From the NCBI GenBank assembly GCA_946625055.1, contig CAMOSS010000002.1, positions 1 through 40,314 of the forward strand: a stretch of 40,314 bases of DNA, read 5' to 3'. Shown piece by piece: positions 1 to 40,314 of the stretch (positions are counted from its first letter, which is position 1; each line of letters opens with the position of its first letter). The position numbers and the translations under genes were made by a program. Source of the stretch: an uncultured Bacillales bacterium. GTDB taxonomy: Bacteria; Bacillota_I; Bacilli_A; RFN20; CAG-826. Below the pieces are notes generated by a model that saw nothing but the letters and a program-made list of their open reading frames with translations, had not been told where the DNA came from and made no database searches.

Positions 1-20
1 CACCTTAAAAAAGTGAGATG

Positions 21-54
21 AAAAATAAAAGAGGGATGCAGCAAAGCATCTCTC
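21..54 (-). terminator. Intrinsic-terminator-like hairpin read on the minus strand
   Basis: gagggatgc (31-39) pairs with gcatctctc (46-54): 9 bp including one G-U, with a 6-nt loop. The plus-strand A-run 21-30 becomes UUUUAUUUUU after the hairpin on the minus strand. There is no T-run on the plus-strand side. Confidence 0.5.
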
Positions 55-67
55 ACAACACAAAGAT

Positions 68-96
68 ATTATAAATCTTTAGAGTGAACTTATCAA
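68..96 (-). promoter_or_regulatory. Sigma-70-type promoter on the minus strand (TTGATA-17-TATAAT)
   Basis: The reverse complement of 68-96 reads TTGATA agttcactctaaagatt TATAAT, with an exact 17-nt spacer. The predicted TSS is near position 61. Confidence 0.55.
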
Positions 97-129
97 GGGG
101 TCCTCCCCCTAAAAGGAAAGGAGGATAAT

Positions 130-312
130 ATGAAACTAGTAAAGATGAATGAACAAGAATTGATCGAGCATCAAGTAGGGGCTGTAAGCCTCGCCACAGT
201 AATGGCTATTATGGCAATCGCTGTTATGGCCGTGGTTATTTATAAGTTGTTCCTCTCATCAAAGGGATCAACAAATGTTCCTGGAGGCTGGAAATTTAGT
301 TGGGCAGAATGA
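130..312 (+). CDS. Small single-pass membrane protein (60 aa), unknown function
   Basis: Strong SD AAAGGAAAGGAGGA sits 4-5 nt upstream of the ATG. There is one clear hydrophobic helix (VSLATVMAIMAIAVMAVVIY). The TGA stop (310-312) overlaps the radC ATG (309-311) as ATGA. Confidence 0.5.
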   Translation: MKLVKMNEQELIEHQVGAVSLATVMAIMAIAVMAVVIYKLFLSSKGSTNVPGGWKFSWAE

Positions 313-983
313 AAATGTTAGATTTACCAATACAGGAAAGACCAAGGGAAAAATTAACCCGTTATGGAGTAGATTCTCTTTCAAATGTTGAACTGCTTGC
401 GATCATCATTGGAAGTGGAACAAAGAACAAAAATGTCATCGATATCGCTCATGATTTATTGAAAGAAAAAGGACTTCTTGGATTATTTAACACTCCTTAT
501 AAAGAATTAGAAAATATCGATGGAATATCCAGTGTCACATCGATGAAATTGGCATCCATATTTGAACTCTCAAAAAGGATATCGATGGCAAAAGTGGAAA
601 GCGAATCAACAACAATAAATGCTGATTACATCTTTAAAAAGTATCAACAGACACTTTCGACATATCAACAAGAAGTCATGGGATTAATCGTTTTAGATAA
701 AAAGTCTCATATCATCACAGAAAAGATACTTTATAAAGGAACGAATAATAACATTCATACCTCAAACAAAGATATTTTAAGAGAGATTTTTATCAATGGT
801 GGCTCTAAGTTTTATATCTTTCATAATCACATTGGAGATTCATCATTTCCAAGCGATGCAGATATAACCTTCACAATTGCCTTAATCAAAGAGGCAAAAA
901 GATATGATTTAGAACTAGTTGATCACGTCATTATTTCTAGAAAAGACTATTTCTCATTTAAGGAGGCAAATATAAATATTTAA
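309..983 (+). CDS. radC: RadC-like JAB/MPN-domain protein
   Basis: N-terminus is LPxxERPREKL with an HhH-like region. The C-terminal JAMM-like motif is HNHIGDSSFPSDAD. The track ORF begins at a TTG at 300; the ATG at 309 (MKMLDLP) fits family N-termini better. Confidence 0.9.
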   Translation: MKMLDLPIQERPREKLTRYGVDSLSNVELLAIIIGSGTKNKNVIDIAHDLLKEKGLLGLFNTPYKELENIDGISSVTSMKLASIFELSKRISMAKVESESTTINADYIFKKYQQTLSTYQQEVMGLIVLDKKSHIITEKILYKGTNNNIHTSNKDILREIFINGGSKFYIFHNHIGDSSFPSDADITFTIALIKEAKRYDLELVDHVIISRKDYFSFKEANINI

Positions 984-999
984 TTCCTAAAAACAATTG

Positions 1000-1028
1000 T
1001 TGACTTAGTCATACCCGCGTGATATATT
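1000..1028 (+). promoter_or_regulatory. Promoter of the rplU operon (TTGACT-17-TATATT, TG-extended)
   Basis: TTGACT at 1000-1005, a 17-nt spacer, TATATT at 1023-1028, preceded by TGa at 1020-1022. Confidence 0.6.
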
Positions 1029-1141
1029 ACTTGCGTTGTCGCCTCACTAGCTACAACCGCTTAGAAAAGGTTTTCTAAAAACAAATAATTGTTACCTCAA
1101 TAGCGAGTCCTTAGTGAATCTTAAGAAAAAGGAGGGGCATT
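1029..1141 (+). promoter_or_regulatory. Structured 5' leader of rplU (candidate L21-leader-type autoregulatory RNA)
   Basis: A ~110-nt untranslated leader lies between the promoter and rplU. Visible stems are gcgttgt/acaaccgc, tagaaaa/ttttcta, and a long-range cacta/tagtg pairing. Firmicutes carry an L21 leader at this position. The fold was not verified against a covariance model. Confidence 0.4.
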
Positions 1142-1450
1142 ATGTACGCTATTATCGAAACTGGTGGTAAACAAATCCGTGTCGAAGTTGGTCAACAAAT
1201 CTATGTTGAAAAGCTCGAAGGTGAAGTTGAAGCACAAGTGACATTTGACAAAGTTCTTCTCGTTAGCGATAAGAAGGCCAAAGTTGGTACACCATACGTT
1301 CAAGGTGCAACCGTCGTTGCCAAAATTGTCAAACAAGGTCTTTCAAAGAAGATCAGAGTCTACAAATACAAGAGCAAGGCTAACTATCACAAAACAATTG
1401 GTCATCGTCAACCATATACTTGCTTAGTTATTGAATCAATCAACGCTTAA
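1142..1450 (+). CDS. rplU: 50S ribosomal protein L21
   Basis: [14 protein letters not shown]... is the canonical L21 N-terminus. SD AAAGGAGGGG is upstream. Confidence 0.97.
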
Positions 1451-1452
1451 TT

Positions 1453-1758
1453 ATGCTTAAAGTACAAATTGCTTACAAAAATAACAAATTCTCTTCCCTT
1501 GTTATGAAGGGTCACGCTGACAGTGCTGAATACGGTCACGATCTCGTTTGTGCCGGAGCTTCTGCTGTAGTGATTGGAGGATTGAATAATATCAGAGATA
1601 TTAAACAATTCAAAGTTCACATTGCTGAAGGAGATGTTAAGGTTGAAGCAATTGGGGAAATTAGCCAACATGATGAGGTTGTCTTAGAAACAATTGTCTC
1701 TGGACTAAAGACATTACAAGAAGACAATAAGCAGTTCATCAAAATCGAAATTTTATAG
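1453..1758 (+). CDS. prp: Ribosomal-processing cysteine protease Prp (YsxB family)
   Basis: Located between rplU and rpmA. Conserved GHA...G.D.VCAGASA motif with the catalytic Cys. Confidence 0.9.
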   Translation: MLKVQIAYKNNKFSSLVMKGHADSAEYGHDLVCAGASAVVIGGLNNIRDIKQFKVHIAEGDVKVEAIGEISQHDEVVLETIVSGLKTLQEDNKQFIKIEIL

Positions 1759-1779
1759 AAAAGAGAGGTTATCATCATT

Positions 1780-2064
1780 ATGATGTTTAAATTAAATTTA
1801 CAACTCTTCGCTTCTAAAAAGGGTGTTGGTTCCACGAAGAATGGTCGTGACTCAGCTGGTCGTCGTTTAGGTGCTAAAGTCGCTGATGGTCAATGGTGTC
1901 ATGCTGGTAGTATCATCTATCGTCAAAGAGGAACAAGAATCTACCCAGGTGAAAACACAAAACGTGGTGGAGATGACACAATCTTCGCAACTGTTTCCGG
2001 TATCGTCAAATACGAAAGACTCGGAAAAGATAAAACTTGTGTTAAAGTTATCGCAAGCAAATAA
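1780..2064 (+). CDS. rpmA: 50S ribosomal protein L27 with Prp-cleaved N-terminal propeptide
   Basis: [25 protein letters not shown]: a Firmicutes-type propeptide followed by the conserved mature N-terminus. Confidence 0.97.
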
Positions 2065-2083
2065 GAGTTAAAAAAGTTTTATT

Positions 2084-2115
2084 AAAGACCACTTAATTGT
2101 GGTCTTTTATTTTGA
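2084..2115 (+). terminator. Rho-independent terminator after rpmA
   Basis: aaagaccac / gtggtcttt stem with a 6-nt loop, followed by a T-rich run. Confidence 0.8.
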
Positions 2116-2142
2116 TATTATTTATAATAATAAAAGACAATT

Positions 2143-3420
2143 ATGTTTATAGATCGTGCAGTAATTGAAGTTAGAAGCGGAAAAGGCGGAGATGGAATGA
2201 TCGCTTTCCGTAGAGAAAAATATGTCGCTAAAGGCGGACCATCTGGTGGAAATGGTGGTAGAGGCGGTAGCGTTTATTTAGTTGCACGTCAAAAAGTGAA
2301 TACTCTTTTCAACTTTAGACATTCCATTTGTATTCAAGCAAACGATGGTGAAAAGGGTGGCACAAAACTTAAATACGGAAAATATGCCGAAGATGTCTAT
2401 GTCGATGTCCCAATTGGAACAGTAGTCTATCTTGAAGATGGCAATAAATTCTTAGGTGATTTATCAGAAGAAGGAAAAACACTTCTTGTAGCCAAAGGCG
2501 GAAGAGGTGGAAAAGGAAATGCTTGTTTTAAATCATCGACAAATAGAGTTCCTCGCATTGCTGAAAATGGTGAACCAGGAGAAAAGAAGAGATTAATTCT
2601 TGAACTTAAACTTTTAGCTGATGTTGGCGTTATTGGTTTTCCATCAGTTGGTAAATCTACACTTTTAAGTGTAGTCAGTTCGGCAAGACCAGAAATTGCT
2701 GATTATCCATTCACAACTATTATTCCTAATTTAGGCGTTGTTAATACAAAAGATGGTCGTTCATTTGTTATGGCTGATCTTCCAGGCCTAATTAAAGGAG
2801 CTCACCTTGGCAAAGGTCTTGGACTCCAATTTTTAAGACATATTGAAAGATGTAGAGTTATCGTTCATGTCATAGATATGGGCTTATCAGGTAGAGATCC
2901 ATATGATGACTATGTTTCTATCAACGAAGAATTAAAACAATACGGATTTGGTCTTATCAATCGTCCACAAATTCTTGTCGCTTCCAAAATGGATGAAGAA
3001 GGAGCTATTGATAGACTTAATGAATTAAAAAAGAAAATAAATGTTCCAATCATTCCTATTTCTGCTTTAACAGACGAAGGAATCGATGAACTTTTATATA
3101 AATGCGCCGATTTACTTGATGTCACACCAATCTTCCCTCTTGAAGGAAGTGAAGAGGAAGTGCTCGACACCAAAGTCTACGAATTAGAAGATGAGCAAAA
3201 AGAATTCTATATTCGTCGACTTGATATGCATAACTTCGAAATCTATGGCGATAAGATTATCAAATACTACAAGATGACAAATATCACCACAGACGAAGGT
3301 ATGATGAAACTCATTACACACTTAAGAAAAATTGGTGTTGATGATGAGCTTGAAAAAATGGGAGCACAAAACGGAGACAATGTCATATTAGATGACTTTG
3401 AATTTGACTATGTCAACTAA
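2143..3420 (+). CDS. obg: GTPase Obg/CgtA
   Basis: Glycine-rich Obg fold (GGxGGxGG repeats), G1 motif GFPSVGKST, DLPG, and a C-terminal TGS-like/OCT domain. Confidence 0.97.
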   Translation: MFIDRAVIEVRSGKGGDGMIAFRREKYVAKGGPSGGNGGRGGSVYLVARQKVNTLFNFRHSICIQANDGEKGGTKLKYGKYAEDVYVDVPIGTVVYLEDGNKFLGDLSEEGKTLLVAKGGRGGKGNACFKSSTNRVPRIAENGEPGEKKRLILELKLLADVGVIGFPSVGKSTLLSVVSSARPEIADYPFTTIIPNLGVVNTKDGRSFVMADLPGLIKGAHLGKGLGLQFLRHIERCRVIVHVIDMGLSGRDPYDDYVSINEELKQYGFGLINRPQILVASKMDEEGAIDRLNELKKKINVPIIPISALTDEGIDELLYKCADLLDVTPIFPLEGSEEEVLDTKVYELEDEQKEFYIRRLDMHNFEIYGDKIIKYYKMTNITTDEGMMKLITHLRKIGVDDELEKMGAQNGDNVILDDFEFDYVN

Positions 3421-3511
3421 GAAAGATTTAACGATTATTGCTATCCTTGTCAGTGCTCTGATACTCCTTGGAGTATTAGTATTCTTTATTATGATAAATT
3501 GAGGTGATTAG

Positions 3512-4066
3512 ATGATTTATTATTTAAAAGGTAAAATTGTTGATCAAATCGAATCTTCAATCGTTGTTGATGTTAATGGAGTGGCTTATGAATGTTTAGT
3601 CTCCCATCCATCAGATTTTGAACTTGGTCAAGAAAGAATCGTTTATACATATAAAGTGGTTAGAGAAGATGAAGAATACCTTGTTGGATTCTCTTCAAAA
3701 GAAGAAAAATCAGTCTTCTTATCTTTGATAAAAGTAAAAGGCTTAGGTCCAAAAACCGTTATTCAATCCTTATCCACAACTACACCAGAGGCTGTTTTAA
3801 GTGCTATCGCATCTAATAACGTTGCTTATTTAAAAGCTCTTCCTGGAATTGGAGCAAAAGCAGCGGCGCAAATCATCCTTGATTTGAAAGGCCAACTTAC
3901 TGGTTCTAAAGGAAATCCAAAAATGTACGATGAAGTATATGATGCTCTTAAAGGTCTTGGCTTTAAAGGTGCGGCTATTGATAGAGTTTTATCTCAAATC
4001 AATGAACCAAATGCCTCTAGTGAAGATGTTTTAAGAATGGCACTCGCAAAATTAAGGAAAAAATAG
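3512..4066 (+). CDS. ruvA: Holliday junction DNA helicase RuvA
   Basis: MIYYLKGKI... N-terminus, HhH motifs (LIKVKGLGPKT, LPGIGAKAA), adjacent to ruvB. Confidence 0.93.
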   Translation: MIYYLKGKIVDQIESSIVVDVNGVAYECLVSHPSDFELGQERIVYTYKVVREDEEYLVGFSSKEEKSVFLSLIKVKGLGPKTVIQSLSTTTPEAVLSAIASNNVAYLKALPGIGAKAAAQIILDLKGQLTGSKGNPKMYDEVYDALKGLGFKGAAIDRVLSQINEPNASSEDVLRMALAKLRKK

Positions 4067-4069
4067 TAT

Positions 4070-5074
4070 ATGAGTAGACTCCTTGATGCAAATATCGATA
4101 AAAAAGAAGCTCAGTATGAGACTTCCTTAAGACCACAATCTTTAAAAGAATATGTCGGTCAAGAAGACTTGAAAAACAATTTCAAGATCTTTATTGGTGC
4201 CGCTCTGCATAGAGATGAACCTCTCGATCACATTTTGTTATATGGTCCTCCAGGACTTGGAAAGACTACCCTTGCCAATGTCATTGCTAATGAAATGCAT
4301 GCTAACATTCATTTAGTAAATGGTCCGGCTATTGAAAAAACCGGAGATTTAGCCTCCATCCTTTCCATGCTTGAACCAGGTGATGTTTTATTCATCGATG
4401 AAATTCATAGACTCCCAAGAGTCGTGGAAGAAGTTTTATACGGAGCAATGGAAGATTTTAAACTTTCAATCATGATTAATCGCGATTCTAATGCTAAAGC
4501 ATTAAATCTTACTCTTCCTCCATTTACTTTAATTGGTGCAACCACAAGAGCTGGTGATATTTCATCTCCATTAAGAGCGAGATTTGGTATCACAGAAAAA
4601 CTTAATTTCTACACAGAAGAAGAAATCAAAAAAATCGTTTTAAGAAGTGCGAGAGTCTTTAATGTCACCATTGAAGATAGTGCAGCACAAGAAATTGCCA
4701 AGCGTTCAAGAGGAACGCCAAGAATTGCAAATAGACTCTTAAAAAGAGTGAGAGACTTTGCAAATTATGAAGGAAAAGACGATATCACATTAAATGATGC
4801 TTTAATGGCATTAAAAGCCCTTAAAGTTGATTCCATCGGACTTGATGATGTCGATATCCGTTATTTAAAAACACTCATTGAAAGATTCAATGGTGGACCA
4901 GTTGGTTTAGAGGTTTTAGCCAACGCTATCGGAGAGGAAATTATGAACCTTGAAGATGTTTATGAACCATATCTTTTACAGATTGGTTTGATTGATCGCA
5001 CCCCAAGAGGGAGAATGGCGACCACAAAAGCCTATGAGCATTTGAAGATTGCTCACCAAGGAAAATTATTTTAA
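4070..5074 (+). CDS. ruvB: Holliday junction ATP-dependent DNA helicase RuvB
   Basis: [12 protein letters not shown], Walker [10 protein letters not shown], Walker B LFIDEIHR, sensor [11 protein letters not shown]. Confidence 0.97.
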
Positions 5075-5217
5075 TAATTTTTATTATTGAAATGTTTTTT
5101 CTTTTTCGTGCGCGTATGCGCAAAGATTTTATTGTATTAGAAAATACTTTGTAGTATTTTATTTATTAGGCGCATTAGCGCATCTGTATTATTACCTTAT
5201 TTTAGGAGGCAACATTT

Positions 5218-7833
5218 ATGAGAAGACTTTGGGCTTATATTGTTACAGTATTTACCGCGATTGTTCTCGTTGGAGTGACATTTTCAACTGTCGCTTTAAA
5301 CTTACGTTCTAATCTTGAATATCAAAGTGGTCGTGAATTAGTATTCCGCATCTCTGATAAAGAAGATGAAGAAGCAATCTTTGACGAAAACAATAACAGC
5401 GATGCAGTAGTGGAAATCGCTGACATCATGGAAGAAAGACTTGATAAGGCTGGCGTTACCAAATACGAGATTGACACCGTTGGTTATGACACAGTTAAAG
5501 TTAGATTCAATGATTCAGAAAATTCTGAACACTACACCATGATTTCTAACTACTTAACATTCAACGCATCATTAGCAATCACAACTTCCACAGACAAGAT
5601 CGTCCGTAGTGAAGACTTCAAATCTGATAAAGCTGCTTATGTTAAGAGTGAAAACAATATTCCTCAATTAGTCTTACCTGTCAATGTTAGTGACCCATTC
5701 AAAGCTGTTGTCGATGAAGCCAAGAAACAACTCGAAGAAGCTGCTCCTGCTGCTGAAGGTGAAGAAGAAACAAAAGTTTATCTCTACCTTTGGTACGATT
5801 TCGTCGAAGACGTTGACTCCTATGAGGCTTCACAAAACGACTCAGAAATGCAAAAGAAAATCCTTATTCCATTTGACATTTCTCAATACACAATCAATGA
5901 AGATGGCGAATACGATGAACAATTAGTGGCCACAGTTTCCCCACAAGGTTCAACAATTAAAGATCTTCAAGAATCATATTATCGTGCAAATTACTATGTA
6001 AACTTGCTCAATGCTTCTGAACTTAACTATAAAGTTACCTTCTTATATGATGATTTATGTGCTCCATTAACCGAAAGTTTAATCGCTTTAGGTACAGTTC
6101 ATGAAACCATCGCTTTATCCAGAACATTAATCGCTACATTAGTAGCTATTGCTATCGTTTCCTTACTCCTCATCGCCCTTTATAAATTAGGGGCATTAGG
6201 TGGCATTGCTACAACACTTGTCTCTTTATTTGGTGCTTTCAGCTTCTTAATCTTAATCGGCGTTGAATTCAATATGGCAACCATTATTGGTATTGTCATC
6301 GTTGGTTTAGCATCCATTGCCTCTGTTGTAACATATAATGTTAAACTCGCGGAAGAATGCTACCGTGGTAGAAGCTTAAAGAAAGCCAATTCCGAAGCTG
6401 CTAAGAGATCCTTACTCCCAATTGTTGACATCAATGTTGTTATCATTGTTATCGGCGCCTTTGTCTTCTTACTCGGTGGTGGTGCGATGAAAGGATTAAG
6501 TGCTGCTTTAGTTTTAGGCGGTTTATGTTCACTCGTCCTTAACACCTTAGGTTTAAGAGGACTTATGTGGATGCTTGCTAACACCACAAAATTAACTGGC
6601 AAATACTCTTTATTTGGAGTTGATCCAAGCAAAGTTCCAAACATTGTTAATGAAGAAAAACAATCATACTTTGGTCCATTTGCGGATAGAAACTTCACAA
6701 AATCCAAAAAACCAGTTGGTATTGTAACTGCTGTCTTATTTGTTGCCGCTCTTGCTGGTATGATCACCTTTGGTGCTTTAAACAAAGGCAACTTCTACAA
6801 TTATCAAACAAATCAAGTTAAGACTTCAGAAATCTATTTTGAAGCCACAAATAATGAATATGCTTTCACTCAATCATCAGTTAAAGCTATCTTAGATGAT
6901 ATGCTTATCTATGAAGAAGGAAAAGCAGAAGCTGACTTAAAATCCCTCGGTTCATTAATGGAGGGTGAAGTTTATGTTGCTGATCCAATGACTGAAACAA
7001 TCCGTAAGGATTCTATCGACTTCACATACACCCATTACTACTATGTAGTAACATTAAAAGGTGAGCTCAAACTCGACACCCAAATCTATGATAAGAGCGT
7101 CGGAACTTCAAATATTAATGAAGTTAACGAAATCTTAAGAGATAGATTATCAAGCGAAGAATTATCTGCTAACTGTACAGCCACATTAAAGACAGTGGTC
7201 GATAGAACACCAGATCGTCCTGGATTTAGTTCCATCACACTCGCAACATTTGTTGGTGTTGCTGTTCTTACAGTTTATCTCATGCTCAGATACCGCTTAA
7301 GCAGAGGTTTAACCACCTTATTCGTGACATCTGGCGTCACCGGAATTGCAATGGGTATCTTCTCATTATTAAGAACACCTATTTCAACCTACGCATTAGC
7401 CGTTCTTCCTGGCATCGCTGCCGCTTTACTCATCATGGAAATCTTCCTTATGAATAGAGAAAGAGAACTCGTTCTTGAAGATAGAAGTGGAGATCGTTCT
7501 GTTGAACATAGAAACGAGATCATGGAAAGAGGAACATCCTATTCTGCAACAATGATTATGGCCTTCCTCTCACTCGCTCTTGTCGTCAGTGTCTGCTTCT
7601 ATGGATTTGGACCATTAAAGGCTTCTTCTCCATACATTATCTTAGTCGTAGGATTACTCCTTGGTGCTTTAGCGGTCTTAACTCTCTTTGGCCCTATTTC
7701 TCAACTCTTCTATAAGTTATTCTCCAAAGTTCAAATCGAGAGAAAACCAAAAGCTAGAAAGAAAAAGAAAAACGTCAAAGTCAAGAAGTCTGCAGAACCA
7801 GAAGAAGCAATATTTATCGGCATTAACGATTAA
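5218..7833 (+). CDS. secDF: Protein translocase subunit SecDF (fused)
   Basis: 871 aa with two six-helix bundles, each preceded by an extracytoplasmic domain. A lysine-rich tail is present. SD AGGAGG is upstream. Confidence 0.85.
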   Translation: MRRLWAYIVTVFTAIVLVGVTFSTVALNLRSNLEYQSGRELVFRISDKEDEEAIFDENNNSDAVVEIADIMEERLDKAGVTKYEIDTVGYDTVKVRFNDSENSEHYTMISNYLTFNASLAITTSTDKIVRSEDFKSDKAAYVKSENNIPQLVLPVNVSDPFKAVVDEAKKQLEEAAPAAEGEEETKVYLYLWYDFVEDVDSYEASQNDSEMQKKILIPFDISQYTINEDGEYDEQLVATVSPQGSTIKDLQESYYRANYYVNLLNASELNYKVTFLYDDLCAPLTESLIALGTVHETIALSRTLIATLVAIAIVSLLLIALYKLGALGGIATTLVSLFGAFSFLILIGVEFNMATIIGIVIVGLASIASVVTYNVKLAEECYRGRSLKKANSEAAKRSLLPIVDINVVIIVIGAFVFLLGGGAMKGLSAALVLGGLCSLVLNTLGLRGLMWMLANTTKLTGKYSLFGVDPSKVPNIVNEEKQSYFGPFADRNFTKSKKPVGIVTAVLFVAALAGMITFGALNKGNFYNYQTNQVKTSEIYFEATNNEYAFTQSSVKAILDDMLIYEEGKAEADLKSLGSLMEGEVYVADPMTETIRKDSIDFTYTHYYYVVTLKGELKLDTQIYDKSVGTSNINEVNEILRDRLSSEELSANCTATLKTVVDRTPDRPGFSSITLATFVGVAVLTVYLMLRYRLSRGLTTLFVTSGVTGIAMGIFSLLRTPISTYALAVLPGIAAALLIMEIFLMNRERELVLEDRSGDRSVEHRNEIMERGTSYSATMIMAFLSLALVVSVCFYGFGPLKASSPYIILVVGLLLGALAVLTLFGPISQLFYKLFSKVQIERKPKARKKKKNVKVKKSAEPEEAIFIGIND

Positions 7834-7840
7834 CATTTAT

Positions 7841-7863
7841 AGCCACCGGTTTGGTGGCTTTTA
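7841..7863 (+). terminator. Rho-independent terminator after secDF
   Basis: agccacc / ggtggct stem followed by TTTTAT. Confidence 0.7.
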
Positions 7864-7875
7864 TGCAATTAAAAT

Positions 7876-9447
7876 ATGAGAAAGTCATTATTTGAAAAAC
7901 TATTAGAATACTATAACATTACAAAGGAAGATTATGAGCATCTCACTCGTGATGTAACTTTAGATATGATTCCATCTCCATTTAAGTTTAAAAGAATGGA
8001 TGAGGCGGTTGAACTTGTGAAAAAACACATTTCTTTAAATAACAAGATTGTTATTTATGGTGATTATGACGCGGATGGTATTACTGGATGCTCTATATTA
8101 GTTAAAGGTCTTTCTTATCTTGGTTATGATGCAAACTATTACATTCCAAATAGATATTTAGACGGATACGGAATTAATGAGGCAAAAGCCCAAGAAATAA
8201 TCGATAAAAAATATGATTTAGTCATCACTGTCGATAACGGAATTGCCGCTAACGTTCCAATCAAGATGTTGAGAGAGGCCGGCATTGATGTTTTAGTTCT
8301 TGATCACCACGAAAGGCAAGAAGAATTACCAATTGCTAACGTCATAATCCATCCAACAATATCTGAGTATTCAAATCTTGCGAGCAGTGGAGCTTTTACC
8401 GCTTTTATGTTCATCAGCGCTCTTATTGGAAGATATGATAAATACCTTTCTATGCTCGCCGCTATTTCATTAATCAGCGATATGATGCCACTTAAAGATT
8501 TCAATCGTGATTTGTTAAGAGTGGCGATAAAAGACTATAAAAAAGGTGAATTCTTACCAATTGATTTGCTTCTTGATGGAGAAGAATTTAATGAGACCTC
8601 TATCGGTTTAACAATCGCTCCAAAAATTAACGCGGTTGGAAGAATAAATAAGACGATTGCCATCAATCGTTTAGTGAAATATTTCACCTCTGATGATGAA
8701 GAGATGATACTATCCTACAAAAATTGGATTGTTACCCATAATGATTTAAGAAAAGAAAAGAGCAAAAACGCCAAAGAAATCTTCATGGAATCCATTCAAA
8801 ATAACGATGATCCTGCCATTGTTGTCAAATCTGATTTAGATGAAGGAATGTTAGGACTTGTCGCTAACTCATTATCTGGACTTTGTAATGTTCCCGCTAT
8901 TGTTTTTAGTGAAGATTCAACCCATCCTGGCATCTTGAAGGGCAGTGCTAGATCTATTGAAGGTTTTAATTTAAGTGAAGCATTCCAAGAATTGGCTGAT
9001 CTTGAAGAAACTTTTGGTGGTCACGCTATGGCAGCAGGTGTTTCCATTAAAGATGTTGATTTTGATTTATATAAAGAAAGATTTATCAACTTAGTTAAGA
9101 ATACAAAAATTGTTAAACCAGAAAAGAAATATATTGAGATTTCTATTAACGATGTTAATGAAGAAAATTATGAATTAATCAAGACTTTTTCACCATTTGG
9201 AGAAGAATGGAAAGCTCCTCTTTTAAGAGTAAATCATATCAAAGCGGATACATTAATGTATTCAAGAACACAAGAACACATCATTACCTCAATATCATTA
9301 CAAGCAAGACTTAGAGGTTTTGGATTCTCAAAAGAATTTATGTCAAATTTCAAATATGTTGATTTCTTGGGAAGCATGAAAGAAAACTCTTATCGCGGAG
9401 TGAGATACATCGAATTTGTTATTTCTGACGTTATTGAAAATAAATAA
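7876..9447 (+). CDS. recJ: Single-stranded-DNA-specific exonuclease RecJ (short form)
   Basis: DHH-family motifs DYDADGITG, VDNG, LDHHE, and the DHHA1 motif GGHAMAAG. Confidence 0.9.
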   Translation: MRKSLFEKLLEYYNITKEDYEHLTRDVTLDMIPSPFKFKRMDEAVELVKKHISLNNKIVIYGDYDADGITGCSILVKGLSYLGYDANYYIPNRYLDGYGINEAKAQEIIDKKYDLVITVDNGIAANVPIKMLREAGIDVLVLDHHERQEELPIANVIIHPTISEYSNLASSGAFTAFMFISALIGRYDKYLSMLAAISLISDMMPLKDFNRDLLRVAIKDYKKGEFLPIDLLLDGEEFNETSIGLTIAPKINAVGRINKTIAINRLVKYFTSDDEEMILSYKNWIVTHNDLRKEKSKNAKEIFMESIQNNDDPAIVVKSDLDEGMLGLVANSLSGLCNVPAIVFSEDSTHPGILKGSARSIEGFNLSEAFQELADLEETFGGHAMAAGVSIKDVDFDLYKERFINLVKNTKIVKPEKKYIEISINDVNEENYELIKTFSPFGEEWKAPLLRVNHIKADTLMYSRTQEHIITSISLQARLRGFGFSKEFMSNFKYVDFLGSMKENSYRGVRYIEFVISDVIENK

Positions 9448-9456
9448 GTATAATAA

Positions 9457-9485
9457 TTGATTAAGTTCGCATGCGAACATATAAT
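9457..9485 (+). promoter_or_regulatory. marR-ABC operon promoter with an embedded operator palindrome
   Basis: TTGATT (9457-9462), 17-nt spacer, TATAAT (9480-9485). The spacer contains the perfect 14-bp palindrome GTTCGCATGCGAAC (9465-9478). Confidence 0.7.
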
Positions 9486-9491
9486 AATGTT

Positions 9492-9926
9492 ATGGACAAA
9501 AACCAGGACATTATTTTTTTATCGAAACATTTATCAAAGTTATTAGAAAAATCTCTTGATGAGACAACTCAAGAATTAGGGTTAACTCCTCAGCAAGGAA
9601 GAATTCTTTGGTATTTGCTTTCTCATGAAGAAGAAAAAATAAAGCAAGTGGATATTGAACGAAAGTTCTCCTTATCAAAATCCACTGTCAGTGGTCTCAT
9701 TAAACGAATGTTATACAAGAAACTGATAAGTCGTGATAAAAAGGATAAGCATTTGATGATTGCTCCGGAAGGAAGAAAAATAATGGACGATTTCAAAAAG
9801 TGCAACGAGACCTTAAGAGAAAACCTATTAAAAGATTTTTCAAAAGAAGAACAAAGTCGAATATTACAAAATCTATATCACATGATTGATATTATGGAAG
9901 GAGGAAAAAATGAAAGAAAAGATTAA
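9492..9926 (+). CDS. MarR-family transcriptional regulator
   Basis: Winged-helix region LTPQQGRILWYL...QVDIERKFSLSKSTVSGLIKRM. The track start at 9471 lies inside the promoter spacer and operator. The ATG at 9492 sits 6 nt after the -10. Confidence 0.85.
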   Translation: MDKNQDIIFLSKHLSKLLEKSLDETTQELGLTPQQGRILWYLLSHEEEKIKQVDIERKFSLSKSTVSGLIKRMLYKKLISRDKKDKHLMIAPEGRKIMDDFKKCNETLRENLLKDFSKEEQSRILQNLYHMIDIMEGGKNERKD

Positions 9927-11748
9927 ACTCATATTAAAATCTGTTCGTCAGTATAAGAAATACGCGATTCTTACACCTATTTTCATGATTGGCGAAGCTC
10001 TCATGGAATGCGCTCTTCCATTTATCATGTCAATGTTTGTGGATACGATTGAATACATTCAAAAACCAGCAGATATCATGAAATTCTATCTATATGACAA
10101 CCCAAACGTGAATTTAGGTAATGGAATCTATGTTTCATTGTTCTGGCTTGCGATTGCTTTAGTCATCATGTCGATGATTTCACTGACATGTGGTATCTTA
10201 GCAGGAAAAACTGCGGCTATTGCCTCTGTTGGACTTGCCACTAATCTTAGATTAGATCTTTATAAAAAGATGCAATCATTCTCATTCTCAAACATCGATA
10301 AATTCTCTATCCCATCACTCGTAACGAGAATGACAACAGATATCAGCCAAGTGCAAATGGCCTTTGCCTTATGCATCAGAATCGTTGTTAGAGCTCCATT
10401 AATGATGATATTCTCCGCGGTTATGGCCTTCATTTCTGGTGGTCTCATGGCCTTCACATTTATAGCTTTAATTCCAATCGTAGGATTTGGTTTATTCTTA
10501 ATCATCAGAGGAGCGATGAAAGTATTCACTAGAGTCTTTAAAAAATATGATAAACTCAACGAATCAGTGCAAGAAAATGTCACTGGTATGCGTGTTGTTA
10601 AATCATTTGTTAGAGAAGATTATGAAAAAGAAAAATTCAATAATGCTTCAAATGGTATGACTGCAGAATTCATTCATGGTGAAAAGATTGTGGCTTTCAA
10701 CAACCCATTAATGAATACAACTATTCACTTATCCAATATTTTGATTATTGGTATTGGTGCTTCAATCATCGCTAAAACGTCAAGCCTCGATGCAGATGGA
10801 AATATCATTTGGGGTGATTTGTCCATAGGACAATTATCATCACTTTTGACATATGGTATTCAAATCTTAATGTCCCTTATGATGATTTCTATGATCATGG
10901 TCATGCTTGTTTTATCTCTCGAAGCCATTAGGAGAATTGGTGAAGTTCTTCTTGAAGAACCAGAAATCCATAACCCTGAGAACCCACTTTACGAAGTTAA
11001 AGATGGTTCTGTCATCTTTGATAATGTGAATTTCAAATATAAAGCTTCTGCTGAGAAGAACACATTAGAAAATATCAACTTAAACATCAAATCTGGACAA
11101 TTCGTCGGTATCTTAGGATCCACAGGTAGTGGTAAGTCCTCATTAATCAATTTAATCTCTAGATTATATGATGTCAGCGAAGGAAAAGTAGAAATCGGTG
11201 GTCATAATGTTAAAGAATACGATTTAAAGACCTTAAGAGACAACGTCGCGGTTGTTTTACAAAAGAACATTCTCTTTTCCGGCACAATTAGAGACAACCT
11301 TAAATGGGGCGATTTAAACGCAACTGATGAAGATATTAAAAAAGCTTGTGACATCGCTCAAGCTAGCGAATTCATCAATCAATTTAAAGATGGCCTTGAT
11401 TCTAAGATTGAACAAGGTGGCACAAACGTTTCTGGTGGTCAAAAACAAAGACTTTGTATCGCTCGTGCCCTTCTTAAAAAACCAAAGGTTTTAATTCTTG
11501 ATGACTCCACATCAGCAGTCGATACCAAAACTGATAGATTAATCAGAAAAGGATTAAAAGAAGATATTCCAGATGTCACCAAAATTGTCATCGCTCAAAG
11601 AATCTCTTCTATCGAAGACGCCGATCAAATCATCATCATGGATGACGGCTCTATTAACGATGTCGGAACCCATGAAGAACTCTTAAAGAGGAATAAGATA
11701 TATCAAGAAGTGTATTACACTCAAAATAGAGTAGGAGGTGGTAAATAA
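9910..11748 (+). CDS. ABC exporter permease/ATPase, degenerate-site half of a heterodimer
   Basis: Six-TM domain plus NBD. Walker A GSTGSGKSS and signature VSGGQKQR are present. Walker B is LILDDS (catalytic Glu replaced by Asp) and the H-loop is IAQRIS (His replaced by Gln). SD GGAAGGAGG precedes the ATG at 9910. Confidence 0.9.
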   Translation: MKEKIKLILKSVRQYKKYAILTPIFMIGEALMECALPFIMSMFVDTIEYIQKPADIMKFYLYDNPNVNLGNGIYVSLFWLAIALVIMSMISLTCGILAGKTAAIASVGLATNLRLDLYKKMQSFSFSNIDKFSIPSLVTRMTTDISQVQMAFALCIRIVVRAPLMMIFSAVMAFISGGLMAFTFIALIPIVGFGLFLIIRGAMKVFTRVFKKYDKLNESVQENVTGMRVVKSFVREDYEKEKFNNASNGMTAEFIHGEKIVAFNNPLMNTTIHLSNILIIGIGASIIAKTSSLDADGNIIWGDLSIGQLSSLLTYGIQILMSLMMISMIMVMLVLSLEAIRRIGEVLLEEPEIHNPENPLYEVKDGSVIFDNVNFKYKASAEKNTLENINLNIKSGQFVGILGSTGSGKSSLINLISRLYDVSEGKVEIGGHNVKEYDLKTLRDNVAVVLQKNILFSGTIRDNLKWGDLNATDEDIKKACDIAQASEFINQFKDGLDSKIEQGGTNVSGGQKQRLCIARALLKKPKVLILDDSTSAVDTKTDRLIRKGLKEDIPDVTKIVIAQRISSIEDADQIIIMDDGSINDVGTHEELLKRNKIYQEVYYTQNRVGGGK

Positions 11749-13709
11749 TGCCTCCAGTAAGAATTAGAGAAAGAAAAAGAGTCAAGAAAGGGACTCTAAA
11801 ACGTCTTTTGAAGTATCTCTTCCAAAAACATGCGTTTGCCTTAACTATTTCATTCTTATGCATCGCCTTTAACGTTTTCTCAAACCTTTCCTCATCTATT
11901 TTCACCAACTTTATTACAACCGCTATATCAGAGAGCGTTCACCAAGGTTTAAACCCATTTAAAGACATTTATAGTGTTTCTGCTATGGGTCTTACCCTTG
12001 AAACAAATATCACCTATTTGTTGATTTATTTAGGTGTTATATACCTTTTAGGTATATTTGCCTCATGGATTTGGAATAGAACAATGGCGATTGTTACTCA
12101 AAAATTCATGAACAACCTAAGAATTAAGATGTTTAATCACATGCAGGATTTACCAATCAAGTACTTTGATGTTCACCCTCATGGTGAAATCATGTCTTTG
12201 TACACAAACGACATTGATACGATTAGACAATTTATTTCTCAATCTTTACCAACAGCTGTTCAAGGTGGTTTAACAGTGGCCTTTGTTTTAGTCACAATGT
12301 TACTCAACTCCATCTGGATGACTCTTGTGGTAATCTTTGGAGCCATTGCAATGTTACTGAACACCATGGTGATAGGTGGTCGTTCTTCACGTTACTTTAT
12401 AAAACAACAACGCGCCTTAGGTATTGTTGAAGGCAACATTGAAGAAACAATTAATGGCTTAAAAGTCATCAAAGTCTTCTCTCATGAAGAGAAGAGTACT
12501 CAAGATTTTGAAGTCTTGAACAATCAATTAAAAGATAACGCTACTGAAGCTAATAAACATGGTAATATCACTGGACCTATCAACGGTAACATTGGTAACT
12601 TCATCTATGTTTTAACTGCCGTTGTCGGCGTTATGATGTATATCATCCCTCAATTCAACAACTTGACATTAACATATTTTGGTCCAATCGAAAGAAGCAC
12701 ATTCTACGGAGTTATCGTTTCATTCTTAATGATGTCTAGAATGTTCACAAATAACGTTAATAACTTATCGCAGCAAGTCATCTTCATGGTCATGGGTATG
12801 GCAGGCGCTTCTCGTTGTTTCGATCTTCTCGATGAGCAACCAGAAAAAGATGAAGGCTATGTCACTCTTGTCCACACAAAAGAAGTGGATGGCAAACTTG
12901 TTGAAACCGATGAAAGAACCAGAAAGTTTGCTTGGAAGCATCAACACAAGGATGGAACATTAACCTATGTTGAACTTAAAGGCGATATCCTTATGGATCA
13001 CGTTGATTTCGGCTATGTTCCAGGAACTATCGTCCTTCATGATGTCTCTATTTACGCCCACCCAGGACAAAAGATTGCCTTTGTTGGTGCAACAGGTGCA
13101 GGTAAGACAACTATCACCAACTTAATCAACAGATTCTATGACATCGCTGATGGCAAAATTAGATACGATGGCATCAACATTAATAAAATTAAAAAGGGAG
13201 ATTTAAGAAAATCTCTCGGTATGGTTCTTCAAGATACATGTCTCTTCACTGGGACAGTTATGGAGAACATCAGATATGGTCGTTTAGACGCCACAGATGA
13301 AGAAGTCTATGAAGCGGCTAGAATCGCTAATGCTTATGATTTCATCACTCGTTTACCAGAAGGATTTAATACGATGATATCCGCGAATGGTTCTAACCTA
13401 TCTCAAGGACAAAGACAATTGATATCAATTGCAAGAGCTGCTGTCGCTGATGCTCCATGTATGATTCTTGATGAAGCAACCTCATCCATCGATACTAGAA
13501 CTGAAAAACTTGTCCAAGAAGGAACTGATAAACTTATGGAAGGTCGTACAGTATTTGTTATCGCTCACAGATTATCAACAGTTCAAAACAGTGATTGCAT
13601 CATGGTCCTTGATCACGGAAGAATTATTGAAAGAGGAACCCACGAGCAATTAATCGCTGAAAAAGGTGTCTACAATCAACTCTACACCGGAGCGTTTGAA
13701 CTCGAATAA
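11748..13709 (+). CDS. ABC exporter permease/ATPase, canonical half of the heterodimer
   Basis: Walker A GATGAGKTT, signature LSQGQRQL, Walker B ILDEATS, H-loop IAHRLST. TAATG overlap with the upstream gene. Confidence 0.9.
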   Translation: MPPVRIRERKRVKKGTLKRLLKYLFQKHAFALTISFLCIAFNVFSNLSSSIFTNFITTAISESVHQGLNPFKDIYSVSAMGLTLETNITYLLIYLGVIYLLGIFASWIWNRTMAIVTQKFMNNLRIKMFNHMQDLPIKYFDVHPHGEIMSLYTNDIDTIRQFISQSLPTAVQGGLTVAFVLVTMLLNSIWMTLVVIFGAIAMLLNTMVIGGRSSRYFIKQQRALGIVEGNIEETINGLKVIKVFSHEEKSTQDFEVLNNQLKDNATEANKHGNITGPINGNIGNFIYVLTAVVGVMMYIIPQFNNLTLTYFGPIERSTFYGVIVSFLMMSRMFTNNVNNLSQQVIFMVMGMAGASRCFDLLDEQPEKDEGYVTLVHTKEVDGKLVETDERTRKFAWKHQHKDGTLTYVELKGDILMDHVDFGYVPGTIVLHDVSIYAHPGQKIAFVGATGAGKTTITNLINRFYDIADGKIRYDGININKIKKGDLRKSLGMVLQDTCLFTGTVMENIRYGRLDATDEEVYEAARIANAYDFITRLPEGFNTMISANGSNLSQGQRQLISIARAAVADAPCMILDEATSSIDTRTEKLVQEGTDKLMEGRTVFVIAHRLSTVQNSDCIMVLDHGRIIERGTHEQLIAEKGVYNQLYTGAFELE

Positions 13710-13724
13710 CTTAAATATTAAAAG

Positions 13725-13748
13725 AACACCCTTTGGGTGTTTTTTTAT
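13725..13748 (+). terminator. Rho-independent terminator after the ABC pair
   Basis: aacaccc ttt gggtgtt followed by a T7 run. Confidence 0.85.
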
Positions 13749-13856
13749 TGTTCCGATAGCATCTAATAAATCTTTATGGTTCATAATGTCCATATATAGG
13801 TTCACCTATTTTTTATATAGAAAAAATATCGCTATCCCTATAAAATAGAATTAATT

Positions 13857-16070
13857 ATGGAAAAGCAAACAAAGAAACCACCTGTTAATGGAGGATATCC
13901 ATTACACACATTCCAAGAAGTTGAAGATTTATACATCGAATACATCTCGGATTTAAACGATAGAGCCATGATCAAAAGGGCCTATGAATTTGTTTGTGAA
14001 AAGCATAAAGATCAATATCGTAAAAGTGGAGAACCATACATCCATCACTTGATTGAAGTGGCCTACATCATGGCTTCTCTTCATAGTGGTCCTGCCACAA
14101 TTACATCAGCCTTATTACATGACGTCGTTGAAGACACAGATGTCACAACTGAAGACATTGAAAAGATGTTTGGTTCTGAAGTCGCGATGATTGTTGACTC
14201 TTTAACCAAAATTCAAAGATTGAAATTGTCAAAAATCGACGCTCAAGAATTTGAAGCTGAAGACCATCGTAAGATTTTCTTAGGCATGGCTAAAGATATC
14301 CGTGTTATTTTGATTAAAATCGCTGATAGATTACATAATCTAAGAACTTTAGGAGCCTTATCTCCAGAAAGACAAAAAGCTATTTCTCAAGAAACACTCG
14401 ATGTCTTTATTCCAATCGCCCATAGATTAGGTCTTGATACCATCAAATCCGAAATGCAAGACCTATGTCTTAAATACTTAGAACCTGAAAAATTCGAAGA
14501 GATTAAGAAACTCTTATCCAAGAAATCTAAACAGATGAACAAATCCTTGGATAACATCAAAAAGAGAATCGCTGATATGCTCTTTGAAAAGAACATTCCA
14601 TTCACTATCGAATCCAGGGTTAAATCCATCTACAGCATCTATAACAAGATGTATAACAGAGGCCATCCATTCGATGAAATCTATGATATTCTCGCTTTAA
14701 GAATCATCACTAAGGATGAAATGAAGTGTTATGAAATCTTAGGTTTGATTCACCAAATCTATAAACCTGTTCCAGGTCGTTTTAAAGATTATATTGCGAT
14801 GCCAAAGCCAAACCTTTATCAATCTTTACACACCACAATTGTTTCTGGTGATGGTAACTTCTATGAAGTCCAAATCAGAACAGAAGAGATGGATAAAGTT
14901 GCTGAAGAAGGTGTTGCTGCTCACTGGGCTTATAAGGAAGGCGGATACAACTCCGAAAAAGAGCAAAAAGAAATTGAAAATAAACTTCACTGGTTTAGAG
15001 ACTTTGTCTCTTTAAGTGATAACGCTCATAAAGAATCTGCCTCTGAATACATGCAAAACCTCACAAAAGATATTTTTGAGGCCAATATTTATGTCTTTAC
15101 TCCAAAAGGTAGAGTTATTGAGCTTCCAAAAGAAGCCACACCAGTAGATTTCGCTTACAGAATTCACACCAAAGTTGGTGATGCCTGTACAGGTGCTCTC
15201 GTTAATGGCGTCATGGTCCCTCTTAATACTGTCTTAAAAACTGGTGATATGGTAGAAATCAAAACTGCCAAGAATCCTAACGGACCAAGTGAGAGATGGT
15301 TAGAATTCGTCGTGACTTCCACCGCAAAATCTCAGATTAAGAAATTTTTAGCAAAAAAGAATGCTGATCAAATTAGAGTTGAAAAGATTGCCAAAGGCAA
15401 AACATCACTTATTGATGCCTTTAAAGATCGAGGATATAACGAGCAAGAGATGATGGAGTATCTCGATAATAAGAAACTCCTTGAGAACTTTGAGCTCGAT
15501 TCTATTGATGATTTATTCTTCGCAGTTGCTGGCAAGAAACCAGCTCCTAATGCCGTTATCGATTTCCTCAATATAAAGAGAAAGCCAGAAGCTGAAAAAT
15601 CAAGGCTCAAGAAAGTTAGTAAGAGTGATGCTCCAGTTTATTGTAAGGGAGTAGGAAAGATTGCTATTTCCTTAGCCACATGCTGCACCCCAATTCCTGG
15701 CGATGACATCGTTGGATATATCACAAGAGGTAAAGGCATTACTGTTCATAGAAAGAAATGCCCAAACATCGCTAACGAAAAAGATAGACTAGTGGAAGTC
15801 TTCTGGAATGAAGATATTGAATTTGCTAACTATCCAGTCGATATCTTAATTGAAGCGAGCGATCGACCAAACTTATTAACCGATGTAATGAATACTTTGT
15901 CTTCATTAAAAGTGTCATTATCATCCATTCATTGCCGTTTAATCAATCGTGGTGAAAAAGTACACATCACTGCGACAGTTCTCGTCTCTGATCAAAAGAG
16001 ATTAAGAGACATTAGAGACACACTTCTTGGAATTAATTCCATTTATGAAGTGACCAGAATTATACATTAA
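13857..16070 (+). CDS. relA: Bifunctional (p)ppGpp synthetase/hydrolase Rel
   Basis: HD hydrolase motifs (HHLIEVA, HDVVEDT), synthetase motifs (RFKDYIAMPKPNLYQSLHT), and TGS and ACT C-terminal domains. Confidence 0.95.
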   Translation: MEKQTKKPPVNGGYPLHTFQEVEDLYIEYISDLNDRAMIKRAYEFVCEKHKDQYRKSGEPYIHHLIEVAYIMASLHSGPATITSALLHDVVEDTDVTTEDIEKMFGSEVAMIVDSLTKIQRLKLSKIDAQEFEAEDHRKIFLGMAKDIRVILIKIADRLHNLRTLGALSPERQKAISQETLDVFIPIAHRLGLDTIKSEMQDLCLKYLEPEKFEEIKKLLSKKSKQMNKSLDNIKKRIADMLFEKNIPFTIESRVKSIYSIYNKMYNRGHPFDEIYDILALRIITKDEMKCYEILGLIHQIYKPVPGRFKDYIAMPKPNLYQSLHTTIVSGDGNFYEVQIRTEEMDKVAEEGVAAHWAYKEGGYNSEKEQKEIENKLHWFRDFVSLSDNAHKESASEYMQNLTKDIFEANIYVFTPKGRVIELPKEATPVDFAYRIHTKVGDACTGALVNGVMVPLNTVLKTGDMVEIKTAKNPNGPSERWLEFVVTSTAKSQIKKFLAKKNADQIRVEKIAKGKTSLIDAFKDRGYNEQEMMEYLDNKKLLENFELDSIDDLFFAVAGKKPAPNAVIDFLNIKRKPEAEKSRLKKVSKSDAPVYCKGVGKIAISLATCCTPIPGDDIVGYITRGKGITVHRKKCPNIANEKDRLVEVFWNEDIEFANYPVDILIEASDRPNLLTDVMNTLSSLKVSLSSIHCRLINRGEKVHITATVLVSDQKRLRDIRDTLLGINSIYEVTRIIH

Positions 16071-16084
16071 CAAAGGAGAAATAT

Positions 16085-17458
16085 ATGCAAAGTAGAAACG
16101 TGAAGGGGACCAAGGATCTCTTTGGAAAAGAAACTAGACAATTTCAATTCGTTGAAAACATTTTCTCTTCCATCGCTGAATCTTTTGGTTATCAAGAAAT
16201 GAGACCTCCTGTTCTTGAACACAGCGAAGTATTTGTTCGCGGCGTTGGAGAAGGAAGTGACGTCGTAAGAAAAGAAATGTATACCTTCTTAGACAAGGGC
16301 GAAAGAAGTTTGACTCTCCGTCCTGAATTTACTGCTGGTATCATGCGTTTAATCGTTCAAAATAAACTCTACGCGACTGAAACATTACCAATTAAAGCCT
16401 ATTATAATGGACCAGTGTTCCGTTATGAGAGACCACAACTTGGTAGATATCGCCAATTCAACCAATTTGGTGTCGAATGTGTCGGTGGAACTTCATATTT
16501 TAACGATTTAGAAACAATCATGCTTGGTTACTGCATGCTTTCAACCCTTGGGCTCACTAATGTCACCCTTAAAATCAATACCTTAGGTGATGAAGCCTCA
16601 AGAGAAGCTTATAAAGCTGCCCTAAAGAATTACTTCGCGGATAAAGTTGAGGGTATGTGTGAAGACTGTAAGGATAGATTTAATGTCAATCCTTTAAGAA
16701 TTCTCGACTGCAAAGTCCCTGAAGATCAAGAAATCGTTAAAGGGGCTCCAAAAATGTCAGATTATCTTTCTGAAGAAAGCAAAGAAAGATTTGAAAACAT
16801 TCTTGATGCCTTAACCCAAATGGAAATCCCATATGAAGTGGATGACACTTTGGTGAGAGGGCTCGATTATTATTCAGAAACAGTATTTGAATTCCATTAC
16901 ACATCGAAAAAAGGTGTTAACTATGGAGCTATCGGTGCTGGTGGTCACTATTCAAATTTAGTTAAAGAATTTGGTGGACCTGAATTAGAAGGTGTCGGTT
17001 TCTCCTTTGGAGAAGAAAGAATCGTTTCTGTTCTTAACGATGATGAATTATTAAATGAACTTAATGAAGAAGGCGAAGTGGAATTCTACATTTGCCCAAT
17101 TTGTGAAGAAGCAAAAGAGGCTGCTCTTGCCTTATCTGTCTCATCAAGGATGATGGGAGCGAGAGTGGATGTTAACTTTGAAGGCGGTAAATTAGGCGCG
17201 ATGCTTAAAAAAGCAGTGAAGAAAGGTGCCTTATACGCCATCATCATTGGTGAAGATGAACTCAATAAGAATTCATTACAAATGAAAAACCTTGTTACAG
17301 AGGAACAAACTGAACTAACAGTCAGTGAATATTTAGATGCCATCAAGCAAATGCAAGAACATGATCACGAATGTCATTGTCATGATGACGAAGATGGCTG
17401 TGAAGATGGTGAATGTTGTTGTCATCATCATCACAAAGATGAAGGAGATTTAAACTAA
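16085..17458 (+). CDS. hisS: Histidine--tRNA ligase with a His/Cys/acidic C-terminal tail
   Basis: Class II motifs (MYTFLDKGERSLTLRPE, FRYERPQLGRYRQF, GGGRYD-like GAGGHY). SD AAAGGAGA is upstream. The last 33 aa are an atypical extension. Confidence 0.95.
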   Translation: MQSRNVKGTKDLFGKETRQFQFVENIFSSIAESFGYQEMRPPVLEHSEVFVRGVGEGSDVVRKEMYTFLDKGERSLTLRPEFTAGIMRLIVQNKLYATETLPIKAYYNGPVFRYERPQLGRYRQFNQFGVECVGGTSYFNDLETIMLGYCMLSTLGLTNVTLKINTLGDEASREAYKAALKNYFADKVEGMCEDCKDRFNVNPLRILDCKVPEDQEIVKGAPKMSDYLSEESKERFENILDALTQMEIPYEVDDTLVRGLDYYSETVFEFHYTSKKGVNYGAIGAGGHYSNLVKEFGGPELEGVGFSFGEERIVSVLNDDELLNELNEEGEVEFYICPICEEAKEAALALSVSSRMMGARVDVNFEGGKLGAMLKKAVKKGALYAIIIGEDELNKNSLQMKNLVTEEQTELTVSEYLDAIKQMQEHDHECHCHDDEDGCEDGECCCHHHHKDEGDLN

Positions 17459-17459
17459 T

Positions 17460-19190
17460 ATGGAAAGAACAGCAAGAAATGCTGAATTATCAATCAAAAA
17501 CGTTGGTGAATCAGTAACAGTTGTCGGCTGGGTGAGCAAGAGAAGAAACTTAGGTTCCATTCTTTTCGTTGACTTAAGAGATAGATCAGGAATCGTTCAA
17601 GTCGTTATCAACGATGATTTAAAAGATGTCCCTGAAATTCGTAATGAATACATCTTACAAGTTAAGGGTGTTGTTTCTAAAAGAAACAATCCAAATCCTC
17701 AACTCAAATCAGGCGAAATTGAAATCGTGGCAGACAAAGTTGTTTTAGTAAACACTGCCAAAACCACACCTTTAATCATCGCTGATGAAACAGATGCTTT
17801 AGAGGATACAAGATTAAAATATCGTTACCTCGATTTAAGAAGACCAATAATGCAAGGTTATTTAGACATCCGCCATAAAATCAAAATGGCAGCGCATAAC
17901 TATTTGGATAGCTTGAACTTTATTGAAGTGGAAACACCAATTTTGACTTTGTCAACTCCAGAAGGTGCAAGAGACTACTTAGTCCCTTCACGTATCCATC
18001 ATGGATGTTTCTACGCTCTTCCACAATCCCCACAAATCTTTAAACAATTATTAATGATTGGTGGCTTAGAGAGATATTATCAAATCGCTCGTTGCTTTAG
18101 AGATGAAGATTTAAGAGCAGACCGTCAACCAGATTTCACTCAAATTGATATTGAGACTTCCTTCCTTGATCAGGATCAATTCTTAACAATGATGGAAGGC
18201 TTAATTAAAGAAATCTTTAAAAAGACTATCAACTACGATGTCAAACTCCCTCTTAGAAGAATTCCATATCGCGAAGCCATGGATAAGTATGGTTCTGATA
18301 AACCAGACACCAGATTTGGATTCCTCCTTCACGATGTAAAAGAAATTCTTTTAAAATCCACATTTGAGGGCTATCAAGGGGCCGAAGCAATCCGTGCCAT
18401 AAAGATAGACGGGGTGGCACAAAACACCTCTAGAAAAGTCATTGATGGCTTAACACTCGAAGCAAGAAAGTTTGGCCTCGGTGGTTTAACTGTCTTAAAA
18501 GTGGAAAACAATACTTTAACTGGTTCATTCATCAAGTTCTTAAACGAAGAAATCATTAACGACTTAATGAAGGAAATGGATGCTAAAAATGATGATATAA
18601 TCATCATCGCAGCAGGAAAGGCTAATAGAGTCTTACCATTACTTGGTGCATTAAGAAATCAATACGCAAAAGAATTAGGATTAATTAAACCTAATACCTA
18701 TGATTTGTTATGGGTAGTGGACTTCCCATTATTCGAAAGAGATGTTGAATCTAATCAAATCACATCAACTCACCACCCATTCACCAGACCAAGAGATGAA
18801 GATCTCAAATACTTAGATACAGATCCAACAAAGATTTTAAGCTATGCTTACGATATCGTTATCAATGGTTATGAAGCCGGTGGTGGTTCACTCCGTATCT
18901 ATAACCAAGAAGTTCAACACAAAATCTTTGAAGTCCTTGGACTTAGTGAAGAAGATATTAAACGTAAGTTTGGATTCTTTATCGATGCCTTCCAATATGG
19001 CACACCTCCACACGCAGGTATGGCATTTGGTCTCGATAGATTAACGATGATTTTAGGTCAAACTGACAACATTAGAGATGTCATTGCCTTCCCTAAGAAC
19101 TTAAGCGCAGTTTGCCCAATGTCTGGAGCTCCAGAAATCGTTGATGAAGCTCAATTAGACGAATTAGGAATTCAAGTCAAAAAAGACTAA
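17460..19190 (+). CDS. aspS: Aspartate--tRNA ligase (bacterial type)
   Basis: OB-fold N-terminus, motifs FRDEDLRADRQPEF-like, the GAD insertion and GLDRL. The ATG is 1 nt after the hisS stop. Confidence 0.95.
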   Translation: MERTARNAELSIKNVGESVTVVGWVSKRRNLGSILFVDLRDRSGIVQVVINDDLKDVPEIRNEYILQVKGVVSKRNNPNPQLKSGEIEIVADKVVLVNTAKTTPLIIADETDALEDTRLKYRYLDLRRPIMQGYLDIRHKIKMAAHNYLDSLNFIEVETPILTLSTPEGARDYLVPSRIHHGCFYALPQSPQIFKQLLMIGGLERYYQIARCFRDEDLRADRQPDFTQIDIETSFLDQDQFLTMMEGLIKEIFKKTINYDVKLPLRRIPYREAMDKYGSDKPDTRFGFLLHDVKEILLKSTFEGYQGAEAIRAIKIDGVAQNTSRKVIDGLTLEARKFGLGGLTVLKVENNTLTGSFIKFLNEEIINDLMKEMDAKNDDIIIIAAGKANRVLPLLGALRNQYAKELGLIKPNTYDLLWVVDFPLFERDVESNQITSTHHPFTRPRDEDLKYLDTDPTKILSYAYDIVINGYEAGGGSLRIYNQEVQHKIFEVLGLSEEDIKRKFGFFIDAFQYGTPPHAGMAFGLDRLTMILGQTDNIRDVIAFPKNLSAVCPMSGAPEIVDEAQLDELGIQVKKD

Positions 19191-19226
19191 ATAATTACCA
19201 AAAAACTACTAATAAGGAGAAAAAGT

Positions 19227-21206
19227 ATGAGTAATCAATTGTCTGAATTAAGTGTTAAAACCATCAGATCTTTATGTATTGATGTTATCAACAAAGCCAA
19301 GAGCGGACACCCTGGAATGGCTCTAGGAAGCGCCCCAATCTTGTACACATTATTCAATAAACATCTCATTGTAGATCCAAAAGACCCTGAATGGTTCAAT
19401 CGTGACCGTTTTGTCCTAAGTGCCGGTCATGCTTCATCCCTTTTATATGCTTTGCTTCACCTTTCTGGCTATGAAGTGAGCATGGATGATTTAAAAAACT
19501 TTAGACAAATTGATTCATTAACCCCTGGACACCCAGAACACGGCTGGACAAAAGGTGTTGATGCCACTAGTGGACCTTTAGGTCAAGGCATCGCCCAAGC
19601 CGTTGGCATGGCCATGGCTGAACAAATGGTACAAGCCATGTATCCAGAAGGAGAAAAGCTTTGTTCTCACTATACATATGCATTATGCGGTGACGGATGT
19701 TTGCAAGAAGGCATCTCTCAAGAAGCTATCTCCTTTGCGGGTCACCACAAGCTCAATAAATTAATTTTAATTTATGATGCGAATAATGTTACACTCGATG
19801 GTGGTCTTGACCTCTCATTCTCCGAAGTGGTCAAGAATAGATTCCTCGCTTCTGAATGGAATGTCTTAGAAGTGATGGACGGAAATGACTTAGTCTCTAT
19901 TGATAAGGCCATTGGAGAGGCTAAACAAAGCAAAGAAAAACCAACATTAATCATTGTTCACACAATTATCGGCTATGGTTCATCTAACCAAGGAACATCT
20001 AAAGTTCATGGTAGTCCTTTAGGATTAGAAGATGGCAAACACGCGAAAGTGGATGTCTATGGATTCGACCATGAAGACTTCTATGTTGGTGAAGAAGTTT
20101 ATAAAGATTTCGAAGACGGCATTCTTAGAAGAGGCCAAGAGGCTCACGAACAATATAAGAAAGTTGTCGAAGAATATAAGAAAGCACATCCAGAAGAATA
20201 CGCAAAGTTTGTTAAACTTTCAGGTGTTGATGTTAAAGCATTTGTTCCAGAAAGCATTCCTGAATTTGAAGAAGGACTTGTTGTTTCTACAAGATCGGCC
20301 TCTGGAAAAGCCTTAAACGAATACATGAAAGCAGTGCCAAACCTCTTTGGTGGTTCTGCTGACGTTGCTGGTTCCGTTATGACCAAACTTGAAGGCGGTA
20401 AAAATTATGAACCTTCATCTTTAGATGGTCACAACATCAACTGGGGTATCAGAGAATTCTTTATGGCCGCTGCTCAAAATGGTATGTTGCTCCATGGTGG
20501 AGTAAGAACATATGTTGGCTGTTTCTTAGTCTTCTCTGATTACATGAAAGCCGCCATCAGAATGGCCGCCTTATCTCATGTTCCAGCCATCTATTTATTC
20601 TCCCATGACTCAATCGCTGTTGGAGAAGATGGGCCAACACATCAACCAATTGAACAATTAGCAATGCTTAGAAGCATTCCAAACGTTACAGTGATCCGTC
20701 CATGTGACATTAGAGAAACATATGCCGCTTGGAGAAATGCTTTATTAAGTGAAAATAGACCAACTGCTATTATTCTCTCTCGTCAAAACCTTCCATTATT
20801 AACTGGTAGTAGTGCAGATGGAGTGAATAAAGGTGCTTATGTTGTTTCCAAAGAAACAAATAAAGCAGAATTGTTATTAATCGCTACCGGTAGTGAAGTC
20901 TCGCTCGCCTTAGATGCCAAAGCTCAACTTGAAGCTGAAGGGATTGATGTGAGAGTGGTTTCAATGCCAAGCATGGAATTATTCGAAATGCAAAGCGATG
21001 AATATAAAGAGTCAATCTTAAATGTTCCATATGAAAGAAGAATCTCTGTCGAAGTTCTTTCAACATTTGGTTGGGCAAAATACGCTAAGACAAATATGGG
21101 ATTAGACACATTTGGTGCTTCCGCCCCAATGAAAGATGTCTTTAAGAAGTTCGACTTCAATGCGGAAAGATTAGTTAGACTTGCAAAGCAAGTATTAAAT
21201 AAATAG
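19227..21206 (+). CDS. tkt: Transketolase
   Basis: GHPG, GDGCLQEG and HDSIAVGEDGPTHQP motifs. 659 aa. SD AAGGAGA is upstream. Confidence 0.96.
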   Translation: MSNQLSELSVKTIRSLCIDVINKAKSGHPGMALGSAPILYTLFNKHLIVDPKDPEWFNRDRFVLSAGHASSLLYALLHLSGYEVSMDDLKNFRQIDSLTPGHPEHGWTKGVDATSGPLGQGIAQAVGMAMAEQMVQAMYPEGEKLCSHYTYALCGDGCLQEGISQEAISFAGHHKLNKLILIYDANNVTLDGGLDLSFSEVVKNRFLASEWNVLEVMDGNDLVSIDKAIGEAKQSKEKPTLIIVHTIIGYGSSNQGTSKVHGSPLGLEDGKHAKVDVYGFDHEDFYVGEEVYKDFEDGILRRGQEAHEQYKKVVEEYKKAHPEEYAKFVKLSGVDVKAFVPESIPEFEEGLVVSTRSASGKALNEYMKAVPNLFGGSADVAGSVMTKLEGGKNYEPSSLDGHNINWGIREFFMAAAQNGMLLHGGVRTYVGCFLVFSDYMKAAIRMAALSHVPAIYLFSHDSIAVGEDGPTHQPIEQLAMLRSIPNVTVIRPCDIRETYAAWRNALLSENRPTAIILSRQNLPLLTGSSADGVNKGAYVVSKETNKAELLLIATGSEVSLALDAKAQLEAEGIDVRVVSMPSMELFEMQSDEYKESILNVPYERRISVEVLSTFGWAKYAKTNMGLDTFGASAPMKDVFKKFDFNAERLVRLAKQVLNK

Positions 21207-21218
21207 GAGGGTTTATCT

Positions 21219-21560
21219 ATGGCAAACTATGTTTACATCGATTCAACAATCAATCGTGGAAAAATGGCTATCAGCGCTAATGTCTTTGATCAATTAGTGT
21301 CCAACGCTCTTTCAAGAGTGAATAATATTTCCATGTCTCAAAAACAAATGAAGAAGAATCAAAGCATTCGTTTGAATAGACCAGTTCAAACAAAGATTTC
21401 ACGTGAAATCGTTCACGTCTGGGTTTCCATCGATATCAAAAAAGGAACTGATATCCACGAAGCTCAAAAAGCTGTTCAAGATGAAGTTATGAGAACATTA
21501 ATGGCCTCAGCCGAAACTATCCCATTTGATGTTCAAGTGAAGGTGGAATCAATTATTTAA
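21219..21560 (+). CDS. Asp23/Gls24-family (YqhY-like) protein
   Basis: Size, composition and position upstream of nusB match Bacillus yqhY-nusB. SD AGGAGGG is upstream. Confidence 0.6.
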   Translation: MANYVYIDSTINRGKMAISANVFDQLVSNALSRVNNISMSQKQMKKNQSIRLNRPVQTKISREIVHVWVSIDIKKGTDIHEAQKAVQDEVMRTLMASAETIPFDVQVKVESII

Positions 21561-21562
21561 CT

Positions 21563-22141
21563 ATGTTAAAAAGAAAGAAGAAGGAAAAGCCTGTTCTCAC
21601 TTACGAAGAGGAACACAACAAGCATTTCTGGCGTTATCAAAAATCTTCTAGAGTCTTGATATGGGCTGGAGCAATCAACTTTGTGTCCTTGGTAGTGAGC
21701 ATTATCCAAGCAATAGTCACCAAAGAGTCTTCTCTATTTTTCTACTTTTGCTTTGGAATTGATGATGTGATATTCCAGGCTCTTGCCTTAATTCCTTTCT
21801 TCCAAACCGATGTTGGATCATATTTCTATCTAGCCTCTATTGTTTTAGTGGCTATGATCACAACAGCAGGAGCAGTACTACTTTCAGTATTTGCTTCACA
21901 AGGTAAGAAAAAATGGCTATGGGCTGCAGTTATTGCCTATGCAATAGACGCTCTCTTAATCATTGCCTCTTACTTCTTAGGCGAAAATATCGCTTCTATC
22001 TGGATGATGTTTGCTCTCCATCTCATCGTCCTCGGATTCCTTGCTATTGCAGTGAGGGAATATTACAAGATTATTGAAATTGCAGTGAAACATGGAGTAA
22101 TTAAACAACGAAACGAAGGTGAACAAAATGGAATTAAGTAG
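21563..22141 (+). CDS. Integral membrane protein, unknown function
   Basis: Basic N-terminus followed by 4-5 hydrophobic helices. Tightly packed between the Asp23-like gene and nusB. Confidence 0.6.
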   Translation: MLKRKKKEKPVLTYEEEHNKHFWRYQKSSRVLIWAGAINFVSLVVSIIQAIVTKESSLFFYFCFGIDDVIFQALALIPFFQTDVGSYFYLASIVLVAMITTAGAVLLSVFASQGKKKWLWAAVIAYAIDALLIIASYFLGENIASIWMMFALHLIVLGFLAIAVREYYKIIEIAVKHGVIKQRNEGEQNGIK

Positions 22142-22535
22142 AAACCAACAAAACTATATTATTATGACCGTGGTCTATAACGAGATTAATGACTCGGTTT
22201 TTGGCGATAGTCAAAGAGATGCCACTGAGTTAATGGCAGAACTTTGTGAAGTTCCATTTGAAGAAGTTCCTGATTACATCAAAAACGTTGTTTATTATTC
22301 TTTGAATAAATATGACGAAATCGTCACCGCCTTCCTTCCACATCTTAAAAACTGGACCTGGAAGAGAATTCCTTCTATTACAAAGTCAATTTTAGTTATG
22401 AGCTATGCTCATTACACATATGTTGAGAAGATTGATAAGAAGATTATCATCTCGATCGCCATCGAACTCGCAAAGAAGTATATCGATGAAAAACAAGCAA
22501 AGTTCATCAATGCCATCTTAGATGAGGTTTTATAA
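22128..22535 (+). CDS. nusB: Transcription antitermination factor NusB
   Basis: NusB-like helices ending in KFINAILDEVL. Sits upstream of xseA, where Bacillus has nusB-folD-xseA. The ATG at 22128 follows SD GAAGGTGA. The track start at 22119 is a GTG inside that SD. Confidence 0.8.
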   Translation: MELSRNQQNYIIMTVVYNEINDSVFGDSQRDATELMAELCEVPFEEVPDYIKNVVYYSLNKYDEIVTAFLPHLKNWTWKRIPSITKSILVMSYAHYTYVEKIDKKIIISIAIELAKKYIDEKQAKFINAILDEVL

Positions 22536-22538
22536 TAA

Positions 22539-23678
22539 ATGATTTTTCAAGAAGAAATGATAGCGACTGTTTCACAAGTTAATGCCTATGTGAAAAGTCT
22601 AATCTCTCAAGATATGAACCTTCATTACATGCTAGTGAAAGGGGAAATATCTAATTTTAAAAATGGGGCGAATGGACATCTATATTTCTCTTTGAAAGAC
22701 CAGAAATCTATGATTTCGGTTGTCATGTTTAAAGAATATGCCTCCAAGCTTGAATTCATCCCAAAAGATGGAGATGAAGTTTTCATTTTGGCCTCTCTTG
22801 ATGTTTATGAAGCAAGAGGAACCTATCAGCTATATGCAAAACAGATGGAAATAAGAGGCAAAGGCAACATTCTTGTGGAATTAGAGGAGTTAAAGAAGAA
22901 ACTCGCTCTAGAGGGCCTTTTTGATAAGAATAAACGCAAAATTAACATCTATCCAAAGGCTATCGGTGTTATTACAGCTAGAAATAGTGCTGCCATCAAA
23001 GATATTCTCACTAATATCAAGAGAAGATATCCGATCGCTGACATCTATGTGTTTTATAGTTCTGTCCAAGGAGAAAACGCTCCAAAAGAACTAATCAAAG
23101 CTTTTAAAAAGTCTCAAGAATACGATTTAGATACTCTAATTATTGGACGTGGTGGCGGAGCTAGTGAAGATTTAAGCGCCTTTAATGATGAATCATTAGT
23201 GAGACTGGTTGCCACTTCAAAAATGCCAGTTATATCTGCAGTTGGACACGAAATAGATTACACGTTGCTTGACTATGTCAGTGATGTGAGAGTCTCAACT
23301 CCAACAGCCGCGGCTGAAAAGGCAACAGTGGACATTAGAGAGATTGAACAAAACATCGATCACAATATGATGGTGATGAAAGATGGCATCATGCATATCC
23401 TAGATAAAATGGAAAAAGCGGTCTCCGATTACGATGAAGATATAAAATATCTTATGGACAACAAGATTAACAATTATCAGTTAAGATTAGATGCGAAAGT
23501 TAAAGAATTAGAAGCCCTTAATCCAACCGCGATTATTGATAGAGGATATTCGATATCAATGAATAAGGACGGCAAAGTCATCAAATCAATAAATGACATT
23601 AAAGTGGATGATGAAATCGTTACCATCCTAAAGGATGGAAGTATAGAAAGCCAAGTTAAAAAGCTAAAGGAGAAATAA
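22539..23678 (+). CDS. xseA: Exodeoxyribonuclease VII large subunit
   Basis: OB-fold N-terminus (VSQVNAYVKSLI...GEISNF), the GRGGGS motif, and a coiled-coil C-terminus. Confidence 0.92.
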   Translation: MIFQEEMIATVSQVNAYVKSLISQDMNLHYMLVKGEISNFKNGANGHLYFSLKDQKSMISVVMFKEYASKLEFIPKDGDEVFILASLDVYEARGTYQLYAKQMEIRGKGNILVELEELKKKLALEGLFDKNKRKINIYPKAIGVITARNSAAIKDILTNIKRRYPIADIYVFYSSVQGENAPKELIKAFKKSQEYDLDTLIIGRGGGASEDLSAFNDESLVRLVATSKMPVISAVGHEIDYTLLDYVSDVRVSTPTAAAEKATVDIREIEQNIDHNMMVMKDGIMHILDKMEKAVSDYDEDIKYLMDNKINNYQLRLDAKVKELEALNPTAIIDRGYSISMNKDGKVIKSINDIKVDDEIVTILKDGSIESQVKKLKEK

Positions 23679-23680
23679 TT

Positions 23681-23866
23681 ATGGAAATCGATTTTGAAAA
23701 ATCATTGAAGAGATTAGACGAAATTACAAACAAGATCTCTAGTGGAGATATTTCTTTGGATGAATCCTTGGCTTTATATAAGGAAGCTAAAGAGATAATT
23801 GCTAAGTTGCAAGCTGCTTTAGAAGAAGCAAAAGATAAAGTAGAAAAAGTCGTTGAAATTGACTAA
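23681..23866 (+). CDS. xseB: Exodeoxyribonuclease VII small subunit
   Basis: 61 aa, with FEKSLKRLDEI...LDESLALYKEA typical of XseB. Confidence 0.92.
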   Translation: MEIDFEKSLKRLDEITNKISSGDISLDESLALYKEAKEIIAKLQAALEEAKDKVEKVVEID

Positions 23867-23883
23867 TTAGTAGTTATTTAGTT
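23867..23883 (+). repeat. TTAGTA-N5-TTAGTT phased direct repeat starting right after the xseB stop
   Basis: TTAGTA at 23867-23872 and TTAGTT at 23878-23883, period 11 bp. ACTAATTAGT (23862-23871) is a perfect 10-bp palindrome spanning the TAA stop. Confidence 0.7.
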
Positions 23884-23969
23884 ATTTTTCAGTCATTTTA
23901 TAACATTTTCAATTAAACAAATATAAATTTGTTTTAGGATATTTGGTTAACATAATCTATAATTTAAAT

Positions 23970-25154
23970 ATGAGCAAAGTAATCGTCCATATTGATTTAA
24001 ATATGTTCTTCGTTAGATGTGAGGAAATCAAGGATCCTAGTCTTGTCGGAAAGTGCGTCGCTATCGGGCATGAAGGAAGAAGCGGGATTGTTTCAACGTG
24101 TTCCTATGAAGCAAGGAAATATGGCGTTCATAGTGGAATGCCAATGTTCCAAGCCACAAAGGCATGTAAGAACCTTATCATCATTCCTGGCGATTATAAG
24201 TTTTATCGTGTGATGTCTCACTCATTCATCTCTTTTTTAAAGAGATATACCAAACTTATCGAGCAGGCATCCATCGATGAATGCTATTGTGACTTCACAG
24301 AGCAATTAAAAGGAAAGAAAGACATCATTCAATATTTCAAAGATTTACAAAACTCTTTATACAAAGAGACAGGTTTAATGTGTTCCATTGGAGTAGCCCC
24401 AACTAAGTTCTTGGCTAAAATGGGATCTGACTATAAAAAACCAATGGGTATAACAATCATAAGAAAAAGAGACATCCCTACCATATTATATCCTTTGGAT
24501 ATATCACAAATGTTTGGTGTTGGTAAGAAAAGCGTTCCTCGTTTGAAGAAATTAGGCATCAATACGATTGGTGATTTAAAAAAGAGGATGGATGAACATA
24601 ATAAAGATGTTTTTAACTCTTTCGGAAAGTTTTATTCAACACTAGAAGATTGGCTTAATGGAAAAGGTGATGACATGATTGATATGAATCCTTGGGATCC
24701 AAAATCAATTGGCAATTCAACAACTCTTCCTCATGACACAGACGATATAAATGAAATAAAAGAATATTTTTATTCTTTATGTATGGAAGTATCAAAAAGA
24801 GCCCAAGACGAAGATAAGATTGGTTCGACCATCCAAATAGTGGTTAAGGATGTTAACTTTGTTTCTAAGAACAAATCCATAACAATGGATGCCCCAACCA
24901 ATTCGTTTAAAACTATATACGCGAACGCGGTCAGGTTATATGAAGAGAACTTCTTAGGAACTCAAGTCCGTTTAGTGGGTGTCACTCTTCAAAATCTTGT
25001 CTCTAAAAGAGACATGACCATTCAAATGACTTTATTTAATTATGAAGAACACGAAAGTGAATCTCAAACGAAGCTTTTGATTAATGAACTTAATAGAAAA
25101 CTAAAGAAGCCATCTCTAAAGAGAGCCTCGGAATTGGAGGAAGATAAAAAATGA
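23970..25154 (+). CDS. dinB: Y-family DNA polymerase IV
   Basis: HIDLNMFF (compare DMNSFY in the Bacillus homolog) and the SIDECY catalytic pair, with a little-finger C-terminus. The track start at 23943 is a TTG. The first ATG at 23970 gives the family-typical N-terminus. Confidence 0.9.
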   Translation: MSKVIVHIDLNMFFVRCEEIKDPSLVGKCVAIGHEGRSGIVSTCSYEARKYGVHSGMPMFQATKACKNLIIIPGDYKFYRVMSHSFISFLKRYTKLIEQASIDECYCDFTEQLKGKKDIIQYFKDLQNSLYKETGLMCSIGVAPTKFLAKMGSDYKKPMGITIIRKRDIPTILYPLDISQMFGVGKKSVPRLKKLGINTIGDLKKRMDEHNKDVFNSFGKFYSTLEDWLNGKGDDMIDMNPWDPKSIGNSTTLPHDTDDINEIKEYFYSLCMEVSKRAQDEDKIGSTIQIVVKDVNFVSKNKSITMDAPTNSFKTIYANAVRLYEENFLGTQVRLVGVTLQNLVSKRDMTIQMTLFNYEEHESESQTKLLINELNRKLKKPSLKRASELEEDKK

Positions 25155-26029
25155 GAATCGATGATGCCCTAGATTTATATTCCCAATTCCTCATCGCAGA
25201 AAAAGGGCTTTCAATTCAAACTGCCAAATCGTACATCAACGATATTTTTCAATTCGCAACATTCTTGCAAAAAGACTTTGTTGAGCAATTAGAAACAGAT
25301 GATCTTCCAGCTTTCATCAAGTATAGACTCTCTATCGGTAAAACTGTTTCAACAGTGGCTAGAGAAATGTCTTCAATTAAGTCTTTCTTTATCTTTCTCA
25401 AGAAAGATGGATATTACGAAGGAGATATTCCTAAGGTTGAATCGATTAAAAAGCCTGAAACATTGCCGACATGTCTATCTGTTGAAGATGTGGAGTTACT
25501 ACTAGGCGCACCAAATATGGAAAAAGATAGTGGCATCAGGGATAAAGCAATGCTTGAACTCATGTATGCAACTGGTTTACGTGTTAGTGAACTCCTTTCT
25601 TTAGAAAAGAATAGAGTCAATCTTGAAAGAGGTATTGTCAGCGTTATCGGTAAAGGCTCAAAAGAAAGAAAAGTTCCAATGGGAGACTTTGCTGCTGACT
25701 ATGTCAGGAAGTATATTGATGAAGTTCGTTCTCATAATAGAGGGCGTGGTTCTAAATATTTGTTTCTAAATAAAGCAGGAAAGCCGTTATCAAGACAATA
25801 TTTCTTTAAACAAATTAAGAAATATGCCTTTGAGGTCGGTATCGAAGATAATATTTCACCTCACACATTAAGACACTGCTTCGCCACCCATCTATTAGAG
25901 AATGGAGCGGATTTAAGATCTGTCCAGGAAATGCTTGGACACACTAATATTGCAACAACACAAATCTACACGAACATTTCAACCAAAAGAATTGTCAGTG
26001 TATATGATTTGTATATGAATAAAAAATAA
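25151..26029 (+). CDS. xerD: Tyrosine recombinase XerD/XerC family
   Basis: SAM-like N-terminal domain. Catalytic motifs ATGLRVSEL, HTLRHCFATHLL, LGHTNIATTQIYT. ATGA overlap with dinB. Confidence 0.88.
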   Translation: MRIDDALDLYSQFLIAEKGLSIQTAKSYINDIFQFATFLQKDFVEQLETDDLPAFIKYRLSIGKTVSTVAREMSSIKSFFIFLKKDGYYEGDIPKVESIKKPETLPTCLSVEDVELLLGAPNMEKDSGIRDKAMLELMYATGLRVSELLSLEKNRVNLERGIVSVIGKGSKERKVPMGDFAADYVRKYIDEVRSHNRGRGSKYLFLNKAGKPLSRQYFFKQIKKYAFEVGIEDNISPHTLRHCFATHLLENGADLRSVQEMLGHTNIATTQIYTNISTKRIVSVYDLYMNKK

Positions 26030-26064
26030 TCTAAAATTATTTTGTAATTAGGAGGGTATAGTAA

Positions 26065-27285
26065 ATGGCATATACATATAAAAGAATCTTTGTTATTGTT
26101 GCCGATAGTGTTGGCATCGGCTATATGAAGGACGCTGATAAGTTCTTTAATGCTGGTCACAACGATATTGGAACAAATACATTTGTTCATACCGCTGAAT
26201 TCTGTGGTGGATTAAATATCCCAGTGATGAATTCAATCGGTGTCGGAGATTTAGATGAAATCAAAGGAACATGCAAAGTTTCTCATCCTCATTCCTATGT
26301 TGCTAAATCAAAAGAAAAATCAAATGGTAAAGACACAATGACTGGACACTGGGAAATGATGGGCGTTTACACAACCAAACCATTCCAAACATTTACTGAA
26401 ACCGGATTCCCAAAAGAATTAATGGATGAATTAGAAAGAAGAACCGGTCATAAGCTTATCGGTAATTACGCTGCCAGTGGAACTGAAATTCTAAAAGAAT
26501 TAGGTCCTGAACAAATGAGAGATAACTCTTTAATTGTTTATACATCCGCAGACTCTGTTCTTCAAATTGCTGCTCACGAAGAAGTGACAGGTGTTAAAGA
26601 ACTATATAGATGCTGTGACATTGCTCGTGAAATCTGTATGAAACCAGAATGGAAAGTGGGAAGAGTTATTGCCCGTCCATATATTGGCACAGATCCATCT
26701 AATTTCAAGAGAACACCAAATAGACACGACATCGCTTTATCTCCAGAAGAAGATACAGTGATGAACATTTTAGCTAAAAAAGGCTTTATGGTGTCTTGTA
26801 TCGGCAAAATTGGAGACATTTTTAACGGCTCAGGAGTGGTAAAAACTCAAAAGACAGTCTCTAATGAAGATGGAATGGATAAAACCATTGAAGAGGCTAA
26901 AAACCATGATTTCACCGGAATCTGTTTCGTCAACTTGGTTGAGTTTGATTCAGAATACGGTCATAGAAGAAATCCAAGAGGCTATGGAGATTGCTTAGAA
27001 GCCTTTGACAAGCGACTTGGAGAATTAATTGATAATCTTAGAGATGATGACTTAGTCATCGTTACTGCTGATCACGGAAACGATCCAACATGGTACGGAA
27101 GCGACCACACAAGAGAAAAGATTCCATTACTCATGTATTCACCATCCATCAAGAATGGTAGACATCTTGAAGAAAGAGAAACATTTGGAGATATCGGTGC
27201 AACAATCTTAAAGAACTTCCACCTTGAAAAACCAGATAATCTCTTAGGTTCACCAATTGAAGAGCTTTTAGCAGACAATAGATAA
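26065..27285 (+). CDS. deoB: Phosphopentomutase
   Basis: IVADSVGIG N-terminus, the TADHGNDPT metal site, 406 aa. SD AGGAGGG is upstream. Confidence 0.93.
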   Translation: MAYTYKRIFVIVADSVGIGYMKDADKFFNAGHNDIGTNTFVHTAEFCGGLNIPVMNSIGVGDLDEIKGTCKVSHPHSYVAKSKEKSNGKDTMTGHWEMMGVYTTKPFQTFTETGFPKELMDELERRTGHKLIGNYAASGTEILKELGPEQMRDNSLIVYTSADSVLQIAAHEEVTGVKELYRCCDIAREICMKPEWKVGRVIARPYIGTDPSNFKRTPNRHDIALSPEEDTVMNILAKKGFMVSCIGKIGDIFNGSGVVKTQKTVSNEDGMDKTIEEAKNHDFTGICFVNLVEFDSEYGHRRNPRGYGDCLEAFDKRLGELIDNLRDDDLVIVTADHGNDPTWYGSDHTREKIPLLMYSPSIKNGRHLEERETFGDIGATILKNFHLEKPDNLLGSPIEELLADNR

Positions 27286-27306
27286 TTATAAAAAAATATA
27301 AAAATT

Positions 27307-27329
27307 AAGACACCTTTGGTGTCTTTTTT
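27307..27329 (+). terminator. Rho-independent terminator after deoB
   Basis: aagacacc ttt ggtgtctt followed by TTTTG. Confidence 0.85.
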
Positions 27330-27439
27330 GTTATGCCTACATTTTTATAAAAATTTTTTAAGAGAAAATGCATTTTTTTACGAAATGTATATATAGGGGG
27401 TTTATTTAAAAGAATCTCAAATAGTGGAGGTAACTCATA

Positions 27440-27828
27440 TTGAAAAGAAAACAATTCAGAAGACATTTTAGGATTTATTTCGTCAATAATCATCCAGCCT
27501 ATATCGTCGATGAGGAAGGCAATAAATACGTGTTTCATCGTGTGACTCATTCAAAAACAACTGGAGGAAGAAAAAAATTATAAAAGACAACCCTCTTAAA
27601 ACTGGAGGAAAAGGAAAAACATTTATTGTTAGAAGAGAAGAAAAAGACAAAAAAGGAAGATTCAGCCTTTTTGAAATCGAAACAAAGCCTGGAGTTGATA
27701 TTTCATATCCAGAAATAAAAAAAGCTAGAAGGGTACAGACTAGACATGAATCAAATCATGGTCGTACAACAATAACATCTAGCAAAAACATTGAATCAAA
27801 TAACTATAGAAAAAACAAGGAAAAATAA
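27440..27828 (+). pseudogene. Small very basic protein gene split by a -1 frameshift at an A7 tract (pseudogene, phase-variable gene or recoded gene)
   Basis: SD GGAGG (27426-27430) precedes a TTG at 27440. Frame 0 stops at TAA 27581-27583 after 47 codons. The -1 frame is open from 27526 to TAA 27826-27828 but has no start codon. The two frames join across A7 (27571-27577). The 11-mer AACTGGAGGAA occurs in both halves, 41 nt apart, and encodes T-G-G in the respective frames. Confidence 0.6.
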
Positions 27829-27944
27829 AAAGCTGGCGGATCACAGAATAGCAACCATTACGGTGCAAACGTGAATAATGTAACAACCAGCAAAATTATT
27901 AAATCAAAAACGGAGCACAGATTCAATAAAAAATGGAGACTAGT

Positions 27945-28475
27945 ATGAAAAAGACAATTGAAGTAAACGAAAACACAACCGAAGAAAAAGAAAAAAGAAA
28001 GGCAGTAGCGTTAAGAAATCAAATCGAATGGATAAAAAGGCAACTTGATTATCTCAATTTCTCAAAAGATTACAATTTGAGGCTAGATATCAAGAAGGGA
28101 GAGATCTATGAATTCGATTGGGGCATCAATGTGAACGCCGAATTTTCCAATCGACATTATGGAGTTGTGTTAAAAGACTCAAGCGCAATAAACCCATTAG
28201 TCTTGGTTTGCCCATTGAAGACTAAAAAGAAAACAATGAACACTTGGCCAAGCATGGATCTAGGAATTATCGATTGCTTGAATACAGAAAAAGAGACTCT
28301 AGCAATAGTGAACCAAACACGTTCAATAGATAAGTTAAGATTGTTTTCAAGAAGTATAATTGGTAATACAGATAATCTAAACGATAATCCACCAAGATTA
28401 ACAGAAGAATTAACTAATGAAATTTTAACTACATATATTAAGTATATAAGTGGCGTAACCATAAAAATTCTGTAA
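27945..28475 (+). CDS. MazF/PemK-superfamily protein with an N-terminal extension (putative endoribonuclease toxin)
   Basis: KKGEIYEFDWGINVNAEFSNRHYGVVL...NPLVLVCPLKTKK...ETLAIVNQTRSIDKLRL aligns by eye to B. subtilis MazF ([26 protein letters not shown]...AIVAAITAQ...DSVILLEQIRTIDKQRL). SD GGAG precedes the ATG at 27945. The track start at 27933 has no SD. Confidence 0.7.
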   Translation: MKKTIEVNENTTEEKEKRKAVALRNQIEWIKRQLDYLNFSKDYNLRLDIKKGEIYEFDWGINVNAEFSNRHYGVVLKDSSAINPLVLVCPLKTKKKTMNTWPSMDLGIIDCLNTEKETLAIVNQTRSIDKLRLFSRSIIGNTDNLNDNPPRLTEELTNEILTTYIKYISGVTIKIL

Positions 28476-28500
28476 AATAGCGGATGAAGTGCTAAAAATA

Positions 28501-28533
28501 TTAGTACTTTGTTAGTAGTTTTTTAGTAACTTG
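28501..28533 (+). repeat. Three perfect TTAGTA hexamers at an exact 11-bp period
   Basis: TTAGTActttg TTAGTAgtttt TTAGTAacttg, with hexamers at 28501, 28512 and 28523. An inverted copy TACTAA is at 28554-28559. Confidence 0.8.
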
Positions 28534-28564
28534 AATATGTGGGAAAGTCTACTTACTAACTGTG

Positions 28565-28602
28565 GGAATACGGACGAAATATCAGTATCGTATTCCTTTT
28601 TT
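28565..28602 (+). terminator. Rho-independent terminator of the island transcript
   Basis: ggaatacg / cgtattcc 8-bp stem with a 16-nt loop, followed by TTTTTTATT. Confidence 0.7.
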
Positions 28603-28746
28603 ATTAGATTAAATCTTATTTATTTAGTTATTAGTTTACATAATGACTATTATGCGAAGTTATCTATGTTTTAAAAAATGAGTGGGAAATGTGGAATCTA
28701 TTACTTCTACTCCAAACTGTCATTTCTGCGATCCTCAAAAAATAAA

Positions 28747-28779
28747 AGATAACCTATTGCTGTTTATATCAGGTTATCT
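28747..28779. terminator. Terminator hairpin downstream of nadD-yqeK (strong on minus, weak on plus)
   Basis: agataacct / aggttatct 9-bp stem. The A-run 28735-28746 gives a U-tract on the minus strand. The plus side is followed by atatttta. Confidence 0.7.
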
Positions 28780-28835
28780 ATATTTTAGGCCAATTTCTGA
28801 TGAATGTGAATTTATATTTTTAATTTAATAAACTA

Positions 28836-29924
28836 TTATTTGTGGGATAAATAATTATCGAAACATTTCTTGGTTAATCTGTTGTTTATGTCTTTTCTAT
28901 TGCCTTCAAGGAATTCTTTGTTGGCTTGAAGCACTATGACGAACCCTTCTTCGTCATTTTGAAGGCAAGAATTAATCAAATCTGTGGAATCAAAGCCTCT
29001 TGTTGGCTCAATTTTATCTGCTGCATAGATTATTTTTGCTAGTCTGGACATTGGATAGTTCCCTGTAGCGTGATATTTAATTGCTTCCACTATGTCTTCT
29101 CCCATTCCGAACTCTTCTTTTGCAATATATGATCCGATAAATTGGTGATAGCTAAACGCTGGCAAATCAGCATACTCACTAAAGTGAGTATTCATTAATT
29201 CTTTGCTTTTCTCTTTTTCCACTTCTTTTCCTATGTCATGAAGTAAACCAGCATAAAAAGCTTTTAAAGGATGTTCCATATTGTTAGAAAGAGCAATTCT
29301 AAAGGCTAGCAAAGCCACTTGTTTGGAATGTTCATATCTATTCTTAGACAATCTTCCTTTAATAGCCTCAAGCATGTATAAATCATTCGCTGCGATGTAC
29401 TCAACTAAAGAATATGGGAGATAGTCATTTGCCTTCATTGATTTAAAATCAGACGAAGAAACATAAATGTCTTCTCCTTTGATCTCTCTCATGTGATATT
29501 TAGTGATATTTTCATTATTATCATCAAAATCTTCTCTTGAGTAATATACGATTTGAATCAAATTAGCGATTTCATCAGCGTTTTTCCATAAATGGAAATC
29601 TCTAACTTGATCTCCTCCAATTAAAAGATAAAGTTCATCATTGGGATATTCTTTTTTGAAATGCTTAACTGTATCGATTGAGTAATTCTTTTCTTTGTTT
29701 GTCGTGCTTTCATATAAAGAAAGTGAGAATCTTGGATAATCTTTGATAAGGAGATTAATCATCTCAACTTTTTGATTAAAGCTGACACTCGTGTCTTTCC
29801 AGACAGAAATAACTGCAGGAACAAAAATAACATCAGCGTCCAGTTGTTCTGAAGCCGCTGAAGCCATTTTTATGTGCCCAAGATGAATTGGGTCGAATGC
29901 CCCGCCAAATATTATTTTTCTCAT
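28836..29924 (-). CDS. nadD: Fused nicotinate-nucleotide adenylyltransferase NadD and HD-domain YqeK (Ap4A hydrolase family)
   Basis: N-terminal GGAFDPIHLGH nucleotidyltransferase motif. The C-terminal half carries the HD motif HS...GLLHDIGK...KYHA. ATGA overlap with the yhbY stop. Confidence 0.88.
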   Translation of the reverse strand: MRKIIFGGAFDPIHLGHIKMASAASEQLDADVIFVPAVISVWKDTSVSFNQKVEMINLLIKDYPRFSLSLYESTTNKEKNYSIDTVKHFKKEYPNDELYLLIGGDQVRDFHLWKNADEIANLIQIVYYSREDFDDNNENITKYHMREIKGEDIYVSSSDFKSMKANDYLPYSLVEYIAANDLYMLEAIKGRLSKNRYEHSKQVALLAFRIALSNNMEHPLKAFYAGLLHDIGKEVEKEKSKELMNTHFSEYADLPAFSYHQFIGSYIAKEEFGMGEDIVEAIKYHATGNYPMSRLAKIIYAADKIEPTRGFDSTDLINSCLQNDEEGFVIVLQANKEFLEGNRKDINNRLTKKCFDNYLSHK

Positions 29925-30214
29925 TTAACAAGTTTGATTTTGTTGTTCTCTTTGTTTATTTTAAACAAAAGGATGGTTCTTCCAACAACACTGACGATGT
30001 CAGCATTTAAATTAGAAGATAAATCAAGAGCAACTTCCATCACCGGTGTATCCACTGCTTTCATGACATCAATTTTGATGAGTTCATGAGCAACAATGGC
30101 CTTTTCAAGCATATCTAAAAGAGTAGGTGTCAAACCATTCTTTCCAACTTGATATTTATTGGTGAGCTTTGCTCCTAATGTTTTTAATTGTCTTTTTTGA
30201 TTATTGTTCAACAT
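29921..30214 (-). CDS. yhbY: RNA-binding CRM-domain protein YhbY/YqeI
   Basis: MLNNNQKRQLKTLGAKL...QVGKNGLT...ELIKIDV matches the YhbY pattern. The ATG at 30214 sits 1 nt after the yqeH stop. The track start at 30235 is a TTG. Confidence 0.85.
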   Translation of the reverse strand: MLNNNQKRQLKTLGAKLTNKYQVGKNGLTPTLLDMLEKAIVAHELIKIDVMKAVDTPVMEVALDLSSNLNADIVSVVGRTILLFKINKENNKIKLVK

Positions 30215-30215
30215 A

Positions 30216-31364
30216 TTATTTTTTGACCTTTGCAAGTGTTTCCTTGATGGCTACTCCCTTAGGAATGGTGATACGAATCGTTTGTCCCTCACCTTTAAAG
30301 GAAATCCATCCAAGACCTTCAACTGCGATGTCATGGAGTAATCCATCTCTTTCCATGGCATATTCAAATACTTCATAGTCATGGAATGACATGAATCTCT
30401 TGGATGTTGGTTTATTAGCCTTGGTGTCATTGTTTTTGAGTAAGAAAGCATCAAGATTCTCATATTTAATCTTTTTGACGTCAACTTTCTCAGAGACAAA
30501 GATAGAATATTTGCTTGGTCTACCTTTTACGACGCTGTAGGCGGCCAAACCACCTAAGACTATACTTTCGCCTAGATCAACAGTGAAACGGTGCATAGAA
30601 GCGCTCTTTTTAGGGACTATGCACTTCTTAACATCATTTTCGACCTTACCGACGACAGAGATATCTAAATCAAATCCTGGTAAGTCATACATATTGGATG
30701 AATTTGAAAGAGGGATTGTGAAAACTTCAATATTTGTTTTTGGATAATTTCTAACTCTAACAGAACGTCTTGTTGGGTTCTTATAGACTTTTAATATTCT
30801 ATTAAGGAGTGTGGATTTACCAGCACCGGTATAACCAATAACAAAGACATCGCGTCCTTCTGAGTTACGGATGCATGTATCAAGGATTTCAGCATATTGT
30901 TTTTCTTCTTTTCCACCAACAGCCTTCACATAAACAGGGTCAATGCCAGCTTCAAGGAAACAATATCTGACATATTTTTCGAGGTGTTTTTCGGTTGTAT
31001 ATTTAGCAAGCAAATCTTTCTTAGTAGCGATGACGGCCACTCTAAGATTTTGAATCTTATTTACAACACTCTTTTTAAGAGTGCCATTAAAGGTGAATGT
31101 ATCAACAACCCAAACAACCATGGCATCTGTTGCCACAGCATCATCAAGAATATGCATGATATCTTCATCAATGTTATGGTTTAATTCACCACTATTGATG
31201 TCTTTGAACATGTCAAAACATGTTTGACAGTACAAAACACTATCTTCAACTCTTGATTGATTTGTTAATAATTCTTCTGGACAATATCCTTTCATATTAG
31301 GATCTGTGTCTTGAAGGATTGCTCCGCAATGGAAACAACGTGCTACTCTTTTAACTTTGGCCAT
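30216..31364 (-). CDS. yqeH: Ribosome biogenesis GTPase YqeH
   Basis: N-terminal CxxC...CxxC zinc finger, a circularly permuted GTPase (TKKDL ... GYTGAGKST), and position between yqeG and yhbY. The ATG at 31364 follows SD GGGGTGA. Confidence 0.88.
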   Translation of the reverse strand: MAKVKRVARCFHCGAILQDTDPNMKGYCPEELLTNQSRVEDSVLYCQTCFDMFKDINSGELNHNIDEDIMHILDDAVATDAMVVWVVDTFTFNGTLKKSVVNKIQNLRVAVIATKKDLLAKYTTEKHLEKYVRYCFLEAGIDPVYVKAVGGKEEKQYAEILDTCIRNSEGRDVFVIGYTGAGKSTLLNRILKVYKNPTRRSVRVRNYPKTNIEVFTIPLSNSSNMYDLPGFDLDISVVGKVENDVKKCIVPKKSASMHRFTVDLGESIVLGGLAAYSVVKGRPSKYSIFVSEKVDVKKIKYENLDAFLLKNNDTKANKPTSKRFMSFHDYEVFEYAMERDGLLHDIAVEGLGWISFKGEGQTIRITIPKGVAIKETLAKVKK

Positions 31365-31884
31365 AAATTTCACCCCACTCTTTAAATTTGTGCTTTTTCA
31401 TGCAATGTTTGCGATAAGGTCTTTCAAAGAAACGATTTATATGTGTTGTCCACTGATCTTCTTTGACAATCTTATCTGTTAAGATAGATTTCAACTTTGC
31501 CCCGTTAGCGCATCTGATGTCTGTGATCATCTGATCACCAACCATAATGACTTCATCAGGATTGATGTTTCTCTCTTTAATAAAAGCTTTTAGCTTTCTA
31601 GAGAACGGTTTTCCCATTGAGTGAGTCCACTCAACACCTAATCTTTCGGAATAAGCTTTAACTCTTTGTCCAGTATTATTAGAAATAATAATAGTTGTGA
31701 CTCCAATATCCTTTAAAGCTTTCACCAAATCTTTTGCTCTTTGCGATGGATCATAACAACGATAACTATCTAGAGTATTATCCAAATCTGTGAAGAGATA
31801 TTTGATATTTAATTTCTTAAAGAAATTGATATCGATATCATAGATGCTTGTCGCATGGCAAAATGGATGAAACTTCCTTAACAT
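31351..31884 (-). CDS. yqeG: YqeG-family HAD phosphatase
   Basis: DLDNTL motif I, ISNN motif II, GDQMITD motif IV. First gene of the yqeG-yqeH cluster, as in Bacillus. Confidence 0.88.
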   Translation of the reverse strand: MLRKFHPFCHATSIYDIDINFFKKLNIKYLFTDLDNTLDSYRCYDPSQRAKDLVKALKDIGVTTIIISNNTGQRVKAYSERLGVEWTHSMGKPFSRKLKAFIKERNINPDEVIMVGDQMITDIRCANGAKLKSILTDKIVKEDQWTTHINRFFERPYRKHCMKKHKFKEWGEIYGQS

Positions 31885-31899
31885 AATTTAATTATAGCA
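31885..31899 (-). promoter_or_regulatory. Extended -10 promoter (TGcTATAAT) placed 6 nt before the yqeG ATG
   Basis: The minus strand reads TGC TATAAT taaatt ATG. No SD is present. Confidence 0.5.
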
Positions 31900-31975
31900 T
31901 TTATAAATCGACCTTATTATATTTTTCTAATCAAAACTTGTTTTTAATTAGAAGAAACCAATAAAAAGGGATATA

Positions 31976-32009
31976 GAAAAACGGTTCCAAGATTGCCCTT
32001 AAAACCGTT
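31976..32009 (-). terminator. Rho-independent terminator after parC
   Basis: On the minus strand, aacggtt / aaccgtt 7-bp stem with a 16-nt loop, followed by TTTTTCTAT. Confidence 0.65.
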
Positions 32010-32011
32010 AT

Positions 32012-32044
32012 ATATCTACTAAATATCTACTAATTATTGACTAA
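32012..32044 (-). repeat. Three 11-bp tandem units carrying TTAGTA (minus-strand sense), beginning at the parC stop codon
   Basis: The plus strand reads atatcTACTAA atatcTACTAA ttattgACTAA. The first two 11-mers are identical. On the minus strand this is TTAGTC-N5-TTAGTA-N5-TTAGTA, and the parC TAG stop lies inside the first unit. Confidence 0.8.
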
Positions 32045-34755
32045 TCGTCGTCTAATCCTTCAAAAATTGATATTTGCTCAAAGCTTGATTCATCTTCTTG
32101 CTTTTTCTCAACTTTCGGAGTTTTCTTAGGAGCTTCAGAGATCTCTTCTTCAGGTTCTGCCACTAATTCAATAGATTCTTCCGCTGCCTCGATTGGCTCG
32201 TTGTTATCATTAAGGATAACATCATCAGTTTCAGCTTCTTCGGATTTGTCTTCAATCTCTGGATGTTCAATAACGATAACTTTTGTGTTCTTGTCGATGA
32301 CTTCCATTTCGTCATCAATGATGCTTCTAACAAGTAACTTGTTAGGAATCTTAATGTTTTTCTTAGCATTAATCGCTTCTGTTAATGTGAAATCATTAAC
32401 TTCAAGCGCGTACACGCTTTCATCTGATAAATAAAGATTCAATGATAATGATTCAACACGATATGGAATCTTCTTCGCCCCAATCAAGTTATGTGGATCG
32501 TTCTTGAAGCATGAGAAGGCAGTTTGAACTTTGCCTAGTCTTGCTGTTTTATTTATCTTCTCTATTGAGAAGATTCTTTGGCAGCCTTTATCGGTGATAA
32601 GGACAACTTTGCCTCTTTCATCATCGAGGAATGGTAACATAGTTACCACGTGTTGCTTTTTGAGCTGTCCAATTGATTTAACACCGCCAGCTTTTAATCC
32701 CACTGGAGTGATATCGTTTTCGTTGAATAATGAGCAGTTACCGCCGCTTGTTAAGACTAAGATATCACTGTTACCGCTGAAGATTTCAACAGCTGCAACT
32801 TCATCGCCAGAAAGGAGCTTCATGCATTTCACTGGTCTCGAATGACGTAGGACGTCAAACTGTGATAATTCAGTACGTTTAATCTGTCCATATTTAGAAA
32901 CAAAGCCAATATAAACGTTCTTTTTAAACTCTTTAACAACGATGGCTTTAATAATCTTTTCGCCACTGCTAATTGTGACAAATTGATTGATGTGTGTACC
33001 TTCTTCTTTCCATTTGTTTTCTGTTAAAACATAAACAGGTAAACAGATATAGTTACCTATATTTGTAAAACAAATAAGGTAATCAGTGGTCATCGCACTG
33101 CCTTTTGCCACTAAAATATCGCCAGCTTTTAAGCCTGGTAATGATTCGTTAGAACCCTTGAATGATTTGATGGAGCTTCTCTTCAAATAGCCATCACGAG
33201 AGACAGCAACCATGACTTCTTCTTTGGCGATTAAGTCACGTTTTGTATATGAGATGCCTTCACCTTTTTCAACAATCAATGTTCTTCTATCATCGCCATA
33301 TTTTTCAGCGATACCTTTAAGATCTTTAATCAAAACTCTATTGAGTTTATTCTCATCATTTAAGATTTCTGTAAGTCTTTGGATGTCCTTTTCTAATGAG
33401 GCTTTTTCTTGCTCTAAAATAAGTTCATCAGTGTGGCTTAACTTATATAAAGGCATCATTACGATGGCTTCGGCTTGTTCATTGCTTAATTCAAATCTCT
33501 TCATTAAATTGACTTTGGAATCATTTTTGTCCTTTGATTTCTTAATGATGTCAACGACTTCATTAATATTCATAGAGGCAGTGATTAAGCCATTAACAAT
33601 ATGTAATCTTTGAGTGAATTTATCGAGATCAAACTTGGATTCTCTAGTAACGACATCGACTTGGTGCTCAATATAAGCATCGATGAAATCTAATAAATTA
33701 AGTGTTTTTGGTCTTCCGTTAACAATGGCGACCATATTAGCAGAATATGAACCTTGTAATGAAGTATTCTTCATTAAATAGGCGAGAATTAGATCTGCTT
33801 TTGCGTCTTTTTTAAGGTCAACAACGATACGAATTCCCTTATAATCAGATTCATCTCTTACTTCTAAGATGCCATCAATGGCTTTTGCGTGTCTAATTTT
33901 GTCTATTTCATAGACAAGTGAAATTTTCACCACTTTATAAGGCACTTCTGTGATGATAATCTGTTGAGAATCCTTATTTGAGACAATTTCAGTTTTAGCT
34001 GCAATTTCGATTCTTCCACGACCTGTATTGTAGATATTATCAAGGCCTTCGCTTTGATAAATAACACCACCTGTTGGGAAATCTGGACCTAACACAAATT
34101 GCCTTAAATCCTCTACTGTCGCATTCTTGTGTTGAATACGATAAATAACAGCGTCAATAACTTCTCTAAGGTTATGAGGTGGGATTTCTGTTGCTAAAGC
34201 AACAGCAATACCTTCACTACCGTTAACTAACAAGTTAGGGAATCTTGCTGGTAAGACTACTGGTTCAAGCTCGGTATCATCGAAGTTGAGTTGCATATCA
34301 ACTGTATTTTTATCGATACCACGAACCATTTCATTTGATAACATCGCTAAACGAGATTCGGTATAACGATAAGCAGCTGGAGCATCACCATCAATTGAAC
34401 CATTATTACCTTGAAAGTCGATTAATGGGTATCTTAATTTCCAGTCTTGAGACATTCTCGCCAAAGCATCATAAATAGATGTATCACCATGAGGGTGATA
34501 AGTACCCATAACAGCACCAACGGTGTGAGCACACTTTCTGGTTGGATGGTTGATGGTATTGTTGTTTTTATACATAGAGAAGATAATTCTTCTCTGAACT
34601 GGTTTCATACCATCTCTAACATCTGGAATAGCTCTGTCTTGAATGACATATTTAGCATAGATCGCGTAGCGATCTCCCATAACTTCTTCAAGAGGTTGAG
34701 TTGAGATATTTTCTTCAAAAAGTTCGATAGGTTCTTCTATTTTCTTTTTTGCCAT
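32041..34755 (-). CDS. parC: DNA topoisomerase IV subunit A with a long acidic C-terminal tail
   Basis: GDRYAIYAKYVIQDRAIPDVRDGMKPVQRRI has the ParC-type VQRR rather than the GyrA-type VHRR. YHPHGD and AAYRYTESRL (active-site Tyr) are present. Paired with parE and adjacent to plsY, as in Bacillus. Confidence 0.85.
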   Translation of the reverse strand: MAKKKIEEPIELFEENISTQPLEEVMGDRYAIYAKYVIQDRAIPDVRDGMKPVQRRIIFSMYKNNNTINHPTRKCAHTVGAVMGTYHPHGDTSIYDALARMSQDWKLRYPLIDFQGNNGSIDGDAPAAYRYTESRLAMLSNEMVRGIDKNTVDMQLNFDDTELEPVVLPARFPNLLVNGSEGIAVALATEIPPHNLREVIDAVIYRIQHKNATVEDLRQFVLGPDFPTGGVIYQSEGLDNIYNTGRGRIEIAAKTEIVSNKDSQQIIITEVPYKVVKISLVYEIDKIRHAKAIDGILEVRDESDYKGIRIVVDLKKDAKADLILAYLMKNTSLQGSYSANMVAIVNGRPKTLNLLDFIDAYIEHQVDVVTRESKFDLDKFTQRLHIVNGLITASMNINEVVDIIKKSKDKNDSKVNLMKRFELSNEQAEAIVMMPLYKLSHTDELILEQEKASLEKDIQRLTEILNDENKLNRVLIKDLKGIAEKYGDDRRTLIVEKGEGISYTKRDLIAKEEVMVAVSRDGYLKRSSIKSFKGSNESLPGLKAGDILVAKGSAMTTDYLICFTNIGNYICLPVYVLTENKWKEEGTHINQFVTISSGEKIIKAIVVKEFKKNVYIGFVSKYGQIKRTELSQFDVLRHSRPVKCMKLLSGDEVAAVEIFSGNSDILVLTSGGNCSLFNENDITPVGLKAGGVKSIGQLKKQHVVTMLPFLDDERGKVVLITDKGCQRIFSIEKINKTARLGKVQTAFSCFKNDPHNLIGAKKIPYRVESLSLNLYLSDESVYALEVNDFTLTEAINAKKNIKIPNKLLVRSIIDDEMEVIDKNTKVIVIEHPEIEDKSEEAETDDVILNDNNEPIEAAEESIELVAEPEEEISEAPKKTPKVEKKQEDESSFEQISIFEGLDDD

Positions 34756-34756
34756 A

Positions 34757-36691
34757 CTATCTCACCTCCTCAATAAATGAATCAACTTCGTTGAAGTCGA
34801 TATTTTCTTCAATCCATTCCTTACGAACAGAAGAATCCTTACCCATGAGAATAGAAACTTCTTTTTCAACAAGAATGGCGTCTTCGATATTCACTTTGAT
34901 AAGTAATCTAGTTCTTGGATCCATTGTGGTTTCTTTAAGTTGAACAGCATCCATTTCACCAAGACCTTTATAACGTGAAATCTTGTATCCTGCTCCCACT
35001 TTTTTCTTGGCTTTTTCTAAATCAGCATCATCCCAAGCGTATTCTTGAATCATTTTATGATTCACTTCTTTGAATACTCTATATAATGGAGGAACAGCGA
35101 TAAAGACGTGACCAGATGTAATAAGTGGTCTCATATAGTGATAGAAGAATGTCAAAAGCAAAGTTTGAATGTGAGCACCATCGGTATCAGCATCGGTCAT
35201 GATGATGATTTTTCCATAGTGAATGTTCTTTACATCAAATGATTGACCATACCCTGCACCAATTGTGTTGATGATGGTCGCAAACTCTTCGTTTTTAAGC
35301 ATTCTATCTAATGGGACAGAATCAGTATTTAATGGCTTTCCACGAAGTGGAAGAATTGCTTGGTGAATTCTGTCTCTACCCTTACGAGCACTACCACCAG
35401 CGGAATCACCCTCGACGATGAAAAGTTCGTTTTTATCGTATTCTTTTGATTGGGCTGGAGTAAGTTTATCCGATAGGATAACTTCTGTTTTTGTCTTTTT
35501 AGAACTTCTTGCTTCGTCTTTTGCTTTGCGAGCAGCAATTCTTGCTGTTTGTGAATCAATACATTTTTTGATGATATTCAAAGCAAGTTCTTTATTTTCA
35601 CGTAAATAATACGTGAGTTTAGAATATAAGACGTTACTAACAATGGTCAAAGCTTGTGGAGTTCCAAGTTTTCCCTTTGTTTGACCTTCGAATTCGAGTG
35701 GTCCTTCTGGAATCTTTAAGGCGATTAAGGCAGTTAAACCTTCACGGATATCATTTCCTTCAAGTTTCTTACCTTTGAGGACTTGGGTTTCTTCACCAAA
35801 ATCATTGATCGCTCTTGTGATACCATTCCTAAATCCTGACTCATGAGTACCACCATCTCTGGTCCTTACGTTATTGACGTAAGAGTAAATATTTTCGTTA
35901 TAATCTTCGTAGCAATATTGCATAGCAATCTCTACAAAAATTCCTGTCTCTTGATCAGTGTCAGAGAAGTACATAATTGGGGTTAAAGGTCTCTTTCCTT
36001 GGGTGAGATATTCGCAGTATTCAACGATGCCATTTTCATAATAGAAGTTAGCATTTTGACCTGTTCTTTCATCCACTAAAATGAACCTTACACCCCTCAT
36101 TAAGAAGGCACTTTCTTGTAAGTGATTTGCAATAATATCGAACTTAAATTCGACAGTTGAGAAGATTTTTCCATCAGGTTGGAAACGGACATATGTACCG
36201 TGTTTTTTAGTTGTTCCAATGACTTCAAGAGGAGTTTCAATTTTGCCTCCATCAGAGAATTTCATATGGAAAATTTGGCCTTCACGGTAGACACAAACAT
36301 CTAACCAAATGCTTAAAGCATTTGTTACTGATGCACCAACACCATGTAAGCCGGCTGCTGATTTATAAACAGCACTGTTAAATTTACCACCGGCATGGAG
36401 CTCGGTGAATACAAGTTCAAGAGCTGATTTACCGGTCTCTTTATTAATTCCGGTAGGGATACCACGACCTTCATCAAGAACACTTAAAGAACCATCTTTG
36501 TGGATGGTGATTACGATCTTGTCACCGAAGCCAGAAAGAGCTTCATCGACAGCGTTATCAACCACTTCCCAAACGAGGTGATGTAACCCAGTTGAGTTGG
36601 TTGATCCGATGTACATGGCTGGTCTTTTTCTGACACCTTCAAGTCCCTGCAAAACGTGTATATCATCAGCGGTATAATTAGTAGAACTCAT
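34757..36691 (-). CDS. parE: DNA topoisomerase IV subunit B
   Basis: LQGLEGVRKRPAMYIGS, GHKL ATPase motifs, and Toprim EGDSAGG and PLRGK. The start is set at the ATG at 36691 (MSSTNY), which has an AAGGAAA SD. The 61 upstream codons of the track ORF run through the divergent promoter region. Confidence 0.85.
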   Translation of the reverse strand: MSSTNYTADDIHVLQGLEGVRKRPAMYIGSTNSTGLHHLVWEVVDNAVDEALSGFGDKIVITIHKDGSLSVLDEGRGIPTGINKETGKSALELVFTELHAGGKFNSAVYKSAAGLHGVGASVTNALSIWLDVCVYREGQIFHMKFSDGGKIETPLEVIGTTKKHGTYVRFQPDGKIFSTVEFKFDIIANHLQESAFLMRGVRFILVDERTGQNANFYYENGIVEYCEYLTQGKRPLTPIMYFSDTDQETGIFVEIAMQYCYEDYNENIYSYVNNVRTRDGGTHESGFRNGITRAINDFGEETQVLKGKKLEGNDIREGLTALIALKIPEGPLEFEGQTKGKLGTPQALTIVSNVLYSKLTYYLRENKELALNIIKKCIDSQTARIAARKAKDEARSSKKTKTEVILSDKLTPAQSKEYDKNELFIVEGDSAGGSARKGRDRIHQAILPLRGKPLNTDSVPLDRMLKNEEFATIINTIGAGYGQSFDVKNIHYGKIIIMTDADTDGAHIQTLLLTFFYHYMRPLITSGHVFIAVPPLYRVFKEVNHKMIQEYAWDDADLEKAKKKVGAGYKISRYKGLGEMDAVQLKETTMDPRTRLLIKVNIEDAILVEKEVSILMGKDSSVRKEWIEENIDFNEVDSFIEEVR

Positions 36692-36733
36692 TATAGTTTC
36701 CTTTCGAATCTTCCTAATTATAAACGAAAAAAG

Positions 36734-36763
36734 TTGCAAAATTAAAGCAATAAAGTGTATATT
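36734..36763 (+). promoter_or_regulatory. plsY promoter (TTGCAA-18-TATATT, TG-adjacent)
   Basis: TTGCAA at 36734-36739 and tgTATATT at 36756-36763. Downstream, tctgc/gcaga flanks the SD GAAGGAGG. Confidence 0.5.
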
Positions 36764-36788
36764 ATATGTCTGCGAAGGAGGCAGAATT

Positions 36789-37565
36789 ATGGATATTATT
36801 TTATATAATATACTCGCTGGATTTATTTGCGTAATTATTGGATATTTATTTGGTTCGATACCTTTTTCAATCATAATTGGAAAAGTATTTTTTAAGAAAG
36901 ACCCTCGTGATTATGGCTCAAAAAATGCAGGTGGCACTAACTGCATGAGAGTTTTCGGAAAAGGATGGGGTATTCTTGTCATTTGTTTAGATGGTTTGAA
37001 GACTGTCATTCCTGTCTGGATGTGTTTCTTAATCATGACATATGCAAAATTTGGTGGTCAAACACTCCTTCCAGATGTTAGAACCTGGCTCGAAACAGGT
37101 GTTGATGCCTACACAATCAAATATCCAGCCTATTGGTTGTCCGCTGCCGGTGTTACTTTAGGACACTGTTACCCATTATTTGCCGGATTTAAAGGCGGAA
37201 AAGGTGCAAGCAATATTTGGGGTTTATTATTCACCACTTCTTGGATGCACTTATTAATCCCAATGGCAGCCTTCTTCATCGTCATGAAAAAGACAAAATA
37301 TATGTCATTATCTGTCCTTGTTTCACACCTTATCGCCACTATTACTCAATGGACCATCACCATATTAATTTTAACCCATGTTCTTCCTTCATGGTTCGTG
37401 TGGTTTCAAGGATATGGACCAACATTATATCTCTGTTTGACTTCCTCAATTGTCTACACATTCTGCTTCTTAATGATGGTTATTAGACACAAAGCCAATA
37501 TTCAAAGATTAATGAACGGTACAGAAAGAAAAATGGGAGAAAAAGTTGAAACAGCAAGTAATTAG
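36789..37565 (+). CDS. plsY: Glycerol-3-phosphate acyltransferase PlsY
   Basis: GSIPFS...DPRDYGSKNAGGTNCMRV, GHCYP and FKGGKG motifs. Divergent from parE as in Bacillus (yneS). At 258 aa it is longer than the usual ~200 aa. Confidence 0.9.
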   Translation: MDIILYNILAGFICVIIGYLFGSIPFSIIIGKVFFKKDPRDYGSKNAGGTNCMRVFGKGWGILVICLDGLKTVIPVWMCFLIMTYAKFGGQTLLPDVRTWLETGVDAYTIKYPAYWLSAAGVTLGHCYPLFAGFKGGKGASNIWGLLFTTSWMHLLIPMAAFFIVMKKTKYMSLSVLVSHLIATITQWTITILILTHVLPSWFVWFQGYGPTLYLCLTSSIVYTFCFLMMVIRHKANIQRLMNGTERKMGEKVETASN

Positions 37566-37578
37566 TACTTATTTAGTA
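37562..37578 (+). repeat. TTAGTA-N5-TTAGTA phased direct repeat starting in the plsY stop codon
   Basis: TTAGTA at 37562-37567 contains the plsY TAG stop (37563-37565). The second TTAGTA is at 37573-37578. Period 11 bp. Confidence 0.75.
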
Positions 37579-37592
37579 AATATTGAATAAAG

Positions 37593-37625
37593 AAAAATCG
37601 CGTGTCATAACGCGGTTTTTTCTTT
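37593..37625. terminator. Bidirectional terminator between plsY and the GNAT gene
   Basis: aaaaatcgcg / cgcggttttt stem with an 8-nt loop. A-run on the left, T-run on the right. Confidence 0.8.
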
Positions 37626-37685
37626 ATATAATTTATCATTTCATCTGGTGATTCGTTGATAATGATTAGATTAATCGCCTTTAAC

Positions 37686-38120
37686 CTATTTGTATTCCAT
37701 TAAATAACGTGTTTCTTTTATGATTGATTTAACTTTAATGCCTAATCTTTTATAGAGTCTTACTGCTCCAACATTCTTAATGAATACGTATAGGCAAATA
37801 AGTTTTTGTTTATTCTCTTTTATTATTTTTAATAATGTATAAGTCCCAATACCTTTATTTTGAAATTCCTCATTTACAAAGAGATCATCAATTTCAATTC
37901 TCTCACCATCATCTATTATTCTTACATAACAGGCCTTTTTAGAGGCGTAGAGAATTGTTTTATATTCTTGAATATAATTCGTCACTTTTTCTTTTGCCCA
38001 GCCTTAAACATAGGAATAATCAATTTTTGATATATCCTCATATTTATCAATCAAAACTTTATTTATTTTAAAGATCTCATCAATTGATTCTTTAGTTGTT
38101 TCTACATATTTAATATTCAT
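37686..38120 (-). pseudogene. GNAT-family N-acetyltransferase interrupted by one in-frame TAA
   Basis: The ATG at 38120 opens a 38-codon frame (MNIKYVETTKESIDEIF...). An in-frame TAA at 38006-38004 follows, and the same frame then continues into the track ORF (37985-37686). That ORF carries the acetyl-CoA motif VNEEFQNKGIGTYTL. No SD or promoter lies between the yneF terminator and 38120. Confidence 0.65.
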
Positions 38121-38122
38121 AA

Positions 38123-38152
38123 GTAAAATAAAAAGATATGCAAAGCATATCT
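38123..38152 (-). terminator. Rho-independent terminator after yneF
   Basis: agatatgc / gcatatct stem with a 3-nt loop. The minus strand is followed by TTTTTATTTT. Confidence 0.75.
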
Positions 38153-38154
38153 AA

Positions 38155-38376
38155 TTAGTTTTGACTGTTAACGTTTCTCATGATTTCGCGAATTTGTTTT
38201 TCACTTGGATTTCTGCCCATGCTTCTAAACATCGCTCTAATCATTTTTTCATTAACTGGTGGGTTTTCTTTAAGTTGTTTTTTGAAATACCATCTAGCGC
38301 CGAAGAATCCAGCAACAAGACCTCCTAAAAGAGCACCGACGACAGCAAGTACAAAGGCCCAAACTTCAATTTGCAT
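38155..38376 (-). CDS. yneF: UPF0154-family small membrane protein YneF
   Basis: An N-terminal TM helix followed by ARWYFKKQLKENPPVNEKMIRAMFRSMGRNPSEKQI, typical of YneF. SD AAGGAGA is upstream. Confidence 0.85.
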   Translation of the reverse strand: MQIEVWAFVLAVVGALLGGLVAGFFGARWYFKKQLKENPPVNEKMIRAMFRSMGRNPSEKQIREIMRNVNSQN

Positions 38377-38393
38377 TTTTAATCTCCTTGAGA

Positions 38394-38951
38394 TTAGGCT
38401 CTTCCATCGTAATCGCCGTTATCGGTTCTGACTAAGATGGTTTCACCATTTTCAATGAATAATGGGACTCTGACTTTTAATCCTGTTTCAAGGACAGCGT
38501 CTTTCATTGCTTTGTTGACTGTATCGCCACGAACTGCTGGTTCACATTCAACGATTTTAAGAGCAACTTTTGCAGGTAAGTTGATACCTAAGACTTCGTC
38601 TTCATAAGCTGTGATTTCAACAATTTCATCACCTTTTAAGAATTGTTTTTCCCATTCTAAGCGATCTTTGCTGATTTCGATTTGCTCATAGGTGTTTTGA
38701 TCCATGAACACTAATGCATCACCTGTATCATAGAGATATTGCATTTGTTTTTTGTCTAAGCGGATGGTTTCAATACCATAGCCAGAGTTACGAGAGATTT
38801 CACTGATTGCGCCTGTTCTTAAGTTTTTAACTTTGACTTTAGCAACCATCTTTCTCATCGCTGTCTTGTTTAATAAGATATCAAGAACTTGATAAATGTT
38901 GCCTTCTTCTTCGAAGAAGTTTCCAGGTCTTAATTCTGTAACATTAACCAT
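38394..38951 (-). CDS. efp: Elongation factor P (atypical modification loop)
   Basis: 185 aa with the EF-P three-domain pattern (LRPGNFF..., KNLRTG, GDxVxV..., C-terminal ...VRVPLFIENGE.I.V.T..G.Y..RA). SD AAGGAAAGGA is upstream. Confidence 0.93.
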   Translation of the reverse strand: MVNVTELRPGNFFEEEGNIYQVLDILLNKTAMRKMVAKVKVKNLRTGAISEISRNSGYGIETIRLDKKQMQYLYDTGDALVFMDQNTYEQIEISKDRLEWEKQFLKGDEIVEITAYEDEVLGINLPAKVALKIVECEPAVRGDTVNKAMKDAVLETGLKVRVPLFIENGETILVRTDNGDYDGRA

Positions 38952-39002
38952 AATTTAATTCCTTTCCTTTTATTTGTCGTTTGATATTATATCAAATATT
39001 TA

Positions 39003-39632
39003 TTATTTCACAAATGGATTATTGTTTCTTTCAAATCCAATTGTGGTGAAACCACCATGTCCTGGATAAACTTTGATATCATCAGAAAAAGCCATAAGCT
39101 TTTCTAAAGACTCTTTTCTTAAGTGTCTATTTGATTTTTCAAAGTCATCTCTACCGATGCTACGTTTAAATAATGTATCACCAGAGAATAATAATTTACT
39201 TTCTTTTAGAAAGTAGCATACTGAACCTTCCGTGTGGAACGGAGTGTGTACTACTTTAATATCTTCATCTAACACTTTAATGACGTCACCATCTGTCACT
39301 GTTTTAACAGATGATTTCACAATAACATTCTCGCCCATGTAAGATGAGAGGTTATAACGTGGGTTCGTTAATAGACTTTCATCAAGATAATGAATGAACA
39401 CTTCGGCTTTAAATCTTTCCACTAGTCTATCAATGCCTCTAATGTGATCAACATGACCATGAGTTAAAAGAACAGCTTTTAAAATGAGATTATTGTTTGA
39501 GATATAATCTCCAAGCTTATCATTGTCTTGTGATGGGTCTATAACCACACAAAAAGAACTATTATCTACAAGTAGATAAGTGTTCGCATTTAAATCATCT
39601 ATGTCGTTATAAATAAATGGTATGACTTTCAT
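39003..39632 (-). CDS. MBL-fold metallo-hydrolase (YqgX / glyoxalase II-like)
   Basis: THGHVDH metal motif plus downstream His/Asp ligands (HTPFHTEGS, GDTLF, PGHG). The first ATG is at 39632. The track start at 39641 is a TTG. Confidence 0.85.
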   Translation of the reverse strand: MKVIPFIYNDIDDLNANTYLLVDNSSFCVVIDPSQDNDKLGDYISNNNLILKAVLLTHGHVDHIRGIDRLVERFKAEVFIHYLDESLLTNPRYNLSSYMGENVIVKSSVKTVTDGDVIKVLDEDIKVVHTPFHTEGSVCYFLKESKLLFSGDTLFKRSIGRDDFEKSNRHLRKESLEKLMAFSDDIKVYPGHGGFTTIGFERNNNPFVK

Positions 39633-39664
39633 AAAGTACAAAAAAATAGGTTTGAAACGATAAC

Positions 39665-39832
39665 CTATTTCTTCTTTTCACGATGAAGTGTTGCCTTTTT
39701 ACATCTTGGGCAATATTTTTTAACTTCTAAACGATCTGGATTGTTCTTTTTGTTTTTTGAAGTAATATATGTTTCTTCACCGCATTCTGTGCATTTGAGA
39801 GTTAAGCTATATCTATCATCTTTCTTTGCCAT
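39665..39832 (-). CDS. rpmG: 50S ribosomal protein L33 (zinc-ribbon C+ form)
   Basis: [55 protein letters not shown] has CxxC...CxxC. SD AAGGAGA precedes the ATG at 39832. The rest of the 120-aa track ORF is a low-complexity upstream extension. Confidence 0.93.
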
Positions 39833-39949
39833 AAATATCGTTCTCCTTGAAACGCAAAGTAATCTTATCATAGATAAACAAAAGAGAAAAGACAAAAATA
39901 ATATTTTGTTTGTTAAGACAAAGAAAAAGAAAAAAGATATAATAATTCT

Positions 39950-40314
39950 ATGGTTACAAGAAACGAAACTAAAAGAATTAAAATTGGGTCTATAACATTG
40001 GGAGGTCAAAACAAAGTTTTGATTCAATCAATGTGTAACATCAAAACCGAAAATTATGAGGCGGTCATCAAACAAATAAATGAGTGCGCTTCTTTGGGCG
40101 CAGACCTTATGCGTGTCTCGGTCATGGATGAAAAAGACGCCCATGCGATTAGTAAAATCAAAGCAGGTATCAATATCCCATTAGTCGCGGATATTCATTT
40201 TGACTACCGTTTAGCCTTAATCGCTATGGATGAAGGCGTTGATAAGATTAGAATCAACCCTGGTAATATCGGAAGCATTGAAAATATCAAAAAGGTTGTA
40301 GATAAAGCCAAAGA
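39950..40314 (+). CDS. ispG: 4-hydroxy-3-methylbut-2-enyl diphosphate synthase IspG, 5' partial (runs off the window)
   Basis: [30 protein letters not shown]...LMRVSV...[15 protein letters not shown]...IRINPGNIG is the IspG TIM-barrel N-terminus. It is not in the ORF track because the frame is open at the window edge. Confidence 0.9.

Follow-up and report, generated by a model that had tools for sequence, protein, structure and literature searches.

A probable replication-terminus junction in an uncultured Bacillales genome, with a dif site, a resident long MazF gene and a small basic gene overlapped by predicted antisense RNA genes

The segment at 27286-28835 of the window (the whole stretch of DNA analysed, 40,314 nucleotides from an uncultured Bacillales bacterium) is best read as a replication-terminus region that carries a decaying type I-like toxin/antisense-RNA module. 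The structural part of this reading, a terminus with dif, a resident ORF2 and an inserted ORF1 with antisense units, taken jointly, is probably correct; that ORF1 and the antisense RNA work as a toxin-antitoxin pair is argued from sequence features and is put forward tentatively. The segment would form the junction at the replication terminus of a rumen-type Bacilli/Erysipelotrichaceae chromosome, with three superimposed layers: a dif site between two convergent terminators, at which chromosome dimers would be resolved by XerC/D; a resident solo "long MazF" gene (ORF2) that appears to have been kept beside dif throughout the lineage; and a single, apparently recent insertion of ~0.5 kb, which would have separated ORF2 from its old leader and contains ORF1, a small, very basic gene of putative mobile-element origin, together with two tandem copies of a unit of ~108 nt. 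ORF1 and the two repeat units (~27415-27930) are the sole lineage-specific part of the segment. The original prediction had described a 1.5-kb accessory insert, which holds for the left ~0.5 kb (ORF1 and the repeats, lineage-specific, decaying and toxin-module-like) and fails for the remainder: ORF2 and the downstream spacer, some two thirds of the segment, were found at the same junction in every relative examined, a result that the prediction itself had named as counting against it.

The dif site (28633-28660, minus strand) is composed of the XerC arm ACTTCGCATAA, the centre TAGTCA and the XerD arm TTATGTAAACT, and shares the 28-bp 11-6-11 layout of known dif/XerCD sites, in which two 11-bp arms flank a 6-bp centre. 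When compared with B. subtilis dif (reference sequences from PMC3025954), 22 of the 28 positions are identical, and the XerD arm is identical throughout (11/11). The 28-mer occurs once in the 40-kb window, where no copy is expected by chance, and as a single copy per ORF2 locus in 18/18 related loci, compared with 0/62 other loci. Over the 40-kb window the cumulative GC skew reaches its maximum at 28-30 kb, where the GC and AT skews both change sign, and dif is located at this switch, between the convergent operons, 2.6 kb from a xerD-like gene (25151-26029). In the related loci L041 and L043, 97% homology stops exactly at the outer edge of dif, and a Rep_OBD element starts there in L043. The exact breakpoint of this foreign element, which abuts dif as dif-integrating elements (IMEX) do, provides indirect support, at the sequence level, for Xer recombination at the site. 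The earlier statement that the region has no att is misleading because it contains a chromosomal Xer site, and the micro-ORFs that had been listed past ORF2 cross the terminators and dif and lack conservation. The dif of the window is itself ordinary when set against known sites; what is undescribed are its conserved neighbours, namely the long MazF gene, a TAG-repeat motif and flanking DnaA-box-like TGTGGAAAA boxes. Where two housekeeping operons converge on a gap with a toxin-fold gene and repeats but no integrase, that gap can simply be a replication terminus with dif.

Within the inserted layer, ORF1 is, as originally predicted, a Shine-Dalgarno-led basic gene split by a -1 frameshift. Its 5' part (27440-27583, plus strand) begins with a TTG start at 27440, with GGAGG 9 nt upstream, and ends at a zero-frame TAA (27581-27583); the break lies in an A7 run (27571-27577), and the -1 frame (27577-27829, plus strand) continues through a conserved core ending in PEIKKA (~27726) and a tail that is overlapped by the antisense gene of unit 1. 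The leader segment ahead of ORF1 (tttttttacgaaa...tatataggggg, 27370-27412, plus strand), compared by eye with the relative L077, resembles the deoB-ORF2 spacer and the ORF2 ribosome-binding region of that genome; it probably stood upstream of ORF2 ancestrally and has since come to precede ORF1.

The 3' end of ORF1 runs into a 108-nt tandem repeat (27712-27927, direct repeats D1/D2), which, like the dif site at 28633-28660, had been missed earlier. Both copies are predicted minus-strand genes for an antisense sRNA, recognised from the direct repeats, a covariance model (R1 for unit 1), strand asymmetry, promoter alignment and fold, with a sister-strain comparison in addition for unit 2. Unit 1 (27716-27818) has a putative -35 TTGTTT (27818-27813), TG plus -10 TTCAAT (27798-27790), a start near 27783, a hairpin at 27783-27724 and a U7 tract (27723-27717); unit 2 (27821-27926) has the corresponding elements TTGAAT (27926-27921), TG plus TTTAAT (27906-27898), a start near 27891, a hairpin at 27891-27832 and U5AU5 (27831-27821). 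The alignment of the units was built up from five of equal length. In the covariation alignment, which was fitted to the model, 90% of the cells are paired versus 69% in shuffles, both sides have changed in 12/13 pairs, and the covariation score is 0.395 versus 0.137 (0/500 shuffles), with slid controls at <=36%. Read on the plus strand, the non-Watson-Crick cells comprise 37 A.C/C.A and 3 G.U, an asymmetry that marks them as minus-strand wobble pairs; it also ruled out a plus-strand RNA element or mRNA stabiliser as a candidate. Folding is more stable on the minus strand in 28/37 units, and the covariance-model hits are all in the orientation of ORF1 (44/44). Promoter alignment revealed conserved minus-strand -35, TG and -10 elements followed by the hairpin and U6-8, four units being without the promoter flank. 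The combination of promoter, covarying hairpin and U-tract on the minus strand points to a convergent antisense sRNA gene over the 3' end of ORF1.

Each unit could accordingly be described, on its minus strand, as a complete small gene, with a -35 TTG separated by 17 nt from an extended -10 (TGnTTTAAT), then a bulged hairpin from about +1 and a U-tract, although its transcription is predicted from these promoter and terminator sequences. The product would be an RNA of 60-70 nt, perfectly complementary to the 3' coding tail of the ORF1 mRNA (unit 1) or to its 3' UTR (unit 2), and may repress or destabilise that mRNA, as the antitoxins do in type I pairs with a 3' convergent overlap. Part of the C-terminal sequence of a protein would then apparently be set by an antisense RNA gene that has its promoter and terminator within that same stretch, which makes the overlap a lead worth following. 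An Rfam search of 27250-28900, even at E<=10, gave no match overlapping the units, and the predicted hairpin RNA genes belong to an undescribed kind.

The strongest competing explanation takes the units as nothing more than intrinsic terminators, or insulators, that stop transcription of the minus strand, spread locally as repeats beside an ordinary, non-toxic ORF1 and with no sRNA function. Every unit does have a minus-strand hairpin followed by U6-8, the last unit in L005, L024 and L059 lies 60-100 nt past the stop of the convergent gene, and where units closely follow convergent minus-strand genes, termination may be all that they do. As a general account it is nevertheless unlikely, given conserved -35, TG and -10 elements directly upstream of the hairpin at promoter spacing, a conserved bulge and asymmetric internal loop that are superfluous for termination, units in the window that are faced by no minus-strand gene, and, in other members of the family, unrelated antisense RNAs at this position.

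Units are also found 3' of unrelated small genes (MqsA-like, lipoprotein), which weighs against the toxin/antisense-RNA reading. They might alternatively be DNA-level recombination sites, folded as single strands in the manner of attC, with ORF1 and the MqsA-like and lipoprotein genes as mobile cassettes. Variable-content arrays between the same flanking genes in L059, L021, L024, L005 and L065, indel boundaries inside or at the units, a copy number of two versus three between strains, and a layout of stem, unpaired spacer, stem with an extrahelical base and variable tip would all fit such sites. No integrase, however, was found within 4 kb of any array, integron core sites (GTTRRRY) are absent, the outer stem being GCYRGN/NCYRGC, and the promoter and U-tract are left unexplained, while homologous recombination between ~100-nt repeats gives the same indels. 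A role as attC-like sites is thus rather improbable, and the reading of the units as antisense sRNA genes is preferred.

The protein partner of these predicted RNA genes appears to be in decay. The fused ORF1 product would be 129 aa and has >450 intact homologues; compared with sister strains, one nucleotide is missing from the window at the break (A7TT versus A6T4), and the sister strain reads in frame across this A-run, with a start that is out of frame. Copies are disrupted in the window and in L001-3, L032, L038, L040, L030 and L070. The frameshift here together with the out-of-frame start in the sister strain suggests that the module is decaying while the RNA genes persist. Of the latter, the sister strain has three units and the window two, unit 2 being a recombinant of the sister strain's units 2 and 3. 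The interruption might otherwise be a phase-variable switch, or reflect a programmed -1 ribosomal frameshift or slippage of transcription on A AAA AAA; it does present a perfect slippery heptamer with a zero-frame stop two codons later, both strain-specific disruptions lying in A-runs. This is very unlikely, as >450 homologues have one continuous frame, the same site leaves the frame intact in the sister strain, stops or deletions are what disrupts other copies, and a homopolymer sequencing error is possible at A7.

Members of the ORF1 family are lysine- and arginine-rich, hydrophilic proteins of 95-130 aa that form 135 clusters at 50% identity, without a Pfam family. Their genomic contexts vary between loci, and distant members are found in integrase, cI-like and cro-like early regions. 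Searches of ORF1 against Pfam, NCBIfam, PHROGs and PADLOC, and by tblastn against phage and plasmid collections, returned no match, a profile search of the PDB returned only noise, and the AlphaFold model (pLDDT 41) has no predicted fold. Ten distant relatives likewise had no match in Pfam and were all named "hypothetical protein" at source. The conserved His/Asn/Tyr pattern resembles HNH or GIY-YIG motifs; this resemblance was dropped, as it is supported by no model, and a 107-aa basic protein that neighbours ORF1 in L031 was rejected as a relative (hhalign probability 1%). Both the toxicity of ORF1 and its repression by the sRNAs are putative.

The same architecture recurs elsewhere in the family. 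In 6/6 tail-less variants, cow-rumen-1 (Rfam RF02946) and a terminator overlap the K-rich end of ORF1 (E 1e-8 to 1e-11), and in 4/4 distant members a convergent promoter, hairpin and U-tract are seen, so that cow-rumen-1 or other antisense RNAs occupy in these relatives the position of the units. Cow-rumen-1 is an orphan motif from rumen metagenomes, the name of which was not found in the searchable literature text; like the units it lies on the same strand, convergent to and downstream of an ORF1-family gene, whereas the units of the window have a shorter hairpin and match neither it nor any Rfam family. The constant association of the unannotated ORF1 family with a predicted convergent antisense RNA would offer this orphan its first functional context.

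In Firmicutes, type I pairs with a convergent 3' overlap include txpA/RatA and bsrG/SR4 of B. subtilis, which reside on prophage-like elements. The ORF1 module resembles them in combining a small mobile-element gene with a predicted, convergent cis-antisense sRNA that has its terminator across the 3' end of that gene, in its scattered locations and in the frequent decay of the protein gene. The cis-antisense RNA overlapping the toxin mRNA by which such pairs are recognised is present here as a predicted sequence feature. Most of the known type I toxins are short (<60 aa), hydrophobic peptides, whereas ORF1 is basic, hydrophilic and 95-130 aa long rather than a membrane peptide, and does not conform to that size and character. 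It differs further in that the sRNA gene, promoter included, sits inside the coding tail, in that this RNA gene can be present in 2-4 tandem copies, and in that the RNA partner varies by subfamily (hairpin unit, cow-rumen-1 or others). It is possible, if doubtful, that ORF1-family proteins and convergent hairpin sRNAs, cow-rumen-1 among them, constitute an undescribed toxin/antisense-RNA family derived from mobile elements, with a basic, soluble "toxin" of ~100 aa, the RNA gene in the coding tail, tandem amplification and RNA genes that serve as joints for cassette shuffling. A terminus-related role for the long MazF beside dif is less likely still.

ORF2 (27945-28475, plus strand) encodes 176 aa and is the final plus-strand gene before dif. 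A MazF/PemK fold with an extra N-terminal part had been anticipated, and both Pfam and the structure model agree with it, adding an extra C-terminal helix. Residues 54-141 match PemK_toxin (PF02452) with 26.5 bits (cutoff 23.1 bits), a profile search of the PDB matches MoxT/MazF, and the AlphaFold model (pLDDT 80.7) aligns with S. aureus and B. subtilis MazF structures in Foldseek with TM 0.72-0.77. The predicted N-terminal helix (residues 12-42) precedes the PemK/MazF barrel and the C-terminal one (154-169) follows it, an arrangement that sets ORF2 apart from MazF/PemK toxins, which lack this extra N-terminal helix of ~50 aa and the C-terminal helix. With type II MazEF/PemIK toxins (MazF/EndoA) it shares the fold and the PemK_toxin match; its invariant Arg (R70) and Lys-Thr pair (K92-T93) are candidate catalytic residues that align one position off Arg25/Thr48 of B. 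subtilis MazF. Unlike MazEF, no antitoxin gene adjoins it: upstream lies deoB, a permease gene or, in this species only, ORF1, and downstream lies dif. ORF2 is most likely an RNA-cutting or RNA-binding protein, with a putative RNase activity that its own extra helices, rather than a separate antitoxin, would restrain or target.

It differs from MazF/PemK toxins also as a chromosomal, syntenic and core-like gene beside dif. In six lineages a homologue with 43-59% identity occupies the deoB / nadD-yqeK junction, as ORF2 does in conspecifics, and around P0218, P0140, P0188, P0128 and P0222 the genes are again arranged as xerD-deoB-(0-2 genes)-ORF2, opposite nadD/yqeK-yhbY-yqeH-yqeG. The family has 27 invariant columns among 40 sequences. 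At the sequence level this conservation is core-gene-like, and ORF2 is a resident gene and not an accessory one. More distant relatives stand alone, behind rep on small plasmids or near int in S. aureus prophages. That an entire clade of uncultured rumen Bacilli has kept a solo MazF-fold gene next to dif is another lead.

The distribution of the two genes decides whether the segment could be a single accessory toxin or defence cassette, with ORF1 as antitoxin or regulator, the MazF-like ORF2 as toxin and iterons alongside. The genes do lie side by side here in one orientation, with co-transcription probable, and the fold of ORF2 is that of a toxin. Among 37 genome loci with ORF1, however, ORF2 and deoB are nearby in 0/37 and nadD only in one distant exception, and no ORF1 was found in ORF2 loci outside this species. 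The two occur together only here, ORF2 is syntenic in six lineages without ORF1, PADLOC gave no match and the TTAGTA repeats are a general post-stop motif. By their sequence contexts ORF1 and ORF2 are not a pair, ORF1 having the predicted antisense RNA as its more likely partner, and a common cassette, already largely refuted by synteny, is scarcely credible; the features listed for the compact toxin or defence-type cassette mostly exist, but not as one unit. It is just as implausible that the tandem units serve ORF2 as type III-like RNA antitoxin repeats, as their place directly 5' of an endoribonuclease-fold gene might suggest, since 13 of 21 pattern hits adjoin ORF1 and none ORF2, ORF2 homologues elsewhere have upstream spacers of 50-110 nt without repeats, the wobble asymmetry favours the opposite strand, and the fold is PemK rather than ToxN (ToxIN/CptIN/TenpIN).

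The terminators of the original prediction are present on both sides of the resident gene. The deoB intrinsic terminator (27307-27331, plus strand), an 8-bp stem followed by a T-run, was found by the terminator scan (27307-27325 plus T-run). The ORF2 terminator (28565-28601, plus strand; GGAATACG...CGTATTCC then T6, kept in conspecifics) and that of the nadD-yqeK operon (28747-28786, minus strand; GATAACCT...AGGTTATC with a minus-strand U-run, inverted repeat I15, predicted at 28747-28779) are visible in the sequence and were both missed by the scanner, presumably because the loop of the ORF2 hairpin exceeds its limit.

Between ORF2 and its terminator, the predicted three TTAGTA copies with an 11-nt period are found at 28501-28529 (plus strand) in the form YTAGTA(G), placing TAG in three frames (28502, 28513/28516 and 28524). 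The motif is conserved 3' of ORF2 in 7 lineages and also occurs 3' of two other genes in the window. The "iterons" are a recurrent post-stop-codon motif that puts TAG in all three frames; iterons or sites tied to ORF2 were ruled out, as other genes carry the motif and plasmid homologues of ORF2 are without it nearby. DnaA-box-like boxes of the TGTGGGAAA type lie on both sides of dif (28538-28698, plus strand; at 28538, 28561, 28682 and 28690), and the repeats noted here earlier are borne out, 5/6 of the TGTGG[GA]A[AT] copies in the 40-kb window falling within 28538-28983. In L077, the boxes flanking dif are perfect TGTGGATAA / TTATCCACA.

The region between deoB (26065-27285, +), whose terminator was detected in a terminator scan, and the nadD-yqeK gene (28836-29924, -) falls into two parts. 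About 0.9 kb, comprising the MazF/PemK-fold gene ORF2 and the spacer that follows it, is conserved terminus architecture, and about 0.5 kb, comprising the small basic-protein gene ORF1 and two tandem repeat units (roughly 27415-27930), is a lineage-specific insertion that is already decaying. The original prediction had taken the whole as one accessory cassette inserted at the deoB/nadD junction; most of the features it listed are real, but the single-cassette reading is unsupported. From a comparison of 27370-27412 with the related locus L077, the insertion appears to lie between ORF2 and the old ORF2 leader. On the right border, nadD and yqeK form a single fused gene of 362 aa with CTP_transf_like plus HD domains, a fusion kept in all relatives. 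In the window this operon runs no further than the terminus, which is why nadD-yqeK is not followed by an rsfS-like gene.

The preferred start of ORF2 is ATG 27945, with GGAG 6 nt upstream, and the gene ends at 28475; the same start is used by P0121, a 98% identical protein. Residues 54-141 pass the Pfam PemK_toxin threshold, and a family profile of 40 homologues matched MoxT/MazF/EndoA chains in the PDB. The AlphaFold model (pLDDT 80.7) superimposes on the MazF proteins of S. aureus, B. cereus, and B. subtilis with TM scores of 0.72-0.77; beyond the MazF fold it has two extra helices, a long one at the N terminus (12-42) and another at the C terminus (154-169). The family is under strong constraint: across 40 sequences, 27 columns are invariant.

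The loci of five homologues with 43-59% identity (P0218, P0140, P0188, P0128, and P0222) all have the gene order dinB-xerD-deoB-(none or two transporter-like genes)-ORF2, facing nadD/yqeK-yhbY-yqeH-yqeG-parC, and none has a small antitoxin gene adjoining ORF2. In L077, ORF2 directly follows deoB with a gap of 110 nt. Conservation at this junction in relatives, which the original prediction had itself named as evidence against an accessory insert, is thus what was found, and ORF2 is a MazF-fold protein gene that is resident rather than part of an island. More distant long MazF proteins (33-37% identity, N-terminal helix included) occur solo on small plasmids of Bacillus and Natranaerobius, immediately following rep, and related proteins are also found near the integrase of S. 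aureus prophages. The plasmid genes, encoding 186-199 aa, lie directly downstream of or overlap rep in B. subtilis pSX01705-2 (L051:2360-2959) and Natranaerobius pNTHE02 (L052:2420-2980), where no antitoxin gene is annotated beside them. Mobile elements thus carry this architecture as well, and here too no partner gene accompanies it; the plasmid cases suggest that, on replicons, the solo long MazF functions in its own right.

The spacer downstream of ORF2 is the terminus and contains dif. ORF2-nadD spacers from seven lineages share, in order, phased YTAGTAG copies, TGTGGAAAAGT, GATTAAATCTTATTTATTT, and the nearly invariant block GTTWACATAATnnnnnATTATGCGAAGTT. The reverse complement of this last block, at 28660 to 28633 (-), reads ACTTCGCATAA-TAGTCA-TTATGTAAACT and agrees with B. 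subtilis dif as defined by experiment, ACTTCCTAGAATATATATTATGTAAACT (PMC3025954), at 22 of 28 positions; the two XerD arms do not differ, and CGCATAA of the XerC arm is also present in E. coli dif (PMC3025954). A degenerate dif pattern matched once in the window (0 expected by chance) and once in each of 18 ORF2-carrying loci (18/18), always within the ORF2-nadD spacer, and in 0 of 62 other loci scanned. At 28-30 kb GC and AT skew both reverse sign, cumulative GC skew reaches its maximum, and gene orientation converges. Firmicute dif sites have been recognized by their resemblance to the B. subtilis site, their location at the skew switch, and their single copy per genome (PMC1914069); the window site shows the first two, and its copy number is one per window and per related ORF2 locus. 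At the related locus L043 (dif 4666-4692), 97% homology to L041 stops exactly at the outer edge of dif, and from there the nadD side is replaced by a foreign segment (L043:4666-8525) with several small ORFs and a gene for a Rep_OBD protein; the segment resembles a Xer-integrated element (IMEX).

The TTAGTA repeats behind ORF2, called iteron-like in the original prediction, are real, with 2.5 copies at a period of 11 that place TAG in all three frames (28502, 28513/28516, and 28524). A two-copy motif also follows the stops of other genes, just before a terminator in each case: past a parC-like gene (32022-32039, -) and after an ORF ending at 37565 (37562-37579, +). TTAGTAG-N4-TTAGTAG follows parC in relatives as well (L077 and L048). 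We interpret the repeats not as iterons but as a post-stop motif that is general in these genomes; it may be a translation-stop or protein-binding motif of the clade. Five of the six window copies of the GTGGGAAA box (TGTGG[GA]A[AT]) lie within 28538-28983, all on the + strand, where dif is flanked on either side by clustered TGTGGGAAA/TGTGGAAAA boxes, likewise all +; their counterparts at L077:4544-4909 match the DnaA box perfectly and occur in both orientations.

ORF1 is an independent, dispersed, and often broken gene. It starts at TTG 27440 behind GGAGG, and meets a zero-frame stop at 27583 just past an A7 run (27571-27577); the reading then goes on in the -1 frame as far as 27829. The repaired product of 129 aa has >450 homologues of ~128 aa (55-72% identity). 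An exhaustive profile search gave only 135 clusters at 50% identity; all family members are unnamed and none has a Pfam match. The 37 genome loci all come from MAGs of uncultured rumen/gut Bacilli/Erysipelotrichaceae, and tblastn found neither ORF2 nor deoB near ORF1 in them. Contexts vary: many copies lie immediately 5' of a comFA-like gene, others occupy a variable slot flanked by an FtsX-like permease gene and a pdxK-cysK gene, and distant members are found in integrase/cI-like repressor/cro-like early regions of integrated elements. The window frameshift is due to one base lost in the A/T run, whereas in three conspecific contigs this run is in frame and two bases are lost immediately after the TTG start, so the lesion differs between the two strains. 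Among other broken copies, L032 has a frameshift, L038 a stop, and L030, L040, and L070 internal deletions. A second small basic protein (...YIHSDGHGGHPALLYKK..., 107 aa), with no detectable homology to ORF1 (hhalign probability 1%), is encoded near ORF1 upstream of comFA (L031:5074-5397 and L070:199-507); in L070 the internally deleted ORF1 and a unit are joined in frame to its N terminus.

The tandem units, overlooked in the original prediction, form a 108-nt direct repeat at 27712-27927. A sister strain has three copies, and window copy 2 is a recombinant of sister copies 2 and 3. Each unit contains a hairpin whose outer stem is GCYRGN/NCYRGC; the inner stem carries a bulged base, the tip varies, and the internal loop is A-rich. 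Five units served to build a covariance model, which found 44 copies, all oriented as ORF1; a sequence-only nhmmer search recovered nearly the same set. In the alignment, which was fitted to the model, 90% of cells are paired (69% in shuffles; slid controls ≤36%), 12 of 13 pairs vary on both sides, and the covariation score of 0.395 against 0.137 was reached by 0 of 500 shuffles. In a metagenome pattern scan independent of ORF1, 13 of 21 loci had the unit immediately after an ORF1 homologue; the others were mostly weak or chance matches.

Across seven pairs, the non-Watson-Crick cells on the + strand comprise 37 A.C/C.A and just 3 G.U, so the mismatches are wobble pairs on the minus strand. 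Pairing there rises from 90% to 97%, and the minus-strand fold is the more stable in 28 of 37 units. On that strand U6-8 lies directly 3' of the hairpin, the complement of the A-run encoding the invariant Lys-Lys of '...IKKA'; 5' of the hairpin, a conserved TTG (a perfect TTGACA in some copies) is separated by 17 nt from TGnTTTAAT, and +1 falls on the first stem base. Every unit thus combines promoter, hairpin, and terminator in one cassette, predicted to yield an antisense RNA of roughly 60-70 nt against the ORF1 tail. Such a cassette explains why the tail 'peptide' covaries like RNA (AG...TS, AR...SS, AG...PG) and why extra units persist out of frame or past stop codons. ORF1 and its units would constitute a new kind of protein/predicted antisense-RNA module.

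The six ORF1 variants that lack a unit all have Rfam cow-rumen-1 (RF02946; E 1e-8 to 1e-11) on the minus strand, convergent and just 3' of the tail-less gene (L012:4520-4582, L019:650-710, L031:4383-4445, L017:4454-4516, L023:4439-4500, and L032:1674-1735). A minus-strand terminator follows it in both loci examined, L031 and L012, with its U-run overlapping the lysine-rich end of ORF1. Cow-rumen-1 is an orphan motif; a short conserved ORF (MANDHR[VI]PP...) comes after its 3' AAGAGG. All four distant family members examined have a convergent promoter (TTGACT-17-TATAAT in one), a structured segment, and a U-tract just past or over the stop codon. From these layouts, the inherited unit would therefore be a basic ~100-aa protein gene plus a predicted convergent cis-antisense RNA, the RNA itself being interchangeable. 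Type I toxin-antitoxin pairs with 3' overlap combine a gene with a convergent cis-antisense RNA. The predicted ORF1-family layout is like theirs, but the protein is unlike known type I toxins.

Units also lie at the joints of the slot between the FtsX-like permease gene and the pdxK-cysK fusion gene (L059:6854-8540, L021:2715-4317, L024:3968-4968, L005:3980-4946, and L065:438-1471). Its content is a varying set of ORF1, an MqsA-like HTH antitoxin gene, and a 155-aa lipoprotein gene, most followed by a unit (u): ORF1-u, MqsA-like-u, lipoprotein-u-u in L059; ORF1-u, MqsA-like-(half u)u, lipoprotein in L021; ORF1-u, lipoprotein-u in L024; ORF1-u, MqsA-like-u in L005; and, without ORF1, a 111-aa gene in the toxin position plus MqsA-like-u-u in L065. 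Homology breakpoints between these arrangements fall inside or at units, and the small genes have evidently been reshuffled by recombination between units, homologous or site-specific. A site-specific mechanism of the attC type is improbable, since no recombinase gene lies near the unit-bearing slots. Across the whole window, a ribosomal protein L21 leader (RF00559, 42 bits; 1045-1121, +) was the sole Rfam family at gathering score.

Follow-up and report, generated by a model that had tools for sequence, protein, structure and literature searches.

The window analysed here is the whole 40,314-nt stretch of contig CAMOSS010000002.1 (positions 1 to 40,314, forward strand) from an uncultured Bacillales bacterium. 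It carries a solo MazF/PemK-like coding sequence (27945..28475, +, 176 aa), which was identified from the ORF list and characterised through Pfam PF02452, Foldseek, its homologues, and dN/dS. From its first ATG the ORF spans 27933..28475 (+) and encodes 180 aa, and residue numbering follows this version with the upstream ATG 27933. The ATG at 27945 is the likelier start as it is preceded at 6 nt by a Shine-Dalgarno (SD) sequence, GGAG (27935..27938, +), read directly from the sequence, and a 98%-identical database protein, P0001, begins MKKTIEV. The peptides quoted in the original prediction, FSNRHYGVV, PLKT, QTRSIDKLRL, and KKTIEVNENTTEEKEKRK...LDYLN, are all present in the translation.

Upstream of the gene lies deoB, followed by a bidirectional intrinsic terminator found by terminator scan (27307..27325, unstranded), so in the window the MazF-like gene is not co-transcribed with deoB. 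Between this terminator and the gene is a basic ORF (27440..27828, +), which runs from 27440 to 27583 and continues in another frame to a stop at 27828, exactly 116 nt before ATG 27945, as originally described. The frameshift falls in an A7T2 tract (27571-27579) and the ORF is intact in sister strains L055-L057. The 130-aa read-through sequence contains 35 Lys and Arg residues and has a pI of 10.5. Degenerate tandem units of ~108 nt, located by repeat search (27712..27932, +), cover both the 3' end of this ORF and the leader of the MazF-like gene downstream. There are two units in the window and three in strain L055, in which a blastn offset of 107 nt corresponds to the extra unit.

Downstream of the gene is a non-coding module that ends at a dif site for Xer recombination. 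An array of three TTAGTA copies with 11-bp spacing, detected by Tandem Repeats Finder (TRF), begins 26 nt past the stop codon (28501..28528, +). Matches to this array pattern number seven in the window versus 0.25 expected, and the arrays may resemble B. subtilis RTP/Ter sites through their ACTAA cores. Alignment of downstream regions revealed a DnaA-box-like element, TGTGGGAAA (28538..28546, +; consensus TGTGGAWAA), which has a single intergenic copy in the window. This is followed by the probable intrinsic terminator of the MazF-like transcript (GGGAAUACGG...CGUAUUCC then U6; 28564..28602, +), the hairpin of which appears in both the MFE and centroid structures of the folded RNA. The dif site itself, AGTTTACATAA TGACTA TTATGCGAAGT (28633..28660, unstranded; reverse complement ACTTCGCATAA TAGTCA TTATGTAAACT), was assigned from the dif consensus, skew, and conservation. 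It has the 28-bp 11-6-11 organisation and is the one zero-mismatch site in the window. Published dif sites include ACTTCGCATAATGTATATTATGTAAAAT, and comparison of the 11-bp arms with published sites gives an identical XerC side and one mismatch on the XerD side (PMC2731167). The pattern occurs once per genome across phyla. Cumulative GC skew reaches its maximum at 28-30 kb, at dif, where both GC and AT skew switch sign and the genes converge. Comparison with published dif sites and with the GC skew spoke against reading this conserved 28-mer as a promoter or as the 5' end of a small RNA. Apparent downstream peptides (..VNIIDIMRS.. and ..ITSHNVHYVN..) are the two dif strands read as protein. 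An IMEX integrated at dif as the carrier of the gene was also rejected, as there is no second dif-like flanking site in a consistent position.

The gene is a genuine MazF/PemK-type toxin-like gene encoding a divergent, antitoxin-less member of the superfamily. Assignment to the MazF/PemK fold, first made by eye, is backed by both Pfam and structure comparison. PemK_toxin (PF02452) matches residues 54-141 with an E-value of 7.8e-6 and 26.5 bits against a gathering cut-off of 23.1, and the same model is precomputed on nearly all of the >220 homologues of 170-200 aa. These residues form the PemK/MazF β-barrel core (28092..28355, +). The single-chain AlphaFold2 model (mean pLDDT 75.8) has an SH3-like β-barrel and a C-terminal helix. 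When it was used as a Foldseek query against the PDB, the best 50 matches were all MazF/PemK-family toxin structures, with target-normalised TM-scores of 0.64-0.80 (about 0.73-0.80 for the best) and E-values down to 5e-6. All 48 PDB chains at E<=1e-3 belong to this family, with target-normalised TM-scores of 0.7-0.8, and the MazF proteins of S. aureus, B. subtilis, and B. cereus lead the list (target-normalised TM 0.75-0.80). A search of the PDB with the single protein sequence gave no match; a family profile reaches by sequence the same chains as Foldseek, including MoxT, EndoA, and S. aureus MazF. NCBIfam and PADLOC searches with the protein gave no matches, and the locus has no coverage in the sole metatranscriptome from a sample containing the organism.

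The catalytic Arg of MazF is missing from the active site. HMM alignment with Bacillus MazF equates E70 with E20 and H75 with R25, the His75 codon being at 28155..28157 (+). The E. coli MazF counterpart of Arg25 is Arg29. The Arg expected in the β1-β2 loop is thus replaced, and 125 of the 129 wider-family representatives, clustered at 50% identity, have His at position 75, while the adjacent R74 is not conserved. Arg25 of Bacillus MazF is catalytic, acting as a general acid/base, and a Lys variant at this position occurs in M. tuberculosis MazF4 (PMC7354611). With the canonical Arg missing, catalysis by the protein may be poor or altered. The PLK[T/S] motif (Lys96-Thr97, codons 28218..28223, +) aligns with Thr48-Ala49 of Bacillus MazF, which places K96 at the catalytic Thr48 and T97 at Ala49, although this register may be one residue off. 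Position 97 is Ser or Thr in 123/129 representatives and position 96 is Lys, Thr, or Ser (Thr or Ser in 71/129). Across the 129 representatives there is little or no variation at E70, H75, P94, S/T97, Q128, K134, and R136, and these are the residues that line the MazF active site and RNA groove. We infer that the protein has RNase activity and is potentially toxic.

The N-terminal extension of ~50 aa noted in the original prediction is real and is predicted by AlphaFold2 as one long helix (residues 16-46, core QLEWIKRQLEY; 27978..28070, +) with pLDDT 71-83. Alignment shows that W33, R36, and Y40 are invariant within the clade, and among aligned distant representatives W33 is kept in 82/95 and Y40 in 74/100. 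The helix has no amino-acid changes between strains with pS 0.18 and dS 0.20, that is, in which ~18% of synonymous sites differ. With a pI of 9.1 the N-terminal segment is basic, whereas the toxin-binding tails of MazE are acidic, and the segment has no detectable similarity to solved antitoxins or MazE Pfam models. A long solo branch of MazF, large and hitherto uncharacterised, is defined by an amphipathic W-x6-Y helix of ~30 residues joined by a short linker to the β-barrel, by His in place of Arg, with the Ser/Thr of the second catalytic motif probably retained, and by the lack of a co-transcribed antitoxin. Members of this branch always carry the helix with W-x6-Y. Among the best 150 of 642 representatives most are 180-290 aa, and the match begins at about profile position 15-45. 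As in EzeT-like systems, an extra domain is fused to the toxin domain; it is conserved across the clade and in distant members, and the gene is solo at every locus examined. A fused cis-acting N-terminal domain is favoured among the three possibilities raised in the original prediction, with its neutralising role putative.

The homologue survey that had been proposed to look for conserved neighbours revealed a fixed locus that never includes an antitoxin-sized neighbour. With 8-40 kb of genomic context examined per locus, the order dinB-xerD-deoB-[gene]-dif-nadD/yqeK (convergent) is fixed across Bacilli from gut and rumen, in >55 species-level genomes. The xerD gene lies 2-4 kb from the MazF-like gene and parE-parC 3.4 kb away. 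A dif site is found at about 38 of 42 orthologous loci, 100-175 nt past the stop codon, and the interval between the gene and dif contains only non-coding DNA. The TGTGGAWAA box is present in 42/52 and 17/26 syntenic loci compared with 2/81 unrelated dif loci. TTAGTA arrays are kept behind the orthologues but are also found upstream of dif in genomes without the gene, as well as behind parC and plsY.

Within this locus the gene is a vertically inherited, fixed-position chromosomal gene of a whole clade of uncultured gut bacteria. Carriers form one coherent group in the NadD tree, with a sister group that has the same synteny but not the gene. Pairwise distances of the MazF-like protein correlate with those of NadD (rho 0.65) and DeoB (rho 0.72) much as NadD and DeoB do with each other (rho 0.70), and mean identity is 47% compared with 46% for NadD. 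The dN/dS values of 0.036 and 0.061 indicate strong purifying selection. Long-term vertical maintenance at a housekeeping-enzyme rate is not what toxins usually show, and the protein may be non-toxic altogether. The sister clade has the same non-coding module and dif, hence the position of the gene is explained by the ancestry of its insertion site.

Neither a protein nor an RNA partner emerged from the orthologous loci. In agreement with the original claim that a canonical antitoxin is missing, no AbrB- or RHH-type ORF was found on either flank in the window, and no adjacent, co-transcribed antitoxin gene of the type II kind (AbrB, RHH, or similar) was found at 53 orthologous loci. The upstream neighbour in these 53 genomes is either deoB, about 35-140 nt away, or an ABC permease gene, with the basic ORF beside the gene in the window only, and there is no conserved small ORF downstream of the orthologues. 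The basic ORF belongs to a family of 434+ proteins without a Pfam domain, which elsewhere sit among unrelated housekeeping genes (rpiB/DEAD-box helicase and yebC/rplM). Searches with it against plasmid and phage collections, Pfam, PHROG, and PADLOC gave no matches. Its placement away from the MazF-like gene in other genomes speaks against a dedicated partner, and the suggestion that it represents a new kind of partner is not supported. The same is true of the suggested RNA neutraliser. TRF returned only trivial repeats, consistent with the original report of no ToxI-like tandem repeats, and an Rfam search of the locus gave nothing at E<=1. The ~108-nt units are 72-78% identical, overlap a coding sequence, and are species-specific, while the conserved downstream TTAGTA arrays also occur in relatives that lack the gene. 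No family-wide RNA repeats were found at the orthologous loci, nor the toxI-like tandem RNA repeats with terminator typical of type III systems; leaders in other species are ~100 nt and repeat-free. Thus the superfamily assignment, the N-terminal extension, and the missing canonical antitoxin survive from the original prediction, while the basic-protein partner and the RNA neutraliser are not supported.

In most orthologues the leader folds into a hairpin that hides the ribosome-binding site. At least four SD bases are paired to an upstream anti-SD in 27/38 orthologue leaders compared with 18% of 146 control leaders taken from the same loci, with a mean ΔG of -8.2 kcal/mol for orthologues versus -4.8 kcal/mol for controls. 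Such burial of the SD suggests that expression must stay low. The hairpin has been lost in the window species, where the SD is outside any hairpin and the leader MFE is -0.7 kcal/mol.

The best reading of these data, held with moderate confidence, is that of a domesticated solo MazF-type endoribonuclease restrained in cis. The gene would have been acquired once, by a clade of uncultured Bacilli of the gut and rumen, through insertion at the replication terminus, with deoB (or an ABC transporter) on one side and the non-coding module next to dif on the other, and would have been inherited vertically since then under strong purifying selection. Its product would be a dimeric, sequence-specific RNase with a potentially toxic activity that is held back in cis rather than by a labile partner. 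Part of this restraint would come from low translation, as the anti-SD/SD hairpin is found in most orthologue leaders. The tethered N-terminal helix, whose role we infer, probably adds to it, either as an EzeT-like neutraliser or as an element for oligomerisation or substrate selection. Release may be set off by stress, by a phage signal, or by loss of the N-terminus. A bolder version, which is tentative, treats the whole long solo His-variant branch as a single-polypeptide toxin-antitoxin. The conserved W/Y helix would be a former MazE-like toxin-binding helix, now tethered to the toxin and lying in the RNA groove of the dimer, and activity would be unleashed by a trigger, for example a phage product or proteolytic attack on the disordered N-terminus. 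The branch would then supply a core gene at the terminus of gut Bacilli and an exclusion or defence gene in S. aureus prophages.

Three other explanations bear on the same observations. It is unlikely, but the protein may be a repurposed, non-toxic PemK-fold protein that has given up general mRNA interferase activity and acts as a narrow RNA-processing factor or nucleic-acid binder, perhaps with a role related to the terminus. Replacement of the catalytic Arg and core-gene-like vertical inheritance at the NadD rate in small-genome gut Bacilli are what such a protein would show. However, the residues of the MazF active site and RNA groove stay invariant, and an SD-burying leader suggests a need for low expression. 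The terminus role draws on the constant position of the gene 100-175 bp from dif, beside the TTAGTA-array/TGTGGAWAA module and near xerD and parE-parC, yet the module and dif are equally present in the gene-less sister clade and the phage relatives are not near dif.

That the protein is an ordinary type II toxin with a non-adjacent antitoxin, encoded elsewhere in the genome or, in the window species, by the basic neighbour, is quite unlikely. Solitary mazF genes with a distant regulator as antitoxin have a precedent in MazF-mx of Myxococcus xanthus, a chromosomal mazF without adjacent mazE that is tied into host physiology and for which the distant transcription factor MrpC has been proposed as antitoxin, although this claim is itself disputed (PMC4803016). 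The basic ORF could be co-transcribed with the gene, as in the window and sister strains it is on the same strand, 116-228 nt upstream and behind the deoB terminator. Against this, it is missing from the 53 other orthologous loci, its family resides in unrelated contexts, and it is frameshifted beside an intact and constrained toxin-like gene, which would be intolerable for a required antitoxin unless the frameshift is an assembly error. There is also no small conserved ORF on either flank. A type III-like arrangement, where RNA from the ~108-nt upstream repeats or the TTAGTA (UUAGUA) array of the 3' UTR neutralises the toxin, is highly improbable. ToxN-type toxins do have a Kid/MazF-like fold, two to three tandem ~108-nt units that vary in copy number between strains lie upstream, and three UUAGUA copies separate the stop codon from the terminator. 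Conversely, the ~108-nt units are imperfect, overlap a protein-coding gene, and are absent in 53 other species with ~100-nt spacers; TTAGTA arrays occur behind other genes and in gene-less genomes, and Rfam provides no match.

MazF is the textbook two-gene toxin-antitoxin, from which the long solo branch departs in four ways: it is encoded alone, carries a tethered conserved helix, has His in place of Arg, and behaves like a housekeeping gene in one clade (dN/dS ~0.04). Like MazF/EndoA (NdoA) and PemK/Kid (4MDX, 4MZM, 7BXY, 4HKE), the protein belongs to PF02452 and has the SH3-like β-barrel. It shares with these toxins G-[DE]-[IV]-Y at the start of the core, E70 (E20), the P/I-x-[ST] strand, and QxR..DK.R near the C-terminal helix. 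It differs from them in the invariant His at the Arg25 position, the extra conserved helix of ~30 residues with a variable N-terminal tail of ~20 residues, and a variable insert before the last helix. The gene also lacks mazE/pemI and is vertical at a fixed locus rather than mobile or patchy. The solitary MazF-mx is not known to have a conserved N-terminal helix, and its canonical site is retained.

Outside the clade, a comparison can be made with S. aureus prophage proteins of the same branch, namely phi77 ORF017, P954 orf02, and 23MRA gp38 (PHROG 1412). The phrog_1412 profile matches residues 8-104 with an E-value of 8.7e-15, and identity is 49% over the GEIxxxDxGINVNxEFSNxH...PL core. These proteins are likewise extended at the N-terminus, keep the invariant His, and lack a canonical partner, but are longer (237-245 aa) and have Ser at the R74 and K96 positions. 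Their genes are mobile and sit in the lysogeny module beside int, directly upstream of the integrase gene and with no conserved partner. This is the usual site of morons and exclusion genes, and the prophage homologues are candidate exclusion or defence genes. The PHROG 1412 label 'antitoxin mazE-like' is not supported by Pfam, which assigns PemK_toxin, and is corrected here.

The type III toxins ToxN and AbiQ are endoribonucleases of Kid/MazF-related fold that have no protein antitoxin. They depend on tandem antitoxin RNA repeats immediately upstream, which the MazF-like loci do not have family-wide, and no ToxN/AbiQ-type match to the protein was found by sequence or PADLOC. EzeT of E. coli has an analogous architecture, being a single-polypeptide zeta toxin whose N-terminal domain acts in cis as the antitoxin (PMC4803016). 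Both proteins are solitary and longer than their relatives, lack an antitoxin gene, and join a C-terminal toxin domain to an extra N-terminal segment. EzeT belongs to an unrelated toxin family with different chemistry (UNAG kinase), and its neutralisation has been demonstrated experimentally, whereas that of the MazF-like protein is hypothetical. If the helix is a built-in neutraliser, the fused toxin-antitoxin logic of EzeT and CapRel would extend to the MazF family, yielding a compact, self-regulated RNase switch. If not, the branch would exemplify a toxin fold domesticated into a cellular RNase.

The MazF-like ORF occupies 27933–28475 on the forward strand and encodes 180 aa from its first ATG, the numbering used here. 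The second ATG, at 27945, is the likely start judging from sequence and gives 176 aa, since a GGAG precedes it (27935–27938, forward strand) and P0001, a 98% identical database protein, begins at the equivalent position. The original prediction assigned this ORF a MazF/PemK fold with an N-terminal extension, and the peptide strings it quoted are all found in the translation. PF02452 (PemK_toxin) matches residues 54–141 with 26.5 bits, above its curated cut-off of 23.1 bits. An AlphaFold2 model, which used 30 homologues and has a mean pLDDT of 75.8, consists of a long helix at residues 16–46, a beta core, and a C-terminal helix at residues 158–173. Its top Foldseek PDB matches are MazF/MoxT chains of S. 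aureus, B. subtilis, B. cereus, and B. anthracis, with target-normalised TM scores of 0.75–0.80 and E-values down to 5e-6. Membership of the MazF/PemK superfamily is firmly supported by both sequence and fold, and the extension is likewise real, as the model places the long helix there and the core of this helix is conserved in relatives.

A search of 5.8 billion proteins identified >220 relatives, nearly all of 170–200 aa. In an alignment of 30 of these the first ~25 residues are variable, the helix core QLEWIKRQLEY is nearly fixed, and W33, R36, and Y40 are the same in every sequence. When 1.84 billion cluster representatives were searched exhaustively with a profile, 642 matched at E<=1e-3, 122 of them also at E<=1e-10. 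The majority are 180–290 aa long and align from profile position about 15–45, hence the N-terminal helix is included. Across 129 representatives the invariant positions are G56, G64, E70, H75 (125/129), P94, S/T97 (123/129), G111, Q128, K134, and R136; W33 and Y40 of the helix are likewise kept and R74 is variable. Profile alignment to Bacillus MazF chains equates E70 with E20, H75 with Arg25, and K96/T97 with Thr48/Ala49. The catalytic pair with experimental support in Bacillus MazF is Arg25 and Thr48 (PMC7354611), therefore this branch swaps the general acid/base Arg for His while the Ser/Thr motif appears to be kept. That these proteins form a distinct branch, marked by the tethered N-terminal helix and by the exchange of the catalytic Arg for His, is firmly supported. 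No description of a long, solo His-variant branch was found in the papers searched, and databases name its members only generically, as 'PemK/MazF family toxin' or 'antitoxin mazE-like'.

The latter name extends to phage relatives. PHROG 1412 ('antitoxin mazE-like') matches residues 8–104 with an E-value of 8.7e-15, and a tblastn search detected the GEIxxxDxGINVNxEFSNxH...PL core in 20 records of temperate S. aureus phages. In phi77, P954, and 23MRA the solo toxin-like gene lies in the lysogeny module directly upstream of the integrase gene, with variable upstream neighbours. The homologues of phi77 (L054:2363-3076) and P954 (L184:1839-2576) are 237–245 aa, and the annotated CDS of 23MRA is only about 82 aa. 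RefSeq and PHROG 1412 label the phage protein 'antitoxin mazE-like', whereas Pfam assigns it to PemK_toxin, so the antitoxin label is unsupported and is probably a misannotation. BFVD also includes 'PemK-like' proteins of uncultured phages (184–266 aa), with alignments of up to 241 columns.

Scanning a single genome for each species recovered 53 loci carrying the gene, each from a separate assembly; these are MAGs of rumen, gut, and digester origin that carry the labels Bacilli, Erysipelotrichaceae, Coprobacillus sp. CAG:826, or 'Mollicutes'. Gene order is identical in all 53: dinB-xerD-deoB, a gap of 0–3 kb, the MazF-like gene, then convergent nadD/yqeK-yhbY-yqeH-yqeG. The gap is either about 35–140 nt or contains genes for the binding protein and permease of an ABC transporter, in some cases with a Crp-like regulator; none of these is an antitoxin. 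Antitoxin-like neighbours occur in none of the loci, and the ORF list and profile searches of the window revealed no AbrB- or RHH-type ORF near the gene, in line with the predicted lack of a canonical antitoxin. That the gene is solo in every context looked at is firmly supported. On the facing strand, a single 362-aa ORF (28836–29924, reverse strand) joins NadD, the nicotinate-nucleotide adenylyltransferase, to the YqeK HD-domain hydrolase, a fusion conserved across all related loci. In B. subtilis, nadD and yqeK are separate adjacent genes.

The gene immediately upstream (27440–27828), suggested earlier as a possible new kind of partner, encodes a basic protein of about 128 aa (pI 10.5). As described, it is frameshifted; the shift lies in an A7T2 tract at 27571–27579, and the ORF stops at 27828, 116 nt upstream of ATG 27945. 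The tract reads A6T4 in the sister strains, and the ORF is intact in all three of these near-identical strains (L055–L057); the frameshift may be an artefact of assembly or may genuinely distinguish the strains. The family of this protein is large and well conserved (at least 434 proteins at 60–75% identity, without a Pfam domain), and its members are flanked by rpiB and a DEAD-box helicase gene or by yebC and rplM. It occupies varied housekeeping neighbourhoods in related gut Bacilli. No counterpart was found in any of the 53 orthologous loci, and the basic ORF is a lineage-specific neighbour, not a partner. Degenerate tandem units of ~108–110 nt with 72–78% identity overlap its 3′ end and the following leader (27712–27932; L055:431-763). 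The window has two units and the 95%-identical strain L055 has three, so copy number differs between strains.

In orthologous loci a conserved 28-bp element lies 100–175 nt beyond the stop codon of the MazF-like gene. Conserved small downstream ORFs were considered and rejected, as the apparent peptides are this DNA element. In the window it spans 28633–28660 and reads AGTTTACATAA TGACTA TTATGCGAAGT (reverse complement ACTTCGCATAA-TAGTCA-TTATGTAAACT), matching published dif sites of Methylobacillus (ACTTCGCATAATGTATATTATGTAAAAT) and E. coli (GGTGCGCATAATGTATATTATGTTAAAT) in both arms (PMC2731167). The pattern is found once per genome in many phyla, and the element is a canonical dif site for XerCD. 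The cumulative GC skew reaches its maximum at 28–30 kb, where GC and AT skew both switch sign and genes converge; the window therefore spans the replication terminus. Flanking dif are xerD, 2.6 kb to the left (25151–26029), and parE-parC, 3.4 kb to the right (32041–36874).

The interval from stop codon to dif contains a conserved non-coding module of two to three TTAGTA(G) repeats at 11-bp spacing followed by a TGTGGAWAA box (28501–28546 in the window). In the window a probable intrinsic terminator comes after it (28564–28602). The array occurs within 300 nt of dif in 36/52 syntenic loci with the gene, 13/26 without it, and 1/81 unrelated dif loci; the corresponding counts for the box are 42/52, 17/26, and 2/81. 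The module is independent of the MazF-like gene, and it follows that the gene was inserted upstream of a dif-adjacent module already in place; the position of the gene beside dif reflects history and does not in itself argue for a functional link. Further arrays occur at 19196–19212 and 32017–32044 (reverse strand) and at 23867–23883 and 37562–37578 (forward strand), making seven pattern matches in the window vs. 0.25 expected. The repeats always lie within a few tens of nucleotides past a stop codon on the strand of that gene, following the MazF-like gene, parC, plsY, and the xseA region. The box, which follows the repeats at dif, resembles a DnaA box, and the full array, box, and dif combination is missing both from the unrelated dif loci and from four loci away from the terminus. 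With a spacing of 11 nt, three copies place TAG stops in all three frames. Possible roles for the arrays are a Ter-like or terminus-organising site and a stop in every frame.

The dif scan also recovered relatives sharing the xerD-deoB-dif-nadD arrangement without the MazF-like gene, its absence being confirmed by profile search of six-frame translations. In some (L140, L125, L131, L151, L094) deoB directly precedes dif. A neighbour-joining tree of NadD/YqeK places the carriers in one coherent group with gene-less genomes basal, the exceptions within the group being loci cut at a contig edge and one replacement. In this replacement (L158:5603-6556) an unrelated protein of about 317 aa, predicted to lie in the membrane, takes the site, and the TTAGTA/TGTGG module is also missing. 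Distances between pairs of MazF-like proteins follow those of NadD (Spearman 0.65) and DeoB (0.72) much as the latter two follow each other (0.70), and the MazF-like protein has a mean identity of 47% vs. 46% for NadD. Against the sister strains dN/dS is 0.036 at dS 0.20, with zero amino-acid change in residues 1–95; the comparison with a species of 79% identity gives 0.061. Two of about 55 copies carry a frameshift (L050) or an in-frame stop (L038). No second dif-like site flanks the gene in a consistent position, hence there is no IMEX signature and carriage by an IMEX at dif was rejected. These data point to one ancient acquisition, and vertical inheritance under strong constraint within the clade is firmly supported, which is atypical for a mobile toxin-antitoxin gene.

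Most orthologues are preceded by a terminator and a short leader in which a CCTCC-like anti-SD forms base pairs with the SD while loops and flanks vary (e.g. L026:3710-3760, L037:3938-3988, L040:3929-3979). At least four SD bases are paired in 27/38 leaders (about 70% of species) vs. 18% of the 146 leaders from these loci that served as controls, and mean MFE is −8.2 vs. −4.8 kcal/mol. The window's species has lost this hairpin (−0.7 kcal/mol), its leader having been rebuilt by insertion of the basic gene and the tandem units.

It is an even call whether the protein is a solo RNase restrained in cis. It would still be an endoribonuclease, given that the unchanging residues are the ones that line the active site and groove of MazF and that His is a competent acid/base. 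Low translation imposed by the leader would restrain this activity, with the N-terminal helix probably adding to the restraint. That the helix is itself a fused antitoxin is a tentative possibility. Its basic character (pI 9.1) argues against a simple fused MazE tail, and profile searches found no similarity to known antitoxins. The heptad pattern (L27, I31, I34, L38, L41) would equally fit a dimer-organising coiled-coil or one extending the substrate surface. A PemK fold repurposed for a non-toxic role is unlikely. Neutralisation by an unrecognised partner in trans is distinctly improbable, with the basic ORF missing from orthologous loci and its family residing elsewhere. An RNA antitoxin is hardly probable at all, as the window contains no Rfam family at the locus and no ToxI-like tandem repeats, which the original prediction had also failed to see. 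For a solo RNase restrained in cis, the closest parallel in concept is EzeT, a zeta toxin that stands alone and carries a cis-acting antitoxin at its N-terminus, and the nearest solo MazF is MazF-mx (PMC4803016).
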